Positions 1 through 64,000 of a stretch of DNA of 64,000 nt are shown here, in pieces (position 1 is the first letter of the stretch; every line of letters begins with the position of its first letter). This stretch comes from an uncultured bacterium (GTDB taxonomy: Bacteria; Babelota; Babeliae; Babelales; Vermiphilaceae), in NCBI GenBank assembly GCA_963702025.1, contig OY969699.1, positions 832,001-896,000 on the forward strand, given 5' to 3'. The notes under the pieces were generated by a model. It saw only the letters and a list, made by a program, of their open reading frames with translations. It was not told the DNA's origin and did not search any database. Both the position numbers and the translations under genes were made by a program.

Positions 1-668
1 TAATGAACTTTTACGGTAGAGCGGCGCGCTGCAGCCTTCAACGTAATGCACAAAACTGCCCGGTTCAGCAATAATCAACGTGCGCTCAAACTGGCCCATG
101 CTTGCCGCGTTGATGCGAAAATATGCCTGCAAAGGCATCTCAATCTGAACACCCTGCGGCACATAAACAAAACTACCACCACTCCAAACGGCAGAATTGA
201 GCGCCGCAAATTTATTGTCGTGGGCCGGAATAATGGTCGCAAAATATTTTTGTACGAGTTCGGGATTATTTTTGAGCGCGGTACTCATATCGGTAAAAAT
301 AACCCCCGCATCCGCCCACCTTTTTTGTAACCGTTTATAAATTACTTCCGATTCAAATTGCGCTCCAACACCCGCGAGAAATTTTTGTTCGGCTTGAGGA
401 ATACCCAGTTTTTCAAAGGTTTTTTTGATCGAATCCGGCACCGTATCCCATGAGTTATGTTGATCCTCCAGTGGGCGTAAATAATAATAAATATCTGCCA
501 TGTCCAAAGCACTTAGATCCGCTCCCCAGTTTGGTAGAGGCAAGCGTTCAAAAGTATCCAGTGCCCGAAGCCGAAAATCGGTCATCCAACCCGGCTCATT
601 TTTTTGCTCTGAAATTTGTTCCACGATGGTGCGGTGCAACCCTTTTTCTACTTTAAAAAAAGGCTCAT
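1..668 (-). CDS. sufB: Fe-S cluster assembly protein SufB (5' part; runs off window edge)
   Basis: Not in the ORF track. Hand translation from ATG at 668 gives [34 protein letters not shown]...[14 protein letters not shown]...[19 protein letters not shown]...GQFERTLII...HYVEGCSAP. It lies directly downstream of sufC. Confidence 0.92.
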
Positions 669-673
669 TTTGA

Positions 674-1420
674 TTATAAGCAGATTCCATCATACCCCCG
701 TTGCTCGATGAGCTGCGCCAGTTCTTTGGTGCCGGTTTTGATGAGTGTTCCTTTTTGCATCACGTGGACAGCATCCGGTTCTAGATAGCAAAGAAGACGT
801 GGATAATGGGTGATGATAATAATGCTCATGTCGGGATCTTCCTGCCGCGCCACTGTGAGTGCCTGGGCAACAATCTTTATTCCATCAACATCGAGCCCCG
901 AATCAATCTCGTCAAGAATTGCAACTTTTGGTTTGAGCATTAAAAGTTGAAGTAGTTCCAAACGCTTTTTCTCGCCGCCCGAAAAACCACAGTTGAGCGC
1001 ACGTTGAGCAAATGATTTATCAATACCCAATAAACCCATTTTTTCATCCAATGTTTTTTGGAACTCCTGCACCGGAAGTGGCTGATTGGTGAGCGCATAA
1101 CAAGATTGTTTAATAAAATTAAAAACCGTTACTCCCGGAATTTCAAAGGGATGCTGAAATGCCAAAAAAAGACCCTTCTGGGCTCGTTTGTCAGGAGCAA
1201 GATCATTAAGGTCCTCACCATTAAAAGTTATTTGCCCCGCATCAATCTGATAATTGGGATGACCCATCAGCGCATAGGCAAAGGTGCTCTTTCCCGAGCC
1301 ATTGGGCCCCATCAAAACATGGAGCGATCCGGGTGCAATCGCCAGATCCAATGAATGAAGAATCTTTTGTTGATCGATAGAGACTGAAAGGCTTGAGATT
1401 TTAATCAATTGATCTCCCAT
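674..1420 (-). CDS. sufC: Fe-S cluster assembly ATPase SufC
   Basis: Walker [17 protein letters not shown], signature FSGGEKKR, Walker [17 protein letters not shown]; adjacent to sufB. Confidence 0.93.
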
Positions 1421-1770
1421 GGCAACCTTCTTTGTTCATTATATACACCGAATTTGTACCCCGCCACAAATGATACCACCAGTGCCGAAATCGCAGTAGC
1501 AATATAATAACGCTGAAAAAAAGGCACTTGCAAATCAATGATTCTTTCGGTGAGATCTTGCGTTGCCTGAGCATCATTTTTTTGTTTTGCTGCTTTACGC
1601 TCTAATTTCAAGCTCTTAATAGTTTCAGGAGCTGCTTTTTGAGAGCCATCTGTTTGCTCCTTGGTAAAAATGGCCAAGAGTTTTGAAAGAGATGCCAATG
1701 AAGGTTGACTGGCCATGCCAACTAGAGGTATACCAATAAAAAGAAGAAAAACAAAAATATAAGGTTTCAT
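1405..1770 (-). CDS. hypothetical protein with signal peptide and C-terminal TM helix
   Basis: 121-aa ORF with hydrophobic N-terminus and a C-terminal hydrophobic segment; upstream AGGA. Confidence 0.6.
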   Translation of the reverse strand: MKPYIFVFLLFIGIPLVGMASQPSLASLSKLLAIFTKEQTDGSQKAAPETIKSLKLERKAAKQKNDAQATQDLTERIIDLQVPFFQRYYIATAISALVVSFVAGYKFGVYNEQRRLPWEIN

Positions 1771-1853
1771 TTTTTATAATTCCTGACTCAAAAGACAAAA
1801 AAGTGCTTTATTTGTAGTATAAAAGCCTTTTACATAAAATCTAGGAGAGATCT

Positions 1854-2498
1854 ATGAAGAACTATGCCCAACTGCTGATTTTGGCGCCGCTGGCCATACT
1901 CGGGATGGAAAAAAATGCTCCTCTTAAGAGAGTAGATTTTGACCTCACCAATTGCGCAAGTCGTCTTTTGCCCGGTCTTCGTGCAGCAGTACTTTCTGCC
2001 GACGCACAACGATTAGAGCAGCTACTAAAGAATGAGCCACCTTATTTAAATACCCATTTTATTGGCAAAACAAATGGCGAGAAAGAACATACAGAAGATG
2101 AGAGGGAAACACTATTATTGGCAGCAATTACTGATACAAAAGACGACACTTATAAAAAGCAGCGTTTAGAAAATATTGTTGCTAACCTTATAACGCATGG
2201 GGCAGATGTAGATGATTCATCTTCAAGCGGACTCACCCCATTACTCAAAGCAATACTTTACGAGCAACAAGAAATTGCCAAAATCCTTATTGAAAAAAAG
2301 GCAGCAGTTGATAAAGGAACAATCACTATTAACCGCACCCCAATGACACCCTTACAATTGGCAGATAAAATGGGGCAGGCTGAAATTGTAGCATTAATAG
2401 AGGCGCGATTAGCGCATCAGGAGAACAAAAAACTAAAATCGAGAAAATCAAGAAAAACTCTCTGTCTGTTGGAAGCAAAAAGCGCTGCGTTATCTTAA
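1854..2498 (+). CDS. secreted ankyrin-repeat protein
   Basis: Signal peptide followed by MEK; ankyrin motifs LITHGADVD..GLTPLLKA, LIEKKAAVD, MTPLQLA; AGGAG RBS. Confidence 0.82.
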   Translation: MKNYAQLLILAPLAILGMEKNAPLKRVDFDLTNCASRLLPGLRAAVLSADAQRLEQLLKNEPPYLNTHFIGKTNGEKEHTEDERETLLLAAITDTKDDTYKKQRLENIVANLITHGADVDDSSSSGLTPLLKAILYEQQEIAKILIEKKAAVDKGTITINRTPMTPLQLADKMGQAEIVALIEARLAHQENKKLKSRKSRKTLCLLEAKSAALS

Positions 2499-2505
2499 GA
2501 ACTTT

Positions 2506-2901
2506 TTAAGCAATTTGCTTAAGCTCTTCTTCCATTTTTTTTATCTCCTGCGCTAAGATGCTTTCTTTTTCAATTAAGTCTCTTTCGACATCAAACCAAC
2601 ATTTAATTCCGAAAAAAAGCGCAGCTAAAGTTATAGAACTTCTAATTTTATGTGTTTTATCAGCAATACTCGGAGCAGCAATATCTATCGTAAAGACTTC
2701 GATTCCGAAAACTAACCATTGTGCCATTAAGTTTTTCCAAGATTTCCATTTTAGCTTTGTCAATTCCTCTTTAAGCAAAACCTTCTTAGATTTATATTCC
2801 TTGAATAGAGCTTCTTGACTTTTAGGAACTGCATTTAACGATGCAGCAAAAAACAAGCATGCGATTAGTGCAATAATTAAAGAATTTATTTTGATCATCA
2901 T
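2506..2901 (-). CDS. hypothetical membrane protein
   Basis: ORF 2506..2946; start moved to MMIKINS, which gives a signal peptide plus two hydrophobic segments. Confidence 0.55.
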   Translation of the reverse strand: MMIKINSLIIALIACLFFAASLNAVPKSQEALFKEYKSKKVLLKEELTKLKWKSWKNLMAQWLVFGIEVFTIDIAAPSIADKTHKIRSSITLAALFFGIKCWFDVERDLIEKESILAQEIKKMEEELKQIA

Positions 2902-2942
2902 ATAATGCCTTTTAGGTATAGTTAGTAATGGAATAAAACGCT

Positions 2943-3296
2943 TCAATTCTTTAACTCTTGCCCGTATTTAACTATTTCCGTGTGAAAATCATTTAAATGT
3001 GCAATGCATCCCTCATAACGATTAAAATAGTCATGCTTTAGCTCAATGGCTTTTTTAACTAAATCTGCAAAAAGAAACGCTTCACGCCTAGATTTCAAAT
3101 ATTCAGCTATATCTGCATAAACGCCACCAGGACCATATGTATTTTGATCAGTTTCCTTTAGTAATGGCTCTAATTGTGAAGTCAGCCTTATATTCTCTTT
3201 TTCAATTATAGAAAGAATTGCTTCATGAAGAACTCCAAATAATAGGTTTGAGAGTTTCAAAATCATTTTTCTATCACAATCAATCATTACGGACAT
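2943..3296 (-). CDS. hypothetical protein, possibly the 3' part of a disrupted gene
   Basis: 117-aa ORF with no recognised motif; a start-less open frame lies immediately upstream. Confidence 0.4.
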   Translation of the reverse strand: MSVMIDCDRKMILKLSNLLFGVLHEAILSIIEKENIRLTSQLEPLLKETDQNTYGPGGVYADIAEYLKSRREAFLFADLVKKAIELKHDYFNRYEGCIAHLNDFHTEIVKYGQELKN

Positions 3297-3529
3297 AGGT
3301 TTCTCTTTAAAAAAGATTCAATCAATTCAGAAGATTTTTTACTCTGTGATGAATTTTTTGCATCTATAATAATTGTTCTTTCCAAATCTTTTATTGTCAG
3401 TTCATTAAATAGCTTTGTAAATAGCTCTTCACGATCCTTCAATGAAAGATTGGTAACTTGTATTATTATATTCTCAGAAGGATCTTGTTCAAAGGCTCTT
3501 TTTAGGGAATCAATAAATTCCCTTCGTGC

Positions 3530-4696
3530 TTATGCAATTATTCGCGCAAGTTCAGACAAACTAATAATGCCCTGTTCAACTTTAGTAAGGCCATCATCGA
3601 TTAAGGTTTTCATGCCGTCAGCACATGCCTGTGAATATATATCGTCAAACGAGGGATACCGCACAATTAACGAGCGTAGCGAGCTCGTCATGCCAAGAAG
3701 TTGGAATACGCCGACTCTTCCTTTAATGCCAAGACCAAGGCACTGTTGGCATCCTTTGCCTTCAAAGACAGATGTTAATGAGCTATCAAATCTTTTTAAC
3801 AGCTCCCGTTCTTGATCGGTAACGGGCCGTTCAAATTTACATTGAACGCAAATTCTGCGCGCAAGACGTTGGGCCAGAACCCCGGTGAGTGCCGCGTTAA
3901 TTAAAAATGGTTCAATGCCCATATCCATTAATCGCATCACCACGCTGGGCGCATCATTGGTGTGCACGGTGCTGAAGACCAAATGTCCGGTTAATGCCGC
4001 TTCAATTGCCGTGCCGGCCGTGAGTTTATCACGAATCTCGCCGACCATAATAATATCCGGATCCTGGCGCAACAATGAGCGAATACCCTTTTCAAAGGTA
4101 AAACCTGCTTCCGGGTGAATTTGGGATTGGGTAACATTCGCCACACAATATTCTACCGGATCCTCAAGAGTGATAATATTTTTATCTGATTTGTTAACCG
4201 CATTTAACGCGGCATACAACGTGGTTGTTTTACCAGAACCGGTGGGCCCGGAAACGAGAAAGAAGCCACTTGGTTTGGCAATAAGCGCAGCAATCTGTTC
4301 TTTCATTTCCTCTTGGAACCCAAGATTTTCAAGAGATAGAGTGTACATGGCGCGATCAAGAATGCGCACCACAATTTTTTCACCGTACATGGTGGGAAAC
4401 GTTGAAACCCGCAAATCAATCTCACGCTCACCACATATAATGCGAAATTTGCCATCTTGCGGCACCCGTTTTTCGGTAATATTAATATTGGCAAGTACTT
4501 TAAGACGAGTAAGAAATTGTTGCATAACCGCGGTATTGAGAGTCTGGTGATCATATAAAACACCATCAATACGAAGTCGAACGCGTAAATGATCCGGTGT
4601 CGGTTCAAAATGAATGTCGGATGCCGCTTGGGTGACCGCCTGAGAAAGAACCGTATCAACCATGCCAATAATTGGAAAATCTTGTTCGATCTGCAT
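3530..4696 (-). CDS. pilB: type IV pilus/T2SS assembly ATPase (PilB/GspE family), ATPase portion
   Basis: ASDIHFEP, RIDGVL, PQDG, Walker A GPTGSGKTT, TLEDPVE, LRQDPDIIMVGEIRD, TGHLVFSTVH, two CxxC pairs. Confidence 0.9.
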   Translation of the reverse strand: MQIEQDFPIIGMVDTVLSQAVTQAASDIHFEPTPDHLRVRLRIDGVLYDHQTLNTAVMQQFLTRLKVLANINITEKRVPQDGKFRIICGEREIDLRVSTFPTMYGEKIVVRILDRAMYTLSLENLGFQEEMKEQIAALIAKPSGFFLVSGPTGSGKTTTLYAALNAVNKSDKNIITLEDPVEYCVANVTQSQIHPEAGFTFEKGIRSLLRQDPDIIMVGEIRDKLTAGTAIEAALTGHLVFSTVHTNDAPSVVMRLMDMGIEPFLINAALTGVLAQRLARRICVQCKFERPVTDQERELLKRFDSSLTSVFEGKGCQQCLGLGIKGRVGVFQLLGMTSSLRSLIVRYPSFDDIYSQACADGMKTLIDDGLTKVEQGIISLSELARIIA

Positions 4697-5271
4697 TATT
4701 CTTCCTCACCCAAATCTTCTTCGACGGTAGGAAACTCTTCATCTTCATGAATTAGTTCATGATAGCGTTCTTTTTCTTCCAACTGTTCTTCCGTATAGTC
4801 TTGTTCATCCAGCAGATCCGTTGGTGATTTATCATAATATTCTTTGACCGCATCAGTAATATCGATGCTCAATCCAACATTGAACCGAATATCCTCTGAG
4901 GTGTAGGCACCCAAGGCCGGTAATAGATCGGGATTATCCGGCTCACTGGCAACAATAACGAGTATATCATCTTCCATTTCTAACGGAATAATTCTGTTTC
5001 TGAGTAGAAAATCTTTAGGAAAATTACGGAGTAACAAAGTGTCAAAAAAATATCCGGTGACATCAACGGCCGGCACTTGATAATGTTCTCCCAATGCCTT
5101 TAAGAGATCCTCTTCATCAACTAAGCCTTCTGAAAGTAAAAAATCATCAAAATTTTCTTTTGCCGAATTTTTAAATGAACGTTGCAATGCACGTGCTTCT
5201 GCTTCACTAATCACTTTATGCTGAACTAAAATGGCACTAATTGCTTGAGCAAATGACTCTCTCTTTTCCAT
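4696..5271 (-). CDS. stand-alone PilB/GspE N-terminal (MshEN-like + N1) domain protein
   Basis: ILVQHKVIS...FLLSEGLVDEEDLLKALGEHYQVPAVDV...IIPLE...VIVASEP resembles the PilB N-terminus; its stop overlaps the pilB start (TAATG). Confidence 0.75.
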   Translation of the reverse strand: MEKRESFAQAISAILVQHKVISEAEARALQRSFKNSAKENFDDFLLSEGLVDEEDLLKALGEHYQVPAVDVTGYFFDTLLLRNFPKDFLLRNRIIPLEMEDDILVIVASEPDNPDLLPALGAYTSEDIRFNVGLSIDITDAVKEYYDKSPTDLLDEQDYTEEQLEEKERYHELIHEDEEFPTVEEDLGEEE

Positions 5272-5285
5272 AGCTCATCCCTTTT

Positions 5286-5681
5286 TTAGCTAACCTTGGC
5301 ACCAAAGCAAAAACCGATAATAAAACTGAAGATAATAAGTAGATTTTCTTTTGCCCATTGCCAGAGCATGCTTATCACATCAGGGTCCGAAGCAACCGGG
5401 CGAATGCCGCAACAATCTTGGATCTTTACCCAGTTAATAGTTACCGTAATTATTTCAAGTTGATTCAGAAGAATCAGTAATGCAATAAAAAAAATGCTCG
5501 CAATCACATAGTTTGCATATCGTTTCCATAAGAATCCGATAAAAAACCCGATGCCAAAAAACAGCGCCATATCTAATAACTTATGGCTGGATATGTTCAA
5601 CTTTTCCGCTAATTGATCGAATTGCAATGAATTTTTTAATTTATCGAACCACCCTGTTTCGACATTGTTCGCTCCTACCAT
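5286..5681 (-). CDS. FUN14-like membrane protein
   Basis: GIGFFIGFLWKR...TM...ITINWVKI...FIIGFCFG pattern typical of the FUN14 family. Confidence 0.55.
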   Translation of the reverse strand: MVGANNVETGWFDKLKNSLQFDQLAEKLNISSHKLLDMALFFGIGFFIGFLWKRYANYVIASIFFIALLILLNQLEIITVTINWVKIQDCCGIRPVASDPDVISMLWQWAKENLLIIFSFIIGFCFGAKVS

Positions 5682-5926
5682 TGCACTCTCCTTTTATCCT
5701 TTTTATTATTCTCAAAATACTCTCACGAATGCCCATACCAATACCATGATGAAAGAATTGCACGGTTCGAGTATACTGATCTCTCCTACGCGGGTGCAAT
5801 AATGAAGCAAAACTCGTTGCCCGGCCTACGTTTATCCGGGCCTTCAGGCTCGGTAAACTTCGGCGGGTATTCTCTCCCGCTATTCACCAAACTTAGAATG
5901 ACTTGCTACTTTTGGCGACAGAGAAT

Positions 5927-5957
5927 AAAAAAGGCACCAATTTCTTGGTGCCTTTTT
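5927..5957 (-). terminator. rho-independent terminator after HU (bidirectional form)
   Basis: aaaaaaggcaccaa-tttc-ttggtgccttttt perfect stem flanked by A and T tracts. Confidence 0.85.
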
Positions 5958-5979
5958 GGAATATTCTAAAATAGATTGT

Positions 5980-6252
5980 TTACTTAACAACCGATTTTAA
6001 TGCTTTTCCTGCGCGGAATTTAGGAACTCGTTTAGCAGGAATTTGCATTTTCTTACCAGTTGCAGGATTTACGCCCACTCTGCTTTTTCTTTTCATAACG
6101 GTGAATGTACCAAAACCGGTTAAAACGACATCTTTATTTTGTTTTAAAGCACCGCTCACTGATGAAATAAAAGCTTCTAAAGCTTCTTTACAGTGAGATT
6201 TTGACATTTTGGTCATTTTAGCCATGCTTTCAACTAATTTTGCTTTGTTCAT
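5980..6252 (-). CDS. hup: DNA-binding protein HU
   Basis: MNKAKLV...VLTGFGTF...RVGVNPATGKKMQIPAKRVPKFRAGKALK. Confidence 0.95.
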   Translation of the reverse strand: MNKAKLVESMAKMTKMSKSHCKEALEAFISSVSGALKQNKDVVLTGFGTFTVMKRKSRVGVNPATGKKMQIPAKRVPKFRAGKALKSVVK

Positions 6253-6499
6253 GAAAAGTTCCTTATATTTTTAATTTTTTGTTTCTTACAATTTTTGCCA
6301 ACAAAAACTAATACTAGTTTGTACATTATTAAGAGAAAAAAAAATGTCAAGTTTTTTTAACTTAATAGAGGTAAAAAAATTTTTTGCTCCAGAGTTTACT
6401 CTCGCATTGCGCCATAGCCATTTGCCGCTTTAACCTTCGAAGACTAAAGCCCTACTTCGCTGCCTAAGCAGCTATGAAGAGCAGGCCGGCTTTTGGCAA

Positions 6500-6674
6500 G
6501 CGGAGTTTATCCTGAGCTTAGTCGAAGGGACGGACAGCCTCCGCATTTTTCTAGTAAAATTTTTTGTTCTACCTTATTAAGCTGCGCAGCCAGGCCCTTC
6601 GATGCTTCGCCTGTCCTCAGCACAGGCGGACACGTTTACTCCTGAGCTTGCCGAAGGGTCAGGATAAACTCCGC
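6500..6674. repeat. REP-like palindromic composite
   Basis: Perfect 16-bp inverted ends gcggagtttatcctga / tcaggataaactccgc with cctgagcttN1-2(t/c)cgaaggg modules; related to 62659..62690. Confidence 0.75.
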
Positions 6675-6691
6675 TTTTTAATGAAATTATA

Positions 6692-6805
6692 CCTTAACTG
6701 GCGCTAGCCAGGTGTCCTTCGAGACGCAGCTTGCGCTGCTCCTCAGGATGACCGGAAGGACGCGCTTACTCCCGAGCGAAGTCGAGGGGTTGCCGAGCCG
6801 GAAGG
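6692..6805. repeat. ~115-bp direct repeat, copy 1 (3' of tRNA-Leu)
   Basis: ccttaactggcg...ccttcgagacgcagctt..ctcctcaggatgaccggaag...gccgagccggaagg, nearly identical to 6942..7057. Confidence 0.9.
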
Positions 6806-6822
6806 CCCGGATAAGCGTAGCC

Positions 6823-6908
6823 TGGTGCCGAGAGCCGGACTCGAACCGGCACGGGCAAAACCCGAAGGATTTTAAGTCCTTTGCGTCTACCAATTCCGCC
6901 ATCCCGGC
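6823..6908 (-). tRNA. tRNA-Leu(TAA)
   Basis: Reverse complement GCCGGGATGGCGGAATTGGTAGACGCAAAGGACT-TAA-AATCCTTCGGGTTTTGCCCGTGCCGGTTCGAGTCCGGCTCTCGGCACCA; long variable arm, encoded CCA. Confidence 0.96.
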
Positions 6909-6941
6909 ACACTAATATATTTCAAAGTCAAAAAATTTATT

Positions 6942-7057
6942 CCTTAACTGGCGACAGCCAGGCGTCCTTCGAGACGCAGCTTCCGCTGCTCCTCAGGATG
7001 ACCGGAAGAACGCGTTTACTCCCGAGCGAAGTCGAGGGGGTTTGCCGAGCCGGAAGG
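6942..7057. repeat. ~115-bp direct repeat, copy 2 (between tRNA-Cys and tRNA-Leu)
   Basis: Near-identical to 6692..6805. Confidence 0.9.
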
Positions 7058-7168
7058 ACAAAGAGCAGGCCATGCAGCCCTACTTCGCTTAGTGCTATGG
7101 ATGTCAAAATTATAATTAAGTCAATCCTTTAAAGAAGCTGGCCTACCATACGAAGCCTTGGCGAAGTA

Positions 7169-7242
7169 TGGAGGCGGCACCCGGACTCGAACCGGGGATC
7201 AAGGTTTTGCAGACCCATGCCTTACCACTTGGCTATGCCGCC
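7169..7242 (-). tRNA. tRNA-Cys(GCA)
   Basis: Reverse complement GGCGGCATAGCCAAGTGGTAAGGCATGGGTCT-GCA-AAACCTTGATCCCCGGTTCGAGTCCGGGTGCCGCCTCCA. Confidence 0.96.
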
Positions 7243-7258
7243 GCTTTTTTTCAAGAGT

Positions 7259-7774
7259 CTACTGAGCTAATATACCATTTATTTTCAATTTTTCACGTAA
7301 TTCTTCGGCTGAAAGAGTCGGTACGGATGAAGGCGCTTCATGTTTCTCATTTGGCGCATTTAAATACCCTGCTTGGCATACACCGCGTACCGGGAATTTA
7401 CCTTTGCCTTCTTCCGCTAAACCAAGCTGACGCCACTCTGCGGTGCCGCCTTCATAAGCCCATACTTTTTCAAAGCCCATTTGCTTCAGTTTTTCCGCAG
7501 ATGCGCCGCTTGCGGTGCACATGTAATTGGCGCAGTAGAAGACCACTTCAGCATCCTTATCAAGACCTTGTGCAAATTTTTCAACATCCTCAAATGGCAC
7601 GTTAATCGAACCCTCAATATTACAATCATCAAACGCACTTTTATCAAGAACGTTTACCAAGTAAAACTTTGGCTTTTGTTCTGACTTTTTCCCAAAGGGC
7701 CAACAGGCGGGAAGAAAAGGCAACGAGAGTAACGAAAAAACTGCTAATAGGAATTGCTTACTATTTAATATCAT
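7259..7774 (-). CDS. rhodanese-like domain protein, probable lipoprotein
   Basis: LPAC lipobox-like motif; NIEGSINVP, VVFYCANYMCTAS, GFEKVWAYEGGTAEW. Confidence 0.8.
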   Translation of the reverse strand: MILNSKQFLLAVFSLLSLPFLPACWPFGKKSEQKPKFYLVNVLDKSAFDDCNIEGSINVPFEDVEKFAQGLDKDAEVVFYCANYMCTASGASAEKLKQMGFEKVWAYEGGTAEWRQLGLAEEGKGKFPVRGVCQAGYLNAPNEKHEAPSSVPTLSAEELREKLKINGILAQ

Positions 7775-7866
7775 TTCTTAACTCAATTTTTAAAGTTGAT
7801 AATACTGTACCACAAATATTGTAATCTGCAATGGCTTCTATTGCTGCACCTACCTTTGTTCTAAGA

Positions 7867-8850
7867 TTAATAAATCCATTGGAAGAAACGGCTCCAACGT
7901 ATACGTGTCCAAAAATCGATCGGATGCTTGAGAAGGTCAATAATAATCCAATCATCATCGCTATCAATTGAAAGTATTCTAAATAGAATTCTGCCATGAA
8001 TTAATCGGCCATCAATAGGTCCAAACACACGGCTATCGGCACTGTTTAATCTATTGTCACCCATCAACCAGTATTGATTATCACCAAGCTTCACTCTAAA
8101 AACATCTGAGCGGTCCCAGTAGTTTTTATCCTCGGGCGCTTGATTGGCGCCAAGCTTTGATTCTTCGGTGATGGTACCCGGATAGGCAAGATCCGGATTG
8201 CCATTTGCATCACGCGCTATTAGTGATTCTTGAATACGATAGAATGGCTGATCCTGATATGAAACGGCCGGATCATATGATTTTCTTACAATATTGCGCG
8301 CTATTGAACCATTAAAATATTCTTCAAATTGCTGCGGCGTTAACTTGTTTTGCGATATTAATGAAAGCGCTTCGCTTTGTGCACTTTTTGCTAATAATTT
8401 TGGGTCTTTGCGCCATACGGTAATGAGCGGATACTTATTTAAGTATGGTTCATCCAACTTTTGACCGTTAATATAGATAACCGGCTTACCCTCTTCTATC
8501 TTGCCTTCAACAAGATCTCCCGGCACACCAATAATACGTTTGGTTAAATTTTGCGGACCCCACACATATTCTTCAAATAATCTTTTGAAGGTATTATCCG
8601 AATATTTAAATAATGGACTATTGAGTGAAATCACATGGCCCCGTTGCGGTTTACTAAAAAGATACGTGAATTTATCCGCAAAAAATCGTTCCCCTACAAG
8701 CATTGTTGTTTCCATCGAACCGGTAGGCACTTGATATAAGCCAAATATAAAAGTTCTTATAAGAAATACCACGAGCAAAACAAATGCTATTTGTTTCACC
8801 TCAGCTAAAAATCCGGATTGCTTTTTTTGTGATTTAGAAAAGAAAGTCAT
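7867..8850 (-). CDS. lepB: signal peptidase I
   Basis: VPTGSMETTM (Ser), TKRIIGVPGD (Lys), MGDNRLNSADSRVFG. Confidence 0.93.
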   Translation of the reverse strand: MTFFSKSQKKQSGFLAEVKQIAFVLLVVFLIRTFIFGLYQVPTGSMETTMLVGERFFADKFTYLFSKPQRGHVISLNSPLFKYSDNTFKRLFEEYVWGPQNLTKRIIGVPGDLVEGKIEEGKPVIYINGQKLDEPYLNKYPLITVWRKDPKLLAKSAQSEALSLISQNKLTPQQFEEYFNGSIARNIVRKSYDPAVSYQDQPFYRIQESLIARDANGNPDLAYPGTITEESKLGANQAPEDKNYWDRSDVFRVKLGDNQYWLMGDNRLNSADSRVFGPIDGRLIHGRILFRILSIDSDDDWIIIDLLKHPIDFWTRIRWSRFFQWIY

Positions 8851-8985
8851 AATAAAAAATCCTAGTTAGAGACATTTTTTCTTTTTGCCAACCCTGATAG
8901 TGTACCATTCCTTTATCTTTCTATCTAGATGAGGTATATCAAAAACTATAGCGTCTTTAATAGTATCGATTTTAAAAGGAGTCCT

Positions 8986-9495
8986 ATGAAAAGATTAGCC
9001 TTTATCGTCTGTTTTTTTATTAGCAACACATTGACCATGGAAGAAAAGATAAATCAGCTTTCAATAAGCCAGACAATTCATGGTATAAAGGAACAACTGC
9101 AACCAGCATCCAGCAAGCCTGCTCAGCACTCGCAACCCCAAACCAGCAAGGCAGAAGAGTTCCACTCGAAATTTAATAAGATACTCGATGCTTTAGCACT
9201 TCAATTAGCAGCTATTGACGATACTGGTTTTTTAATAGAAGTGAATAGTTTGGTGGCAAAGCACGAAACACAACTAGGTGAATTAGAAAAACAAAACAAT
9301 GAACTGCTAAAAAAATTAGAGATAGTCGAAACGGAAAACAAAGATCTTACCGCAAGTAATGAGCTATGCAAAGCAGTTGCAAAAACACTATTTGCGAGAA
9401 TCAGTGAGTTAACGGTACAAAATCAGCAATTGCTCAAAGAGGCAGCAGAATTAAAAACTGAAAATGAGAATTTGCATTTTCTACGCAATATATAA
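8986..9495 (+). CDS. secreted coiled-coil hypothetical protein
   Basis: AAGGAG RBS before ATG 8986; signal peptide followed by MEE; heptad-rich C-terminus. Confidence 0.65.
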   Translation: MKRLAFIVCFFISNTLTMEEKINQLSISQTIHGIKEQLQPASSKPAQHSQPQTSKAEEFHSKFNKILDALALQLAAIDDTGFLIEVNSLVAKHETQLGELEKQNNELLKKLEIVETENKDLTASNELCKAVAKTLFARISELTVQNQQLLKEAAELKTENENLHFLRNI

Positions 9496-9500
9496 CTGCG

Positions 9501-11417
9501 CTATTTTAACCGTGTTCCGTTGGGAACTTTGTTTCCCGGTTGTATTATCACAAGTTTTTTCTCTTCGGTTTCAGCGGTTAACAACATTCCTTGCGATTCA
9601 AGTCCCATCATTGTGCGCGGCTTTAAGTTGGTAACAAATACTGCCTGCTTACCAATGAGATCTTCGGGTGTAAAATGTTTGCGGATTCCAGAAAGGACTT
9701 GGCGTTTGCCAATTGGCCCAAAATTAACTTGCAACTTATATAATTTGTCAGATTGCTCAATTATTTCGCATTGTTCTATTGTGCCAATTGTCAAATGAAT
9801 CTGAGCAAACTGCTCAATGGCTATATTTTCATCAGGCAGGACCGCTTGAACCGGTTGTATATCTTGTGAAGGGTTTTCCAACGGTTTTACAAAAAGATTT
9901 TCAATTTTCTTTAACATAAAAGTCTTATTCCATGTTTCATGTGCCAAAGGATCAATATTATTTACGCTAAGATTAAGCTCAACACCAAGGCTAGCAAGTA
10001 ATTCTTCCATTTTTTTTGGCATTATTGGCCATAAGAGGAGTGCTATAATCCGCAAAGAATGCGCAGTTGCGGATAAAATCTCTTTAAATTGTTCAGGATC
10101 TTTTTGTGCCACTTTCCACGGCTCTTGCGAATGGAAATACGCATTAGTTTCATTTATAAACTTCCATAGCCGTGCCAAAGCCATATGGAACATAAACTCA
10201 TCCATATGAGCTTGAAATTCATTATTTGTTATCAAACTTTCTTCATAGAGTTCTTGCGAAACCTTTGACCATTTTTGCGGTGGCACGAGTTGGGCAAGAT
10301 TATATTTTTGGGCCAATGTTACCATGCGATTTAACAAATTACCCAAATCATCGGCCAGATCTGAAGAAATTTTTTGCTCAAGATCTTCAATGGTAAACTC
10401 ACCATCATGGGTTATCGCCATTTGGCGCATTAAATAATAGCGAACTGGATCAGCACCATAGGCAGTATAAAGTTCAACCGGGTCAATGACATTGCCCAGA
10501 GATTTAGACATTTTTTGGGTACCAACTTTGAACCAACCATGCACCAACAAATGCTTTGGCAATGCAAGGCCGCTTGCCATCAAAAATGCTGGCCAATACA
10601 CCGCATGAAATCGCACAATATCTTTGCCCATCACCTGAACATCAGCCGGCCACCAAAAATTAAATTCTTTCTCTTTCTCTTTTTGGCCCCAACCTATTGC
10701 AGTGATATAGTTGTTAAGCGCATCGGCCCACACATAGGTAACATGATGTGCATCATTAGGAAATGGAACGCCCCATTTAACAGTTGTTCGGGAAATACTC
10801 AGATCTTTTAATCCGGATTTTACAAAATTAATTATTTCGTGAGATCGCTCGCGAGGAACTATAAAATCAGGGTTTTTCTCATAAAATTCAAGTAACTGAT
10901 CCTGATAGGCTGATAGCTTAAAGAAATAAGCCTCTTCAGACAACCACACCGTTTGACGCCCGCATGATGGGCAATTGGGGGCTTCTTTTGAAAGTTCATG
11001 TTCAGTAACAAATGTCTCGTCAGGAATACAATACCATCCCTGATAAAATGATTTATAAATATCACCTTTGGCCATAAGACTAAGAATCCATTCTTGAACT
11101 GCTTTAACATGAAATTTATTAGTTGTACGCATGAAGATGGTATAGTCTATTTCATAATCGCGCCAAACGGTTTTATAGGCATCGATAAAACTATCAACAA
11201 ATGTTTGGGGCTCTTTTCCTGCTTTTTCAGCTGCTTGCGCTATTTTCTGCCCAAATTCATCAGTTCCGGTCAAGAAACAGACTTTATTGTTTTTGAGTTT
11301 GTGCCAGCGCGCCAAAACATCTGCAATAACGGTGGAATAAAGATGACCAAGATGCGGTTTTGCTGTTACATAGTAAATAGGGGTGGTAACGTAAAATTTG
11401 TTTTTTTCCGTATTCAT
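9501..11417 (-). CDS. metG: methionine--tRNA ligase with C-terminal tRNA-binding domain
   Basis: FYVTTPIYYV..PHLGH, GTDEFGQK, GKDIVRFHAVYWPA, KMSKS, NLKPRTMMGLESQGMLL. Confidence 0.97.
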   Translation of the reverse strand: MNTEKNKFYVTTPIYYVTAKPHLGHLYSTVIADVLARWHKLKNNKVCFLTGTDEFGQKIAQAAEKAGKEPQTFVDSFIDAYKTVWRDYEIDYTIFMRTTNKFHVKAVQEWILSLMAKGDIYKSFYQGWYCIPDETFVTEHELSKEAPNCPSCGRQTVWLSEEAYFFKLSAYQDQLLEFYEKNPDFIVPRERSHEIINFVKSGLKDLSISRTTVKWGVPFPNDAHHVTYVWADALNNYITAIGWGQKEKEKEFNFWWPADVQVMGKDIVRFHAVYWPAFLMASGLALPKHLLVHGWFKVGTQKMSKSLGNVIDPVELYTAYGADPVRYYLMRQMAITHDGEFTIEDLEQKISSDLADDLGNLLNRMVTLAQKYNLAQLVPPQKWSKVSQELYEESLITNNEFQAHMDEFMFHMALARLWKFINETNAYFHSQEPWKVAQKDPEQFKEILSATAHSLRIIALLLWPIMPKKMEELLASLGVELNLSVNNIDPLAHETWNKTFMLKKIENLFVKPLENPSQDIQPVQAVLPDENIAIEQFAQIHLTIGTIEQCEIIEQSDKLYKLQVNFGPIGKRQVLSGIRKHFTPEDLIGKQAVFVTNLKPRTMMGLESQGMLLTAETEEKKLVIIQPGNKVPNGTRLK

Positions 11418-11711
11418 GAATAGTTCTCAATTAAAATTGAATGCTTTATTCATTATAATACTGAAAAAACAAACTATTACCAAATAGGCCCTTAATGTGC
11501 TTGAGTTTCAACAGAACAATAAATCCATCGTTACCCTTTGAGCAAGGGCCCAAAAACCGATCTGTCCCTCCTTTTACAGGTTCAAAATTAATAGCGATAC
11601 TATTTTTTTAAAAACTATTGATTTATAGCCTTCTACATTGTTATAATTACAATTAGAATAGAGTAATGGTTACTCTATAGGTAATACTATTTTATAGAAA
11701 AGGAGAAAACT

Positions 11712-12299
11712 ATGAAATCTCTTAAATATAGCATGCTAGTGCTTTTAGGCTGTTCATTAACATCGGGATTATATTCAACAACGGCGGATGTTAAATTAGC
11801 TGCAGAGAAACTACGTAGTGATTTTGATAATCTTGGTGAAGCAATAAAAACCTCAACACAAGAGCAAGCAAATGCAACGATAACTAAAATGAAAACTTGG
11901 GTTCAACAGCAAGAAGATATCTTCAGGAATGCACAAGCAAAATTGCAAGGTGATATTGAACAAACACGAGAAACTACAAAAGCTAAAATTAATGCAATAG
12001 CAAACGCTGTTGAAACGGATGATGAGGCGAAAGCTAATGCCCTTCTAAAGCAGTTGGATACTGAGATAAATTCAAACTTACAAAAATTACAAGAATCCGC
12101 AAAAGCAATACAGGATAAGGTTGAAGCTGCGCAAACTGAGGTAAAAACAAAATGGAGCAAGGGATTAGAAGAGTTAAAAGCGAAAAATCAAAGTAACCTA
12201 AAAAAATTCAATGATTCACTCAATGAAACAAAGAGTTATTTTAGGGGTTTTAGAGATATCATCAAAAGAAATGTCGCGAAACACTTAATAGAAGAATAA
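11712..12299 (+). CDS. secreted helical (apolipoprotein-like/coiled-coil) hypothetical protein
   Basis: AGGAG RBS, signal peptide, amphipathic K/E/A/Q-rich helices, own terminator. Confidence 0.7.
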   Translation: MKSLKYSMLVLLGCSLTSGLYSTTADVKLAAEKLRSDFDNLGEAIKTSTQEQANATITKMKTWVQQQEDIFRNAQAKLQGDIEQTRETTKAKINAIANAVETDDEAKANALLKQLDTEINSNLQKLQESAKAIQDKVEAAQTEVKTKWSKGLEELKAKNQSNLKKFNDSLNETKSYFRGFRDIIKRNVAKHLIEE

Positions 12300-12346
12300 G
12301 ACTAATTCTTAAAACAGCTCGTTCTGGCTCATTCAAAAACCTTAAC

Positions 12347-12378
12347 AAGAAGCCTTTGAAAGTTTTCAAAGGCTTCTT
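12347..12378. terminator. bidirectional terminator between convergent genes
   Basis: aagaagcctttgaa-agtt-ttcaaaggcttctt perfect 14-bp stem. Confidence 0.8.
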
Positions 12379-12390
12379 TCAATTCAAAAT

Positions 12391-12957
12391 TTACGAGTTA
12401 AATTTGCAACACAACTGTTCACGATAAATCGTCTTGAGCCAAGAAATAACTGACAATTGGGCATCATCTATATCCTGGACAGTATTAAATTCCTGTTCGC
12501 CAACCGATTCATCAGTAAGATTTCCTACTACTACGCGAAGATTCTTTACTTGATTAAGCAATTGTTTTAACAATGATTCAATTTCATCAAGACGTTTTAA
12601 CGTTTTATGACAACACTGCTGGGATTCGTGGTGTTCTTGTTCAAGATGGTTCACCAATTCTTGTAATATCTGGGCGATCAAGAGTTCAAACTGATCAATA
12701 CGTGCAAGGATTTTGTCACAGCACTCCTTTGAATGTTGCCCCTCATTAACGGTCAAACTCAGAACAAAATTTTGAATTTGTTCCGCAATTTGATTTAATA
12801 CGCCAATTGATTTTTTGATAGACAGAATTGGATCTGAACTAATGTGCTCAAGCTCGTCTTTTTCTTTTTTGGTAAGTCGGCTTTCAGGCACTGTGGCAGA
12901 ACCAATGATGGCCATCATTAATCCTAAACAAATTATCCCGAAACGAATCATTTTCAT
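12391..12957 (-). CDS. secreted hypothetical protein with repeated CC-containing helices
   Basis: Signal peptide; AGGAG RBS; HSKECCDKILARID / ESQQCCHKTLKRLD internal repeat. Confidence 0.7.
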   Translation of the reverse strand: MKMIRFGIICLGLMMAIIGSATVPESRLTKKEKDELEHISSDPILSIKKSIGVLNQIAEQIQNFVLSLTVNEGQHSKECCDKILARIDQFELLIAQILQELVNHLEQEHHESQQCCHKTLKRLDEIESLLKQLLNQVKNLRVVVGNLTDESVGEQEFNTVQDIDDAQLSVISWLKTIYREQLCCKFNS

Positions 12958-13028
12958 ATTGTTATCTCCTTGTAACTAAGATTTAAAAACTATACCTATT
13001 GTTACAAAGAAATTCACGCAAAAGTCAA

Positions 13029-13230
13029 TAGACCTTATGCGTAATTATTTTAATAAAAAAGGTATGCTTAGCGCGCTCGCCCTGAGTGCCGCTCGCAGAG
13101 CGGTGTATCGAAGGGTTATTATGATTTAAATTTTTCAAATTATGGTTCGATACGATTGCTTCGCAATCACTCACCACGAGCGGTTTCTGGCGAATTCATT
13201 TTTTACGCAGCTTATTGCACATAAGGTTTA
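13029..13230. mobile_element. MITE-like element, subfamily B (TA-flanked, REP-like interior)
   Basis: Ends tagaccttatgcgtaat / attgcacataaggttta (14/17 inverted match); interior cctgagtg..gtatcgaaggg and atggttcgatac..ctcaccacgagcgg. Confidence 0.65.
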
Positions 13231-13239
13231 ATAAATAGG

Positions 13240-14301
13240 TTATGACGCCAAAACATCAATCCAGAGCTCATTTAATTCTTGATCAGAAATAACGTCCCTA
13301 AAAAAATCAAGCTTTTGCCAAGGCACTGCAGGACAGAATTTTTCTTGACCTGTTACTGATACATCGGAAAGTGGCGAACAAAAACCAAACATATCGGTGT
13401 GATGCATAATCACTTCAGGTCTATACAAATAATTAATAAACTCATAGATCAAATCATCTTTGGTTGTTGTTTTGGGTATAGCAAGAGAATCAATAATTAA
13501 AAAAGTTCCTTCTTGAGGAATAATCATGCCAAAATTAGGGTGTTCCCTGCTCAACCGCCATAATTCCGGACTAATAATTACCCCAAAATTACAACTCTTA
13601 CTTTGTAATAAATTATCGGATCGCGCCAATGAATAGACATCAACGCTCTTTTTTTGCTCAATCAATAACTGCTTTACCTGCTCACGTGCATGCGCATCCT
13701 TTAAGGCATCTATGGATCCAAAAAGATACTGAGCGGCTATCATTATTGCTTCACGCGGATCATCGGTCATACAAACGCGTACATTTTTTTCAACTGGCGG
13801 GAACAACAACGACCAACTATTTTTAATCTCGTTTGGCTGATCGAGTGCATCATACCCAACGCCATATATTCCCCAATAATAGGGCACTGAATATTTATTT
13901 TCAGGATCAGCGTACGTTGCGCGCAATTGCGGATTTAAGCGTTCAAAGAATGGGATCTTTTGCTTGTCGATATTCTTGAGTAATCCCTGCTTAATCAACA
14001 TCTGCAATGAATGGTCATCAGGCAAAATAATATCGTAACCGGCCCCTTTGGTTGCTGCCAACTTACTCAATAGTGCCGAACCATTTTCAAAATAGGTTAT
14101 GTATAATTTTATTCCCGTTTGTTGTTCAAATTTTTTCAGATAGATTGGATCGAGCAAAAGGGGCCAAGTGAAAACTGTTAAACTTTTTTCTTGAAAAAAA
14201 TGGTTCCCGATAGTCGGCAGCATGAGTATCATGCAAATTATTGCGGTCCAAAACAAACAAATTATGGATCGAATCACTATTTTGGCTATTGATACATTCA
14301 T
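13240..14301 (-). CDS. potD: spermidine/putrescine ABC transporter substrate-binding protein
   Basis: FEQQTGIK, GYDIILP, YSVPYYWG, PQEG..IDSLAIP, FINYLYRPE; last gene of the pot operon. Confidence 0.88.
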   Translation of the reverse strand: MNVSIAKIVIRSIICLFWTAIICMILMLPTIGNHFFQEKSLTVFTWPLLLDPIYLKKFEQQTGIKLYITYFENGSALLSKLAATKGAGYDIILPDDHSLQMLIKQGLLKNIDKQKIPFFERLNPQLRATYADPENKYSVPYYWGIYGVGYDALDQPNEIKNSWSLLFPPVEKNVRVCMTDDPREAIMIAAQYLFGSIDALKDAHAREQVKQLLIEQKKSVDVYSLARSDNLLQSKSCNFGVIISPELWRLSREHPNFGMIIPQEGTFLIIDSLAIPKTTTKDDLIYEFINYLYRPEVIMHHTDMFGFCSPLSDVSVTGQEKFCPAVPWQKLDFFRDVISDQELNELWIDVLAS

Positions 14302-15089
14302 TGTAATAAATCCGCTTTTTTAATTTTTAAGGATGAAAAAATAAGAACCAGCGCGCTACTCACCACCAATAAAATAGTTGATAACGCATTCACGATCGGC
14401 GTTGCACCGGAACGAATGGCTACAAAAATATAAATCGGAAGGGTTTGCGTGGAACCACCAGTACAAAAAAATGAAATAAGAAAATCATCCAGCGAAAGAA
14501 CAAATACCAAAAGAGATGATGCTAAAATAGCCGGCAATAATAAGGGGATCATGATAAAACGCAGCGACTGCCCTTCGGTAGCTCCCAAATCAAGCGATGC
14601 TTCCATATATTTTTTATCAAGTTCATCAAACCGCGATTGCAATATAGGAACAACATAGCCAAGGCCAATCAGCGTATGCCCTGCTATTAATGTTGTTAAG
14701 CCAAGCGGTACGGAAAAAAACGCAAATAAACTGAGCAATCCGACAGCAATAACAATTTCGGGTGTTGCCAAGCTTGCATAAAAACCAATAAAAAAACGAT
14801 GCAAAAAATTTTTCCAGCTATAAAAAACGTACAGCAAACCCAAGGTAATACTTAAAACTACCGATGAAAAAGCAACAATCAAAGAATTTTTTAATGCGTG
14901 CCAAATATCATTCGATGCCCAGAGCGCATGATACCATTTTAAAGAAAATCCTTCCCAGGCAAACGGCAAATCGGAACTATTAAATGAGAAAATTACTAAA
15001 ATAATGATCGGTATATACAAAAATAAATAAACACATATCGCCAATACCGGTAACAAATAGGTAAGAAATGCACTTCGTGATCGTACCAT
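14298..15089 (-). CDS. potC: spermidine/putrescine ABC transporter permease
   Basis: FLYIPIIILVIFSFN, GFSLKWY, EASLDLGA, SLDDFLISFF, TLPIYIF. Confidence 0.9.
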   Translation of the reverse strand: MVRSRSAFLTYLLPVLAICVYLFLYIPIIILVIFSFNSSDLPFAWEGFSLKWYHALWASNDIWHALKNSLIVAFSSVVLSITLGLLYVFYSWKNFLHRFFIGFYASLATPEIVIAVGLLSLFAFFSVPLGLTTLIAGHTLIGLGYVVPILQSRFDELDKKYMEASLDLGATEGQSLRFIMIPLLLPAILASSLLVFVLSLDDFLISFFCTGGSTQTLPIYIFVAIRSGATPIVNALSTILLVVSSALVLIFSSLKIKKADLLQ

Positions 15090-15968
15090 TTACATTTTTC
15101 CTTTTGCAGTTGGATTACCCATACATTTTTTAAAAAAGAGATACAATAAGCCAACTGCTGCCAATAATATAATACTGCTAATACAGGTAAATGCTGCACC
15201 CAACGCAGGATTTCGAGCAGATAAAAAGTATTGCATAATTAAAGGACCAACAAAAAGCTGCTTGCCCCCGCCCAAGAGAATAGGAACTACCAACTCACCA
15301 AAGGAAGGCACAAAAACCAGAAAGAAACCGGTTCTAATGCCCGCCATTGAAAGTGGAACGGTAACGCGGATAAATGTTTGCCACTGTGTTGCCCCCAAAT
15401 CTGCCGCTGCTTCAAACACGCGGCGATCAATTTTTTCAAGGGCACTATACAATGGCATAATCATGAATGGCAAATAACAGTAGACCATTACCAGATAAAT
15501 GGCGAACGTATTATTGAGCAAATGGAGAGGCTGCTGAATCATGCCAAGTTTTAAAAGTATTGTATTCAGTAATCCATTATGCTCTAAAACAAAAAACCAT
15601 GAATAGACCTGCACCATTAAACTGGTCCAAAATGGCAAAATTAAAAAAAATAAAAAAAGATTTTTGAATCTATTAATTTTTATCGCCAAACAATATGCCA
15701 CCGGATAGGCGCACAATAGACACAAAATGCCATTAACCAGGCCCAAAAGCAGTGACCTTAGAATCACTAAAAAAAAGCTCGGACTTAAAAAATAAATATA
15801 GTTTTCAAGCGTTGCGGTGGGAAATCCACCAGATACTCCCACCCGAAAAAAACTGATTAAGAAAATAAGGGCAACCGGGATATAAAAAAAAAGCACTTGC
15901 CATGTAACGGCGGGTACCGCCCAAAAAAACGAAGATTCTTTTGCAACTATTTTTTTAATGCTACTCAT
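15090..15968 (-). CDS. potB: spermidine/putrescine ABC transporter permease
   Basis: AYPVAY, LPFWTS, YLPFMIMPLY, EAAADLGA, LLGG; start placed at MSSIKK just after the potA stop. Confidence 0.9.
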   Translation of the reverse strand: MSSIKKIVAKESSFFWAVPAVTWQVLFFYIPVALIFLISFFRVGVSGGFPTATLENYIYFLSPSFFLVILRSLLLGLVNGILCLLCAYPVAYCLAIKINRFKNLFLFFLILPFWTSLMVQVYSWFFVLEHNGLLNTILLKLGMIQQPLHLLNNTFAIYLVMVYCYLPFMIMPLYSALEKIDRRVFEAAADLGATQWQTFIRVTVPLSMAGIRTGFFLVFVPSFGELVVPILLGGGKQLFVGPLIMQYFLSARNPALGAAFTCISSIILLAAVGLLYLFFKKCMGNPTAKGKM

Positions 15969-15970
15969 CG

Positions 15971-17062
15971 TTATTTTTCCAATAAGACTACGTTTTCTTT
16001 TTGCCAATACAGATATACCGTATCATCATAATCAATAATTTCTTTAGGAAAATGCTCCTCATTTTGCTCAAAAACCTGAATCACTTGATTATTAGCTAAA
16101 CGCACGTTGTATTGCGTTGACCTGCCATGATACACAATAGAGGCAACAACGCCCTGCAATGAATTTGAAAAGCCCTCAAGCGGACTCTTACTGATATCTA
16201 TTTTTTCGGGCCGCACACTCATAAGAGCATGAGCACCCTCTTTTGCCCATTCTTTTTGTTTTGGGATAACCAGTTCGCACGCACCAACTCCCTCAACTTC
16301 CAACCATTGTTTATCATCAGTAATGCGCAAAATACCTTTAAAAATATTGGTTGAGCCAACAAATTGCGCCACAAACGAGGAAATGGGAAATTCATAAATT
16401 TCTTTTGGTGTTCCAATTTGCTCAATTTGCCCGTCAGGATTCATAATCGCCATGGTATCAGCCACCGTTAATGCTTCAAATTGATCATGGGTCACATACA
16501 CAAAAGTGGTATTTAAACTACTTTGCAAATCAATAAGTTCAAGCAAAATCCGCTCACGTGATTTAAGATCAAGCGCAGCCAATGGTTCATCAAGGAGCAA
16601 AACTTCCGGCTCATTAATGATGGCTCGCGCCAATGCTACGCGCTGCTGCTGCCCGCCAGATAATTGTTGAATCGATTTATATAAATGTTTTTCCAAATGT
16701 ACTGTTTTAACTATTTTGGCAACTTTTTGTTGAACAACCTCTTCGGGTACTTTGCGGATCCTTTGGCTAAAGGCTATGTTATCGTACACATTTAAATGGG
16801 GAAACAAAGCATAGCTTTGAAACACCGTATTGATATGCCGCTCATTGATCGGAACGTGAGTAATATCTTTATCGCCCAAAATTATTCTGCCCTCATCAAC
16901 CTCTTCAAAACCGGCAATAAGCCGCAAAATGGTAGTTTTACCACTACCACTGGGCCCCAATAAGGCAAAAATCTTTCCACCCGGAATTGTTAAATTTAGA
17001 TTCTCAAGGATAACTTCGCCATTAAAACGCTTGGTAATATTTTCTAATCTAATGCTTCTCAT
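15971..17062 (-). CDS. potA: spermidine/putrescine ABC transporter ATP-binding protein
   Basis: GPSGSGKTT, VFQSYALFPHL, LSGGQQQRVALARA, LLDEP, C-terminal TOBE region. Confidence 0.92.
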   Translation of the reverse strand: MRSIRLENITKRFNGEVILENLNLTIPGGKIFALLGPSGSGKTTILRLIAGFEEVDEGRIILGDKDITHVPINERHINTVFQSYALFPHLNVYDNIAFSQRIRKVPEEVVQQKVAKIVKTVHLEKHLYKSIQQLSGGQQQRVALARAIINEPEVLLLDEPLAALDLKSRERILLELIDLQSSLNTTFVYVTHDQFEALTVADTMAIMNPDGQIEQIGTPKEIYEFPISSFVAQFVGSTNIFKGILRITDDKQWLEVEGVGACELVIPKQKEWAKEGAHALMSVRPEKIDISKSPLEGFSNSLQGVVASIVYHGRSTQYNVRLANNQVIQVFEQNEEHFPKEIIDYDDTVYLYWQKENVVLLEK

Positions 17063-17756
17063 TTTTTCGCGCCATCCTTGCGTATGCTATAGGGACCACC
17101 ACATCCGATAATGTGCAGGGGATCACCACAGCCATGATAATAAAGAGAAAAACAAATCCAATACTGGCGTACCAGTCTATAAACCCATGCGACACTAAGT
17201 AAAACGTGGAAGCAAGGGAGCTCACAAAAATATGAATAAAGTGAGAAAAGATAGAATACACTTTTTGATTTTCATCACGATGCTTGCTCATCACAAATCC
17301 ATTGAGAATACCTACAAAGAGAAATGGCAGCACATTGGAAAGCTCAGTAAAAAAGCACAGATGAAAACTCATGTTAACGCCCAAGGCGCGTCCTCCCAAA
17401 TAGGGCAATATCGAGTCGGATAAGGTACAAAAAAGAACCGGCGACCAAATACCAACAAGTAAAGCAGGAAAAAGATCTTTGCAAAACCGGCGAAAAGTTA
17501 TAATGGTGCCCGTAGCAGCAAACACAATATGCATAAAGTGAAAGCTGTGAAAAAGCATGAGCGCACCCTTGTGGGCTATCTGCTTATCAATATTTATTAA
17601 CGCGAGCGTAACAAAACTTAAAATTATCAATGAAAAGGCAACAGAAAAAATTGCATAGGGCAGATGATGAAAGAGCTCACTTTTCAAGGTATGCTTATGA
17701 TCATGGTAATGGTCGTGGTCATGATCGTGGTTATGATGGTCCATTAATATCCCCAA
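17049..17756 (-). CDS. His-rich multi-pass membrane protein (possible metal binding/transport)
   Basis: N-terminal DHHNHDHDHDHYHDHKH, about 6 TM segments, FHSFHFMH, HFIHIF; overlaps the potA start. Confidence 0.7.
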   Translation of the reverse strand: MGILMDHHNHDHDHDHYHDHKHTLKSELFHHLPYAIFSVAFSLIILSFVTLALINIDKQIAHKGALMLFHSFHFMHIVFAATGTIITFRRFCKDLFPALLVGIWSPVLFCTLSDSILPYLGGRALGVNMSFHLCFFTELSNVLPFLFVGILNGFVMSKHRDENQKVYSIFSHFIHIFVSSLASTFYLVSHGFIDWYASIGFVFLFIIMAVVIPCTLSDVVVPIAYARMARKNEKH

Positions 17757-17897
17757 ATAACGGTGATTGAATAACGATATTTTTAAATTAATCGTTTTTT
17801 CAAATAAATCAAAAAAACAGCGTAAAAATCTAGCATTTTCTTGTTAATTTGTTAACTTGATTCAAATTAATTCAAATTTAACGCGTAAAGGACCATT

Positions 17898-18356
17898 ATG
17901 AACTTAAAATACTCCCTGCTGTTTTTAGCAACTTTTGTTACTAATTCCCCCGCTTTACCTACTTACGAAGAAATCCGCCAACAAGTGGAAGATGAAGCAA
18001 ATCAACAAATAGAGATTGCTAAAGCTACCTTTGAAAAAGATTATACCAGTTCATGTCAAAAACTGTTTTTAAGCAGCGGACTTACCGGCCTTCTTACTGT
18101 TCTTATTTTACGAGATGGAACAAATTTGAGTTATTTATATGGTGCACTTGCGGGAATCTTTGGGTATATCACGTTACTACAACATGCAGAGCTCATGGAA
18201 AAACGACGCGTATGCAACAAAGAAATTCATTATGCAGACCAGGTCTATCACCAAAAACTTGATCATCTGCATACTCGCCATTACCAAAATGATATTGCCA
18301 AGTTTATTGTTAAACGCTTGGAAGAGCTCTTAACAAAGAGTTCGGCTATTCAATAA
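17898..18356 (+). CDS. hypothetical protein (signal peptide, 2 TM)
   Basis: 152-aa ORF with AAGGA RBS and hydrophobic segments. Confidence 0.6.
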   Translation: MNLKYSLLFLATFVTNSPALPTYEEIRQQVEDEANQQIEIAKATFEKDYTSSCQKLFLSSGLTGLLTVLILRDGTNLSYLYGALAGIFGYITLLQHAELMEKRRVCNKEIHYADQVYHQKLDHLHTRHYQNDIAKFIVKRLEELLTKSSAIQ

Positions 18357-18624
18357 TACGCAGTGCGCCACGATAATCTTTTACCTTTACAAAAGGCTCG
18401 ATATTTGGTGCCTGAGCACCCAGAAGCGCCGCTTCTTTATGAATTAGATCCACAAACTTATCAACATCTTCTTTGGTGCCACAAGCGATTATCTTCACCT
18501 CGCTTTGGGTAGCAATATATTGAATGGTTCCTTCAATATTAAGCTTTGCCCCCTTTTTTTGGATCTCGTGCACAAAAGAATCCTGGCTTGCACCCATAAT
18601 TGAAATTTTGAGACATTTCTTCAT
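18346..18624 (-). CDS. acylphosphatase-like protein (degenerate active site)
   Basis: Size and pattern KLNIEGTIQ...EVKIIACG..EDVDKFV match the AcyP fold; AGGAG RBS before ATG 18624. Confidence 0.6.
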   Translation of the reverse strand: MKKCLKISIMGASQDSFVHEIQKKGAKLNIEGTIQYIATQSEVKIIACGTKEDVDKFVDLIHKEAALLGAQAPNIEPFVKVKDYRGALRIIE

Positions 18625-18748
18625 ACTCCTAACTCCTTCTTTTTTGATCGATGCTAGCAAAATAGCCTCTTTCCTGTCAAAAAAACTTATTTATTAAAAG
18701 AAAAGCGGCCTTAGTAGACGAAAAATTAAATCAAAAGTAGAATTAAGG

Positions 18749-20197
18749 ATGTCTTTAAACTTTACGGATACCATGAATATAAATACCCCAATTCGCGTTC
18801 GCTTTGCCCCATCGCCCACCGGCCTCATGCACTTGGGCAACGTGCGCACCGCCTTAATGAACTATCTTTTTGCCCAACAAAAAAAAGGCACTTTTATCAT
18901 TCGTATAGAAGATACTGATACCCAGCGCAACTATGATCCGCAAGCCACCAAAATTATTGCTGATTTAACGTGGCTCGGTCTTGATTATCAAGAAGGGCCC
19001 ATCAAAGGTGGCCCATATGCCCCCTACTTTCAAACGCAACGCACTGAAATTTACCAAGAATATATTAAAAAATTGGAAGATAAAAAATTAGTATATCGTT
19101 GTTTCTGCACTCCGGAAGAGCTGGAAAAAAGGCGTCAACGGCAATTAGCGCTTAAGCTCCCGCCACGCTATGATCGCACCTGCCTCAAACTTACACCCGA
19201 GGAAATTGAGCAACTGCTCAAAGAGAAAAAACCATTTATCCTCCGTGTCCAACTTGATCAATCCGGATCAATTAGTATTCATGATTTGGCACATGGCACC
19301 ATCACCTTTGAATTTAAAAATTTCTCCGATTTTCCCATTACCCGGGCTGATGGTTCTGTTACCTTTATTTTTGCCAATTTTGTTGATGACTTGGTGATGA
19401 AAATTACTCATGTGATCCGTGGTGAGGATCATCTGACCAACACTGCCAACCAAGCGGCACTCTATGAAATTTTTAATGCACCGATTCCAACCTTTTGGCA
19501 CTTGCCCATTTTGTGCAATGCCGAAGGTAAAAAATTATCCAAGCGTGACTTTGGCTTTTCATTAACCGATTTAATGGATGCGGGTTACTTGCATGAGGCA
19601 ATTGATAATTATCTGGCAATAATCGGCGGCGGTGTTTTTGAACAAGAAATTATGAATTTGAATGAGTTGGCACAAAAATTAAATTTTGATCATATACATT
19701 CAACCGGCCATGTCCGCTATGATGTGGAAAAATTACGCTGGCTCAACCATAAATGGATAGCAAAACTTTCGCCACAAGATTTAATGGAACGGTGCTTACC
19801 TTTCTTGGTCAAATCCTACCCGCAGGCCGAGAAACTAAGCCGCGATACATTGATAACACTTATTCAAGCCATTAAAACTGATTTGCAGACACTTGCTGAT
19901 ATCAGCACCGCATTATCATTTATTTTCCATGCACCGGTTATTGATAAATCAATTCTCACGCCGGAACATATTGCCGTTGCAACCATAGTAAAAAATCATC
20001 TTGATCAGATTGCCAAGCCGGAAGAATTTGTTGCTACACTCAAACAAGAAGCAAAAAAACAAAATATTCCCCTCAGCCAACTATTCTGGTTTTTGCGTAT
20101 GGCATTGATTGGCAAAGAACATGGTCCGGCAATTCATGAATTGATTGCAATGCTGGGGGCTCAAGAAGCACGAGCCCGAATTGAGAAATTATTATAA
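18749..20197 (+). CDS. gltX: glutamate--tRNA ligase
   Basis: RVRFAPSPTGLMHLGN, IRIEDTD, ITHVIRGEDH, KLSKR. Confidence 0.96.
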   Translation: MSLNFTDTMNINTPIRVRFAPSPTGLMHLGNVRTALMNYLFAQQKKGTFIIRIEDTDTQRNYDPQATKIIADLTWLGLDYQEGPIKGGPYAPYFQTQRTEIYQEYIKKLEDKKLVYRCFCTPEELEKRRQRQLALKLPPRYDRTCLKLTPEEIEQLLKEKKPFILRVQLDQSGSISIHDLAHGTITFEFKNFSDFPITRADGSVTFIFANFVDDLVMKITHVIRGEDHLTNTANQAALYEIFNAPIPTFWHLPILCNAEGKKLSKRDFGFSLTDLMDAGYLHEAIDNYLAIIGGGVFEQEIMNLNELAQKLNFDHIHSTGHVRYDVEKLRWLNHKWIAKLSPQDLMERCLPFLVKSYPQAEKLSRDTLITLIQAIKTDLQTLADISTALSFIFHAPVIDKSILTPEHIAVATIVKNHLDQIAKPEEFVATLKQEAKKQNIPLSQLFWFLRMALIGKEHGPAIHELIAMLGAQEARARIEKLL

Positions 20198-20220
20198 TAA
20201 CGCGAACTCGAGCTAAAAAC
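20198..20220. repeat. solo MITE subfamily A end
   Basis: taacgcgaactcgagctaaaaac matches the termini of the 33156 and 42394 elements. Confidence 0.6.
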
Positions 20221-20233
20221 TTGGGACACAAAT

Positions 20234-21463
20234 CTGAAGTTCGGACATAAATAGAAGAGACTCCTGTTCTGGTGTATTTTTAAAAAAAACAAAGAAACAC
20301 CAAAAACAGGAGAATCATGATTGCCAAAAAAGATATCATAAAAATGATTAATTCGCTAAAAGTATTTAACATTCATGTTGCCGACTTCATCGGATCGATG
20401 ATTTGGGGGTTCCAACAAGCAAAAAAGCTTAGAATTTCCAGCATTTCTGCTGCATCACCCGGCAAGTATGAATCTAACTATAAAAACATCACAAGATCTC
20501 TAAATAAATTAGAAGTTTCTCAGCTTTCAGAAGCTCTTTTGTCATTTCAGGACCAAGCGAGTGATATCCTATTGCTCGATTTTACTGAGATGACTCGAAA
20601 AAATGCTAAACGCACTGCTTATATTGGATATTTAAAAGATGGAGAAACACTTGGCTACAGCATATTGGCACTGAGTGTACCATTCAAAGGAAGATCTAAA
20701 ATAATATTTGCTGATGTAATATCTTCTTCAATCATTGCTGAGAGCGCAACTGGAAAGTGGAAGCTTATTCAAGAAGCTTTACGCCCATTAATTCCTTTGC
20801 TTCAGAGTAAGATAATTGTCATTGATCGTGAACTTTGCAATGAGGAGATGATCAAGTTCTTTCATAAACATCAAATTCATTATTCAATACGCTTAAAAAT
20901 AAGTGCTGGAAAAAACCAAATTATTATTACTGACAAAAAAGGCAGCAGGATTAACATTTCTATTACTCGCGGCTCAAAGAAAAATTGGAAAGGGGTTTAT
21001 TATAAAGGGAAAATCAAAGTAAATATTGCTGCTGAATGGCAAAGCAATATGCCTGAGCCAATGTATATAATTACAGATTGTCAGCCAAGTGAAGGTTTAA
21101 AATACTATAAAAAACGCATGAAAATAGAGGAAAGTTTCAAAGATATAAAAGATAAATTGGGCTTTACAAAAATCATGAATAAAACTTTAGGCAATCTCCT
21201 TAAAATGCTCCTCATTGGATTAATTGCCTACAATCTATTGATTTTGATAGGCGAAATGCTGCGATTACAAGTGCTCACGAAGCGCGAAAGGCTTAAGTTC
21301 AGCGGTTTGCATTTATTGCTTAATATGATTTATTCATATTCTCGATCCAAACTTCGGAAAGCACTACGTCAAGTTGAATTCCATCTGCTTGAAAATAATT
21401 CAGATGATGTTGTTTGGTTAAGAGCCTTTAGGAATTGTTAAAATGAAATTGTCCGAACTTAAG
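20234..21463 (+). mobile_element. IS4-superfamily insertion sequence, 1230 bp
   Basis: TIRs ctgaagttcggaca / tgtccgaacttaag (13/14); 8-bp TSD acacaaat at 20226..20233 and 21464..21471. Confidence 0.92.
20317..21441 (+). CDS. DDE transposase (IS4-like)
   Basis: LLDFT, VIDREL and the YREK motif YKKRMKIEESFKDIK. Confidence 0.9.
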   Translation: MIAKKDIIKMINSLKVFNIHVADFIGSMIWGFQQAKKLRISSISAASPGKYESNYKNITRSLNKLEVSQLSEALLSFQDQASDILLLDFTEMTRKNAKRTAYIGYLKDGETLGYSILALSVPFKGRSKIIFADVISSSIIAESATGKWKLIQEALRPLIPLLQSKIIVIDRELCNEEMIKFFHKHQIHYSIRLKISAGKNQIIITDKKGSRINISITRGSKKNWKGVYYKGKIKVNIAAEWQSNMPEPMYIITDCQPSEGLKYYKKRMKIEESFKDIKDKLGFTKIMNKTLGNLLKMLLIGLIAYNLLILIGEMLRLQVLTKRERLKFSGLHLLLNMIYSYSRSKLRKALRQVEFHLLENNSDDVVWLRAFRNC

Positions 21464-21475
21464 ACACAAATTGGA

Positions 21476-22207
21476 TTAGGCCACAATCTCTTGTCTAAGC
21501 TCTTCTGGCAGTAATTTTATTTGTTCAGCACTAAGTTTATCTTCATTAAAAATAATATATTTAATACAGAGTTTTTTAAGTGAAGGAACCCTTTGAAATC
21601 CATTCGGGCCATGAGCCACTTTGCCACCAACCATTGCCAACATTCCTAATCTATATAACTGATAGTTACAGCGCGGAGAACAATACGGAACTTTTAAAAA
21701 TTTCTCTACCAGTAACGCCAAAGTATCTTCAAAGGTAGTATTATTAGCATTATTCCCCAATTGTTTGCAAACCAATTCTAGATTACATTTATGCTTGGTA
21801 TGAAAAAGTTTAACAATGGAATCTTCTTTTTTATCTTTAACTACCGAATACGGTAAAAGTAATGGAACATAGTTGAAAAAAGGACCTGCTTTTTTTGGAT
21901 CTGTACTTTTGGCTCTCACCCTTACAAATGGATCTGAACGATCAAAAGTTAATAGCAGATCACAAGAATTTTTCATGTCACATAAACTACACATAACGTC
22001 CTCTCTGGTACCACATTGATAAAGCAAATAGTCATCCACTATGCTCAACTCTCCTTTAATGGTTGGATATGCAGTCGCTTCCATGTCCGCATTTTCTTGC
22101 AAATATTCAACAGGAGGCTGTGTATCCACATCAGGAATATTTGGCAGCATTGGCACTATTGCTGGAAAATATGCGGCAAACAAGAATACAAATACTATTT
22201 TCTTCAT
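21476..22207 (-). CDS. secreted protein, paralog family with C-terminal SOCS-box-like motif
   Basis: Signal peptide; shared core (YQCG, DPFV, LPYS, ELVC, HGPNGF); ends VPSLKKLCIKYI...IKLLPEELRQEI. Confidence 0.75.
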   Translation of the reverse strand: MKKIVFVFLFAAYFPAIVPMLPNIPDVDTQPPVEYLQENADMEATAYPTIKGELSIVDDYLLYQCGTREDVMCSLCDMKNSCDLLLTFDRSDPFVRVRAKSTDPKKAGPFFNYVPLLLPYSVVKDKKEDSIVKLFHTKHKCNLELVCKQLGNNANNTTFEDTLALLVEKFLKVPYCSPRCNYQLYRLGMLAMVGGKVAHGPNGFQRVPSLKKLCIKYIIFNEDKLSAEQIKLLPEELRQEIVA

Positions 22208-22222
22208 GACAATCTTCTTTTA

Positions 22223-23605
22223 TTACCACAACTTATAACTATATTTAGTTGGAAAATCTGTTTTAATATTATCGCTTCCACCATTACTCGGTGTAAGTAC
22301 GCGAACATGGTAGGGATTTTGATTGGCAGCATTTTCCAAATTTGTTTTTATTTCTTTTTCCAAAAATGCAAAAATTCGCTCAGTAAGATATCCAGTTATT
22401 AATCCTAGACGAATTAAATATTCAAAGTTATTTTTCAAAAATTTAACTGTGGCTGCATAAGATTTGTTCCCAAAGTATTCTTTGATAGTCACTGCACACA
22501 TACCTGCACAGGCTCCAAAGAGACAAAGCAAAAGTCGTTCCTTCTTGATACCCTTAAATGCGACTATATTACTTTTTGCCGCAAATGATTTGAGCCAAAA
22601 TAACATTTTTGCCAAAGAGGTTTGTTTGAAGATGATATTTTGGGGATTTAAAGGAGTATGGGCAGCATTCAGCAAAAGTTTTTTATATTGTGCCGGATTA
22701 TCAAGACAAACAGAAGCAAGAGGATTATTAGGTAGAGATATACGCTCAATATCTTCATCAATTTCTTTATTTGAAACTGACTCAATACCATTTTTACTTA
22801 AATAAATTGATTTCGAATGGGGAAAAACTTTTTTTAGTGCTTTCACACTAAATGTTTTGATAGGCTCATCAAAAATGTTTATTTGTTCAATCTGATCAAG
22901 AGGTAAAGATTGTCCAAACTCCTTAAGAACCTCTATTCCCTCTAACGATCTAATTTTTTTTGTAATTTTCAATGCTTTAGAAATCCTGGACAAAAAGAAA
23001 ATATTATAGTTATAGTTGTTTATAACCGAATCACCGAGAAAATTCTTCTTAAAAATTTCGAGCCAGTTTTCTTTTCCTTTTACATCAGCCATAAATTGAG
23101 TAAAATCCAGATAATAGGGCAAATTAATTGCAATCGTATCTTTTAATAAGCGTAAATCACTTAATCTCTGCAATTGCTCAATCTTTTGATTCTGTTCTTT
23201 TATTGCTTCAATCTCTTTTTCTAATGCCGTTACATTTTTTTGAACCGATGGGTATGCGCGATTGGCCAGAGCTTCACTGATATTTTCCGGCGCTTGCAAA
23301 AAGTCTGCCAATTCAAATAATTGAGTAAAAAGAGCCTCATTTTTTATTTGATCCAGATATTTTATATCATTGATGACCTTAATTAGCTCAGCAATATTTG
23401 ATGCTGTCATAAAAGCATTCGGCTTAAAACTGATTCTTTCACCGGCAGCAGCCTGTGGCTTGCAATGCTTTATAAAGTCGCAACATTTCAATGCTTCCTC
23501 TTGTTGTTCGGTAAGCTCAACGCTCGGTATTTCCATTGGATATGACATTGAGCAGTATGAAATCAAAAAAGATGCAAGTGCTATTTTTTTTATTACTTTT
23601 TTCAT
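22223..23605 (-). CDS. secreted protein with BTB/Skp1-like N-domain, LRR-like segment and C-terminal hydrophobic helices
   Basis: GGAGG RBS before ATG 23605; LFELADFLQ motif; SIYLSKNGIESV and RISLPNNPLASV are LRR-like. Confidence 0.7.
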   Translation of the reverse strand: MKKVIKKIALASFLISYCSMSYPMEIPSVELTEQQEEALKCCDFIKHCKPQAAAGERISFKPNAFMTASNIAELIKVINDIKYLDQIKNEALFTQLFELADFLQAPENISEALANRAYPSVQKNVTALEKEIEAIKEQNQKIEQLQRLSDLRLLKDTIAINLPYYLDFTQFMADVKGKENWLEIFKKNFLGDSVINNYNYNIFFLSRISKALKITKKIRSLEGIEVLKEFGQSLPLDQIEQINIFDEPIKTFSVKALKKVFPHSKSIYLSKNGIESVSNKEIDEDIERISLPNNPLASVCLDNPAQYKKLLLNAAHTPLNPQNIIFKQTSLAKMLFWLKSFAAKSNIVAFKGIKKERLLLCLFGACAGMCAVTIKEYFGNKSYAATVKFLKNNFEYLIRLGLITGYLTERIFAFLEKEIKTNLENAANQNPYHVRVLTPSNGGSDNIKTDFPTKYSYKLW

Positions 23606-23806
23606 GATAACCTCCAAATTATTTTATTATATTTATGGTTTTTGTTCATCTTTTGTCGATGGTTCAATCTGTTCTCGTAATTCTTCCGGCAACAATTTTA
23701 TTTGTGCTCGCTGCTCTGCGGTTAATTTGTCTTTATTAAACAGAATATATTTAATGCATGTATCTTTGAGTGAACCGGGAACTTTACCAAAGCCGTAGGG
23801 GCCATG
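23378..23806. repeat. ~430-bp direct repeat spanning a gene junction, copy 1
   Basis: Aligns with 24536..24964 at offset 1158, with long identical runs. Confidence 0.9.
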
Positions 23807-24763
23807 GACATAGAGCAGAGATTCTTTATCAAATGCCATAACCTTCAAAGCCTGTAATTTTTTCTCGCAATCTGAAGAATATCTTTGCGGATTTTTTAAA
23901 AATTCTTGTTTTAGTCTTTCAAGCGCATTTTCAAATGTTTCACTCGTATGCGCTTCGTCAAAGCTCGCTTGTTGACACGTAAGTTCTATTATACTCTGCT
24001 TCTGCAAATTAAAAATTCTCACCATATCATTTTCTTTTTTATCAGCAAGTAGGCAATAGGGCAAAAATAGTGGGAAATACCCCACTTTGGGGTGATGAAG
24101 GGTCATCCAGTCATCCGATTCAGGACTGCGCACAACTACTTGCACTAAAGGATCTGCCGGATTGCACGGTAACAAAAGATCATGGCGCTGCTTTAAATCA
24201 AAAAAACATTCGCCACACTGATATTGCAATTGCTTGGCAGTTATCTTAAGTGAACCTTTCACCGAGGGCAATGTATTTGCAGTGGTATCTTGCAAGTTTA
24301 ATAAATCAGCTAATTGCTCTGCTGTTTGTTTTTTTTCACTGTCAGTATTTGTTAATTCTTTCTCTAATTCTTTTATTCTCTCTTGCACAACGGGGCAAAT
24401 GCGTTCGGCAAGCGCTACTAAAATGCATTCTGGCGCGCACAAGAAGTTTGCCAATCGAAATAACTCGATGCACTGAGTATTATCTACGATTCGAAGAAAA
24501 GCGTAAGTATCCAAATATTTAACATCTTGAATCACTTTAATGAGCTCTTCAATATTTTTTGCTGTCATGAAAGAATTCGCTTTAAAACTGATTCTTTCAC
24601 CAGCAGCAGCCTGCGGCTTGCAATGTTTTATAAAGTCGCAACATTTCAATGCTTCCTCTTGCTGTTCAGTAAGCTCAACGCTGGGTATTTCCATGGGATA
24701 TGACATTGAGCAGTATGAAATCAAAAAAGATGCAAGTGCTATTTTTTTTATTACTTTTTTCAT
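23633..24763 (-). CDS. chimeric secreted protein: BTB/Skp1-like N-domain plus SOCS-box family C-half
   Basis: N-terminal ~60 aa identical to 22223..23605; C-half has YQCG, DPLV, LPYC, HGPYGFGKVPGSLKDTCIKYI..LLPEELREQI. Confidence 0.8.
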   Translation of the reverse strand: MKKVIKKIALASFLISYCSMSYPMEIPSVELTEQQEEALKCCDFIKHCKPQAAAGERISFKANSFMTAKNIEELIKVIQDVKYLDTYAFLRIVDNTQCIELFRLANFLCAPECILVALAERICPVVQERIKELEKELTNTDSEKKQTAEQLADLLNLQDTTANTLPSVKGSLKITAKQLQYQCGECFFDLKQRHDLLLPCNPADPLVQVVVRSPESDDWMTLHHPKVGYFPLFLPYCLLADKKENDMVRIFNLQKQSIIELTCQQASFDEAHTSETFENALERLKQEFLKNPQRYSSDCEKKLQALKVMAFDKESLLYVHGPYGFGKVPGSLKDTCIKYILFNKDKLTAEQRAQIKLLPEELREQIEPSTKDEQKP

Positions 24764-24964
24764 GATAACCTCCAAATTATTTTATTATATTTATGGTTTT
24801 TGTTCATCTTTTGTCGATGGTTCAACCTGTTCTCGTAATTCTTCCGGCAACAATTTTATTTGTTCACATTGTGCCGCACTTAATTTATGTTTATTAAAGA
24901 AAATATATTTAATGCACGTATCTTTGAGCGAATTGGGAACTTTACCAAATCCATATATACCGTG
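24536..24964. repeat. ~430-bp direct repeat, copy 2
   Basis: Aligns with 23378..23806. Confidence 0.9.
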
Positions 24965-25582
24965 CGCAAAAACAAAAGGATTTGTATCTACAATAGCCTC
25001 TTTAGCAGATTCTCTTTTTGCCACAATTTTTAATTTTTCCAAGGCTTTTTCGCAGGTGAACCGGGGATATGCAAATCGTAAAAAATGTTGTTTCATCGTC
25101 TCCAATCTCACCTCAAAAATAGGGTTTGTTAATGGTTGGTCATCGAAGGTGGAAGGAGATGGGATCATAAAACTGCTCGCCTTACATACTAACTCTAATA
25201 CACTATTAGTTTTGCTATCAAAAAGCCTAATAAGATCATTCTCTTTTTTGTTTGCAAGTAATGAATAAGGTAATTTGACTTGAAAAAATCCATTTAAATC
25301 GTGACTCAATCTAAATTCTAAGCTAACAAGAGGATCATCATTCTGCTTAAAAGACACATGATATCGGGAACTGTTTTTTTCATCAGTTTCACACAAACCA
25401 CATTGATATTCGATGCAATCATCAAGATACAACTCCCCTTTCACTACTGGATCGATGAGAGTTTGATTTTCCTTTTTTTCTGAAGTGGCACCATTATTAA
25501 GCTCAGGTTTTTCCATAGCAAAAGTGCTGCTAAAAGATACCGATAAGCCAAGTGCAAGTAACGTAGTATTTAATTTATTCAT
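24791..25582 (-). CDS. secreted protein, SOCS-box-like paralog family
   Basis: Signal peptide followed by MEK; YQCG, DPLV, LPYSLLA, ELVC, VPNSLKDTCIKYI..LLPEELREQV. Confidence 0.78.
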   Translation of the reverse strand: MNKLNTTLLALGLSVSFSSTFAMEKPELNNGATSEKKENQTLIDPVVKGELYLDDCIEYQCGLCETDEKNSSRYHVSFKQNDDPLVSLEFRLSHDLNGFFQVKLPYSLLANKKENDLIRLFDSKTNSVLELVCKASSFMIPSPSTFDDQPLTNPIFEVRLETMKQHFLRFAYPRFTCEKALEKLKIVAKRESAKEAIVDTNPFVFAHGIYGFGKVPNSLKDTCIKYIFFNKHKLSAAQCEQIKLLPEELREQVEPSTKDEQKP

Positions 25583-25586
25583 AAAG

Positions 25587-25782
25587 CCTCAAAATTATTT
25601 TATTATATTTATGTTTTTTGTTCATCTTTTGCCAATGGTTCAATCTGTTCTCTAAGCTCTTCCGGCAATAATTTTATTTGTGCTCGCTGCTCTGCAGTTA
25701 ATTTGTCTTTATTTAAGAAAATATATTTAATGCATGCATCTTTGAGTGAACTGGGGACTTTACCAAATCCATATGGACCGTG
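25587..25782. repeat. partial third copy of the junction repeat
   Basis: aaattattttattatatttatg...ttcatctttt...tcttccggcaa...actttaccaaa matches ~23615..23806 and ~24773..24964. Confidence 0.85.
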
Positions 25783-26355
25783 GCTTATTGATGTACCTTC
25801 TTGTGCTAAAATCTTTAATTTTAACAACAACTCCCCTTGGCACCAAGCGCCTAATTTTGCTCTATTTAAAAATTCTTGTTTTTTAATTTTTAAGCATTCT
25901 TCAAATGATTGCCAATTATGCCAATTATTATTACCACTGCAAACCAATTCAAAACAACAGTTCTCCTTATCATTAAAGAATCGAACAATATCATTTTGTT
26001 TTTTATCTGCGAGCAAAGAATAAGGCAAATACCGGGGAATTCCATTGTCCGTTCCAACAATACATTTTGTTATAGGTACAACTGGATCATGCGGCTGGTA
26101 TAACAACGAATAATTAGAGGTTAAATTTTTCTCATCCCATCGGCATTTGCCACATTCATAAATAATACTGTCTTGAAGACAAATACGCAGCTCCCCTTCT
26201 ATAATCTTCGGTCCAACTGCTATTAATACTGCTTCTTTCATATCTTGTGTTTTTGAAATTGCAGTTTTTGCCTCAGGCAGTTCCATAGCACCTATAGTTG
26301 CCAAAGTTCCCAACAAGCTCATCGCCAAAGACATTTTATTTAATCTATTCATCAA
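25609..26355 (-). CDS. secreted protein, SOCS-box-like paralog family
   Basis: Signal peptide followed by MEL; YECG, DPVV, LPYSLLA, ELVC, VPSSLKDACIKYI..LLPEELREQI. Confidence 0.78.
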   Translation of the reverse strand: MMNRLNKMSLAMSLLGTLATIGAMELPEAKTAISKTQDMKEAVLIAVGPKIIEGELRICLQDSIIYECGKCRWDEKNLTSNYSLLYQPHDPVVPITKCIVGTDNGIPRYLPYSLLADKKQNDIVRFFNDKENCCFELVCSGNNNWHNWQSFEECLKIKKQEFLNRAKLGAWCQGELLLKLKILAQEGTSISHGPYGFGKVPSSLKDACIKYIFLNKDKLTAEQRAQIKLLPEELREQIEPLAKDEQKT

Positions 26356-26479
26356 CTCCCCAAAAGGGTAAAATTCGTTTTTTGAGAAATAACTACTTTT
26401 TAATACTATCAGGAATTAGTTAATAGTCAATATTTTCTATTTGTAACTTTTTAGGAGTGTTTCAGGTTACAAATCCATT

Positions 26480-27041
26480 AACCTGGAGGTGTTGCTCTCG
26501 AAAAAATTAATATTATTAACTTAAGCATTTTATAGCCCCTGCGCGGCGAGCGATAAACCTGGAGGTGTTCTCGAAAACACCTCCAGACCTCCATTCGCCC
26601 AAGGAGGGCCTTGGGAATCCCTGTGCGATAAACTCACCAACACATCTCCCTTCGGGAGCTGCGTCGGTTCATACATATATCGCAATCAGATCTAACGTTT
26701 TATACATTAACTATACGTAGAGAGCCCGCAACGATGCTTGCCGGGCGCGAAAGCGCCCGAGCGGGCTCTGTTATTTTTTCTCTTTAACGTAGACGCGCTA
26801 ACTCAGAAGTTTTAAGAATGCTTCGACACGCTCAGCCCGAACGGTTTAAAAACTTTAATAAGTAAATTCAGACAAGTGCCACTGAGTGATTGGAGCGCGC
26901 AGCGCGAGGTCGCGAATTGGCACGAAATGAGGGATCCTAAGGCGCAGCCTTGGTCTGGGGATTCCAAAGGGTGTTCAGATTTAACACCCTTTGGCCACCG
27001 CCCGGAGGGCGATTAATAATAATATTCCTGCCGCCGCAGGC
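26480..27041. other. GC-rich multi-hairpin non-coding element
   Basis: No ORF; hairpins at 26559..26586, 26598..26615, 26721..26769 and 26964..26994; the two ends are structurally related and inverted. Confidence 0.6.
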
Positions 27042-27130
27042 AAATATAAAAATTCTTAATGGCATTGGTCTCATTTGTATCAATAAAAGTAAATAGCTAA
27101 GCTTGAATTAGCATTAAATGAAAGGGCACA

Positions 27131-27331
27131 ATGCGCGCAATAGAATTCACCTCTGATACCAAAGATGGCATCATTCAAATTCCTAAAAAATATCTTAAGA
27201 ACCTTAAGAAAAACATACGCGTAATTATTCTCATTGAAGAAGAAGAAAAAAAAATCAAAAAATTTCCTAGAAAAGGACTTACTACCTTAAAAATAAAAAC
27301 CAAAGGGCTATCATTTGCAAATGAACGGTGA
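27131..27331 (+). CDS. small antitoxin-like protein (orphan)
   Basis: MRAIEF...DGIIQIPKKY...IRVIIL...ANER resembles small proteins usually found before PIN toxin genes (recalled, not searched). Confidence 0.55.
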   Translation: MRAIEFTSDTKDGIIQIPKKYLKNLKKNIRVIILIEEEEKKIKKFPRKGLTTLKIKTKGLSFANER

Positions 27332-27334
27332 AAC

Positions 27335-28654
27335 TCATATCTCAATCGTCAACAATTCCTGCCAACTCGTGGTAAAACGAGCCGATCTTTTCTCAACTTT
27401 CGTTTTCCAGGGATGATCAACGCCCGTTGCGGCAAAGGTCACCGTTTCATTGCCCCATTTGGTAGTAATATGATCCATGGTGGTCATCATGCGAGCTTGT
27501 TTGCTAATATCCTTATCCATCTGGCTCATAGTGAGCTGCAGATTGTCCGCATCAGTAATATCATTGAGCATAATGCCCACTTTTTTATAGATAAGGCCCT
27601 TTTTAAATACAATATCAATGCATGCTTTAACGGCACTAATTATTGCGGGCGTATATGATGTGGCTTGCGGCAATTGTATGCTGGCACTTTTATAATAGCG
27701 CTGAGGATCATCGTAACTTCTAACCAATACAAAAGCAGATACATGCGAGGCTACAAGTTTTTGTTTGCGTAATTTGCGCGCACCGCTGGTTGCATGCACC
27801 GATGCCGCTTGCTTTAAATGAGTGATATTTGTTATCGGTTTGCCAAATGAGCGGGAGACCACAAAGCTTTTATTCGGCTCAATTTCTTGATCGATGGCAA
27901 AACAGGGAATGCCGCGCAATTCGTGCACCATTCGTAACCCATTAATGGTCATCTTTTTGCGTGCCCACGCGTCAGGGGCATATTTAAGGGCCTTTGCCGT
28001 GGTTATCTTATGGGCAATTAACATTTTTTCATAACGGCGACCAACGCCCCAAATATCGCCGACAGGAACTTTTTCAAGCAGTTCATCAACGTCAGCACGA
28101 TCGGTGATGTCAAAATAACCACCCAATGTCGGATTTTTCTTTGCAATTTTATTGGCAACTTTAGCAAGTGTTTTGGTTGGTGCAATGCCAATAGAAATAG
28201 GAATACCCGTATACTGTTTAACTTTACGAATTAATAATTGAGAGCGCGCGGCGAAATAATCGGGATCTTGCTCGTGACCATAATCAACAATATGTAAAAA
28301 TGCTTCATCAACCGAATAGACTTCAATATCAGCAGCCTCTTGAGCAAGCGTTTGCATGACGCGGGAAGACATATCGCCGTAGAGTGAAAAATTGGATGAA
28401 AAAACATGCACCTTATGTTTTTTAAAAAACGGCTCATATTGAAAGGCCGGTGCGCCCATGGGAATTTCTAATGCCTTGGCTTCATTAGAACGCGCGATAA
28501 CACAGCCATCGTTACTGGAAAGCACCACAACCGGCTTGCCAATCAATGTTGGATCAAATACGCGTTCACACGAAACAAAAAAATTATTGCAATCAACCAG
28601 CAATATTCGTTTAGGTTTGCCGGATAATATAGGTGACGACACCCCACACCTCAA
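27335..28654 (-). CDS. umuC: Y-family DNA polymerase V subunit UmuC (true start probably TTG near 28604)
   Basis: LVDCNNFFVSCERVF, VLSSNDGCVIARS, FSSNFSLYGDMSSRV, YSVDEAF, TKTLAKVAN, VWG-like IWGVG, C-terminal RFTTSW. Confidence 0.93.
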   Translation of the reverse strand: MRCGVSSPILSGKPKRILLVDCNNFFVSCERVFDPTLIGKPVVVLSSNDGCVIARSNEAKALEIPMGAPAFQYEPFFKKHKVHVFSSNFSLYGDMSSRVMQTLAQEAADIEVYSVDEAFLHIVDYGHEQDPDYFAARSQLLIRKVKQYTGIPISIGIAPTKTLAKVANKIAKKNPTLGGYFDITDRADVDELLEKVPVGDIWGVGRRYEKMLIAHKITTAKALKYAPDAWARKKMTINGLRMVHELRGIPCFAIDQEIEPNKSFVVSRSFGKPITNITHLKQAASVHATSGARKLRKQKLVASHVSAFVLVRSYDDPQRYYKSASIQLPQATSYTPAIISAVKACIDIVFKKGLIYKKVGIMLNDITDADNLQLTMSQMDKDISKQARMMTTMDHITTKWGNETVTFAATGVDHPWKTKVEKRSARFTTSWQELLTIEI

Positions 28655-28988
28655 AATCTCTATCAGCAGTAATGGTTAAGGGTTCATTATTCTTTCCATC
28701 TCCCAATAAGATTAACGCATCGGGCGCAATCTGTACACGCCGCACCAACAATTGGCCATCCAAACGGGCAATAATAATTGTATGATTAGAAAGAGAAAGT
28801 GAGCGATCAACCACCAAAATATCGTTGGACCAAATCCCTTCATCGAGCATTGTATCGCCCTTCACGCGCACAAAAAAAGTGGCTGCCGGATGTTGGATAA
28901 TCAGTTCATTTAAATCAAGCGAGAGAGAAAAATCATTTTCGGCCCAGGAATGGAAACGGGTAGATACGGAAATTTTTTTGTTATTCAT
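28611..28988 (-). CDS. umuD: UmuD-like S24-family protein with non-canonical catalytic residues
   Basis: LDLNELIIQHPAATFFVRVKGDTM..GI...DILVVDRS, VWGVVTYII; directly upstream of umuC. Confidence 0.88.
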   Translation of the reverse strand: MNNKKISVSTRFHSWAENDFSLSLDLNELIIQHPAATFFVRVKGDTMLDEGIWSNDILVVDRSLSLSNHTIIIARLDGQLLVRRVQIAPDALILLGDGKNNEPLTITADRDFEVWGVVTYIIRQT

Positions 28989-29144
28989 TGGTATTCTTTA
29001 TTTATTAACCTCCAGTTCATGCTGGCCCTTTTGCTAAACTCGGGAAAAACTCGCCAATCCCCATTCATGTTCAGGATGAGTGAAATGGAAAAGTTCTATA
29101 TCAAAATGATATCATTTATTATATATTATTTAATATTACAGGAG

Positions 29145-30472
29145 CAATACTCCGGACAGTTTTAACATCTAATCATCCCGAATTTAATTGCACTTTTTAA
29201 CCCTGGATCGAATTTTATTAAATTCGGGTCCAATCCTAACTTTGAAATAATCTGTTTTGTGAGCATTTCATTGTAGTTTTTGCGCTTATGACTTGCCATG
29301 GAAAAAGGAACTTTTTCCGGCAAGCTTTTCTTGGCTTCAACCTCCTGAACCTTGGCTATTGTAAGAGCGGAAAAAGAGGCATTAAAGTGATGATTGAGCT
29401 TTTCTTTGCTGCGCGCTTGAGATTCGGTAAGTCCTGTAAATTGTTTCGCATCACGAAAAACAAACTCAATTTGAAAACGTGCCTTGTAAAAGTCATAAAT
29501 ATCACGCGCGCTTAACGAAAAATCTGTTGAAAAAAGAAGACAAATAGATTCTTTGTTTTTAACACATACAACTCGAACCGTTCGCTTAAGACTTATGCTG
29601 TAATAATCAGCAAAATACAATGAAATGTGTTCATCAATTTTATCTGAAAAATTAAAATTGCTGAGATCTTTTACATCAACTTTCTTTCCGTACTTTCTTG
29701 GCCTTCCGCGACCTCTATTTTGCTCAAAAACTAAATATCGTAAATTAGCATCAGATCGCAATCGACTTATTACATGATAATTATCAGATCTCATCGCCGA
29801 TACAAATTGTTCTTTTGCAAAATAAGCATCACAAACTAAAAACTTTATATCAAATTTTTCTTTGATTTTGGGAAGCTGCCCTTGAAGGCTATGAATATAA
29901 AAATTGATTCGAGTTGCATCAGATTTGCCAATTATTTGAACAATTTCATCTTTTGGTGGTGTTTGCTGAACAGAAAGCGGATATCCAATATTTTCGTCAA
30001 CATCGATTAATGCTAGCCCGCTTGCCTCTAATCCTTTTTCAGATTTGCTTTGTGAACCATTCCAGAATGATTCTCTACCGTAAGTTTTTTTGCCTGATTT
30101 TTCTATGAAAAATGGATCAAATGCCAAGATCAGTCGCTTTTCTTGAATGATTATTCTTTTCACCGCAATGAGGTTGAATTGAAGATAATCAAAGCATTTA
30201 GCAAAGTTTCGAGAAAAAGTTTTTTCGCTCATATCAGCATATCTAGCCATGTTGGCAAAATTTACGCGACCAGCCATCGAAAGTATCGTGCTCATCAGGT
30301 CATTTACAAACTTTTTTTGAGGTTTCGAAATTTTTGTCATTTTTTCCAAAATTTCCTGTATAATTTTCATTGCCGCATTTCCCTTTTTTGAGGAAGTTTG
30401 ATTGACTCCCACTAATTATGGATATGCGGCCTAAACTTTCAAGTCACTTTCAAAAAACTGTCCGAACTATTG
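29145..30472 (-). mobile_element. insertion sequence (IS4/IS701-like DDE), 1328 bp
   Basis: TIRs caatactccggacagttt / aaactgtccgaactattg (16/18); 7-bp TSD acaggag at 29138..29144 and 30473..30479. Confidence 0.92.
29162..30370 (-). CDS. DDE transposase
   Basis: LAFDPFFIEKSGKKT, VCDAYF, ISRLRSDA, GRGRPRKYG, YKARFQIEFVFRDAKQFTGL. Confidence 0.9.
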   Translation of the reverse strand: MKIIQEILEKMTKISKPQKKFVNDLMSTILSMAGRVNFANMARYADMSEKTFSRNFAKCFDYLQFNLIAVKRIIIQEKRLILAFDPFFIEKSGKKTYGRESFWNGSQSKSEKGLEASGLALIDVDENIGYPLSVQQTPPKDEIVQIIGKSDATRINFYIHSLQGQLPKIKEKFDIKFLVCDAYFAKEQFVSAMRSDNYHVISRLRSDANLRYLVFEQNRGRGRPRKYGKKVDVKDLSNFNFSDKIDEHISLYFADYYSISLKRTVRVVCVKNKESICLLFSTDFSLSARDIYDFYKARFQIEFVFRDAKQFTGLTESQARSKEKLNHHFNASFSALTIAKVQEVEAKKSLPEKVPFSMASHKRKNYNEMLTKQIISKLGLDPNLIKFDPGLKSAIKFGMIRC

Positions 30473-30510
30473 ACAGGAGAATTTATCCGAAAACTATTAT
30501 AAGGACCCTT

Positions 30511-30810
30511 ATGTCACCCCAAATAAATCCTGATGACAAAAAAGAAGTTATTCATGCAGTGGAATACCATTATCCCGATGCAAAAATAATTCTGTTTGGA
30601 TCACGTGCCCATGGAAAAGCAAAAGAGGGTTCCGATATTGATATTGCAATTGATATCGGCGAACCTATCCCGTTGCATGAAATGTCGCGTATACGAACTA
30701 CAATGGAAAACTTAACAATACCATTAATGGTGGATGTCGTTGATATGCAACGCATACCCGAAGAATTCAAGCAGATAATTTTGAAACATGGTATTGTATG
30801 GAAAAATTAA
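30511..30810 (+). CDS. minimal nucleotidyltransferase (MNT/MntA-type antitoxin)
   Basis: ILFGSRAHG...SDIDIAID, VDVVD; AAGGA RBS before ATG 30511 (the longer ORF-track start lies inside the IS). Confidence 0.88.
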   Translation: MSPQINPDDKKEVIHAVEYHYPDAKIILFGSRAHGKAKEGSDIDIAIDIGEPIPLHEMSRIRTTMENLTIPLMVDVVDMQRIPEEFKQIILKHGIVWKN

Positions 30811-31268
30811 AAATATCACTCCATTCTCTCAATAAAGCATTAAAAACCTTAGATTCTTCGCTTATCACATTACAAAAAGCAAAAGATTTAAAAATTGAAG
30901 AATTTATCTTGGCAAGTCAAGATTCAGTTATTCAAAGGTTCGAATATTGCTATGAAGGATTTTGGAAATTTTTAAAACAATATTTAGAAAAAACACACAA
31001 CATAGAAACTGAAGAAATAAAAAGTCCCAAAAAAGTTTTTCGCTACGGTGTTAAAATAAGAATTTGCTCTGAACAAGAAGGGAAAATACTTATCCAAATG
31101 TCAAATTCTCGTAATGCAACTTCTCACACCTATAGCCTCGAAGAAGTGCATGCAATCTTACCCAATATTCCTCTCTATCACGAATGCATGTTAAAGATAC
31201 GTGATCGTATTATAACAGCCATTAGGCACACCCAGACATGTGATGAAATTCATAACTTATTAAACTAG
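30798..31268 (+). CDS. HEPN-domain protein (HI0074-like, HepT-type toxin)
   Basis: IQRFEYCYE..WK, SPKKVFR, intact RX4HXY motif RNATSHTY; overlaps the MNT gene. Confidence 0.86.
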   Translation: MEKLKISLHSLNKALKTLDSSLITLQKAKDLKIEEFILASQDSVIQRFEYCYEGFWKFLKQYLEKTHNIETEEIKSPKKVFRYGVKIRICSEQEGKILIQMSNSRNATSHTYSLEEVHAILPNIPLYHECMLKIRDRIITAIRHTQTCDEIHNLLN

Positions 31269-31519
31269 AGCTGTTGCATCGGATCCATTAATCGATTGGG
31301 TAATTTTTTTATATTACTCACCAAGTGATTTTTTTCAAAATAGCGCATCAAATCCAAAAATTCCTGTTCTCGTGCCGGCGTCACATAAAATTCAAAAAGA
31401 TTTGTATGCGAATCAAGGGTGCGGTCAAAGGCGAGATGTTCATAACTTTTTAAAATGGCAACCACATACCAACAAAATGTTTTATCAACATACGAATGAT
31501 AGTAAGGACAATAATTCAT
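31265..31519 (-). CDS. small hypothetical protein (DUF4911-like)
   Basis: ILKSYEHLAFDRTLD...FEFYVTP pattern. Confidence 0.55.
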   Translation of the reverse strand: MNYCPYYHSYVDKTFCWYVVAILKSYEHLAFDRTLDSHTNLFEFYVTPAREQEFLDLMRYFEKNHLVSNIKKLPNRLMDPMQQL

Positions 31520-31607
31520 ATAAAGCTCATTTTTGGGATTTGACGAGTTCTGCGCAAAGGTGCTATACCTATCAACATAATGATATCAAAATTAAAAGGA
31601 TAGAGAA

Positions 31608-33158
31608 ATGTCGGTAGTAAAAAAGCAACACGTGGTCATCATTATACTTAATATCCTTGCCGGTATATGCTCCAATACGCTGTATGCTCAATGGCCAACC
31701 AATACCCGCAATGATCCATTTAAAGTTTTTAGTGCTGTCCAACCCCATTACTTCTTAGAAGAGCGAGAAAAACAACTGCTCTTTGGCATGGCAGATGAAA
31801 AAGGGTCGCCTGAACGGGTTATGATCGCCCTTTCGCCCTTCGGTCAAAATGCGGATACCGCTAAAACGTTGGCCGGGCATTATACATCGATTGGCACCCT
31901 AGGTGTGCCAAACATACAAAATCCCGTCGCCAATGCTACCCTGGGATGCAATCAAGTTTATTGTAGCATAGTTCCTCCCACGCCTAACTGTAATCTCTGT
32001 ATCAACTCAATACCCATTGGCGATATTGATGGCCGCTGGAACTTATTGGGACTGTTGGCAGGCAGATTACCGCAAGGCGCCAACTTTCCGCCACTGTTAA
32101 TGAAAGCACTCACTGATATTTTCCCCGGCATACCCCCGGGCGATGTAACCACCCAAATGATTCAAATTTATCAAAATAACGGAAGAGATTTCAATAATTG
32201 TTATCCAACCTTTGGCTATGTTTCAGTACCTCTCAAATACCGCAAAAAAGGTATTCGCTGGAACGTGGAGGCAATTATTTGTGGTGATTTTGGTTTGCAA
32301 TTTGAAGGCGGCATTGTAGAAATTAGCCAGGTGCTTAACCCGTGCTTTATTAATTTAACCAATCTTTTTGAAATCACGCAAGCAACTCCATGCACTGGAG
32401 AAACAATTGACGCTAAGCTCATTGACTGTGATCTTTTTGATCCGCTCATTCCGCTTGCCCGAGAGCTTGGCATGAATTTGTGCAACTTTACCAAATGGGG
32501 ATTTGAGGATCTTTATTTCTCTCTCTATTGGCGACATGCGCATGTGGTCAATTTTAATCGCGATTTAAGCTGGGCACGATTATTGGTAATACCATTTATT
32601 CGTATCGGTGGTGGCGCAGCAACGGGCCACGCAAAAGAATATTCAGAAATTTTTAGTCTTCCCTTTGGCAACAACGGCAGCAACAGCATCAATCTAAATG
32701 CGGGTATGAATTTTGACTTTGTCGAAACGGTAGAAATCGGCGCGGAGATTGGGTATTCTCACTTTCTAAAAAAAGATTTTACCAATTATCGATTGCCAAC
32801 CAACTCGTTGCAAAGTGGCATCTATCCCTTTGCCGCTGATGTATGCCTAAAGCCGGGCGACACTGCCTATGTGGCAGGCAAGTTAGCCGCCTACCACTTC
32901 TTGGATCGATTATCATTTTATTTCCAATGGGTCTATGTGCATCACCGCAAAGATCATATCGAGCTGGTTGTGAATGATCCAGCGTTTGATGTTACCAAAT
33001 GTCCTAACACAGCATTCCGGGTGCAACTGGGCAATTTTGGATTTAATTATGATATATCACCCAATTTTAGTCTTGGGTTCTTATGGCAACAGATGTTCCA
33101 TGTACGCAATGCGTATAATAGCACCACGGCTATGTTTACGTTGAACATGATATTTTAG
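31608..33158 (+). CDS. Cys-rich probable outer-membrane beta-barrel protein
   Basis: Signal peptide, alternating beta-strand pattern in the C-half, terminal Phe (FTLNMIF). Confidence 0.65.
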   Translation: MSVVKKQHVVIIILNILAGICSNTLYAQWPTNTRNDPFKVFSAVQPHYFLEEREKQLLFGMADEKGSPERVMIALSPFGQNADTAKTLAGHYTSIGTLGVPNIQNPVANATLGCNQVYCSIVPPTPNCNLCINSIPIGDIDGRWNLLGLLAGRLPQGANFPPLLMKALTDIFPGIPPGDVTTQMIQIYQNNGRDFNNCYPTFGYVSVPLKYRKKGIRWNVEAIICGDFGLQFEGGIVEISQVLNPCFINLTNLFEITQATPCTGETIDAKLIDCDLFDPLIPLARELGMNLCNFTKWGFEDLYFSLYWRHAHVVNFNRDLSWARLLVIPFIRIGGGAATGHAKEYSEIFSLPFGNNGSNSINLNAGMNFDFVETVEIGAEIGYSHFLKKDFTNYRLPTNSLQSGIYPFAADVCLKPGDTAYVAGKLAAYHFLDRLSFYFQWVYVHHRKDHIELVVNDPAFDVTKCPNTAFRVQLGNFGFNYDISPNFSLGFLWQQMFHVRNAYNSTTAMFTLNMIF

Positions 33159-33376
33159 CGCCAATTCGAGCTAAGAATTGTAAAAGTTAATCATAAACCC
33201 GCTCGTGGTGAGTGCAGCCGCAGGCTGCGTATCGAACCATGCGGGTTTAATAAATATTCATCAGTATCTTTTGTGATTTTTTAGGCCGCATGGTTCGATA
33301 CGCTCGCTATGCTCGCACTCACCACGAGCGGCCTTTTCAATTTGTATCATTAGTTTTTTAGCTCAAGTTCGCACTA
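33156..33376. mobile_element. MITE-like element, subfamily A
   Basis: Ends tagcgccaattcgagctaagaa / tttttagctcaagttcgcacta; interior inverted pair ccgctcgtggtgag..gtatcgaaccatgcgg / ccgcatggttcgatac..ctcaccacgagcgg. Confidence 0.8.
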
Positions 33377-34429
33377 AGAATTGTGCACAGAATTTTTTAA
33401 AATATTGTGCACCGATTTTCCTATAATGCCGGCACTCTTTTTGGTATAACCACCAGAAAGCACCATAACAATCGGAATATTTCTTTCACGCGCATACTGG
33501 AACACTAGCTCATCGCGTTTGATAATGCCATTCTCAGAAATACGCATAAGGCCCAACTGATCTTCTTCAAAAACATCAGTTCCCGCATTGTAAATAATAA
33601 GATTCGGCCGAACCTGATCTAGTGCTGCGGGCAAAGTTGATGAGAGTAATTCAAGATAGGCATCATCCTCAATTCCCGTGTATACCGGATGATTAAAATT
33701 AATTCGCTTACGCGCTTCAATATCACGCGGATAGATATCTTTGTTATAGATATCATAAATAGCAACGCGCGGTTCATCTTTAAGGCACGATTCATGCCCG
33801 TTACCTTGATGCGCATCCAAATCAACAATCATAATCGTATGATCAGGATGTTGCTCAAGAATTTTTACTGCAGCCAGTGGGATGTCGGCATAAACACAAA
33901 AACCACCGCCCGAATCGCGTTTGGCATGGTGATAACCGCCTGAAAGGTTTATTGCCCAACCATCTTTAAGTGCAAGCTGTGCCCCAAGCACCGTGCCACC
34001 GGTTCCTAATTTCATGGCATGCAATAAATAGGAGCGGAGCAAAAAATTGGGCACCGAGGACAAAAAGCCAATTTCCGTAATTTGCGCAATGGTTGAAGAA
34101 TCGGATAGTGAATCCAAATAGCGTTGCGTGTGAACTTTTAATAATTCTTGATCACTAGTTAGATCAGGCGTATAAAAACTATTTTTAGTTAATCCTGCAT
34201 GCGAAATTAAATAGTCATGCACTTTGCCATATTTGCAGGAATCAAAAGGATGCAGCTTTTCCAATCCCATTAATGAAATGTCGTAATCTTTGTGAAAAAT
34301 AATAGGCAGCTTCTTTTGGTTCGTTTCTACCGGCGCTTTGCCAAATTTAATTTTTTTTGCTGGGCCACCATTGGTGTTAAATGCAAAGGCTAGCAGTGTC
34401 AGCGCTACAACAACTCGTGATATTTTCAT
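33374..34429 (-). CDS. histone deacetylase family protein (class IV/HDAC11-like) with signal peptide
   Basis: GLEKLHPFD, GGYHHA, GGGFC, DLDAHQGNG, YNAGTD, SGGY all intact. Confidence 0.92.
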   Translation of the reverse strand: MKISRVVVALTLLAFAFNTNGGPAKKIKFGKAPVETNQKKLPIIFHKDYDISLMGLEKLHPFDSCKYGKVHDYLISHAGLTKNSFYTPDLTSDQELLKVHTQRYLDSLSDSSTIAQITEIGFLSSVPNFLLRSYLLHAMKLGTGGTVLGAQLALKDGWAINLSGGYHHAKRDSGGGFCVYADIPLAAVKILEQHPDHTIMIVDLDAHQGNGHESCLKDEPRVAIYDIYNKDIYPRDIEARKRINFNHPVYTGIEDDAYLELLSSTLPAALDQVRPNLIIYNAGTDVFEEDQLGLMRISENGIIKRDELVFQYARERNIPIVMVLSGGYTKKSAGIIGKSVHNILKNSVHNS

Positions 34430-34504
34430 GATATAACCTTCATTTATTAGGATTAAAAATTAAACTACGTGTAAATTTAAAAATCTACCTTATGATCACA
34501 CATA

Positions 34505-34582
34505 GTGAGTGCTGCGCGAAGCGCAGTGTATCGAACCATATTCTGATATCCTTCGATACGCCCTTTCGGGCTACTCAGGATG
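34505..34582. repeat. REP-like palindrome pair
   Basis: gtgagtgctgcgcgaagcgcagtgtatcgaacca ... ccttcgatacgccctttcgggctactcagga. Confidence 0.7.
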
Positions 34583-34716
34583 TGTAAGTAATTTCACAAT
34601 TTTTATTGTACCAAATAACCCGATTTTCTCAACTGTATAAATTATTTTCAATTTGAAAACAACCAGTGGAATTTTGTGTTACAATGATTGTGTAAAGTAA
34701 TTCTTAATACGATTCT

Positions 34717-35037
34717 TTATTTCTTGTTCATAATTCTGTCTAAAACCAATTTATTTAAGCTTATTCCATGCAATGCAGCTTCTTGTGCAAGTTCCGAATG
34801 CGTTTTTTTATCAAGTCTGATGCGAATGTTACCTGAAAATTCCTTTTCCGGTTTTACACCCCGCTCTTTGCACCATTCCAAATATACATCAACTGATGTG
34901 TGGAATTCTTTCTCAATGTCTTTGGCATTATTAGCCTGAAAGGTAATTACCGCCCGTAACCCAATGACTTCACCATGAAGAATTTTAGCCTCTTCATCAT
35001 ACGTAACAACGCCATAGTAACCTTTATATTTCATCAT
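34717..35037 (-). CDS. hicB: HicB family antitoxin
   Basis: MKYKGYYG..YDEEAKILHGEVIG..ITFQ...SVDVYL..C...PEKEFSGNIRIRL...SLN. Confidence 0.92.
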   Translation of the reverse strand: MMKYKGYYGVVTYDEEAKILHGEVIGLRAVITFQANNAKDIEKEFHTSVDVYLEWCKERGVKPEKEFSGNIRIRLDKKTHSELAQEAALHGISLNKLVLDRIMNKK

Positions 35038-35288
35038 GATCTATCCCTGCATTTATTAGGAACTTACGTACTGATACAACAGCTCCTTTGTCAGTCTCTT
35101 TTCTTGGATGTGGCCGATGGAAAACAGATTCTTCGCCATTTAATTCAATTCGCACCCGAGATCCGCGAGCTTCAGAGACATCTGCCCCTAAATGTACAAA
35201 TAACTTCTTCTATATCGTCCCATTTGATATTTGATTGAACGGGAGTTTTAAAAATCTGAGCCAAGATTTTACGATGCTTACTTTTCAT
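35024..35288 (-). pseudogene. hicA: HicA toxin with a 1-nt frameshift
   Basis: Frame 1 MKSKHRKILAQIFKTPVQSNIKWDDIE, then the +1 frame continues KLFVHLGADVSEARGSRVRIELNGEESVFHRPHPRKETDKGAVVSVRKFL; shift near 35205..35210. Confidence 0.88.
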
Positions 35289-35316
35289 CTTAAGTTCCCC
35301 ACTAGCTTTACAATAT

Positions 35317-35335
35317 GGTGCCACAAGATGGCATC
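35317..35335. promoter_or_regulatory. candidate HicB operator palindrome
   Basis: ggtgcca-caaga-tggcatc, about 30 bp upstream of the hicA ATG. Confidence 0.45.
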
Positions 35336-35482
35336 CAGGGTCAAGCTCTGTGGAAATAATAATGGTGCTCACTAAAACCTTAGACTGCTATTGCTGCTGG
35401 ACAGTATTAATAATTTTGCTTAAAATACAAAGAGTAATGACTTTTTTAATAACCCCCAATCAAGAAAGGCCTGCGAACATAT

Positions 35483-35692
35483 ATGTCACGTAAATCGAAT
35501 ATTTCAGTCTATGTCAGTTCAAATGTTGAACGCGCCCTCAAACAACTTAAGAAAAAGATCGAACGCGAAGGCGTGGTACGTGATATGAAACGTACTGTCT
35601 ACTTTGAATCCCCAACGCAAAAACGTCGTAAACGTCTGGTTCGTGCCATCAAGCAAAATCTGCTTCGTATGATCACTAATCGTCCTCAGTAG
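35483..35692 (+). CDS. rpsU: 30S ribosomal protein S21
   Basis: VERALKQLKKKIEREGVVRDMKR..YFESPTQKRRKR. Confidence 0.9.
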   Translation: MSRKSNISVYVSSNVERALKQLKKKIEREGVVRDMKRTVYFESPTQKRRKRLVRAIKQNLLRMITNRPQ

Positions 35693-35699
35693 TTTTTCC

Positions 35700-36071
35700 A
35701 TGAGCAGCGTATCATCCATTAAAAAATCACAAAAAGAGACCCAACTCTATCGGGCAATTTCGGAGCTTTTTACCCAAACTGCGCTTGACGATCCTCGCTT
35801 GCAAGGGATTGCAGTGAATCGCGTTAAGCTCTCTGATGATAAAAGCATCTGCAATATCTTCTTTTATTGTGCGAATGGGTTAGCTGAATTTAAAGAAAAA
35901 CTTCCCTTTATTTTGCTTTATAAATCATCGCTGCGGCGCGCTTTGGCAAAAACTATTGCAGCGCGCTACACCCCTGAACTCATATTTAAATTTGATGACC
36001 AGTTTGAAAAACAGCAACGCATTGAGAATCTCTTAGAAAAAATCAAAGGAGATGACTCATCAACCTCATGA
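35700..36071 (+). CDS. rbfA: ribosome-binding factor A
   Basis: DDPRL..I.VNRVKLSDD, RYTPELIFKFD, RIENLL. Confidence 0.88.
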   Translation: MSSVSSIKKSQKETQLYRAISELFTQTALDDPRLQGIAVNRVKLSDDKSICNIFFYCANGLAEFKEKLPFILLYKSSLRRALAKTIAARYTPELIFKFDDQFEKQQRIENLLEKIKGDDSSTS

Positions 36072-36808
36072 TGATTCCCCTGTTTCTTGCCTGGGGCTCT
36101 TTTTTAAACGTTGTTGGCTATCGGCTTTTACGGGGACAAAGTATTATTGTTCCTCGTTCTTATTGCCCTCATTGCCGGCGCACCATTGCCTGGTATGATA
36201 ATATTCCTATTATTTCTTTCTTGGTGCTTGGCGGCAAATGCCGCTGGTGCTCACAACGCATATCGCTCTTATATCCCTTTATTGAACTTCTCACGGCAGC
36301 AGTGATGCTCGCACTTATATATTGCACCTCATCAGAGTATTGGTTTGCCTATTTTCTTTTTTTCTCAGCTTTGATTGTCACCATCAGGACAGATTTTGAA
36401 CAGATGCTCATCTCTCGGTATGTCACTCTGTTTTTGGTCCCGGCAGGTTGGCTCTTGGCAGCATTGGGCTATTTGCCAATCCCAGTAAAGCAAAGCTTTT
36501 ATGGCAGCGTTCTTGGTTATGCGATTTTATTTACTATTGCCAAACTCTTTGTATGGATCCGCCAAAAAGATGGCATGGGGCAAGGTGATCTGGAGTTACT
36601 CTCTTTTATTGGTGCATTTCTTGGTCCCTGGGGTTGTTGGATAACCCTCTTTCTGGCCTCAACGTTGGGCTCAATTTTTGGTATTGCCACCATGATCATG
36701 TCGGGGCAAACAAACAGCGTTAAAGTGCCTTTTGGGCCATTTTTGGCTTTTGGCGGGATGCTCTTTGTGCTCTTTCATCACTTCTTTGTTAACTTTCTTA
36801 ATTTGTAA
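36068..36808 (+). CDS. pilD: prepilin peptidase (A24)
   Basis: GSFLNVV, RSYCPHC, GKCRWC, YPFIE, RTD, GMGQGD, PFGPFL. Confidence 0.92.
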   Translation: MMIPLFLAWGSFLNVVGYRLLRGQSIIVPRSYCPHCRRTIAWYDNIPIISFLVLGGKCRWCSQRISLLYPFIELLTAAVMLALIYCTSSEYWFAYFLFFSALIVTIRTDFEQMLISRYVTLFLVPAGWLLAALGYLPIPVKQSFYGSVLGYAILFTIAKLFVWIRQKDGMGQGDLELLSFIGAFLGPWGCWITLFLASTLGSIFGIATMIMSGQTNSVKVPFGPFLAFGGMLFVLFHHFFVNFLNL

Positions 36809-36968
36809 AAAATCCTCTTTTTCCCTGCAATGTTTTCAAATAGAAAACTTTTGGCAAAATCGCCGTACGTGCTTTCTATCTTCATTGAATTAAGCAGTTG
36901 CAAATTTATTTCTATTTGGTATTATTAGAGTAGATGGAAAAAATTATATCCAAAAAATGTGAGGTTTT

Positions 36969-37358
36969 ATGAACTATATCAATCAATTAATCTTCTGCAT
37001 GAGTGCCTGCGCGCTTATTATGCCAACAGCGGATCTTAAGGGCATGGAAAGAGTAACAAACTACCTGCATGGAACAAACGCTTCTCAAGCAGAAATTGCG
37101 AATGCTCAAACATGCCCGATTTGCATGGCAAATTTAGCTGATGGAAATGCATTACGCACATTGCGTTGCAATCCAAATGGCGTGCCGCATATATTTCATA
37201 GAACATGCATCAATGCGTGGCTCCTTTCAAGACAAAATACAAATCAGAGTGTTAATTGCCCATTGTGTCAAACTCCTGCCGCTCCGGACTTTTCACAAAT
37301 AGAAAGAGCAATAGCGCACCTACAAAACCAAATACAAAACATGGACATATCAACATAA
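36969..37358 (+). CDS. secreted RING-H2 finger protein
   Basis: Signal peptide followed by MER; CPIC-x15-C...HIFHRTC...W...CPLC. Confidence 0.82.
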   Translation: MNYINQLIFCMSACALIMPTADLKGMERVTNYLHGTNASQAEIANAQTCPICMANLADGNALRTLRCNPNGVPHIFHRTCINAWLLSRQNTNQSVNCPLCQTPAAPDFSQIERAIAHLQNQIQNMDIST

Positions 37359-37617
37359 CCCCTTTAATATCAATAATCGCAAATATTTCCTTTTTGCATC
37401 ATTTACTTCCTTGTTGGTTCTTATGGAAACAAAACTTCTTGAAAAATATCTGGGTAAAAAGCCTATCTTCTTTAATACAATAACAGCGAAGTATATGGCT
37501 GCATATTTTACGGCATGGTACTTAGCATTTAAATATGGTTCAACAGGGAGACCTGTTGTAGATATATCTCTTGTGGCTATCTTAGGAATTTTGCAAAGTT
37601 TTACGCCCCACCAATAA
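37359..37617 (+). pseudogene. probable frameshifted hydrophobic C-terminus of the RING gene
   Basis: The +1 frame is open from ~37315 through 37617 and encodes three hydrophobic segments with no clear RBS or start. Confidence 0.45.
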
Positions 37618-37668
37618 CAACCTATCATCTTGCAGTGATGGGCGGAGCTCTAAATTTTTAAGCATTTT

Positions 37669-38145
37669 TTATGCCAAATCATCTTGCACCACGGTAATGT
37701 TGTTGTTCTGATCAACCGATAAAACATCCGGCTCGCCATCACCATCAATATCTGCCACCGCGATTGCCAGAAATCCTTTTTCATTCGCATAACCACTGCC
37801 TAAATGGCTGCTGGAAGTTCCCAACTTACCGGTAAAATGATTTTGCCCTTCGGATCCACCAAAGCCATAGGTGTAATAGAATTTCTCACCCGCACCGCCG
37901 CCCGCATATCCTTCGGGTTGCCAGCCGATACCACCAACGCCACTCAGTTGCGTGGAATATTTGCCATGCTCGGCCCAGTATGCTTTTTGCGCTGCATAGA
38001 GCGAACTCAGTTGCATATATGCTTCGGCCCGCTTGGCTTTTGCCAAATATTTGGTGTAACTAGGGACTGCTATCATTGCAAGAAATGCTATAATGGCCAC
38101 TACGATCATTAGCTCTATTAACGAAAAGCCGGATTTTTTAACCAT
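37669..38145 (-). CDS. type IV pilin
   Basis: Class III signal G|FSLIELMIVVAIIAFLAMIAVP; KAKRAEA; C-terminal DIDGDGEPD. Confidence 0.92.
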   Translation of the reverse strand: MVKKSGFSLIELMIVVAIIAFLAMIAVPSYTKYLAKAKRAEAYMQLSSLYAAQKAYWAEHGKYSTQLSGVGGIGWQPEGYAGGGAGEKFYYTYGFGGSEGQNHFTGKLGTSSSHLGSGYANEKGFLAIAVADIDGDGEPDVLSVDQNNNITVVQDDLA

Positions 38146-38257
38146 CGTTTTACCCTCTTAAATAGCTTTTTATGGTTGATTAGCTCTATCTTACGAGAAA
38201 AGCCTTGACCAAAGTCAAGCATGTATGAAAAGATAGGCACTAAAAGAAAGGAATTCT

Positions 38258-38530
38258 ATGACGATACAAAAAACAGCCGCATATGCCATTATCATAAGCA
38301 GCATACTCACGATGCAAGCGCCAGTAGTGGCATCATCAAAAGAAATGCGCGCCCAAGGGCTAACCTATTTGGGGCTTATCCTTGGCCTTGGTGGCACCCA
38401 TCAGTTGGTTAAACGATCAGAGAAAAGCTCCTATATTTTTAGTGACATATCAAGCGGCGTAGGCCTGCTGGCTACCGGCTTTGCATTGATCGTGCTTTCA
38501 GCTGAAATCATCCAATGGCTTGACAGATAA
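38258..38530 (+). CDS. small membrane hypothetical protein
   Basis: AAGGA RBS, signal peptide plus 2 TM. Confidence 0.6.
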   Translation: MTIQKTAAYAIIISSILTMQAPVVASSKEMRAQGLTYLGLILGLGGTHQLVKRSEKSSYIFSDISSGVGLLATGFALIVLSAEIIQWLDR

Positions 38531-38830
38531 AGATTTCATATAGAAAAAGTTATCTGCATTTGGACCAAAACATCTTTCATTAAGAATTGTACAATTGGCA
38601 ATATTTTATGGCATAAAAAATTCATTTAGAATTTTGAATGCAATTTTTTTATTACAATATGGAAATCTACCAAATGATAAATCTGCCCTATAAAAAACGC
38701 ATTTTGAACCTGCAAAAGACTCTTTAAAACAATGTTTTGCATGGCTATTTTAACGCCTTTTAAAAGAGCCTGCGGTCTCCTTTTTTTCTTTTGTAAATAA
38801 ACCTACATCATTTGGATGAAAATTTATTGT

Positions 38831-38858
38831 TTGACATTTTTGTTTAAAGATTTACACT
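38831..38858 (+). promoter_or_regulatory. sigma70-type promoter
   Basis: TTGACA-N16-TACACT upstream of the folC-like gene. Confidence 0.55.
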
Positions 38859-38914
38859 TAAAATAAGATTAAAAATTGCTGAGTGAGTAAAAGCAAAAAC
38901 TCTGTATTCTAACC

Positions 38915-40336
38915 ATGGAGAATAATATGAAAACGAATACAAACAAACAGCTGGGGTCCAAAGAGACAGCAGCGCTTTCAAAACAGCGCAGCTATAATGA
39001 GGTTATCGAGTTTCTTGATGCTCATTGGCAAACCAATAAGCAGGACAAGAATCTTTCAGTAATGAAAAAGCTCGATCAAGCTCTGGGCAACCCCTCTCAA
39101 AAAACAACTACCGTGCTTGTTGCCGGTACAAATGGTAAAAGTCTTACCATTAACTTTACTGCGCAATTATTGCGGGAAGAAGGTCTAAAAGTAGGTTCTT
39201 TCTATGCTCCTCATATCCTCACCTACAACGAGCGCCTTTCAATTAACAATGAAACTATTGCCAACAAAACCTTTACCGAAATCGGTAATGATGTCATCAA
39301 TACGGCTGAATCCTTAGGAATCACTCCAAATTCCTTTGAAGTTCTCACCATGATGGCACTTATCTATTTTAAAAATAATAATGTCGATATCGCATTGCTT
39401 GAAGTAAGCGAAGGCGGCACCAGTAACGCAACAAATATTTGTAACCCAAAAATCGTTGCAATTACTCGTGTGATCACTCCTGATGAAGCAGCAATAAAAG
39501 AAGCGATCGTTGATATTTTAGGCATTGTAAAAGCAAATACCTATGTTGTTTCAGCCGATCAAAGCAAATTAAATCTTCAAGTAATGCAAGAATTGGTTAA
39601 AGAAAAAGGCGGTATTTGGTCAATGCCAATCCGTAAACTTTCTGCGTTACCCTATCCCTTTGAACAATTACATGGACGCTGCGCAGCGCTCGCTGAACGT
39701 ATATCCCATACGTTTGTGAATGGCTTTACCAATAGTGATGCAGTAGTTGCCAACACATTACTCAGCAAACAAAAAGGTCCTCGCGGCAGGCCAACTCTCC
39801 ATGAAGTAAAACGTCGCGCTGAAAATCCTAAGAAAACAGTTGAACAATTCTGGAAAGAAACCACCAATTCACTCCCTGCTCGTTTCCAACTTCTTGATAA
39901 AGAAAAACCGAGCGTGCTCCTTGATAACGCAAGCAATCTGGATGCATTTAAGAACCTCTTATTGGGTATCCGCTTGCTCCATTACCAAAAACCTCTCAAA
40001 GGCATAACTTTAGTACTTGGCTGCAACAATCAAGAACTCGATCTTTCAGAGTTCCTGAAATTGCTCCGTTACTTCTTTAAAAAGACATCGGGTCAAGTTA
40101 TCGTGTGCCCTGTTTCAGAAATTCCGGGTCAAAATGAGGGATCTTCTTGGGATGTTGAACAAGCAACCAATGATATTAAAAGCATGAAAATAAAAGCACG
40201 TTCAGCAAAGAGCTTTAAAGAAGCTTTTGAAGCGGCACAAAAAACGGTCGATGAAAGAAATGGCCTGGTTATTGTGACCGGTTCATCCGCTATTGTTTCT
40301 GATTATTGGCATTTTAAGGGTATTAAAAAACTCTAA
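38915..40336 (+). CDS. FolC-like Mur-ligase-fold protein (divergent)
   Basis: LGNP, VAGTNGKS, PHILTYNERLSIN, FEVLT..A..YF, EV..GG..ATN, PARFQ, LLDNASN, VTGS. Confidence 0.75.
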   Translation: MENNMKTNTNKQLGSKETAALSKQRSYNEVIEFLDAHWQTNKQDKNLSVMKKLDQALGNPSQKTTTVLVAGTNGKSLTINFTAQLLREEGLKVGSFYAPHILTYNERLSINNETIANKTFTEIGNDVINTAESLGITPNSFEVLTMMALIYFKNNNVDIALLEVSEGGTSNATNICNPKIVAITRVITPDEAAIKEAIVDILGIVKANTYVVSADQSKLNLQVMQELVKEKGGIWSMPIRKLSALPYPFEQLHGRCAALAERISHTFVNGFTNSDAVVANTLLSKQKGPRGRPTLHEVKRRAENPKKTVEQFWKETTNSLPARFQLLDKEKPSVLLDNASNLDAFKNLLLGIRLLHYQKPLKGITLVLGCNNQELDLSEFLKLLRYFFKKTSGQVIVCPVSEIPGQNEGSSWDVEQATNDIKSMKIKARSAKSFKEAFEAAQKTVDERNGLVIVTGSSAIVSDYWHFKGIKKL

Positions 40337-40347
40337 CAACGTAAAAC

Positions 40348-40427
40348 CCGTTCGCCTCGATAGAGCCCTCGAAGAGGGCGAGTGGAGAGGTCTCCATTCG
40401 TGCTTCGCACTCCATCGACCCGAACGG
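40348..40427. repeat. REP-like multi-hairpin
   Basis: ccgttcg ... cgaacgg outer stem with inner gccctcgaagagggc and gtgcttcgcac hairpins. Confidence 0.65.
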
Positions 40428-40443
40428 ACTAGAACTGCAAACT

Positions 40444-40728
40444 ATGACAATAACAACGATAGTGTTATCGCTCATCGCCGGCACTCTTGTCGGATATATT
40501 TATGGACTCCTCTTCTTGCAAACAAGACGAGGGGTCCCCTCACTTTTAAGCCATATTTTTTTTAGTTTCCTTAGATTTGCGCTGCTTTTGTGCGTTGGCG
40601 GCTACTTATTATTACTGCCTTCCATTCATCCCATAATCCTGGTACTCTCATTCTTGACAACGTTTTGGACGACAGTTCTCATGAATAAGGTACCGTTCAA
40701 TGAAAGACATAGAACTTCTTGGTGGTAA
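40444..40728 (+). CDS. atpI: ATP synthase protein I-like
   Basis: Small hydrophobic ORF (SFLRF motif) overlapping the atpB start. Confidence 0.6.
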   Translation: MTITTIVLSLIAGTLVGYIYGLLFLQTRRGVPSLLSHIFFSFLRFALLLCVGGYLLLLPSIHPIILVLSFLTTFWTTVLMNKVPFNERHRTSWW

Positions 40729-41446
40729 ACAATGGCAGCCACTGCGGCAGTTTGGCATTTCCCATCCTTTTTTTGCAATAGATAAATCCACTGTTATTAA
40801 TACCTGGATCACCCTCGGTGCATTATTCATCTTAATTATTCTTGCTCGATTTTTCTTACGCCGCCGACTCAGCACCGGCCGCTACATCGTGCTCAGCTAT
40901 GTTCGTTCATTTATTGATCTGGTTTCTCAATCATTGGGCTATTTTTCGTATAACCATTCTGTTTTTGTAGTTGCACTGTTTACATTCATTATTCTGTGCA
41001 ATTGCATTGCGATCCTGCCATGGGTAGAAGAGCCAACCAAAGAATTGAACACCACCTTTGCATTAGGTTTGATAGCCTTTTTTTATATTCAAATATACGC
41101 AATCAAAGCCCATGGTTTTTTTGGGTATCTTAAAGAATATTTTACTCCCTTTTTCTTCATGTTCCCGCTTCACGTTATAGGCAAAATATCAACTATTATT
41201 TCTATGTCATTCCGCTTATTCGGTAATATTTTTGGAAGCGCTACCATTATGCATATCTATCAAGCATTATTAGCCGGCTCACCATGGTTTCAAATCTTTG
41301 GTCTTCTGAGCGGTTTGAATATACTGATGGTAAGTTTTTTTATTATCTTTGAGGGGTGCCTCCAAGCATTTGTATTCACTATGCTAACGGTTACCTACCT
41401 GGCAATTGCCTTAGCTCATGATGATCAGATCGGAGAAATGACATGA
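40700..41446 (+). CDS. atpB: F0F1 ATP synthase subunit a
   Basis: PTKELNTTFAL, SMSFRLFGNIFG (essential Arg), LQAFVFTMLTVTY. Confidence 0.93.
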   Translation: MKDIELLGGKQWQPLRQFGISHPFFAIDKSTVINTWITLGALFILIILARFFLRRRLSTGRYIVLSYVRSFIDLVSQSLGYFSYNHSVFVVALFTFIILCNCIAILPWVEEPTKELNTTFALGLIAFFYIQIYAIKAHGFFGYLKEYFTPFFFMFPLHVIGKISTIISMSFRLFGNIFGSATIMHIYQALLAGSPWFQIFGLLSGLNILMVSFFIIFEGCLQAFVFTMLTVTYLAIALAHDDQIGEMT

Positions 41447-42396
41447 TCATACAAACTATGAATTACCTGGTCTCCACCCTCATTATTACTATAAGCGCCA
41501 TCGGAGTTGGTATTAGCCAAGGATTAACCAACCGAGCAGCTTTTAAAGCAATTGACATGCAGCCGCAATCCCGGGATGCGGTTACTAAAATTTCATTGCT
41601 CTGCTCCGCACTTATCGAGACGGCAGCAATTTTATGCGTTTTTGTTGCTGTGTTACTGTTTCTAGATACTACAACACCACTCGATGGTTCTTACAGCGAC
41701 ATAGCAAAAATTGGGATTATTTTTGCACTGGCATCCACGGGATTCACCGTAAGCTTTTTTTCATCATGGCCCGCACAAGAAGCCTGCTTGGCAACGGCCC
41801 GCCAACCGTTTATTGCACCATGGATCTTTAATCTCACTCTCATCATGCTTTCAGTAATTCAAACACCTCTTATTCTTGCCTTTATTGTTGCTTTGGGCAT
41901 TAGATCACAAGCAGCAACGGCAATAACTCTTGCTGACGGGCTACGGCTCATTGGCGCCGGGTTTGCCATAGGAATTGGTTCCATTGGCCCAACAATTGGA
42001 TTGGCTCATTTTGCCCGAACATCCTTGCAAAGCATCGCCAGCAATCGTAATGCCGCGGGCCGCATATTGCCATTTACCTTTATCTCGCAAGCAATTATTG
42101 AATCGCCTATTATTTTTGCTATGGTAACCGCTCTTATCCTGTTGTTTTACCCCATAACACTGTTAACCGGCACCGTAGGGTTGCCTCTTTTAGCGGCGGG
42201 TATAGCAGCCGGACTTGGTAATTTTGGGCCCGGCATTAGTTCCGGAAGAACTGCAGCAGCCGCGTGCAAACAGATTGGCATTAATCCCAACGCATATTCC
42301 TTGCTGGCAAATACGAGCATTTTTGCCCAAGGAGTGATAGATACCGCGGCAATCTATGTATTACTCATTTCTGTGTTAATCATTTTTTTTACTTAA
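41443..42396 (+). CDS. atpE: ATP synthase subunit c, four fused hairpins
   Basis: Four c-like units with loops MQPQ, RQPF, SNRN, INPN and sites IETA, IQTP, IESP, IDTA; follows atpB. Confidence 0.85.
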   Translation: MIIQTMNYLVSTLIITISAIGVGISQGLTNRAAFKAIDMQPQSRDAVTKISLLCSALIETAAILCVFVAVLLFLDTTTPLDGSYSDIAKIGIIFALASTGFTVSFFSSWPAQEACLATARQPFIAPWIFNLTLIMLSVIQTPLILAFIVALGIRSQAATAITLADGLRLIGAGFAIGIGSIGPTIGLAHFARTSLQSIASNRNAAGRILPFTFISQAIIESPIIFAMVTALILLFYPITLLTGTVGLPLLAAGIAAGLGNFGPGISSGRTAAAACKQIGINPNAYSLLANTSIFAQGVIDTAAIYVLLISVLIIFFT

Positions 42397-42625
42397 TGCT
42401 AATTCGAGCTAAAAAACTAAAGAACAAATTGAGAAAAACCGCTCGTGGTGAGTGCAGCCGCAGGCTGCGTATCGAACCATAAAAAAATAAATTGAAAAAT
42501 ACATTAATTTTAACGGCCGCATGGATTCGATACACTCGCTTCGCTCGTTACTCACCACGAGCGGCTTAACATAGTTTCTTCTGCTGGAGTATCTTTTTTT
42601 AAATTCTTAGTTCGAGCTCACATTA
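42394..42625. mobile_element. MITE-like element, subfamily A
   Basis: Ends taatgctaattcgagctaaaaa / ttcttagttcgagctcacatta; interior ccgctcgtggtgagtgcagccgcaggctgcgtatcgaaccat identical to the 33156 element. Confidence 0.8.
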
Positions 42626-43102
42626 CTTGCTAACTGTTGGCCTAATATATGCAATAGCGGTTTTCATTTTTTCTATTTTTTGCTTGAGAATGATATCTGA
42701 TTGGTCATCTTTTTCTTCCACATAGGTGATCACATCCTCAGAGGTTTTTATAAATTGCCCCACGCTGTCCTTTAAATTTGTCAGATCAATTATTTGTCTC
42801 ATAAAATGGGTATTAGTCAGCAAAATAAGATCTGCCTGAAGATCCTGATAAAGATATGAAGTATTAAGTTGTTCTTCAGATTCTTTCAGCTTTTTTTCGT
42901 AGTCTTTTTTAAGGGATTGCACCATCTCTTCAGATTCTTTCAACTTTTTTTCATAATCTTTTTTAAGGGATTGCACTACCTCTTCGGAGTACAAAATAGG
43001 CATTTTTAGTGACCATTCTTCTTTTTTAAGCAACTCCATGGGGTAAAAATAGATCGAAAAGCTGAGAAATGAAGACAAAAATAAGGTACAATTTCTTTTC
43101 AT
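42623..43102 (-). CDS. secreted coiled-coil hypothetical protein with 18-aa tandem repeat
   Basis: AGGAG RBS before ATG 43102; signal peptide followed by MEL; SEE(V/M)VQSLKKDYEKKLKE x2. Confidence 0.65.
   Translation of the reverse strand: MKRNCTLFLSSFLSFSIYFYPMELLKKEEWSLKMPILYSEEVVQSLKKDYEKKLKESEEMVQSLKKDYEKKLKESEEQLNTSYLYQDLQADLILLTNTHFMRQIIDLTNLKDSVGQFIKTSEDVITYVEEKDDQSDIILKQKIEKMKTAIAYIRPTVSK
42873..42988. repeat. 54-bp in-frame tandem repeat (about 2.1 copies)
   Basis: tcttcagattctttca... at 42873 and 42927, partial at 42981. Confidence 0.85.
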
Positions 43103-43272
43103 TTTTCTCCTGGCCAATTTTTACGATTTAGAGTATAGTAGGGAAAGAGCTCATAAGAAAATAAAAATCTCACGATTCTCCAATCTTCAACGTATAGATG
43201 CAATACCCAACATTTTTATACAGCTCTTTATAGTTGTACCTCATAAACATTTTTCTTATAAAGTACGTATCA

Positions 43273-44574
43273 ATGAAAGAACAAAAAATATCGCTTTCGA
43301 CCGCTATCTTGCTCAATATGAATATAATGATCGGATCAGGAGTTCTCATCGGACCTGGTGCGTCAGCTGCCATTTCAGGCAATGCCAGTTTTTTAGCATG
43401 GCCGTTAGTGGCACTGTTGTTCTTACCCATTGTGCTTTGTACTATAGAATTAAGTAAACTTTTTCCGGGAGCCGGAGGCTTTTACCTCTATGCCAAAGAG
43501 GGGCTCAATAAAACAGCCGGTTTTGTAAGCGGTTGGCTCTACATTGTGGGTTACACCTTTGCAGCAACCGTTGAAACATTAGCCTTGCGCAACATTGTTC
43601 TCACCACCATAGGGCACAATGTTATTACGAGTAATGCTGTTATTTTTAATGGGCTCCTTATTGCCGCTGTTATCGCGTTTAACCTATTGAGCCTTAAAGT
43701 GGTAGGGAATTTCCTGAATTCCTTAACCATAGTAAAAATTTTACCGCTCTTGATTTTAATCGTGCTTCTGCCGTTTATTTTTAACCCAAGTTTTTGTATA
43801 ACAAGCACAGAACTATCATTGTTGCCGGCCTCATTGGCATTGCCAATTTTCGGCTACTTTGGTTTTGAGGCATGTGTTGGCATAAGTCATTTGATTAAAG
43901 ATAGCGAGAAGAATGCTCCGCGCGCGATTTTAATTGGTTTTTTAGGAACGGGCCTTTTATATATGCTCTTCCATTTTGGACTACTCAACCTTATGGGCGC
44001 TGAAAATCTTGCAAAACTCAATGCACCCGCATTTGCAGATTTTATTAATTTGCCGATTCCGTATCTTAAATCATTGCTCAAGATTCTGATTCCAACGGCA
44101 TCGGTTCTTATTTTTCTTGCCAGCTTGATTGCTATGATCAATTCAAATGCAATTCTTTTACAATCAATGGCGCAAGAGAAACTCCTTAAAGGATGCTCAT
44201 TTTTAACTTGGACCAATGCCTTACATCGCCCATGGGCAGCATTGGTTTTACAAGGAATTTTAGTCTTTTCAATCGCTACACTTATTCCAAGTTTAGCGTT
44301 AGTGGGTGGACTTACTATTTTGAGCGTGTTCTTATCTTTCTTGCTGCCATTTGTTTCATTACTCGTGGTTCAACTGCACAGAAAGAATACTAAAAAAGTT
44401 GTTCTCGCGATTATCGGGCTCATTATGGCCATTTTATTCAGCATCTACAGTTGGTATATTTTGAGTAATAACCCTGACTTTCATGCCGCCATGATTGAAC
44501 GGTTAACCTACACGGCAGTTTTAATGGCCGCTTTCATCGTTGGAATGCTTCTTTTTAATAGAAAAGATAAATAA
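43273..44574 (+). CDS. APC family amino-acid permease
   Basis: MIGSGVLIGP, PGAGGFYLY, GFVSGW, YFGFEAC, NAPRAI; about 12 TM. Confidence 0.9.
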   Translation: MKEQKISLSTAILLNMNIMIGSGVLIGPGASAAISGNASFLAWPLVALLFLPIVLCTIELSKLFPGAGGFYLYAKEGLNKTAGFVSGWLYIVGYTFAATVETLALRNIVLTTIGHNVITSNAVIFNGLLIAAVIAFNLLSLKVVGNFLNSLTIVKILPLLILIVLLPFIFNPSFCITSTELSLLPASLALPIFGYFGFEACVGISHLIKDSEKNAPRAILIGFLGTGLLYMLFHFGLLNLMGAENLAKLNAPAFADFINLPIPYLKSLLKILIPTASVLIFLASLIAMINSNAILLQSMAQEKLLKGCSFLTWTNALHRPWAALVLQGILVFSIATLIPSLALVGGLTILSVFLSFLLPFVSLLVVQLHRKNTKKVVLAIIGLIMAILFSIYSWYILSNNPDFHAAMIERLTYTAVLMAAFIVGMLLFNRKDK

Positions 44575-44598
44575 TTCACAGCGAATAGCTAGTTATTA

Positions 44599-44670
44599 AA
44601 CATGGTTCGACAAGCTCAGGACGAACGGAGCGTGGAGAATCCGTTCGTGGTGAGCTTGTCGAACCATGTT
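44599..44670. repeat. REP-like near-perfect palindrome
   Basis: aacatggttcgacaagctcaggacgaacgga ... tccgttcgtggtgagcttgtcgaaccatgtt. Confidence 0.85.
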
Positions 44671-44745
44671 CATCAGCCTTGCAATTTATGAATAACTTAT
44701 TTTATGGTGAAACAAATCTAACAATACCAAAATTTAAGGAGAACT

Positions 44746-45519
44746 ATGAATATAAAATATATGCGCCTGATTGCATTTTTGGCTTTCTACTCTCTCCAAT
44801 TACCGGCACAAACAATAATCGGTATAATCAACGATAAACAGATAACAGAAGAGCAAAAAGCCCAAGAAATTCAAAAGCTGATTAAAAATGGAACAAAAGT
44901 TGATCAAATAAGTGACCAAATTTTACACCCTTCTGCGCTCATGCTTGCGGCTAATTTAGGATATGCCAAAATAGTAAAGACGCTACTCGATAATAATGCT
45001 AATGTTAATCTTCTTGATGATATCGGTGCTTCAGCTCTCTTTTATGCAGCACGCAAAGGATATCTAGAAATAGTAAAACTATTACTTTCAAAAGGTGCAA
45101 ATATAAATCTGATCACCAAACAGGGTAACAATATTCTTTTGGAAATCCTCAAAGGATATGGTGCAAATCAAGCTGAAGCAAAACAGAATAAAGACCAATT
45201 CAAAAAAAATATTTACGATATTATTGTTTTACTGGTGCAAAACGGCGCAAATATCAATGCACAAGGAGCCGCTGCTGAATTAGCCAAAACACCAATAATG
45301 TGGGCAGCCGATTGGAATAATTGGGACTTGATTAAATTCTTTATTAGCAAAAAGGCAAACCTCTGTTTAAAAGATCAAAATGGTAAAACTCTCGAAGCCC
45401 ATTTGCCTGATGCTAAAGATAAAAGATTAACAAAAGAAGAGAGCAATTTTGTTGAATGGGTAAAAAATGTTGTCCAACAAGGCAAAATCGATTGTGATTG
45501 GGTAGAAGTCAATCGATAA
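44746..45519 (+). CDS. secreted ankyrin-repeat protein
   Basis: SALMLAA.LG...LLDNNANVN, SALFYAARKG..LLSKGANIN, TPIMWAA. Confidence 0.88.
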   Translation: MNIKYMRLIAFLAFYSLQLPAQTIIGIINDKQITEEQKAQEIQKLIKNGTKVDQISDQILHPSALMLAANLGYAKIVKTLLDNNANVNLLDDIGASALFYAARKGYLEIVKLLLSKGANINLITKQGNNILLEILKGYGANQAEAKQNKDQFKKNIYDIIVLLVQNGANINAQGAAAELAKTPIMWAADWNNWDLIKFFISKKANLCLKDQNGKTLEAHLPDAKDKRLTKEESNFVEWVKNVVQQGKIDCDWVEVNR

Positions 45520-45570
45520 TTTTTGATCAAGACCTAAAATTATATTTCATCTAAAAAAAGGAGAACCATA

Positions 45571-46008
45571 ATGCTTTGCCAAATTCCTGATCGCACACAG
45601 CTTGGGATTTTTATTGTTCGCATAATGCTCGGTATAATTTTTATTGCTCACGGGTGTCAAAAAGTTCTCGGGCTTTTTGGTGGCCCGGGCTTGGAAGGCT
45701 TTGCGCAATGGTCAGCGACTATGAATATACCAGCGTATCTTGCCTATCTGGGCGCCTTTTGTGAATTGATTGGTGGCATTATGCTCTTTTTAGGAATTGC
45801 TACAGAGTTGGGCGCTCTAATAATAATTCCGGTTATGCTCGGTGCCGTTTGGTTTGTTCACTGGAACCATGGTTTTTTTGCGCAAAATGGTGGCTTTGAA
45901 TATCCGTTGAGCCTTGCAATCTTTCTTTTAGCAATCGTTATTGGCGGGCCGGGAAAATGGTATTTGTGGTGCCCATGCCATGCTCTTGGTTGCACATGCA
46001 AAGAGTAA
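45571..46008 (+). CDS. DoxX family membrane protein
   Basis: RIMLGIIFIAHGCQK, ELIGG, GGFEYP, GPGKW. Confidence 0.9.
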   Translation: MLCQIPDRTQLGIFIVRIMLGIIFIAHGCQKVLGLFGGPGLEGFAQWSATMNIPAYLAYLGAFCELIGGIMLFLGIATELGALIIIPVMLGAVWFVHWNHGFFAQNGGFEYPLSLAIFLLAIVIGGPGKWYLWCPCHALGCTCKE

Positions 46009-46044
46009 AATTATAATTAGGTTACTTACACTAAGTTTCGAACA

Positions 46045-46121
46045 ATGCTTCGACGGGCTCAGCACGAACGGACTCCCCCGATCATCCTGAGTAGAAATCG
46101 TAAGATTTCGTATCGAAGGAT
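46045..46121. repeat. REP-like palindrome pair
   Basis: atgcttcgacgggctcagcacgaacgg ... ccgatcatcctgagtag..gtatcgaaggat. Confidence 0.7.
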
Positions 46122-46382
46122 CAAATTCCCAGATGGCTTACCGTAGTAATCTGGATGAGGCAGTTGTTAGTGATATGAATAATAATCACCAACCGCATCA
46201 TAGAGCATTGCTCGAATTAAGTTCGTGGGTTTCATCATGGTTATCCTATTATGTTGCCTACTCCAAGATTCATGGGCGGCCACCATTTTAATTCTTTTTT
46301 TTCTAGTGATAGAGTTTTCTCTCATAAATCTTGCACACTAAAATAGAAATTATTCTAAGTTTGCCAAGGGGGGAGAACGTCT

Positions 46383-48875
46383 ATGCGTTGGATAAAAGAA
46401 CATTTACGTTATTTTTTAATTATCAGTTTCTTTCCCATAACTGCGATGGAAAAACCACCGGAAGAAAAAAAGGAAAAAAAGAATTCCTTAGCTTATTATA
46501 CGCAACTTCTTCCTGCACATTTTCTTTTTTCTTTGTGGCCATATATGGCTACGCCTGCACCTAATACCATTACAAAAACTGAGGATACGGTTCTGCATGC
46601 GCGTGATAATCGCGCAGACTATTTGCTGGAACAAAAAAAGACAATCAATGCTTTTAAAAAATATATACAAGAAGTTCACACGAGCGCAGATCTTCCCTAT
46701 CCACAGATTATTAATTCTCAAATCGACTATATGAAAAATCATCCTCACGAGGAGCAATATATAAAAGTGCCTAATTCATTGAGTATCGCAACGGTAGTTG
46801 ATTCAGAAGATTGCTATGAATCATTAATCACTAATCTTCAAAACAATATAGAGCAATTTAAAGAATTACCAATTACCCAAAAAGAGTCCACTATGTTACA
46901 TCTCTTTAAATGTTATATGCACAGCAACGTAATCAAACAGTTAGAAAGCCGATTGCGCAGCACAGCATCACAGGCAACTCTTTCTACCTTAATAAAGGAG
47001 ATGCTTGCACAGATGCATGTTACCATATGCGATCCTGAATCGCGGTTTTCTTTGTTGCGGTATGCGGTTATGGCCCAAGATGCTGAAATGGTTGATTTTT
47101 TAATCTTAAAGGGCGTGGATCCCAATCTTTCTGATCGCCTGGGAGTTACACCTTTAATGGTAGCGGTACAAAGTGAAAATCAAGGTATTGTACAATCGTT
47201 GCTCAATCTTAACAATATTATTGTCAATGCGCTGGATATCTACGGCTATACCGCTCTTATGTATGCGGCTAAAAACGGAAATAAAGAAATAGTAAAATTG
47301 CTTTTAAAACGAGGAGCAAATGCATGCAGGGGGGATGAAGAAAACTACAAGAATGCGTTTGTTGCTGCGGTTAAAGGTGGTTCGCGAACTATTTTAAGAG
47401 CACTTCTCAAGAAGCGTCTAGTCGGTAACAATCAAACGGCTGCAATGCATTTGGATTTTGCACTTAATAAAGCGGCACGATTGGGTAGAGAAAAAATGGT
47501 AAAAGATATTCTGAGAGCAAAATATAAATCTATTTTTAATGAAACGCAGACGAGTCTCAATCCAGATTTGTTGTTAAAGAACCGGAGTGCTCTTGCCCAC
47601 GCAATTATGAATGGACATACTGCCATTGCACAGAGGTTTATTAAATATAGTCGTGAGCGTTGTTTTTTTGGGCATCCAGCGCTTGCCGCTGCACGCAGCC
47701 TTGCTCTTTGTTGTGCCGTTCATCAGAAAATTAAATGTGACCAGCATAATAAAGAGAGCGTGCCTTATAGCAAAATCATTGACGAGTTAATAAAGGACGA
47801 GACCGACCCATTGTTGAATGCAGAATCGTATTCAGCCTGCTTGGCAGCTGCTGCCGATAATGATTTGCCTCTTTTTACCAAATTATTACAGGTGGCAGAT
47901 AAACAAAAAACAATACTGCGCGAAAAAAAAATCAAGGCTGTTGATCAAGTATTGCTTGAAGCCTCTATATTAGGCAACGAAAATGCAGTGCGTTTGGCTC
48001 TTATATCGGGAGCCAATGCAAATGTTTGTGAGGAAGAAACCGGTCGCACTCCTTTGATGAAATTAGCCGTAATGCTTGATCCCAATAATCTTACCATTTT
48101 AGATGATTTATTAATTGAAGCTGATCTTAATTGGAAAGATAATAATCACGATACGGTACTTCATCGCTTATTAAATAATAAAAATGTTGTGGCACAGGAA
48201 ATAATGTTAAAAAAGTTACTCGATGGGGGTGCGCGGCAAAGTCTTACGCAAAAAAACAAGCAAGGGAGAACACCCTTATTGGCGGCGGTAGCAAAACGTC
48301 ATGCCACAACGAGCGCATTTATTAAAACACTCTTAGAGTATGGGGCTGATCCTAATGTTGCTTCATTAGATCAAGGCAATACACCATTAATGTATGCTGT
48401 TGAAAATGGCGACTATGACATTGCGGGTATGTTGCTTGATTATGGAGCCCGGCCTAATGACGAGAATAATTCCGGGTGTGGGGCATTATCTAAAGCAGCA
48501 TTGGTTGGTGATATAAAATTAATCAATCTACTCCTGGAAAATAAAGGATCCGGGGGGCGAGCAGATTTTTACAAATTTAAAAATTCAATGTTACGGGAAG
48601 CATCTAAGGGAAATCATTGCGATTTGATCCAGACGCTCATTGATATGGGTGCCCAACTTGGTGGCAAGTCATCTTCCCACGGTAATTCTCCGCTTCATAA
48701 AGCTGCGCAAAAGCAAAATTCTGACGCAGTCAAATTATTGCTCGAAAATAAGGCGAACAACAATGCGGTAAATTTTATGTGGCAGACGCCGCTGGAAATT
48801 GCGGTGACCAATCGTGATAAAAAATCGGCAAAACTTATGATGAATGGTTCGATACGCTCGCGGAGCCTGTCCTGA
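46383..48875 (+). CDS. large secreted ankyrin-repeat protein
   Basis: Signal peptide followed by MEK; many ankyrin units (GVTPLMVA, GYTALMYAA, GRTPLM, GNTPLMYA, GNSPLHKAA). Confidence 0.9.
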   Translation: MRWIKEHLRYFLIISFFPITAMEKPPEEKKEKKNSLAYYTQLLPAHFLFSLWPYMATPAPNTITKTEDTVLHARDNRADYLLEQKKTINAFKKYIQEVHTSADLPYPQIINSQIDYMKNHPHEEQYIKVPNSLSIATVVDSEDCYESLITNLQNNIEQFKELPITQKESTMLHLFKCYMHSNVIKQLESRLRSTASQATLSTLIKEMLAQMHVTICDPESRFSLLRYAVMAQDAEMVDFLILKGVDPNLSDRLGVTPLMVAVQSENQGIVQSLLNLNNIIVNALDIYGYTALMYAAKNGNKEIVKLLLKRGANACRGDEENYKNAFVAAVKGGSRTILRALLKKRLVGNNQTAAMHLDFALNKAARLGREKMVKDILRAKYKSIFNETQTSLNPDLLLKNRSALAHAIMNGHTAIAQRFIKYSRERCFFGHPALAAARSLALCCAVHQKIKCDQHNKESVPYSKIIDELIKDETDPLLNAESYSACLAAAADNDLPLFTKLLQVADKQKTILREKKIKAVDQVLLEASILGNENAVRLALISGANANVCEEETGRTPLMKLAVMLDPNNLTILDDLLIEADLNWKDNNHDTVLHRLLNNKNVVAQEIMLKKLLDGGARQSLTQKNKQGRTPLLAAVAKRHATTSAFIKTLLEYGADPNVASLDQGNTPLMYAVENGDYDIAGMLLDYGARPNDENNSGCGALSKAALVGDIKLINLLLENKGSGGRADFYKFKNSMLREASKGNHCDLIQTLIDMGAQLGGKSSSHGNSPLHKAAQKQNSDAVKLLLENKANNNAVNFMWQTPLEIAVTNRDKKSAKLMMNGSIRSRSLS

Positions 48876-48909
48876 GCAAAGTCGAAGGGCTCGCACTCAC
48901 CATGAGCGG
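48844..48909. repeat. nested REP-like element overlapping the ankyrin stop codon
   Basis: atggttcgatacgctcgc[ggagcctgtcctgagcaaagtcgaagg]gctcgcactcaccatgagcgg. Confidence 0.8.
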
Positions 48910-48922
48910 CTCTAACAAACTC

Positions 48923-50647
48923 TTAACCCGCCACGTCGACCATTTTTTTGTATTCACGCAAGAAACTTGCCGCAACATTAGTAGGAACCCTCGAGGTGGC
49001 AGCATGCTCAACAAGAATAACAATCGTTAACGGTTTATGATCTTTATAAGAGAAGTATCCTACAAACCAGCCGTGTTCCAAAAATTCTCTTCCTAGATCA
49101 TGTTTGTCGAGGCTGCTTGTTTGCGCAGTACTTGTTTTAGCATAAATTTTAATATCTTTAATTTGTTTCACCCGTTGTCCCGTTCCTTGGTTAACCACTC
49201 TATACATAGATTGTTGCAGGAATTTACGTGTTTCAGCGCTTATGCCTACCGGTTGCTTGATTACTTCTTCTTCCATTAAGACACGGGGAGTAACCAGAAA
49301 GCCGGTAAATATGGAAGAGATCATGCGCGCAATTTGTATCGGGGTAACCAGTAGATAGCTCTGACCGATGGCAACAGACAATGTCTCGCCCGGCCACCAT
49401 TTTTCATGTTTAACTCTTTTTTTCCATGCCGAGCTTGGAATCAAACCTTCTTTTTCGGCAAAAATAATATCCGTTTTATGTCCCAGACCAAACCGATGGG
49501 CATAATCGGTAAAAAGATCTATACTAATTTTTTTTGCCGTCTCATAAAACATAATATTACATGAATGTGCCAATGACTGCTCGACATTCAGTAAACCATG
49601 ACCGTTTCTATTGTTACACCAGTATTGTCGTCCACTAAATTCAGAAAATCCGCGACAATTCCAACAGCTCTCTTGCTGAATAATATTTGTTTCCAGCATT
49701 GCGCTGACAGTTACTAACTTAAAAATTGAGCCCGGGGGGTAACAGGCATTAAAGGCACGATTGAGGAATGGTTGTTTTTCTTGTAAGGTGCGCCAATCAT
49801 CATCTTGAATAGGCTCAAGAAAGAGTGCCGGATCAAAGTTTGGCCGAGAAAGAAGCGCTACAATATCGCCATCCTGTGGGTCCATAATAATAAATGTGCC
49901 GGTGAACTCTTCAGGAAACACTTTTTCCACAATCGTTTGCAATGAGATATCCAGCGTTGTAGTGATATTTTGCCCGGGCAGGGCCTTTTTAACCTCAGTT
50001 TCGGACAAATTTCTGCCGATCGAGTTTATGGTCTTAACTTTTTGTCCATTTTCCCCTTTTAAAGTTGATTCGCACATTTTTTCAAGTCCCATTTTTCCAT
50101 ACATCTCCATGTCCATGCGGCTCAGATAACCAAGTAGATGGCTTGCGAATGATTTAAAGGGATAATATCGTTTAAAATGGGTGCTAATAATAATATTTTT
50201 CTGATCGGCAAGGCGCTCAACTATTTGGCTTAGCTGTTCAAAAGGAATATCTTCAGCAAGTAGTAACTTTTGGTAGCGTCGTTCCGCATGCCGTAGTTGA
50301 TCAAAAAATTCTTGGTTATTCTGCAATGGTTTACCAATGATGGTTTCTATCAATGATACGGTTTGCAATTGAGTTTGCGTAAATTTTACGCTGCCAGTTC
50401 CTTGCCAGTAAATATTGGTGGTGGGGCGGTTGGTGGCAATGAGTTGATTATTGCGATCAAGAATATTGCCGCGTAATGGTGCGATAGTTTCAACGCGCAA
50501 AAAGTTTTTTTGGCTCTTTGCATAAAGATCTGATCGCAACATGATCTGTAATTGAAAAAGCCTGCCTACAATTATGAGTAAGCCCACAACAAGTGCCCAA
50601 CAAGCGGTCCTTATTTTTGGTACAAGAATAGTGGGTTGATAAATCAT
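48923..50647 (-). CDS. mrdA: penicillin-binding protein 2
   Basis: RGNILDRN, RYYP, GKMGLE, YPPGSIFK (SxxK), SCN, IGQ, KTSTAQ, HGWF. Confidence 0.88.
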   Translation of the reverse strand: MIYQPTILVPKIRTACWALVVGLLIIVGRLFQLQIMLRSDLYAKSQKNFLRVETIAPLRGNILDRNNQLIATNRPTTNIYWQGTGSVKFTQTQLQTVSLIETIIGKPLQNNQEFFDQLRHAERRYQKLLLAEDIPFEQLSQIVERLADQKNIIISTHFKRYYPFKSFASHLLGYLSRMDMEMYGKMGLEKMCESTLKGENGQKVKTINSIGRNLSETEVKKALPGQNITTTLDISLQTIVEKVFPEEFTGTFIIMDPQDGDIVALLSRPNFDPALFLEPIQDDDWRTLQEKQPFLNRAFNACYPPGSIFKLVTVSAMLETNIIQQESCWNCRGFSEFSGRQYWCNNRNGHGLLNVEQSLAHSCNIMFYETAKKISIDLFTDYAHRFGLGHKTDIIFAEKEGLIPSSAWKKRVKHEKWWPGETLSVAIGQSYLLVTPIQIARMISSIFTGFLVTPRVLMEEEVIKQPVGISAETRKFLQQSMYRVVNQGTGQRVKQIKDIKIYAKTSTAQTSSLDKHDLGREFLEHGWFVGYFSYKDHKPLTIVILVEHAATSRVPTNVAASFLREYKKMVDVAG

Positions 50648-51567
50648 ACGGTTCTTTTATTTTTTAATTGGCTGTGTATCGGATGAATAGTGTCACAGAG
50701 TTTAGATAAATCCTCAAGATTTACATGAGTATATTTTTCCGTGCTGGCTAACGTTTTATGGCCTAAGAGTTCTTGAATGGTGCGCAGATCCACACCTTGA
50801 TTGAGCAAATGGGTGGCAAATGAATGGCGTATTTTATGGGGGGTGATGCGGCGTTCGAATTTTAAAAATGAGCGAAACATTTCAAAAATGCGTTGAACGC
50901 TTCTCACGGTGAGTGCCTCATCACGGTTATTTAAGAAGAGATGTTCGGCGGGTGATCCCGGTTTTTGCCGTTCCTTTTCAAGATATTGCGTCAGTTTTGC
51001 TTGCGCCTTTTGCCCAAACAACACAATCCGTTCTTTCCTTCCTTTGCCCCGAATGCGGATTGTTTTATTCAGTAAATCGAGGTCTTTAAATTGAATGCCC
51101 ACCAATTCCGAGCAGCGGATGCCCGTAGCATAGAGCAGCTCAAAAATTGCTTTATCACGTAACGGCTTTTTAGTTGGCATTTTGTCATCAGCGATAGTGT
51201 CTAATAGAAAAAATATTTCATCGACACTTAAATACACCGGTAGTTTTTTATCAAGTCGCGGACGTTGTAATTTAAGTTTGAGTATGATCCCTTGTGATTG
51301 CAAAAATTTTTCAAATGTTTTAAAACAAGAAAATTTGCGCGCAATGGTCGCCTTATCAATTTTTTTATGAAACAGATTTACCAGATAACGCTCGATAATC
51401 TGGCGTGGCGCTAAATGATCTTTATCTTGTTGCGGTAATGAATCCCAGAATAAAAAAAATTGTTTTAAATCGCTTTCATAAGCGCGAAGCGTATGATCGG
51501 AAAGATTTTTTTCCACTTTGAGAAACGCGATAAAATCTTTTTTATAATTTTGCAATTGCTGGTACAT
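50644..51567 (-). CDS. xerC: tyrosine recombinase XerC/XerD
   Basis: RDKAIFELLYATGIRCSEL, GKGRKER, PHKIRHSFATHLL, LLGH, TEKYTH. Confidence 0.85.
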   Translation of the reverse strand: MYQQLQNYKKDFIAFLKVEKNLSDHTLRAYESDLKQFFLFWDSLPQQDKDHLAPRQIIERYLVNLFHKKIDKATIARKFSCFKTFEKFLQSQGIILKLKLQRPRLDKKLPVYLSVDEIFFLLDTIADDKMPTKKPLRDKAIFELLYATGIRCSELVGIQFKDLDLLNKTIRIRGKGRKERIVLFGQKAQAKLTQYLEKERQKPGSPAEHLFLNNRDEALTVRSVQRIFEMFRSFLKFERRITPHKIRHSFATHLLNQGVDLRTIQELLGHKTLASTEKYTHVNLEDLSKLCDTIHPIHSQLKNKRTV

Positions 51568-51935
51568 TAACATGCAATACACTCAATTTCAATCAATGCA
51601 TTTTTGGGCAATCGTGATACGGCAATGCAACTGCGTGCGGGCCGGTGATCAGCAAAATAGTCGCCATAAATTATATTTACCGTATTAAAATCATCCATAT
51701 TAGTTAAAAAAATTGTAGTTTTCACAACATTTTTTAATGTTTTATTATCAACGGCAAGTATAGCTTGGATATTTTTAAAAATTTGATGTGTTTGTGCATC
51801 AACGGTTTGGGCAAGAATCATTGATGCGGGCTCAAGTCCAAGTTGTCCACTTAAAAAGATGAAGCCGTTGATGCCAATTGCTTGGCTGTAGGGGCCGATT
51901 GCAGCCGGCGCTTGTGCCGATTGTATAATTTTCAT
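51567..51935 (-). CDS. ridA: RidA/YjgF family enamine deaminase
   Basis: APAAIGPYSQA, SGQ, VVKTTIFL, PARSC, LP..IEIE. Confidence 0.92.
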   Translation of the reverse strand: MKIIQSAQAPAAIGPYSQAIGINGFIFLSGQLGLEPASMILAQTVDAQTHQIFKNIQAILAVDNKTLKNVVKTTIFLTNMDDFNTVNIIYGDYFADHRPARSCIAVSRLPKNALIEIECIAC

Positions 51936-52150
51936 AATTCTCTTTCATGGTATGAATTACAAAAGATCATACAAAAAAGATATGCGAATCGTCTAGCTAA
52001 AGCTGAGAATTCAATAGACTTCTTCTTCAAATGCCTTTTCTTGCGGGAGCGCTTTGGTTGCGTGCAGGCCAATGACCACCCAAAATAATCAACATAAATC
52101 ACATTGGCTAGCATAGAATTATCCATGTTTGTGAGAAAGATGGTAATGCG

Positions 52151-53668
52151 TTATCTATTTTTTAAGAATTCAAAGAGCCGCTCTACTTTTGTTTTTTCAC
52201 CTTCTTGCTTTTTTTCTTTAGAAAGCCAATCTTTAATGATCTCTTCAACAATTTGGTTTAGTTCTTGTTTATATTTCGTTTCAGAGGCGAGAGCTTTTTC
52301 AGGATTTATATGCGGTGTTTTATAAGTAATAATCTTTACTATTTCGGGGTCCATGAGCATTGAATATTTTAAATAGATTCGTGCCTGAACTTCATCCATA
52401 ATAGTCAAGGGAATTTGGCCAGGGTTATCTTTTAAAATACTAAGATATTTTCGAGCGCTTGGCCTGCCAAGGTGAGAGTCATATATTGCTTGTTCTAAAT
52501 GAATTCGCTTTTTGTTGATCGTCTCCTTCAGCTTTTTCGATAAATCTTGGTAATCTATAATGGAAGGATTATTAATATAGAGTTCTTGTAATTCATCATC
52601 TTCACGAGAGTTTGGATTTATGTCGTCGTGAAAAGAAAAAAAACTGCCACATGGTTCAGCTAGATAGACAAGGTTATCTACAACGGAGGGATGAATAAAA
52701 ATTTGACAAAGCACTCCCAGTTTTGTTTCATTTTCTTTTTCAGAGTAAACATGTTTATAACTAATTTCTGATATATAATCAGTATGAATTTTGATTAGTG
52801 CCTTAATAAATTTTGTATTAAAATCAAAATATTTAAAAAATTTTTCTAATTCCAATTCTAGGGAGGTATCCCTTCGGCTGTTTGCGGTAACAAAATAATA
52901 CCAAGAGTTTTCATGTCTTCGTTCTATGTTTCCAAATAATGAAAGATTTGCGGATAATAAATTGGTACGCACTGATGTTAAATGATCAAAGGCTTGTCGG
53001 GCTCCGGCAGATTGGCAGAGAGTCATAGCATCTTGTACCGTCTTTGCTGAGGGATTATGCTTCATCGAAGATTCATAAAGATCATCTTTTTGAAGATCGC
53101 TTTTTAAATATGCATCAATCGTTTCATATTCTTGAGTATTGTTTGAAAATAACCGCAAAAATTTAGTCTGTTCATTGGGTTTCTCTAATTTCATCCATCC
53201 ATACAATGTATGCATAATATCATGAATTAGTGTGAGTGCGCCTTTTTGGCCATGATAAAAAACATTATAATTCCAATTTTTTTTTTCTGTATCTAAAATT
53301 TGTTTCGCAAGAGTTTTATATTGAGATTCCCTAGATTTTATAGTTGCTATATATTTAGGAGTTGATAAAGCGCCGATTATTCCTGAAATTGCTAAGTTTA
53401 CATATTCTTCAGTAGTTTTTCCCGGACCAAAATAAGTCTCTAAATGAGCTAATGATTGCGTATTAATATCTGCTGGCATGAGTTGCGGTATAATTTGTTC
53501 TTTTTTAGCAAAACGAGATTTCAATTCTTTAAGTAACGCAATTCGTTGTTTAACCTGCGTCCATAATTCTTCTGCTGTTCGCGGTTGTATTTGTCTAGGC
53601 AACGGTTTTTCCATAGCAATTATTGGCATGACTATCAATACGATACTGATTGCAAATCTTAAATTCAT
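52151..53668 (-). CDS. secreted hypothetical protein (possible ADP-ribosyltransferase-like fold)
   Basis: Signal peptide followed by MEK; AGGAG RBS; VFYHG, LLSAN, LCQIFI, EVQARI. Confidence 0.65.
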   Translation of the reverse strand: MNLRFAISIVLIVMPIIAMEKPLPRQIQPRTAEELWTQVKQRIALLKELKSRFAKKEQIIPQLMPADINTQSLAHLETYFGPGKTTEEYVNLAISGIIGALSTPKYIATIKSRESQYKTLAKQILDTEKKNWNYNVFYHGQKGALTLIHDIMHTLYGWMKLEKPNEQTKFLRLFSNNTQEYETIDAYLKSDLQKDDLYESSMKHNPSAKTVQDAMTLCQSAGARQAFDHLTSVRTNLLSANLSLFGNIERRHENSWYYFVTANSRRDTSLELELEKFFKYFDFNTKFIKALIKIHTDYISEISYKHVYSEKENETKLGVLCQIFIHPSVVDNLVYLAEPCGSFFSFHDDINPNSREDDELQELYINNPSIIDYQDLSKKLKETINKKRIHLEQAIYDSHLGRPSARKYLSILKDNPGQIPLTIMDEVQARIYLKYSMLMDPEIVKIITYKTPHINPEKALASETKYKQELNQIVEEIIKDWLSKEKKQEGEKTKVERLFEFLKNR

Positions 53669-53685
53669 ATATCACTCACTCCTTC

Positions 53686-54513
53686 TTATGATCCTTCAGG
53701 ATACACATCTTCTTCAGATTCCACAAAAGCTTCTCTTTCAGGTAATGCATTAATTTCCTTGCTTAGCTCATTGATCTGTTCTTTAAGTTGTTCATTGCTA
53801 AAGTTCTTATTTTCTTCAAGCCACCAAAGTGCCTTTTTTCTATCTTTATAATATCGGCGAGAGATACGTGGCCACACCCGTGTTTCATAGACTTTAAAAA
53901 CACTTTTATCTTCTTCCGGCCAGTTCACATAAGCACTGCGATCTAATTTTTCATTTAATGCAACCTCAGCAATGCCCAAAAAGGTGCTGTACCGTTCATA
54001 AAAATCCATTAACTGATAAAAAAATTCGATATCATTATTCGAATAGCCAAAAAGTTTCCCCGATAAATACCAGTTGGTGCTAAAATCATTAGTTTGTATT
54101 CCGCGAAGATGGTCTTCGAGACTTGATTTTGCTTGCAGCAGGGCATTGCGTTCCCCATGAGGCCTATAGGCATACACGTTATTGCCTTTGCCGCCAAAAA
54201 AAGAATTATAGTCAGGTTCCAATACGCTGATGTTGCTCTCTTTAAATAATTTTTTTAATGCCGGATCTATGGTAGCCAGAGATTCTTTTGTCGTGTAAAC
54301 GTGATCCCTATAGCCGACCAGAAGGCAGGCAATTTCCGCATTGGGATCATAAGGTGGGGTAATTGTTTCTTTATTAAGACCCCTGCGGCAGTCTGGCGTA
54401 AGGTTATATTGTACCTTTAGGGCCTCAATTTCCGTGTCGGTCTGCGGAACTTCCATGCCAAGTAATGGCAGAAATAAAAATGCGGTTATTATACTTATTC
54501 TTATGGTTTTCAT
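53686..54513 (-). CDS. secreted hypothetical protein
   Basis: Signal peptide followed by MEV; GAGG RBS; GKLFGY..DIEFF motif. Confidence 0.68.
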   Translation of the reverse strand: MKTIRISIITAFLFLPLLGMEVPQTDTEIEALKVQYNLTPDCRRGLNKETITPPYDPNAEIACLLVGYRDHVYTTKESLATIDPALKKLFKESNISVLEPDYNSFFGGKGNNVYAYRPHGERNALLQAKSSLEDHLRGIQTNDFSTNWYLSGKLFGYSNNDIEFFYQLMDFYERYSTFLGIAEVALNEKLDRSAYVNWPEEDKSVFKVYETRVWPRISRRYYKDRKKALWWLEENKNFSNEQLKEQINELSKEINALPEREAFVESEEDVYPEGS

Positions 54514-54660
54514 ATGGTTACCTCTTTGTAATTATTTCATAATATAAGTGTACTAAATATAGTTTATTAAAATCAATGATATTTTCAGATAGAATGCGAA
54601 TTTGGATGTTTTTTGTGAAAAAAGGGCTTTATTATAAGGTTTTTTATTGGTAGGGAATAA

Positions 54661-54741
54661 TAGATCTCATGCGTAATAAGCAGGTGTAAAATTAAATTAT
54701 CAAAAATCCATTCGTGGTGTTGTCGATTGCGCATAAGGGTA
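54661..54741. mobile_element. internally deleted MITE subfamily B relic
   Basis: tagatctcatgcgtaat ... ccattcgtggtg ... attgcgcataagggta resembles the ends of 13029..13230. Confidence 0.5.
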
Positions 54742-54752
54742 TAATGTACCGA

Positions 54753-55280
54753 CTATATTTGATGTGAAATTTCGCGAAGAAATGTTCGGACTGCTTTATC
54801 TCTGCTTAATTTAGATTCCATTCTTTTGTTGTAATAGCGTCCTTTATAAATATTTTTTATTCCCGCATACGTTAAACCGGTCGAAATTAGAATAGCTGGG
54901 AGTTTTATACGCTCACAATATTTTTGATCCAATTTATATAACCCGTAACAGAGACCTGCTGATGCAGTTAGTTCTGTAATTCCCAGCAGTATTTTATCCG
55001 GCGCAAAAAGTTTTTCTGCTTTAGAACCATTATGCTCACGCTTAACTATTGATTGTTCAATAAGGTCTAAATATTGGCTATTGTTAGAAATAAGATTCGC
55101 CATAATTTTTTCATTTTCTTGAGTTGATTTATTTTTTTTGAGGATGAGGTCGTATAGTTTGTATCGCGAATAAAATTTATTAATGATAACTAAATCTTTA
55201 ATGCTTTCCAGCAGTGGCTTTCCTGCATGTGCCGAACTAAAAATAAATAAAAAAAGTGGCGTATATATAATCTTGTTCAT
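54753..55280 (-). CDS. hypothetical protein (signal peptide, 2 hydrophobic segments)
   Basis: AGGAG RBS; SAHA cleavage-like motif. Confidence 0.62.
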   Translation of the reverse strand: MNKIIYTPLFLFIFSSAHAGKPLLESIKDLVIINKFYSRYKLYDLILKKNKSTQENEKIMANLISNNSQYLDLIEQSIVKREHNGSKAEKLFAPDKILLGITELTASAGLCYGLYKLDQKYCERIKLPAILISTGLTYAGIKNIYKGRYYNKRMESKLSRDKAVRTFLREISHQI

Positions 55281-55346
55281 AAAACTCCTGTAACGTGATG
55301 CATCTTAAATTTTTAGATCCAATATAATTTATCAGTTTAATTTACA

Positions 55347-55375
55347 TTGACAAGCATCATGGAAATTGCGATATT
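55347..55375 (+). promoter_or_regulatory. sigma70-type promoter for the AAA-toxin locus
   Basis: TTGACA-N17-GATATT with TGn directly before the -10, 40 nt before ATG 55416. Confidence 0.5.
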
Positions 55376-55415
55376 GGCCAAAGTGTTTTTTAACATATCT
55401 AACCAGGTCGATACA

Positions 55416-56519
55416 ATGAACAAAAAATTTTATGCATCACTCATTATTACTGCTTGTTTTACACTTAATGGGATGGATAGCAAGATTGAAAAAGAAAAAC
55501 TTGAAACCAAGAATCTCCAAATTCTAGAGACTGAACCTATTTATCGCAATGAAAATAATGTCGACAATAACAATGCTGTTAGTAGTCAGATTATTGATCT
55601 TATTAAAACGTTAGATGGAAAAGAAAAAGATTTTCACATGCCTGATTTGCAATTGCTTCCTACGCAAGGAATAGCGCAATTATATGATTCATTTACCATA
55701 AAAGAATCACTCGATAGTTGTTCACAGGAGCTTTTGGAGACAATAAATGCTATGGCGCAAGGGAAAAAAGGCATAAACCCATTGACACGGGCACTCCTCA
55801 TTGGGCCTCCTGGTAGCGGAAAAAGTTCTTTAGCGCGCGTAATCGCATATAAATGTAAAAGAGAATATCTATTTTTAAAAGCCTCTTCATTGGGGAATGA
55901 ATACAGAAATTCTTCGGTAAAAATTATTGATAAAATATTCGATCCTTTATTGAAATCTAAAATATCTGTGGCGATAATATTGGATGAAATTAATTCGTTC
56001 ACTAAGCAGTTTGGTAACGAAAATGATACTGATCGTGGTGTTGAGCATCTCTGGACAAAGCTCGATGAATGTAATCAAAATCCAGAATTAATGATTATTG
56101 CTACGGCCAATTCAACGAAGCAAATACCATTTACGATTAAAGATAGGTTTTCCGGAAGCATATTTTATATACCGCTACCAGATGATAATGTTCGGGCACG
56201 ATTTTTTGTAAATTATTTTTCGGATTACGCAACATTTGAGCAAAGGCACTTGCAATCTTTAGTTGAACGCACAGACTCTTTCAGTTTCAGAGAGCTAGAG
56301 AAGCTATTCCTTGCAGCAAAAAATAAGGCGATTTTTAGAAAAAAGGATGATAATAAGTTAATAATAACCGAATATGACATTGAATATGTTCTTATGACAC
56401 TCTTAAGGGAGCATAAACAAAAATGTTCAGAAGAAAATGCCAAAAATTTTAATGAGAAATTGGAAAACATTTTAATAGATACTATCTTCCGCTTGTTAAT
56501 CTTGCCATATCCCATTTGA
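55416..56519 (+). CDS. AAA+ ATPase with N-terminal signal peptide
   Basis: MNKKFYASLIITACFTLNG-MD; Walker A GPPGSGKS, Walker B IILDE, sensor ATAN, Arg finger DRF, FSFREL. Confidence 0.85.
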   Translation: MNKKFYASLIITACFTLNGMDSKIEKEKLETKNLQILETEPIYRNENNVDNNNAVSSQIIDLIKTLDGKEKDFHMPDLQLLPTQGIAQLYDSFTIKESLDSCSQELLETINAMAQGKKGINPLTRALLIGPPGSGKSSLARVIAYKCKREYLFLKASSLGNEYRNSSVKIIDKIFDPLLKSKISVAIILDEINSFTKQFGNENDTDRGVEHLWTKLDECNQNPELMIIATANSTKQIPFTIKDRFSGSIFYIPLPDDNVRARFFVNYFSDYATFEQRHLQSLVERTDSFSFRELEKLFLAAKNKAIFRKKDDNKLIITEYDIEYVLMTLLREHKQKCSEENAKNFNEKLENILIDTIFRLLILPYPI

Positions 56520-56917
56520 TACAAGTATTGGGTCATCTTGATCAACGAACGCTAACTAAAGTATACCAATCGGTATGCTTAGCCCTTCAAAGCAAAAGCG
56601 CACAAGATTCTCTTGCTTTGCAAAAAGTGGGGCAAGAACTAACATTAATGCAAAATGAGAATCACTATGAAAGAACATATGACCAAAACGAAAGACACTA
56701 TAAGGAAACAACTGCCGTACAAGAAAAGAATCGCGCGGAAGATGTAGTAAGAACGGAACGGCATCAAAAAGAATCGCTTGCTCAGCAGGATAAGTGGGAA
56801 AAGATAAAATTAGGGGTTAATGTTGTGACTACTATTGCTACTTCTTTTTCGCCGTTAGGAGCTATTAATAAAGCTTTGGATATGGCAAATAGACTTGCTA
56901 ATTATTTTTTTAAATAA
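56516..56917 (+). CDS. hypothetical protein; probably the frameshifted C-terminus of the AAA ATPase
   Basis: TTG start with no RBS; frame open from ~56455; E(N/R)H(Y/Q) repeats and a hydrophobic C-terminal helix. Confidence 0.55.
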   Translation: MIQVLGHLDQRTLTKVYQSVCLALQSKSAQDSLALQKVGQELTLMQNENHYERTYDQNERHYKETTAVQEKNRAEDVVRTERHQKESLAQQDKWEKIKLGVNVVTTIATSFSPLGAINKALDMANRLANYFFK

Positions 56918-56927
56918 AAAGGAAAAT

Positions 56928-59900
56928 ATGGCTCTTCATAGGTTTCTCACAGTATTAATTTTCTTTCTCACAACAACAAATGGAATGGAGAAAGTTAATA
57001 CCTTTAAGCAAGCGGCTTTTTTTCAAGCGATAATTAATAAAGAGATTGCAAAAATTGTCTATAGCGGCGACTACTCATTTAAAAATGCGAATAGCAATCT
57101 CCTTGTAACAGGATTGCAGTGCATACAAAATTCACTTAATATGCCTAAAGAATTAACCGCAAACAGAACAAGTTGTATTGTAATTGATAATTGCTCAAAA
57201 TCGGCTACAAATACTTTTTCGCTTTCGGGATATTCTGACCCGCAGAAGCTTACCTCATCATCGAATCATGGAGTTGGGACACCTATCTTTGGCCGAATGA
57301 GCTGGTTGCCGCCATCATTAGCTGCTTATAAGAGCAAGGGTTTTTTATATCCTGAAAAAATAATGGAAATTCGCTCAAAGATGATCGGTTATGAAATTAA
57401 TCATGCTATAAATGCCCTTCGTAGATTTGAAAGTAATTGCAAAAACATAAAGTCATCTGTTGATTTTATAAATGCAATAAGGGAGCTCAAAGATTTAAGT
57501 AAGTTGACCATTTCCGTTCCATGGTTTAATAATTTCCTTAAAGAAACAGTTAATAAATTGCAAAAAGAAACAAGCACTGCTAATGGATTTCTTAAACCTA
57601 TTACAACCAACGCAAAAAAAGTAGCAGATATTATTGATAATTTCCAACAAAGAACAATTAAGTGGTGCCATGATTATAACGATAGTTTGTGGGATATGGG
57701 CTGCAAAGCTATCGATTGGATTGATGGGGACCATGGTATTATCTCGCAATGTTATTGTGATGTGCAAAAATTTTGGGATCTGTATGGCGAGCAGCTAAAA
57801 AATAAACCTGCACATGACATTGTCTATGCAGGTCCATGGGGCTGGGAATTCACTGAAATTGCACCTTCCCCTTACGATGCCCAATTTCAACAAAAAATTG
57901 CTGAGAACCCTCAAAGCAAAGCTTTTTTGACTTTAGCTAAACTTGCATCAGAAAAAGATTGGCAAAAGATAGAAAGCTTTGCTCTTGAAACAAAAAATAG
58001 CCCGGGCTACTCAAAAGAATTTCAAAAATTTTATTCTGAAATTTTTAATCACAATTTTAACGATCAACGTCTTAATAAAAATCTTATCCGTGAAAATGAT
58101 CCGTTTTGTCAGCAAAGTTTAAAAGAATTGCCTCGATTAAAGCCAAATGATATAATGCCAACTGCTCATCCGGTTAACCAAAAGTTGGCTGAGCGTGTTG
58201 AAATATATGACACCCTAATGCAAAAATTGGGCATCGAAAGTCCGAGCAAAGAGATACAAACTGTGCTTTATAATTTAGTTGATGTCCTGCAAAAAAATGA
58301 TCCGCAAGAATTTGTAAATATCTTAATCTCTCAACTCAGCTGTGATCATGCCGATCCAGCGATAAGAAATCTTTATAATAAAATTCATACTGACGGCTTG
58401 TGTAACCTGCTTACCTATAATAATCCGGCAACTACTATAAGAATGAGTGAGCAAATTGGATTAAAACGGTATGAAAAGGAACGAACACTCCTTTTTAATC
58501 TGGCAACATGCTCCATTGATTCTCCTGCTAAAGAAACTCATGTAACAACGGCACTTAATTATTTGAAACAGGGTATTGGTAATGATCCTCTAGCAAAAGA
58601 ATATCTCACGCTGGCTCATGCTACCGGCAATGCGCTTTTATCTCCCGAAGGTAACCAAGCGGTCTTGAATTTGGCCGATTATAGCCAAGTGCCGACCAAT
58701 GATCAACAAAGAATAATTCATACAGCAGCAACCAAAATAATTGCCGATAACCTTGAGGTTATATCCGAAAATGATAATTCGGAATTGTGCGCGAACTCAA
58801 CCAACTTTAAAGCACTCGAAAAAATAGATGCGGCATATAAAGCAATGTTGGAAGGCAATCTTCTTGCTCAAGATTATCTGGATCAAGTATTGCTCTATGG
58901 GTCTGCCAACGAAACTAGCTTAAACATTGATTTTGGTGGACCGAGCCAAAGTTGCATACAAATTGATGCTGAACTAAAAAAATTAGCCCGTGAGGCAATC
59001 TATAGCAACACCGTTTCAAAAGAGTTTCAACAACTTTTCACTAAAGATTTTTTCAATAATTTCACTGACCAGGGATTTGATAAGTATTTAGTTCGAGAAA
59101 ATGATCCTTTTTATCAAAAGCTTAAGAATGAATTACCGTCGCAAAGGCTTGAAAATATACCGACAGCTTGTGCATATAACCAACAACTTGTCCAACGAAA
59201 TAGCATTTATGACAATATAGTCAAAAAGTTTGCAATCGAAAATCTAAGCAAAGAAGTACAAGCTGTACTTTATACATGGGTTGATAAAATCCAAAATAAC
59301 AATTGTCATGATCTAGGAAAACTAATAGTTTCTCAACTCAGCAGCGATCATGCCGAGCTGGCAATCAGGGATCTTTATAATAAAGTTCATACTGACGGGT
59401 TGTGCAATTTGTTTACCTACAATAACCCGGGAACAACGATAAAAATCGGTGAACAAATCGGATTGCAAAAACATGAAAAAGAACGAGCATTACTTTACAA
59501 CCTTGCAACATGCACCATTGCTTCTCCTGCCAAAGAGGCACTCGTAACAACCGCTCTTAACTATTTGAAACAAGGTATTAGTAATGATCCCTTGGCAAAA
59601 GAATATCTTACGTTGGCTCATGCGACCGGCAATGCGCTTTTATCACCGGGTGCCAATCGAGCAGTATTGAATTTAGCTGACTATAGCAAGGCGCCAATCG
59701 ACCCGCAACAAAAAGCGATCCATGCAGAGGTAACCAAAATAATTGCCGACAATCTTGAGGCTATTTTAGCAGGTAAAAGCTCGCCTTCTTCCAAATTAAC
59801 CGGCATACAGGCGATTCGAAAAGTTGATGCTGCTTACAAAGCAATGCGGCAAGGAAATCCTCAGGCGCAAGATTATCTTGAGCGGGCCTTATTGGTAAAC

Positions 59901-61322
59901 GGTGTTAATCAAAATGTGCTTAGTGTCGATTTTGATAAGCAAGCCGAACTCTTCAAAGAAATGGGAGTAGATAGAGTTGTTAATGAAATTGCTCGGATGA
60001 AAACGACCAATGAAAATCTGCAACAGTATGGCATTAAAATATGTAAAGAAATTGAAATTGACTATAAAATAACCCAGTTCATGGTAGAAAATAATTTGAC
60101 ATTAGAAAGATACACTCAATTCTATGGCAATGAATTACAGCATAAGATTCATGACGGCACGATTAAAATTATTTACGCAACATATGATTTGGTAAAAAAC
60201 CGGTCAATCGAAAGATTAGACAAATTCATGCTGGACAACATCAAAGACACCGTTTTACAAACCAATGATCTTGCGCTAAGTCATAATGTTGTGGGTGATG
60301 TTCAACAAGCGGCGGTGCTTTCTAATTTCTGTTGGCAAATTATCGATTTTGCCGAACGGGCAGTGAATTTGTCCGGGGAAATTGGTTTGGCTGCCGGCCG
60401 AGGCATCATCTCGGGGGTGCAAGAAAAAGCGATAGATCTTTATCACATTGCATCCGATCCGGTTGGCGCTGCTAAAGGATTGGTGACCTCTTTAGGGAAT
60501 CTCTGCGTTGTGGGGCAACAGTTGGTTGAGCAAAATAGAAAAATGCATGAGCTGCTTTTAGCAAGCCCAATGAAAACGCCATTCCCGGCTCTTATAGAAA
60601 TGAACAAGCAGAGCAGTGAACTCTTTAACTCGGTAATTGATTTTGCCAAACGGGAGGGAATAACCGGCATTGTTGAAAAAAGTGCCCACCTAGGCACAAC
60701 CACGGCGCTTGACACGGTACTCATCAGCAAAGGAGCTACGGTTCTTAATAAGGTTGCAAAAGTTGCCAGTAGCTCCAAAATGGGCGAATTCTTACAAAAA
60801 ATAACAAATGCGGCTAACGCAACAGAAATTGAAGCGGTTACGGCTGAAGGAATTAGCGCAAAAGTTGCTCAAAATGCTGAAAATTCTTTACTTAGTGAAG
60901 CAAGAGATGCTTCGGTAGCCTCGGTGCGCAGGGAACAAATATTACCAAAGTTTGATACTTATGAGCAAGCTAGAAATAAGGCTTTGGAAATAATAGGAGA
61001 TGTTAATCCCCATTCTGCAATGCCAATAATTGGAAAACAAGGTGTATGCAAGGGTAAAATTGTTGGCCAGCAGTGGTGTAACGGTAAAGTTACTTTAAGA
61101 ATAGATCATGATCTGCTTAAGGGGCCTCATATTAATATAACAGATTTTCGTGTGGCAAAAGGTTTAGATGGAATCGCAATAGCTATCCCCTTTAATGGAG
61201 ATGCTCAAACTATAAATTCATTACTAAAACACTTGAATACGCCGGCAAGCCTTTCGGCTGCAAAAGCAATTCTTCAAAAAAATGGGAAACTGGATTATTT
61301 CAATAAACTAATAGGAAACTAA
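56928..61322 (+). CDS. large secreted polymorphic-toxin-like protein with C-terminal nuclease-like domain
   Basis: AAGGA RBS; signal peptide followed by MEK; two ~335-aa repeats; A/G-rich pre-toxin helices; C-terminal YEQARNKAL...GKIVG...RIDHD..KGPHIN; followed by an immunity-like gene. Confidence 0.78.
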   Translation: MALHRFLTVLIFFLTTTNGMEKVNTFKQAAFFQAIINKEIAKIVYSGDYSFKNANSNLLVTGLQCIQNSLNMPKELTANRTSCIVIDNCSKSATNTFSLSGYSDPQKLTSSSNHGVGTPIFGRMSWLPPSLAAYKSKGFLYPEKIMEIRSKMIGYEINHAINALRRFESNCKNIKSSVDFINAIRELKDLSKLTISVPWFNNFLKETVNKLQKETSTANGFLKPITTNAKKVADIIDNFQQRTIKWCHDYNDSLWDMGCKAIDWIDGDHGIISQCYCDVQKFWDLYGEQLKNKPAHDIVYAGPWGWEFTEIAPSPYDAQFQQKIAENPQSKAFLTLAKLASEKDWQKIESFALETKNSPGYSKEFQKFYSEIFNHNFNDQRLNKNLIRENDPFCQQSLKELPRLKPNDIMPTAHPVNQKLAERVEIYDTLMQKLGIESPSKEIQTVLYNLVDVLQKNDPQEFVNILISQLSCDHADPAIRNLYNKIHTDGLCNLLTYNNPATTIRMSEQIGLKRYEKERTLLFNLATCSIDSPAKETHVTTALNYLKQGIGNDPLAKEYLTLAHATGNALLSPEGNQAVLNLADYSQVPTNDQQRIIHTAATKIIADNLEVISENDNSELCANSTNFKALEKIDAAYKAMLEGNLLAQDYLDQVLLYGSANETSLNIDFGGPSQSCIQIDAELKKLAREAIYSNTVSKEFQQLFTKDFFNNFTDQGFDKYLVRENDPFYQKLKNELPSQRLENIPTACAYNQQLVQRNSIYDNIVKKFAIENLSKEVQAVLYTWVDKIQNNNCHDLGKLIVSQLSSDHAELAIRDLYNKVHTDGLCNLFTYNNPGTTIKIGEQIGLQKHEKERALLYNLATCTIASPAKEALVTTALNYLKQGISNDPLAKEYLTLAHATGNALLSPGANRAVLNLADYSKAPIDPQQKAIHAEVTKIIADNLEAILAGKSSPSSKLTGIQAIRKVDAAYKAMRQGNPQAQDYLERALLVNGVNQNVLSVDFDKQAELFKEMGVDRVVNEIARMKTTNENLQQYGIKICKEIEIDYKITQFMVENNLTLERYTQFYGNELQHKIHDGTIKIIYATYDLVKNRSIERLDKFMLDNIKDTVLQTNDLALSHNVVGDVQQAAVLSNFCWQIIDFAERAVNLSGEIGLAAGRGIISGVQEKAIDLYHIASDPVGAAKGLVTSLGNLCVVGQQLVEQNRKMHELLLASPMKTPFPALIEMNKQSSELFNSVIDFAKREGITGIVEKSAHLGTTTALDTVLISKGATVLNKVAKVASSSKMGEFLQKITNAANATEIEAVTAEGISAKVAQNAENSLLSEARDASVASVRREQILPKFDTYEQARNKALEIIGDVNPHSAMPIIGKQGVCKGKIVGQQWCNGKVTLRIDHDLLKGPHINITDFRVAKGLDGIAIAIPFNGDAQTINSLLKHLNTPASLSAAKAILQKNGKLDYFNKLIGN
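58011..59933 (+). repeat. two intragenic repeats, period 1005 bp (335 aa)
   Basis: SKEFQ starts at 58011 and 59016; TTALNYLKQGI.NDPLAKEYLTLAHATGNALLSP present in both. Confidence 0.92.
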
Positions 61323-61329
61323 GGACCAT

Positions 61330-61749
61330 ATGGAAAAAACATTGTTTGATGAGTGTGTAGAACAACTTAAGCAAAATGTTCTAATTTTAAATCCAGAAGA
61401 TTCAAACAAAATATCGCAATTATTTGAAAATACTTACCCGCTTACCGAATGGGGGAAAATTGATTGGGATAGAATAAATAAAAAAAGTTTTATAGGTCAT
61501 GATCGCACCCGCATTTTACCAGCATTAGAAAAACTTTTGGGAAGAAATGAATTTGATAAATCTGTCTATATAGAATGGAGTGAAGCAGGTATACCTGTTA
61601 TTAAGACTGATTTAGATTTAGTAGTAAAATTTTTTGATGATATAACGTGTGTAGCTTTTGAAAAATTTATTTTTAATCCTCCACTTAGATATATAATAGA
61701 GGTTCGCCATCTTGGCGATATAAATGTTGGGGTGCTTAATGAAAAATAA
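61330..61749 (+). CDS. putative cognate immunity protein (CdiI-like)
   Basis: 139 aa, acidic/aromatic, 7 nt after the toxin stop, no signal peptide; TLFDEC, GKIDW, IPVIK, FDDIT recall CDI-type immunity proteins. Confidence 0.72.
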   Translation: MEKTLFDECVEQLKQNVLILNPEDSNKISQLFENTYPLTEWGKIDWDRINKKSFIGHDRTRILPALEKLLGRNEFDKSVYIEWSEAGIPVIKTDLDLVVKFFDDITCVAFEKFIFNPPLRYIIEVRHLGDINVGVLNEK

Positions 61750-61826
61750 TGAATTTAAAGCCGTTATGAAAATAAAAATCCTTATAAATAATCCATAGAA
61801 AGTTTGTCAAAAACAGAAGGAATCTT

Positions 61827-62375
61827 ATGCGCAAATTATTGTTTACACTTTCACTTATCAGCCTCAACACCTTTGCGCATGATCTTATTGAAAAGGCGAT
61901 TTTAGAAAGTAACCTTGAGGCTTTCACCGCTGAAATTGAAAACAGAAAAAGAATGCAGAGACCCTTAACGCCAAATGAACAGTTAAAATATTTGGATCTA
62001 AGTAAAGAGGTTGTTATACGGCGGAGAGATCAGCTGGAACTGCCGCTAGAAAATACCGCTATGAAATCTGACGATCAAGAGATTTCACCTTTAGCATATC
62101 TGCAAGGTTTTTTTGGTACCATCGGGCTACTGGGTATCCCTTTCGCGGTGTTTATAGAATTGTTTGCGCCAAACAGTACTTATTCTTCCCAAAAAAAAGC
62201 TGCGTTACTTGCCGGCGCGGCAATAGCTGAAATCCCTTTTTTATGGATGGTGGCAAATTATGGCAAAGAAGTAGAAGAAAAGAAAAAGATCCGTGAAGCA
62301 AAATATGACAATGCGCTCAAAATACGGCAGATATTGTATGATAATCTCACTATTTCTGCAGAAATAATTAGATAA
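61827..62375 (+). CDS. hypothetical protein (signal peptide, 2 TM)
   Basis: AAGGA RBS; NTFA cleavage-like motif; two hydrophobic segments. Confidence 0.65.
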   Translation: MRKLLFTLSLISLNTFAHDLIEKAILESNLEAFTAEIENRKRMQRPLTPNEQLKYLDLSKEVVIRRRDQLELPLENTAMKSDDQEISPLAYLQGFFGTIGLLGIPFAVFIELFAPNSTYSSQKKAALLAGAAIAEIPFLWMVANYGKEVEEKKKIREAKYDNALKIRQILYDNLTISAEIIR

Positions 62376-62390
62376 GCTGAGGTAATACAC

Positions 62391-62642
62391 ATGATAATAA
62401 TATGGGGCTCCCGATCAATCCGAAAAGATGAAATGAGTGCACATTTTGATTGTATGGCGTGCAATCAGCCACAAGAAATGAAAATAGTTTCTTTTCGCAG
62501 TTGGTTCACTTTTTTCTTTATACCTGTTTTTCCCACCTCGAAGAAAAAGTTTTACCTCGAATGCATCAACTGTGAAAATACCTATAAAATTAAAGATGAT
62601 ATAAAAATTGAAGAACTTTTAGAAAAAGAAAATGCTCGCTAA
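62391..62642 (+). CDS. zinc-ribbon domain protein
   Basis: IIWG, CMAC, WFTFFFIPVFP, CINC. Confidence 0.8.
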   Translation: MIIIWGSRSIRKDEMSAHFDCMACNQPQEMKIVSFRSWFTFFFIPVFPTSKKKFYLECINCENTYKIKDDIKIEELLEKENAR

Positions 62643-62648
62643 TAGCTG

Positions 62649-62710
62649 CTCCATCCGTGCGGAGTTTATCCCGAGCTTTCTGTCGAAGGGCGCACTATAG
62701 AGGCGAACGG
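62649..62710. repeat. REP-like element between convergent genes
   Basis: gcggagtttatcccgagc..gtcgaaggg as at 6500; ends gcgaacgg. Confidence 0.7.
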
Positions 62711-62720
62711 AAAAAATTTT

Positions 62721-64000
62721 TTACATATCCAAGTTGTATTCTTTGCAACGCCTATTTACTGAGGAGCGGTTAACACCCAAAAAAGTGGCTATTTTGTTCT
62801 GATTTTTAAATTTGTTCCAAAGCAGAACCATTATTTTTGGGTCACGTAACGCATGTTTGCCCAAGCGGCTGGCTTGCAGCAGTTCAGGGTCAGTAATTTC
62901 ATAGGCAGGATTAAAATGGATTTCTTGTTCAATATTATTCTTTTTCGATTTTTGTGCCAGTAATTGTTGAATGCGGACTTTGAGTTCTTGGAGGCTCAGT
63001 GGGCGATTCTCCATGAGCTTTTCGCATTCTTTTGGTGTTAAACCAAGCAAATTTTTAAAATCATTGGTGCCAATTGCTTGTTCTGAATATCCTTGTGCCA
63101 ATTCGCTCAATTCTGTGTCGGGCAATTGTGCCAGTGATGGCATACAAACGGCGCATTTTTTGAGTTCATTAAATAAGGAAGGAGAGAAGGCGCCTTGTTC
63201 AACGAGCTTTTCTAAGCTGCAATCGGTTGAACAAATAATGCGCACATTGGCGGATATCTTGTGTTCGCTTTTATAAACGCGATAATAACCGAATTTAATA
63301 AATTCAGCCAAATATTCCTGCAAATCAAGAGCAAGGTTCTCAATGTTTTGAATAAAAAGTGTGCCGGTGCCATCAAGTTTTTCAAGAACAGGTTTTTGCT
63401 GAGTCGGTGTGCCAAAAATAGGATTTATGCCTAAGAGTTTAGTTGCTAGCTCCAGAGTATTAGCAGATTCGGTGAGATTGAGTGTTAAGAGTGTTTCTCG
63501 CATGCTGATATGATGCAAAAGTTCCACCATGGGCATCAAATCTTGCTCGGGTAGCTCCAACAGTGTTGCCTTTTTGCTGAGTGCCGTTTGCAAAAGGCTA
63601 ATTTTGAAATGGAGCAATGTTTGCCCATTGCCCGGAATGAGCTGATTAATAAGCTGTCCCGGTTTGGTAGTTTCTAAATAGAGTACGTAATCCCAGGTTG
63701 AGGGATCTTTAAGGACTGAAATTTGTTTGGTAATAATATCGCCAATATCCGGATGACTCACTGTTATTATGACATTATTTTGTTCAAGATTCAGCACGCC
63801 CGTGATGCAATATCTATTGCCGATAGTATCTTTGGCAAGCAGCGATTGAGGCGATTTATATTCTTGCACTTGCCGTGCAACCTGACGAATTGTTTTGGCA
63901 ATCGGATGACCATGTTCGGTGTTGAGATTAAACTGAATCATCTCTTTGGCCGCATGGTTTGCACAAATAAAGCGTCTGTTTTTATAAAAAATTATGCCAA
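62721..64000 (-). CDS. degenerate sigma54-activator-like AAA domain with Fis-type HTH (5' end outside window)
   Basis: GTLFIQNI..L...LQ, NVRIICST, GAFS..LF; HTH NQNKIATFLGVNRSSVNRR; the frame stays open to the window edge (GIIFYKNRRFICANHAAKEM, PAS-like). Confidence 0.75.
   Translation of the reverse strand, partial: GIIFYKNRRFICANHAAKEMIQFNLNTEHGHPIAKTIRQVARQVQEYKSPQSLLAKDTIGNRYCITGVLNLEQNNVIITVSHPDIGDIITKQISVLKDPSTWDYVLYLETTKPGQLINQLIPGNGQTLLHFKISLLQTALSKKATLLELPEQDLMPMVELLHHISMRETLLTLNLTESANTLELATKLLGINPIFGTPTQQKPVLEKLDGTGTLFIQNIENLALDLQEYLAEFIKFGYYRVYKSEHKISANVRIICSTDCSLEKLVEQGAFSPSLFNELKKCAVCMPSLAQLPDTELSELAQGYSEQAIGTNDFKNLLGLTPKECEKLMENRPLSLQELKVRIQQLLAQKSKKNNIEQEIHFNPAYEITDPELLQASRLGKHALRDPKIMVLLWNKFKNQNKIATFLGVNRSSVNRRCKEYNLDM

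Follow-up and report, generated by a model that had tools for sequence, protein, structure and literature searches.

A UmuD variant lacking the self-cleavage residues is conserved beside an intact umuC in a lineage of Babeliales

UmuD, LexA, and CI are autoproteolytic S24 peptidases, in which a Ser-Lys dyad (Ser60 and Lys97 in Escherichia coli UmuD) cleaves an Ala-Gly or Cys-Gly bond (Cys24-Gly25). Mutagenesis by E. coli UmuC needs binding of the cleaved form, UmuD', and armless UmuD' is non-mutagenic (PMC11791011). Full-length UmuD also binds UmuC, forming the non-catalytic complex UmuD2C (PMC5342242), and RecA-ATP is a required subunit of DNA polymerase V (Pol V; PMC4552617). Phage P1 HumD is a natural, already activated form of UmuD that requires no cleavage (PMC7092418). 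Non-cleavable forms of E. coli UmuD (UmuD 3A, UmuD 18, and UmuD 8 S60A) have been engineered. In UmuD 3A and UmuD 18 the arm-docking residues are missing and the conformation resembles that of UmuD'; variants without Leu17/Phe18 assume an arms-up, UmuD'-like state. Uncleaved UmuD 18 supports little mutagenesis, and with UmuD 8 S60A mutagenesis is greatly reduced (PMC5342242). The Bacillus polymerases YqjW/UvrX employ small accessory subunits that are not UmuD, YqjX/YolD (PMC12926913, PMC6511836), whose N-terminal arm is modelled as inserted into the Y-family polymerase (PMC12926913).

In a 64,000-nt stretch of the genome of an uncultured Babeliales bacterium, hereafter the window, a umuD gene (28611..28988, minus strand) precedes umuC (27335..28642, minus strand), as in E. 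coli. Its 125-residue product matches Pfam Peptidase_S24 (PF00717, 64 bits) and scores 112.8 against the NCBIfam UmuD model PRK10276, just above the cut-off of 110. The score against LexA models is well below the cut-offs, and the cut-off of 120 of the HumD family NF051876 is not reached (59.2 bits; 39–71 bits for five relatives). An AlphaFold2 monomer model has the S24 fold, with low confidence at residues 10–19, and its best Foldseek matches are the UmuD structures 1umu, 8gmt, and 1ay9. The protein has an S24 C-terminal domain in both sequence and fold and no DNA-binding domain, indicating that it belongs to the UmuD family. It shares ~39% identity, the conserved core, and the C-terminal strand with E. 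coli UmuD/UmuD', and UmuC-tail binding is predicted here as well.

The protein aligns without gaps with E. coli UmuD (PDB 8gmt_B and 1umu_A) over residues 12 (Phe26 in E. coli) to ~91, the numbering being shifted by 14. Thr46 (28851..28853, minus strand) occupies the position of the nucleophile Ser60, and Arg83 (28740..28742, minus strand) that of the general base Lys97. Ungapped extension, together with an alignment with Enterobacter UmuD, places Thr10-Arg11 at Cys24-Gly25. The loss of all three determinants, proposed in a first-pass annotation made from the sequence alone, is borne out by this alignment. The same annotation had described an N-terminal arm of about 10 residues; in agreement, three codons precede the ATG, an in-frame stop lies 4 codons upstream of it, and the open frame encodes 128 residues. 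Neither the Ser-Lys dyad nor an Ala-Gly or Cys-Gly scissile bond is present, the latter being Thr-Arg in 48 of 48 homologs and Thr-Ser in genus g43. Judged from these residues, the protein, here called dead UmuD, cannot plausibly self-cleave and falls outside both the autoproteolytic S24 peptidases and the HumD family. The profile annotation 'autoproteolytic subunit' is therefore a mislabel for such proteins.

Compared with E. coli UmuD, dead UmuD lacks the dyad, the cleavage site, and LexA control, and its arm, with 10 residues ahead of the old scissile bond, is 14 residues shorter than that of UmuD and 10 longer than that of UmuD', with a rewritten sequence. Unlike HumD, it is chromosomal, has its own umuC, appears to derive from cleavable Babeliales UmuD, and keeps residues upstream of the scissile bond. 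The engineered variants share its lack of cleavage but are laboratory-made, with no newly selected arm motif and no co-evolved UmuC, and UmuD 18 is weakly mutagenic (PMC5342242). YqjX/YolD belong to a distinct sequence family and are modelled as monomers (PMC12926913, PMC6511836), whereas dead UmuD is truly homologous to UmuD and was modelled as a dimer. The nearest relatives, canonical Babeliales UmuD proteins, are 45–57% identical and have the same operon layout, but keep Ser, Lys, and Ala-Gly and have a longer arm, with 15–51 residues (median 33.5) before the bond.

The dead form is widespread among close homologs. In a protein search, the best 120 of 1308 matches were examined, and the first 48 (query included) constitute the dead group. 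None of these 48 homolog clusters keeps Ser and Lys together (37 lack both, 7 keep Lys only, and 4 keep Ser only), whereas Ser, Lys, and Ala-Gly are all kept in the 72 next-ranked matches. The N-terminus is short in 46 of the 48, with 8–13 residues up to the old scissile position, and the named relatives are Candidatus Babeliales or Dependentiae. The residue at the nucleophile position is A in 17, G in 17, T in 5, S in 4, H in 2, and M in 1, with a gap in 2, indicating that the position drifts and that Thr in the window's protein is incidental. Loss of the dyad is thus common to the orthologs, as the first-pass annotation had expected, but its description of the loss as conservative is wrong, as the position is mostly A or G, and the Ser-to-Thr change of its proposed T/R signature is not conserved.

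Within the phylum, umuD matches occur in 51 of 261 genomes. With a LexA (G159) and a weak match (G248) left out, the reading covered 50 loci in 49 genomes. Of these loci, 38 are canonical and intact, 9 are of the dead type (7 in the window's genus and 2 in genus g43), and 3 are others. The dead umuD is adjoined by umuC in the window, in all 7 genus genomes with a match, and in 2 of g43. A profile search adds P0125 as a further, divergent dead-type member. Irregular loci were also seen: L040 (G233:C35) has Ala-Arg at the cleavage site in a genome in which no umuC tail was found, and is probably a decaying orphan; G186 (L010) has frameshifts in umuD and umuC, and G245 (L035) an early umuD stop at a G run, both of which may be explained by assembly errors or decay. 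The arm shared by 48 homolog clusters rules out sequencing error or chance for the group, and on this survey dead umuD is a lineage trait and not a decaying copy.

The gene is also constrained. By the Nei-Gojobori method, with values that are rough since many dS are near saturation, dead-type umuD has a dN/dS of 0.056–0.169 (36 of 36 pairs, 9 loci), the g43 pair ~0.12, canonical umuD 0.031–0.202 in 42 of 48 pairs (6 pairs are saturated), and partner umuC 0.056–0.235 in 16 of 21 pairs. The closest dead-type pair has a dS of 0.13 and a dN of 0.007. The dead-type range of 0.06–0.17, far below 1 and similar to that of canonical umuD, indicates the purifying selection on orthologs that the first-pass annotation had named as a check.

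The arm carries a new motif, TRFHSWA (Thr10–Ala16; 28941..28961, minus strand), which lies at the cleavage-site region (Cys24/Gly25–Ala30). All 7 positions are invariant in the 48 homologs among the best 120 of 1308 matches. Genus g43 reads TSFHSWA (2 loci); the two genera thus differ at the Gly25 position, with Arg in the window's genus and Ser in g43, and P0125 has Asn in place of His13. The arm-docking positions of E. coli Leu17 and Phe18 are N/D and K/R in most of the 48, but hydrophobic in nearly all 72 canonical matches. The arm codons vary synonymously in 9 loci; therefore, the constraint acts at the protein level, and a DNA element was rejected as an explanation of the motif.

The region coincides in part with the former RecA interface. 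In the RecA–UmuD structure, a pocket formed in part by UmuD Phe18 and needed for cleavage receives RecA Phe203, and UmuD residues Asp91/Glu93, Phe26, and Pro29 make further contacts (PMC9926225). Phe26 and Pro29 correspond to the invariant Phe12 and Trp15 of dead UmuD. The Glu93 position is Gln in 72% of 47 dead-type homologs, and Thr95 is lost as well, so that, as read from the alignment, the features serving cleavage have decayed together. In models of Pol V from the literature, one UmuD' arm lies near the UmuC active site and DNA, and a single N-terminal residue change in UmuD' has a pronounced effect (PMC11791011). Such a position would explain why the arm stays invariant although the protein is no longer cleaved.

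The adjoining umuC encodes an intact Y-family polymerase, as first annotated, with the first catalytic Asp (28592..28594, minus strand) and the catalytic Asp-Glu of the SxDE motif (28304..28309, minus strand). The C-terminal DUF4113 tail, the UmuD'-binding region, is at 27344..27493 (minus strand). Catalytic acidic residues, a clamp-type motif, a RecA-NT-type segment, and the tail are all present, as in UmuC of a Pol V mutasome; the clamp-type and RecA-NT-type segments were recognised by eye and are thus probable assignments. The score of 350 against PRK03609 is below the cut-off of 431. At one finger-region position (28466..28468, minus strand), 34 of 35 other Babeliales UmuC proteins have Gly, whereas 8 of 8 partners of dead UmuD have E, D, A, or Q, a replacement that could mean altered or reduced UmuC activity.

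The umuC gene overlaps the 3' end of umuD. Its longest open reading frame begins with TTG at 28654, and the overlap contains no ATG. The place of the ATG reads ATA in 8 of 12 dead-type umuC loci, all 8 of which have an open frame with a GTG four codons earlier, whereas the other 4 have ATG and a stop just upstream. Because these features covary across the 12 loci, the GTG at 28642 is the probable start. The start thus seems to have shifted from ATG to the upstream GTG (window 28630–28642) in 8 of 12 loci, with the upstream in-frame stop lost alongside.

A complex of UmuC with two UmuD copies was predicted with a score of 0.82, compared with 0.01 for the best control. Among solved complexes, 116 of 157 reach the mark for this score, and among mismatched pairs 2 of 215, although these figures apply only roughly here; the likeness to UmuD' dimers that are already solved may contribute to the score. 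Contact agreement between runs is at least 51% and partner pLDDT at least 74. No UmuC chain is among 55 PDB matches. The predicted interface comprises UmuC tail residues 413–425 and UmuD residues 33–47, 62–63, and 78–82. Thus, dead UmuD is predicted to bind UmuC as a dimer, with the UmuC C-terminal tail packed on the edge of the UmuD β-sheet as in published Pol V models. Arm residues 10–16 are absent from the confident contacts, and their pLDDT in the monomer model is below 50. Since full-length UmuD forms a non-catalytic complex with UmuC too, predicted binding fits an active and an inhibited polymerase alike.

The genome of the window (G000, 95% complete) encodes a single UmuD and a single Y-family polymerase and has an intact recA, and no LexA DNA-binding domain was found in it; the first-pass annotation had suggested looking for lexA and recA. 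The operon accordingly lacks the LexA repression that is part of the Pol V mutasome definition. Among the 261 phylum genomes, lexA scores above cut-off in 2, neither of which carries umuC, and the UmuC tail is found in 48, all of them also in the umuD list. Loss of LexA was rejected as the cause of the dead form because it is non-specific: phylum genomes with canonical umuD lack LexA as well. A search of 6 further genomes of the genus and 2 of g43 found recA in every one. The L2 Phe and most of the groove residues are retained in its product. Co-evolution of RecA was rejected, because an L2-loop Pro, the candidate change, is shared by 18 of 45 RecA rows, many of them from genomes that lack umuDC. 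A dedicated operator or promoter was likewise rejected: a consensus scan gave 12 sites, compared with 16.4 expected, and inspection of 13 upstream regions by eye revealed no motif in common.

The only other S24 protein of G000 is a helix-turn-helix (HTH)-S24, CI/LexA-like regulator (G000:C1:486712-487386; L002 1120–1797), encoded between rnhB-like and ribosomal protein genes. It lacks both Ser and the Ala-Gly site, and there is no second UmuD; cleavage in trans by a partner was rejected for these reasons. HTH-S24 proteins without Ser or Ala-Gly occur in 121 of 121 phylum genomes searched (best matches 59–90% identical, sometimes two copies), and may represent a phylum-wide non-cleavable regulator.

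The surroundings of the operon are variable. An IS701/IS4-like element (29145..30472, minus strand), which has terminal inverted repeats of 19 nt and is flanked by a 7-nt repeat, ends 156 nt upstream of the umuD ATG and leaves the coding region untouched. A truncation of umuD by this element was rejected on these grounds and is also contradicted by relatives that have other upstream DNA and the same short start. A second, identical copy (G000:C1:1553899-1555226) suggests recent transposition. A DUF4911-like gene (31265..31519, minus strand) lies directly upstream of umuD in several relatives; in the window, the element and a MNT/HEPN-type nucleotidyltransferase pair (30418–31268) lie between the two, and homologs of the pair occupy the same place in G184, G185, and G188. 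Downstream of umuC (21476–26355) is a run of paralogous open reading frames with signal-like N-termini and a common C-terminal segment; the one member scanned has no Pfam match.

In a tree from all alignment columns, the dead forms make up one clade (21 rows, support 98/89) inside canonical Babeliales UmuD. Without the arm and catalytic columns, the two genera are not joined (4% of bootstrap trees). They group together in 5% in the UmuC tree, for which a joint grouping is not rejected (AU p 0.336). The DUF4911-like gene was found near umuD only in dead-type loci, with the canonical loci covered by flanks of just 1.5–2.5 kb. By a conserved host protein, g43 is nearest to G000 among 121 genomes. 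A single origin of the dead forms in both genera is likely on account of the DUF4911-like neighbour, this closeness of g43 and G000, and the replacement of the UmuC Gly in 8 of 8 partners.

We consider it reasonably probable that dead UmuD is a born-active equivalent of UmuD', in a Pol V that would still need RecA-ATP. As a dimer, dead UmuD would associate with the adjacent UmuC and serve in place of UmuD' from the outset, Pol V would assemble without proteolysis, and RecA-ATP loading would be the sole on-switch. TRFHSWA would be a rewritten UmuD' arm, inserting near the UmuC active site and DNA despite 9–10 extra residues. As Pol V needs RecA-ATP, skipping cleavage would leave one damage gate; restraint would come from the availability of RecA*, and perhaps from weak translation of umuC from its GTG start. 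Independence from cleavage should not be equated with independence from RecA, because UmuC keeps a RecA-binding-type tail, recA is intact, and Pol V requires RecA-ATP. The first-pass annotation had proposed a UmuD'-like subunit that needs no cleavage. That part stands insofar as self-cleavage is implausible, the orthologs are under purifying selection, and UmuC binding is predicted. Simple mimicry of UmuD' does not, as some 9–10 residues are kept before the old scissile bond and the invariant arm motif is new. Several observations count against a born-active subunit. Uncleaved E. coli variants are poorly mutagenic, and the length of the arm falls between those of UmuD 18 and UmuD 8. Gly25 is replaced by Arg and preceded by an extension, in a region where single changes already matter for UmuD'. 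Full-length UmuD binds UmuC in a non-catalytic complex, the arm is absent from the confident contacts of the predicted complex, and the replaced UmuC Gly could point to altered or reduced activity.

The conservation of the arm could also reflect a reversible latch, which we regard as unlikely but as the main rival: the uncleaved arm, held in the dead active-site cleft or on UmuC, would keep Pol V off until a RecA filament swings it out uncut, making activation allosteric as well as reversible. An arm invariant at 7 of 7 positions in 48 homologs is more conserved than a loose tail requires, the RecA-touching Phe26 and Pro29 have invariant counterparts in Phe12 and Trp15, RecA retains the L2 Phe and most groove residues, and a damage gate would be useful in umuC-bearing genomes of a phylum without LexA in them. 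However, the Phe18 contact is gone and Glu93 is Gln in most homologs, which weakens a cleavage-type RecA interface; contact with UmuC explains the conservation of the arm equally well; and no lineage-specific RecA change was found. It is unlikely, in our estimate, that a reversible switch has taken over from the irreversible proteolytic one, with RecA filaments moving an uncleavable TRFHSWA latch back and forth between the inactive peptidase cleft and the active site of UmuC. The predicted complex is likewise compatible with a non-catalytic, UmuD2C-like assembly in which dead UmuD protects or restrains a UmuC that works weakly alone or on release, and non-cleavable E. coli UmuD is indeed non-mutagenic, as UmuD2C is non-catalytic (PMC5342242). 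Such an inhibitor or stabiliser, the alternative already raised by the first-pass annotation, is improbable, given that the genome has no other UmuD as activator and yet keeps the UmuC catalytic residues and purifying selection, and that mutagenesis by E. coli UmuC depends on UmuD' (PMC11791011).

Trimming of the arm by another protease, cellular or of the host, would turn the invariant motif, which sits exactly at the old cleavage site, into a recognition site. This is still less probable: the Gly25 position differs between the genera, His13 is replaced in P0125, the genome has no active S24 peptidase, and no candidate protease was identified. It is hardly credible that the gene is decaying because selection has relaxed, or that a Thr/Arg dyad still allows some self-cleavage. 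The operon is patchy (48 of 261 genomes), umuD and umuC are both frameshifted in G186, and neither is present in G187, which belongs to the same genus; against this stand canonical-like dN/dS values far below 1, and Ala or Gly at the nucleophile position in 34 of 48 homologs leaves no shared chemistry for cleavage. On the dN/dS and homolog data, decay is excluded.

Dead UmuD-like domains are not rare by sequence. Of 172 domain alignments, 46 lack Ser or Lys, although this figure takes in the query, some partial alignments, and tandem halves, and is biased by the query profile. L074 (labelled Ignavibacteriales) and L064 encode short-armed UmuD proteins with Asn at the nucleophile position beside umuC, and by sequence represent an independent loss outside the Babeliales phylum. 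In other Babeliales families, armless UmuD adjoins umuC in L033 (G094:C9), which keeps Ser and Lys in a genome with a second, canonical operon, and in L052 (G105:C16), which has Asn for Lys; both are possible independent HumD-like forms. Tandem UmuD-UmuD proteins of ~220–300 residues were also seen (P0122–P0124, P0126, P0127, P0130–P0133, P0139–P0142, and others), many of which pair a catalytically dead first domain carrying the cleavage site with a second domain that is active, resembling a heterodimer in one chain.

No description of this dead-UmuD variant was found in the literature searched, and passages of PMC8565304 and PMC4713147 contribute nothing on it; the supplements of PMC11791011 and PMC12926913 may list such forms. 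The HumD precedent and the recurrence of dead UmuD-like proteins temper the novelty. By its residues and operon, the dead UmuD–UmuC pair would represent a new variant of Pol V. Cleavage of UmuD is treated as required for Pol V activation, and this lineage offers dozens of natural, selected UmuD–UmuC pairs that appear uncuttable. These pairs, in which the arm is new and invariant and UmuC has changed correspondingly in at least one position, bear on why a few extra arm residues block Pol V. If the reversible latch were true, it would run in bacteria without LexA or any working S24 peptidase. More broadly, the pairs indicate how the sole translesion polymerase may be run in LexA-less bacteria of a phylum with a parasitic background (PMC6561590).

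Follow-up and report, generated by a model that had tools for sequence, protein, structure and literature searches.

The CdiA-CT/CdiI pair of PDB 5T86 (PF24172; “EcoliA0-like”) is a described toxin-immunity pair of which the tip and the immunity protein considered here are clear homologs. The fold class of the 5T86 toxin is disputed, being given as BECR (10.64898/2026.05.10.723254) or VOC (PMC9424270), and in the accessible portions of these sources its activity is unpublished. The tip family is common to CDI, Rhs-type, and LXG systems and is also found on SLH and PT-TG carriers and in other taxa. In contrast to CDI toxins, the carrier here lacks haemagglutinin repeats, the TpsA domain, and the VENN motif (Pfam, E ≤ 1). 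It differs from Rhs/T6SS toxins in having no RHS or PAAR match, and VipB is unmatched in the 95%-complete genome (the control was positive in E. coli); unlike LXG/T7SS toxins, it lacks an LXG match and has a signal-like N terminus. No CdiB/TpsB was found in the locus, and the ShlB profile (PF03865) is unmatched in the genome, being silent in the control genomes too.

Further parallels are suggested by MafA/MafB of Neisseria and by other polymorphic toxins of the lineage-specific Sec/T2SS kind (Zhang et al. 2012, PMC3482391), which likewise combine a signal peptide, a lineage-restricted carrier, a variable tip, an immunity gene, orphan cassettes, and a gene upstream for a secreted partner. MafB differs in that PF06255 is unmatched by the carrier (0/21 and 0/22 members), and MafA is a lipoprotein, whereas the partner here is a non-obligatory AAA+ ATPase. 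In an ESM look-alike search, the resemblance to MafB was only 0.86, which we regard as a lead. The S8-PTS of Gram-positives, in the accessible portion of their description (PMC9424270), have the same three-part layout of secreted enzyme, signal-peptide polymorphic toxin, and immunity protein, with EndoU, ColD, ColE3, and Ntox35 as tip families in common. However, the accessory there is a subtilase rather than an ATPase, the carrier is BetaH rather than helical, and the producers are Gram-positive rather than a two-membrane intracellular parasite. No locus protein matched an S8 peptidase; the neighbor belongs to PF00004.

With respect to the ATPase, secreted AAA-Ulp1 fusions of Babela (PMC4378268), which we liken to it by description, are signal-peptide AAA ATPases from the same phylum with a predicted action in the amoeba cytoplasm; unlike the protein here, they are fused to a peptidase, and the accessible part of that paper mentions no connection with toxins. 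The ATPase core resembles those of the p97/VAT unfoldases but has a single AAA domain, an NEY(K/R)NS pore-loop region, and one conserved Arg in the finger region. Plasmodium PTEX HSP101 is an exported or membrane-linked AAA+ unfoldase that serves protein transport in the host cell, and its resemblance to the ATPase is by analogy only.

Organization of the locus

The locus lies in a window of 64,000 nucleotides (the whole stretch of DNA that was analyzed) from a genome of Babeliota (TM6), a phylum living inside protists. Babeliota are lytic intracellular parasites. A preliminary description had reported one promoter-like element followed by tightly packed genes with gaps of 10 and 7 nt. A sigma-70-like candidate, TTGACA-17-GATATT with an extended TG and 10/12 consensus matches, was located at 55347..55375 (+), with 40 nt between it and the ATG at 55416; such consensus sites number 41 versus 31 ± 5 in shuffles, only slightly above expectation, making this weak evidence alone. 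The 7-nt gap between the toxin and immunity ORFs stands, whereas the one of 10 nt follows a 133-aa ORF and not the AAA ORF, whose stop at 56519 is 408 nt ahead of the large ORF. At 61827..62375 (+) is encoded a protein of 182 aa with a signal peptide and, as evident from hydropathy, a two-helix hydrophobic hairpin. It has 7 copies in its own genome and 7 in genus relatives, where it recurs beside AAA/toxin loci, all of these latter copies coming from loci fetched for the AAA or the carrier. A second AAA-carrier-immunity locus is present in the same genome, and an Rfam search of 52000-64000 gave zero matches.

The toxin tip and its immunity protein

The tip (aa 1336-1464; 60933..61322, +) matches 5T86 chain A with an E value of 2.9e-18 and retains R1391-x-D1393, H1401, and N1403, the R-x-D..G-x-H-x-N-type motifs quoted earlier for the 1464-aa protein. 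The ORF that follows (61330..61749, +) encodes a 139-aa protein of the CdiI_ImmP family (PF24172, E = 1e-32; 5T86 chain I, E = 1.2e-5), which lacks a signal peptide, in line with its prior reading as cytoplasmic. The two are hence a toxin-immunity pair of known type, as had been surmised, and the tip is likely RNA cutting. A PF24172 gene follows the same tip family in 3/3 Babeliota relatives scanned (L039, L073, and L116).

The carrier and tip swapping across Babeliota

The 1464-aa ORF (56928-61322) begins with a signal peptide, recognized by its hydrophobic h-region, and an N-terminal region (aa 1-346; 56928..57965, +) that is weakly conserved in long carriers. These are followed by two copies of a module A delineated by repeat alignment (aa 347-669, 57966..58934, +; aa 681-1002, 58968..59933, +), 57% identical to each other; the period of about 335 aa is as first described. 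Module A is single copy in relatives, and its tandem duplication is confined to this protein among those aligned; we therefore reject the repeat as a trait of the carrier family and regard it as a local duplication. The helical module B (aa 1003-1335; 59934..60932, +) is defined by the family motifs GNxxQxxxHxE, N..G....A, CW..LD, GxxxG, and HPIxT and includes a TAEG junction at aa 1305-1308.

A Pfam scan of the carrier at E ≤ 1 gave zero matches to RHS, haemagglutinin, LXG, PAAR, VENN, or Hint, in agreement with the preliminary description, and sequence searches against Pfam, NCBIfam, PDB, and phages found no relative, which upholds the notion of a known-type tip on an unrecognized chassis. 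The best PDB matches, a designed helical protein (E = 2.6e-4) and haemagglutinin HA2 (E = 0.016), were set aside as composition matches. The family is too divergent for a word-indexed protein search, which found nothing when given the carrier alignment, although the full HMM scan gave 898 matches; a cluster look-up of 10 of these yielded no names of taxa. The carrier core, with its module B, is found in 106/261 genomes of the phylum (about 40%), with up to 12 matches per genome, as against none of 702 sampled genomes of two other phyla (0/401 and 0/301) and 0/4 non-Babeliota proteins bearing the same tip.

C-terminal polymorphism, for which a check had been set beforehand, is borne out: the same carrier bears different tips in L047/L050 and in L039/L058 (BLAST E = 0 in both pairs, over aa 15-628 and aa 5-924, respectively), and tandem carriers with differing tips occur in L109, L115, and L122. 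Pfam matches were obtained for 22/63 tips, namely, EndoU (8), Ntox17 (6), Ntox35 (4), DUF4258 (2), Colicin_D (1), and Cytotoxic (1), and the range on this carrier includes colicin D/E3-like toxins; the other 41 have no Pfam match. A small same-strand gene lies within 60 nt of 58/65 carriers. By a heuristic, an h-region is present in 61/83 carriers, 70/77 AAAs, and 8/76 next genes. Orphan tip-plus-immunity cassettes, including an orphan EndoU tip, are found downstream in L037. Since the carrier bears many different tips with small downstream genes, it is, on sequence grounds, a true polymorphic toxin family.

The AAA+ ATPase and its linkage to carriers

The 367-aa AAA ORF (55416..56519, +; PF00004, E = 1e-20, with PDB matches to VAT/p97) has the signal-like N terminus, the intact Walker A (GPPGSGKS) and Walker B (IILDE) motifs, and the Arg finger (R244) previously ascribed to it. 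The family alignment also identifies G130, K136, D190, E191, and the sensor-1 N232 as retained, and the core is classical (p97/VAT/FtsH-type) by its sequence features. The pore-loop region, NEYRNS here, keeps the aromatic residue and lacks Val-Gly. As judged from reading frames, the gene is split by a frameshift into this product and a tail ORF of 133 aa (56516-56917, called from TTG 56516). The -1 frame, open from about 56456 (56456..56917, +), encodes a predicted post-lid helix, a Gln-rich coiled region, and a terminal hydrophobic helix, and matches the L039 AAA, an intact relative of 535 aa, over its residues 390-456 with an E value of 4e-5. The post-lid helix and Gln-rich tail are conserved in the AAA family, with the motif in the closest homologs judged by eye. 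Thus, an ATPase does precede the toxin gene, but its frame is broken, and the first reading ran across the break. The sequencing runs listed comprise no RNA run and four low-share DNA runs, all of a single study, whose short-read contigs are too short to bridge the site, and a single-base assembly error, instead of a real mutation, may be the cause.

In loci picked by carrier, an AAA lies within four genes of 15/20 informative carriers of ≥850 aa (directly upstream of 11) and near 2/40 shorter ones; the 850-aa cut was picked after data inspection, six contig-end-cut or truncated carriers were left out, and related loci were counted though kin are not independent. Among loci picked by AAA, a carrier is directly behind in 18/40, within five genes in 8 more, and not nearby in 14; the large genes directly behind the AAA in L041, L056, L060, L063, L065, and L068 were dropped as unrelated or unassignable. 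Hence, the conserved linkage that had also been made a check beforehand is recurrent in several families and in long carriers but not in short ones. The idea of a general delivery motor is not supported: 38/40 short carriers are without an AAA, four single-contig genomes with 8 to 10 carrier matches each (G243, G241, G122, and G121) yielded no member of the AAA clade, only FtsH and FtsH-like ATPases, 14/40 AAA loci are carrier free, and the local gene is frameshifted. We reject a requirement for all carriers, most short ones having no AAA neighbor; the linkage is conditional on carrier length, and the ATPase is therefore, as far as gene neighborhoods indicate, an accessory of the long form. 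Specific AAA-carrier coevolution was likewise rejected, sequence covariation being weak (rho 0.23, p 0.04, 24 pairs, kinship uncorrected).

These patterns bear on another reading, which we hold to be possible though rather unlikely: the toxin-immunity pair is as proposed, and the ATPases form a host-directed effector family of their own, co-collected in variable islands and block inherited. The carrier-adjacent AAAs are scattered over the AAA tree in a large radiation, many of whose members have no carrier near them, their loci also show convergent, downstream, and tandem arrangements, and carriers work without the clade in some genomes. Some carrier-adjacent AAAs (L128 and L102) have degenerate Walker motifs. 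CaaX-like ends (6/77 AAAs versus 19/1,025 other ORFs) point to host membranes, and the AAA gene is broken here beside an intact toxin and immunity gene. Against this, there are 23 pairs with the AAA directly upstream on the same strand, from at least six families (about 20 to 30% identity) and with gaps mostly below 100 nt, the dependence on carrier length is strong, and the same ATPase family is also found at the head of other kinds of carrier, one of them with Hint (L064, L048, and L066).

The break could alternatively mark a decaying locus, with an ATPase pseudogene and a carrier no longer deployed. The frame changes in only 1/170 conserved loci tested in this assembly, and split carriers exist in the relatives L051, L101, and L204; however, neither the 4.4-kb carrier nor the immunity gene is broken, AAAs of only 320 to 390 aa sit beside other carriers, two intact tailed AAA paralogs are present elsewhere in the genome, and an assembly error could account for the frameshift. 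We regard decay as improbable.

Proposed function

Taking these findings together, we think it reasonably probable that the locus encodes a Babeliota-specific polymorphic toxin comprising a likely Sec-exported carrier, a swappable and likely RNA-cutting tip, a cytoplasmic antidote, and an ATPase, likely exported as well, whose likely role is to aid the long form within the protist host. The genome has two secretins, three TLC (ATP/ADP translocase family) genes, and no match to TrbI; Babela, in the accessible part of its description, possesses type II secretion alone and has secreted AAA-fusion proteins (PMC4378268). The carrier and ATPase would leave by Sec and reach the host cell probably through the secretin (type II-like) system. 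Module B may contact and enter a rival bacterium or its membrane, although nothing found accounts for the entry of a Sec-exported protein into another two-membrane bacterium. The tip beyond the TAEG junction would then block translation. Because the immunity protein is predicted to shield the producer and its clonal siblings, the main target would be non-kin Babeliota or another bacterium that shares the host. The ATPase, likely working in the host cytosol, may be anchored by its C-terminal helix (by a prenyl signal in some relatives) and draw on host ATP to unfold or strip away the N-terminal extension unique to long carriers; with the gene split here, the 367-aa product or the intact paralogs would have to take on this task. 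A bolder version, which we consider doubtful, is that a secreted AAA+ ring, anchored in the host membrane, burns host ATP to unfold long toxins and thread them across a membrane with the hairpin proteins as pore or adaptor; the parasites would then fight one another by means of a motor assembled outside their own cells.

The least probable alternative is a tip directed against the protist host (its mitochondrial or cytosolic RNA, for lysis or addiction), with the ATPase aiding host-membrane crossing and the immunity protein guarding only against toxin folded before export: the lytic habit of the phylum and, in the accessible parts of the reports, the wrapping of growing Chromulinavorax by the host mitochondrion (PMC6561590) and the addiction role proposed for polymorphic toxins of a Bodo endosymbiont (PMC8163844) are in its favor, but conflict among bacterial kin accords with the tip swapping, the up to 12 carrier matches per genome, and the orphan immunity genes, the same tip serves in CDI, Rhs-type, and LXG systems, and host-directed endosymbiont effectors are typically without immunity genes (PMC3482391, accessible part).

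Implications

Hardly any weapons have been described for Babeliota, an entire phylum of protist parasites; the literature searched yielded nothing beyond Sec/type II export, ankyrin effectors, and two pairs of toxin and antitoxin. The prevalence of the carrier in the phylum, with its many tips, implies routine bacterium-versus-bacterium conflict inside protists. The catalog of polymorphic toxins gains a new carrier domain, and the tips without a Pfam match are a source of new families of toxins and immunity proteins. In the literature searched, there was no report of a linkage between toxin genes and a Sec-exported AAA+ ATPase; if the ATPase does act on the toxin in the host cytosol, it would represent a new way of powering toxin delivery.

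Architecture of the carrier and its toxin tip

The 1464-aa protein encoded at 56928-61322 begins with a signal-like sequence and a unique N-terminal region. Two copies of a 335-aa module A follow, 57% identical to each other, and then come a helical module B with TAEG at its end and a swappable C-terminal toxin tip. Relatives have either one copy of module A or none; its duplication is local to the window protein. Tip residues 1336-1437 match the CdiA-CT of PDB 5T86 (E 2.9e-18), and the product of the next gene matches both chain I of that structure and PF24172, a family that also follows the 5T86-type tip at the loci where it recurs (L039, L073, and L116). The same tip is borne by carriers of the LXG, SLH, and PT-TG types on plasmids (19 records, 15 of them listed) and by other carriers in four other taxa, so it is a mobile, known warhead. 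No mechanism has been published for 5T86. It is placed in the BECR class by a preprint (10.64898/2026.05.10.723254), which shows for a structural homologue, Salmonella Rhs2, a requirement for one Asp and one His as well as binding to EF-Tu; PMC9424270 places it in the VOC class instead. By homology, the tip would act as an RNase.

Module B displays an invariant G-x3-Q-x3-H-x-E signature, a conserved Asn, and, in short carriers, often a Cys; the window copy (59934-60932) has Gly in place of the otherwise invariant Glu. One possibility is that this region binds a metal or serves in self-cleavage.

A polymorphic family across the Babeliota

The genome under study (a single contig, C1, of 1.60 Mb; 39% GC; 95% complete), of which the window covers C1:832001-896000, is assigned to Babeliota, since the nearest named relatives of its XerC-like gene (50644-51582) come from Babeliales/Dependentiae/TM6 genomes, with identity up to 77%. 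An alignment of 21 carriers, with tips removed, recovered 898 representative proteins and matches in 99 of the phylum's 261 genomes, and the module-B core, with invariant G, Q, H, E, N, and P residues, was found in 106 of the 261, with up to 12 matches per genome. The core found no match among 401 genomes sampled from the phylum of an Acinetobacter record or 301 from that of a Sporosarcina record, and the carrier found none in Pfam, NCBIfam, or PDB. The carriers form a phylum-wide family.

Near-identical carriers have different ends (L047/L050 and L039/L058). Among 63 tips from loci picked by their carrier, 22 match Pfam families (EndoU, Ntox17, Ntox35, Colicin_D, Cytotoxic, and DUF4258) and 41 match none. 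A small same-strand gene, mostly without a signal-like start, lies within 60 nt after the carrier in 58 of 65 cases; PF24172 (2/61) and DUF2247 (3/61) occur among the downstream genes. Orphan tips and strings of immunity genes are seen in L037, L043, and L104. Judged by these sequences, the family is polymorphic, and very probably one of functional polymorphic toxins.

Two further arrays were observed. In L115 (4586-15353), four carrier-immunity pairs stand in tandem; their module B is almost identical, their tips differ, and there is no AAA gene. At C1:471398-476090 of the genome under study, a transposase-like gene is followed by a string of small genes resembling immunity genes and a fragment resembling a tip (labelled by eye); the string ends in a 418-aa extended paralogue of the 182-aa signal-peptide protein with a two-helix hydrophobic hairpin encoded at 61827-62375 (+).

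The AAA ATPase and its linkage to carriers

Upstream of the window carrier, a plus-strand gene (ATG 55416, end 56519), recognized by its ORF and domain match, encodes an AAA ATPase of 367 aa whose start is signal-like. The preliminary description overlooked that the ORF stops at 56519 with its tail in the -1 frame. There, a 133-aa plus-strand ORF fills the gap between the AAA stop and the carrier, ending 10 nt before the latter, in a frame open from about 56456. This frame matches the C-terminal tail of a 535-aa AAA relative whose gene is intact (E 4e-5), and its helix motif is also how the closest homologues go on; the gene is therefore frameshifted. Frame changes affect 1 of 170 conserved loci tested in the assembly, and the only contig that extends to the site stops no more than about 10 bases from it; the frameshift may be either a sequence error or a real mutation.

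AAA matches occur in 33 of the 261 genomes. Of 40 regions picked around such matches, 18 have a carrier immediately after the AAA gene, 8 have one no more than five genes away, and 14 have none. Since these regions would make a linkage count circular, we used 60 further regions hand-chosen from the upper part of the carrier match list, for two of which an AAA match on the same contig was known beforehand; six of their 66 carriers were uninformative and left out. With a length cut chosen post hoc and kin in the set not independent, the 20 carriers of at least 850 aa have an AAA gene directly upstream in 11 cases (including, as judged by eye, two in which a contig end leaves just the AAA tail and one in which the carrier is split), within four genes in 4, and none in 5, whereas the corresponding counts for the 40 shorter carriers are 1, 1, and 38. 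This contrast holds across several families. The genome under study itself has four AAA genes of the family, two of which immediately precede a carrier; besides the window locus, this is the case at C1:281780-287951, where carrier type and tip are different.

Several observations count against an obligatory role for the ATPase. AAA-carrier covariation is weak, and ATPase searches of four of five carrier-rich single-contig genomes returned only FtsH and FtsH-like matches. In a FastTree phylogeny of 93 cores with a midpoint root, the AAAs next to carriers are dispersed over a large radiation separate from FtsH; the Walker motifs of some of them are degenerate. On balance, we somewhat favor the ATPase as a true partner of the long carriers.

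Several neighborhoods deserve mention. On the minus strand, C1:281780-287951 encodes a 551-aa AAA and a 727-aa signal-peptide carrier (L048-related) whose tip is HExxE-like, followed by three small genes and then a 369-aa AAA. At C1:958343-961426, also on the minus strand, three paralogues of the 182-aa hairpin gene flank an AAA gene that is intact, and there is no toxin; this points to a unit of AAA and hairpin or to a locus whose toxin was lost. The ATPase also heads a Hint-type carrier in L064 (2633-5692), where the AAA gene overlaps the gene of a toxin of 413 aa that bears PT-HINT and Ntox21. The window further encodes a divergent 175-aa signal-peptide protein (54753-55280, minus strand), one homologue of which lies between the AAA gene and carrier in L079, and, last in the same-strand run, an 83-aa zinc-ribbon protein (PF17032; 62391-62642) with one copy in the genome.

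The AAA proteins have a signal peptide, one classical AAA domain (nearest in PDB to VAT/p97), a hydrophobic helix after the lid, and often a Gln-rich tail. CaaX-like ends, absent from the window copy, occur in 6 of 77 AAAs versus 19 of 1025 other ORFs (p 0.006). Since CaaX is a prenylation signal in the host, these ends point to the host cytosol, where ATP is available, as the working place. Several Babeliota have extra FtsH-like proteins with a signal-like start (L168, L171, L172, L174, and L176), one of which is only 337 aa long and lacks the protease part; these are a possible source of the secreted family. AAA fusion proteins of 1080-1500 aa with CaaX-like ends (L065:12045-16553, L071:1703-4939, and L024-type loci) possibly correspond to the AAA-Ulp1 family reported from Babela.

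Proposed mechanism and relationship to known systems

Babeliota are obligate intracellular protist parasites (PMC12172432, PMC6561590). The genome under study encodes two secretins and three TLC-family translocases; VipB and TrbI had no match in it at 95% completeness, nor did ShlB, for which the control was also silent. What is observed is the architecture, the families, the polymorphism, and the conditional AAA linkage. Beyond this, we propose that carrier and AAA are exported by Sec and then pass through the secretin system; type II is the sole secretion type of Babela (PMC4378268). The targets would be bacteria, as conflict among bacteria is marked by immunity genes, the swapping of tips, and orphan cassettes, while host-directed endosymbiont effectors typically lack immunity genes (PMC3482391). 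In the most speculative step, the ATPase might act at a host membrane to unfold, or to strip off, the additional N-terminal region found in long carriers; we regard a threading motor as rather unlikely.

The literature searched, which takes in few subscription journals, gives no account of polymorphic toxins in Babeliota or of AAA genes linked to toxins there; such genes may figure, named or unrecognised, in the gene lists for Babela and Chromulinavorax or in other comparative work. In kind, the system groups with the lineage-specific Sec-exported polymorphic toxins MafB and S8-PTS, from which it differs in having a new carrier and an unusual partner, the AAA ATPase.
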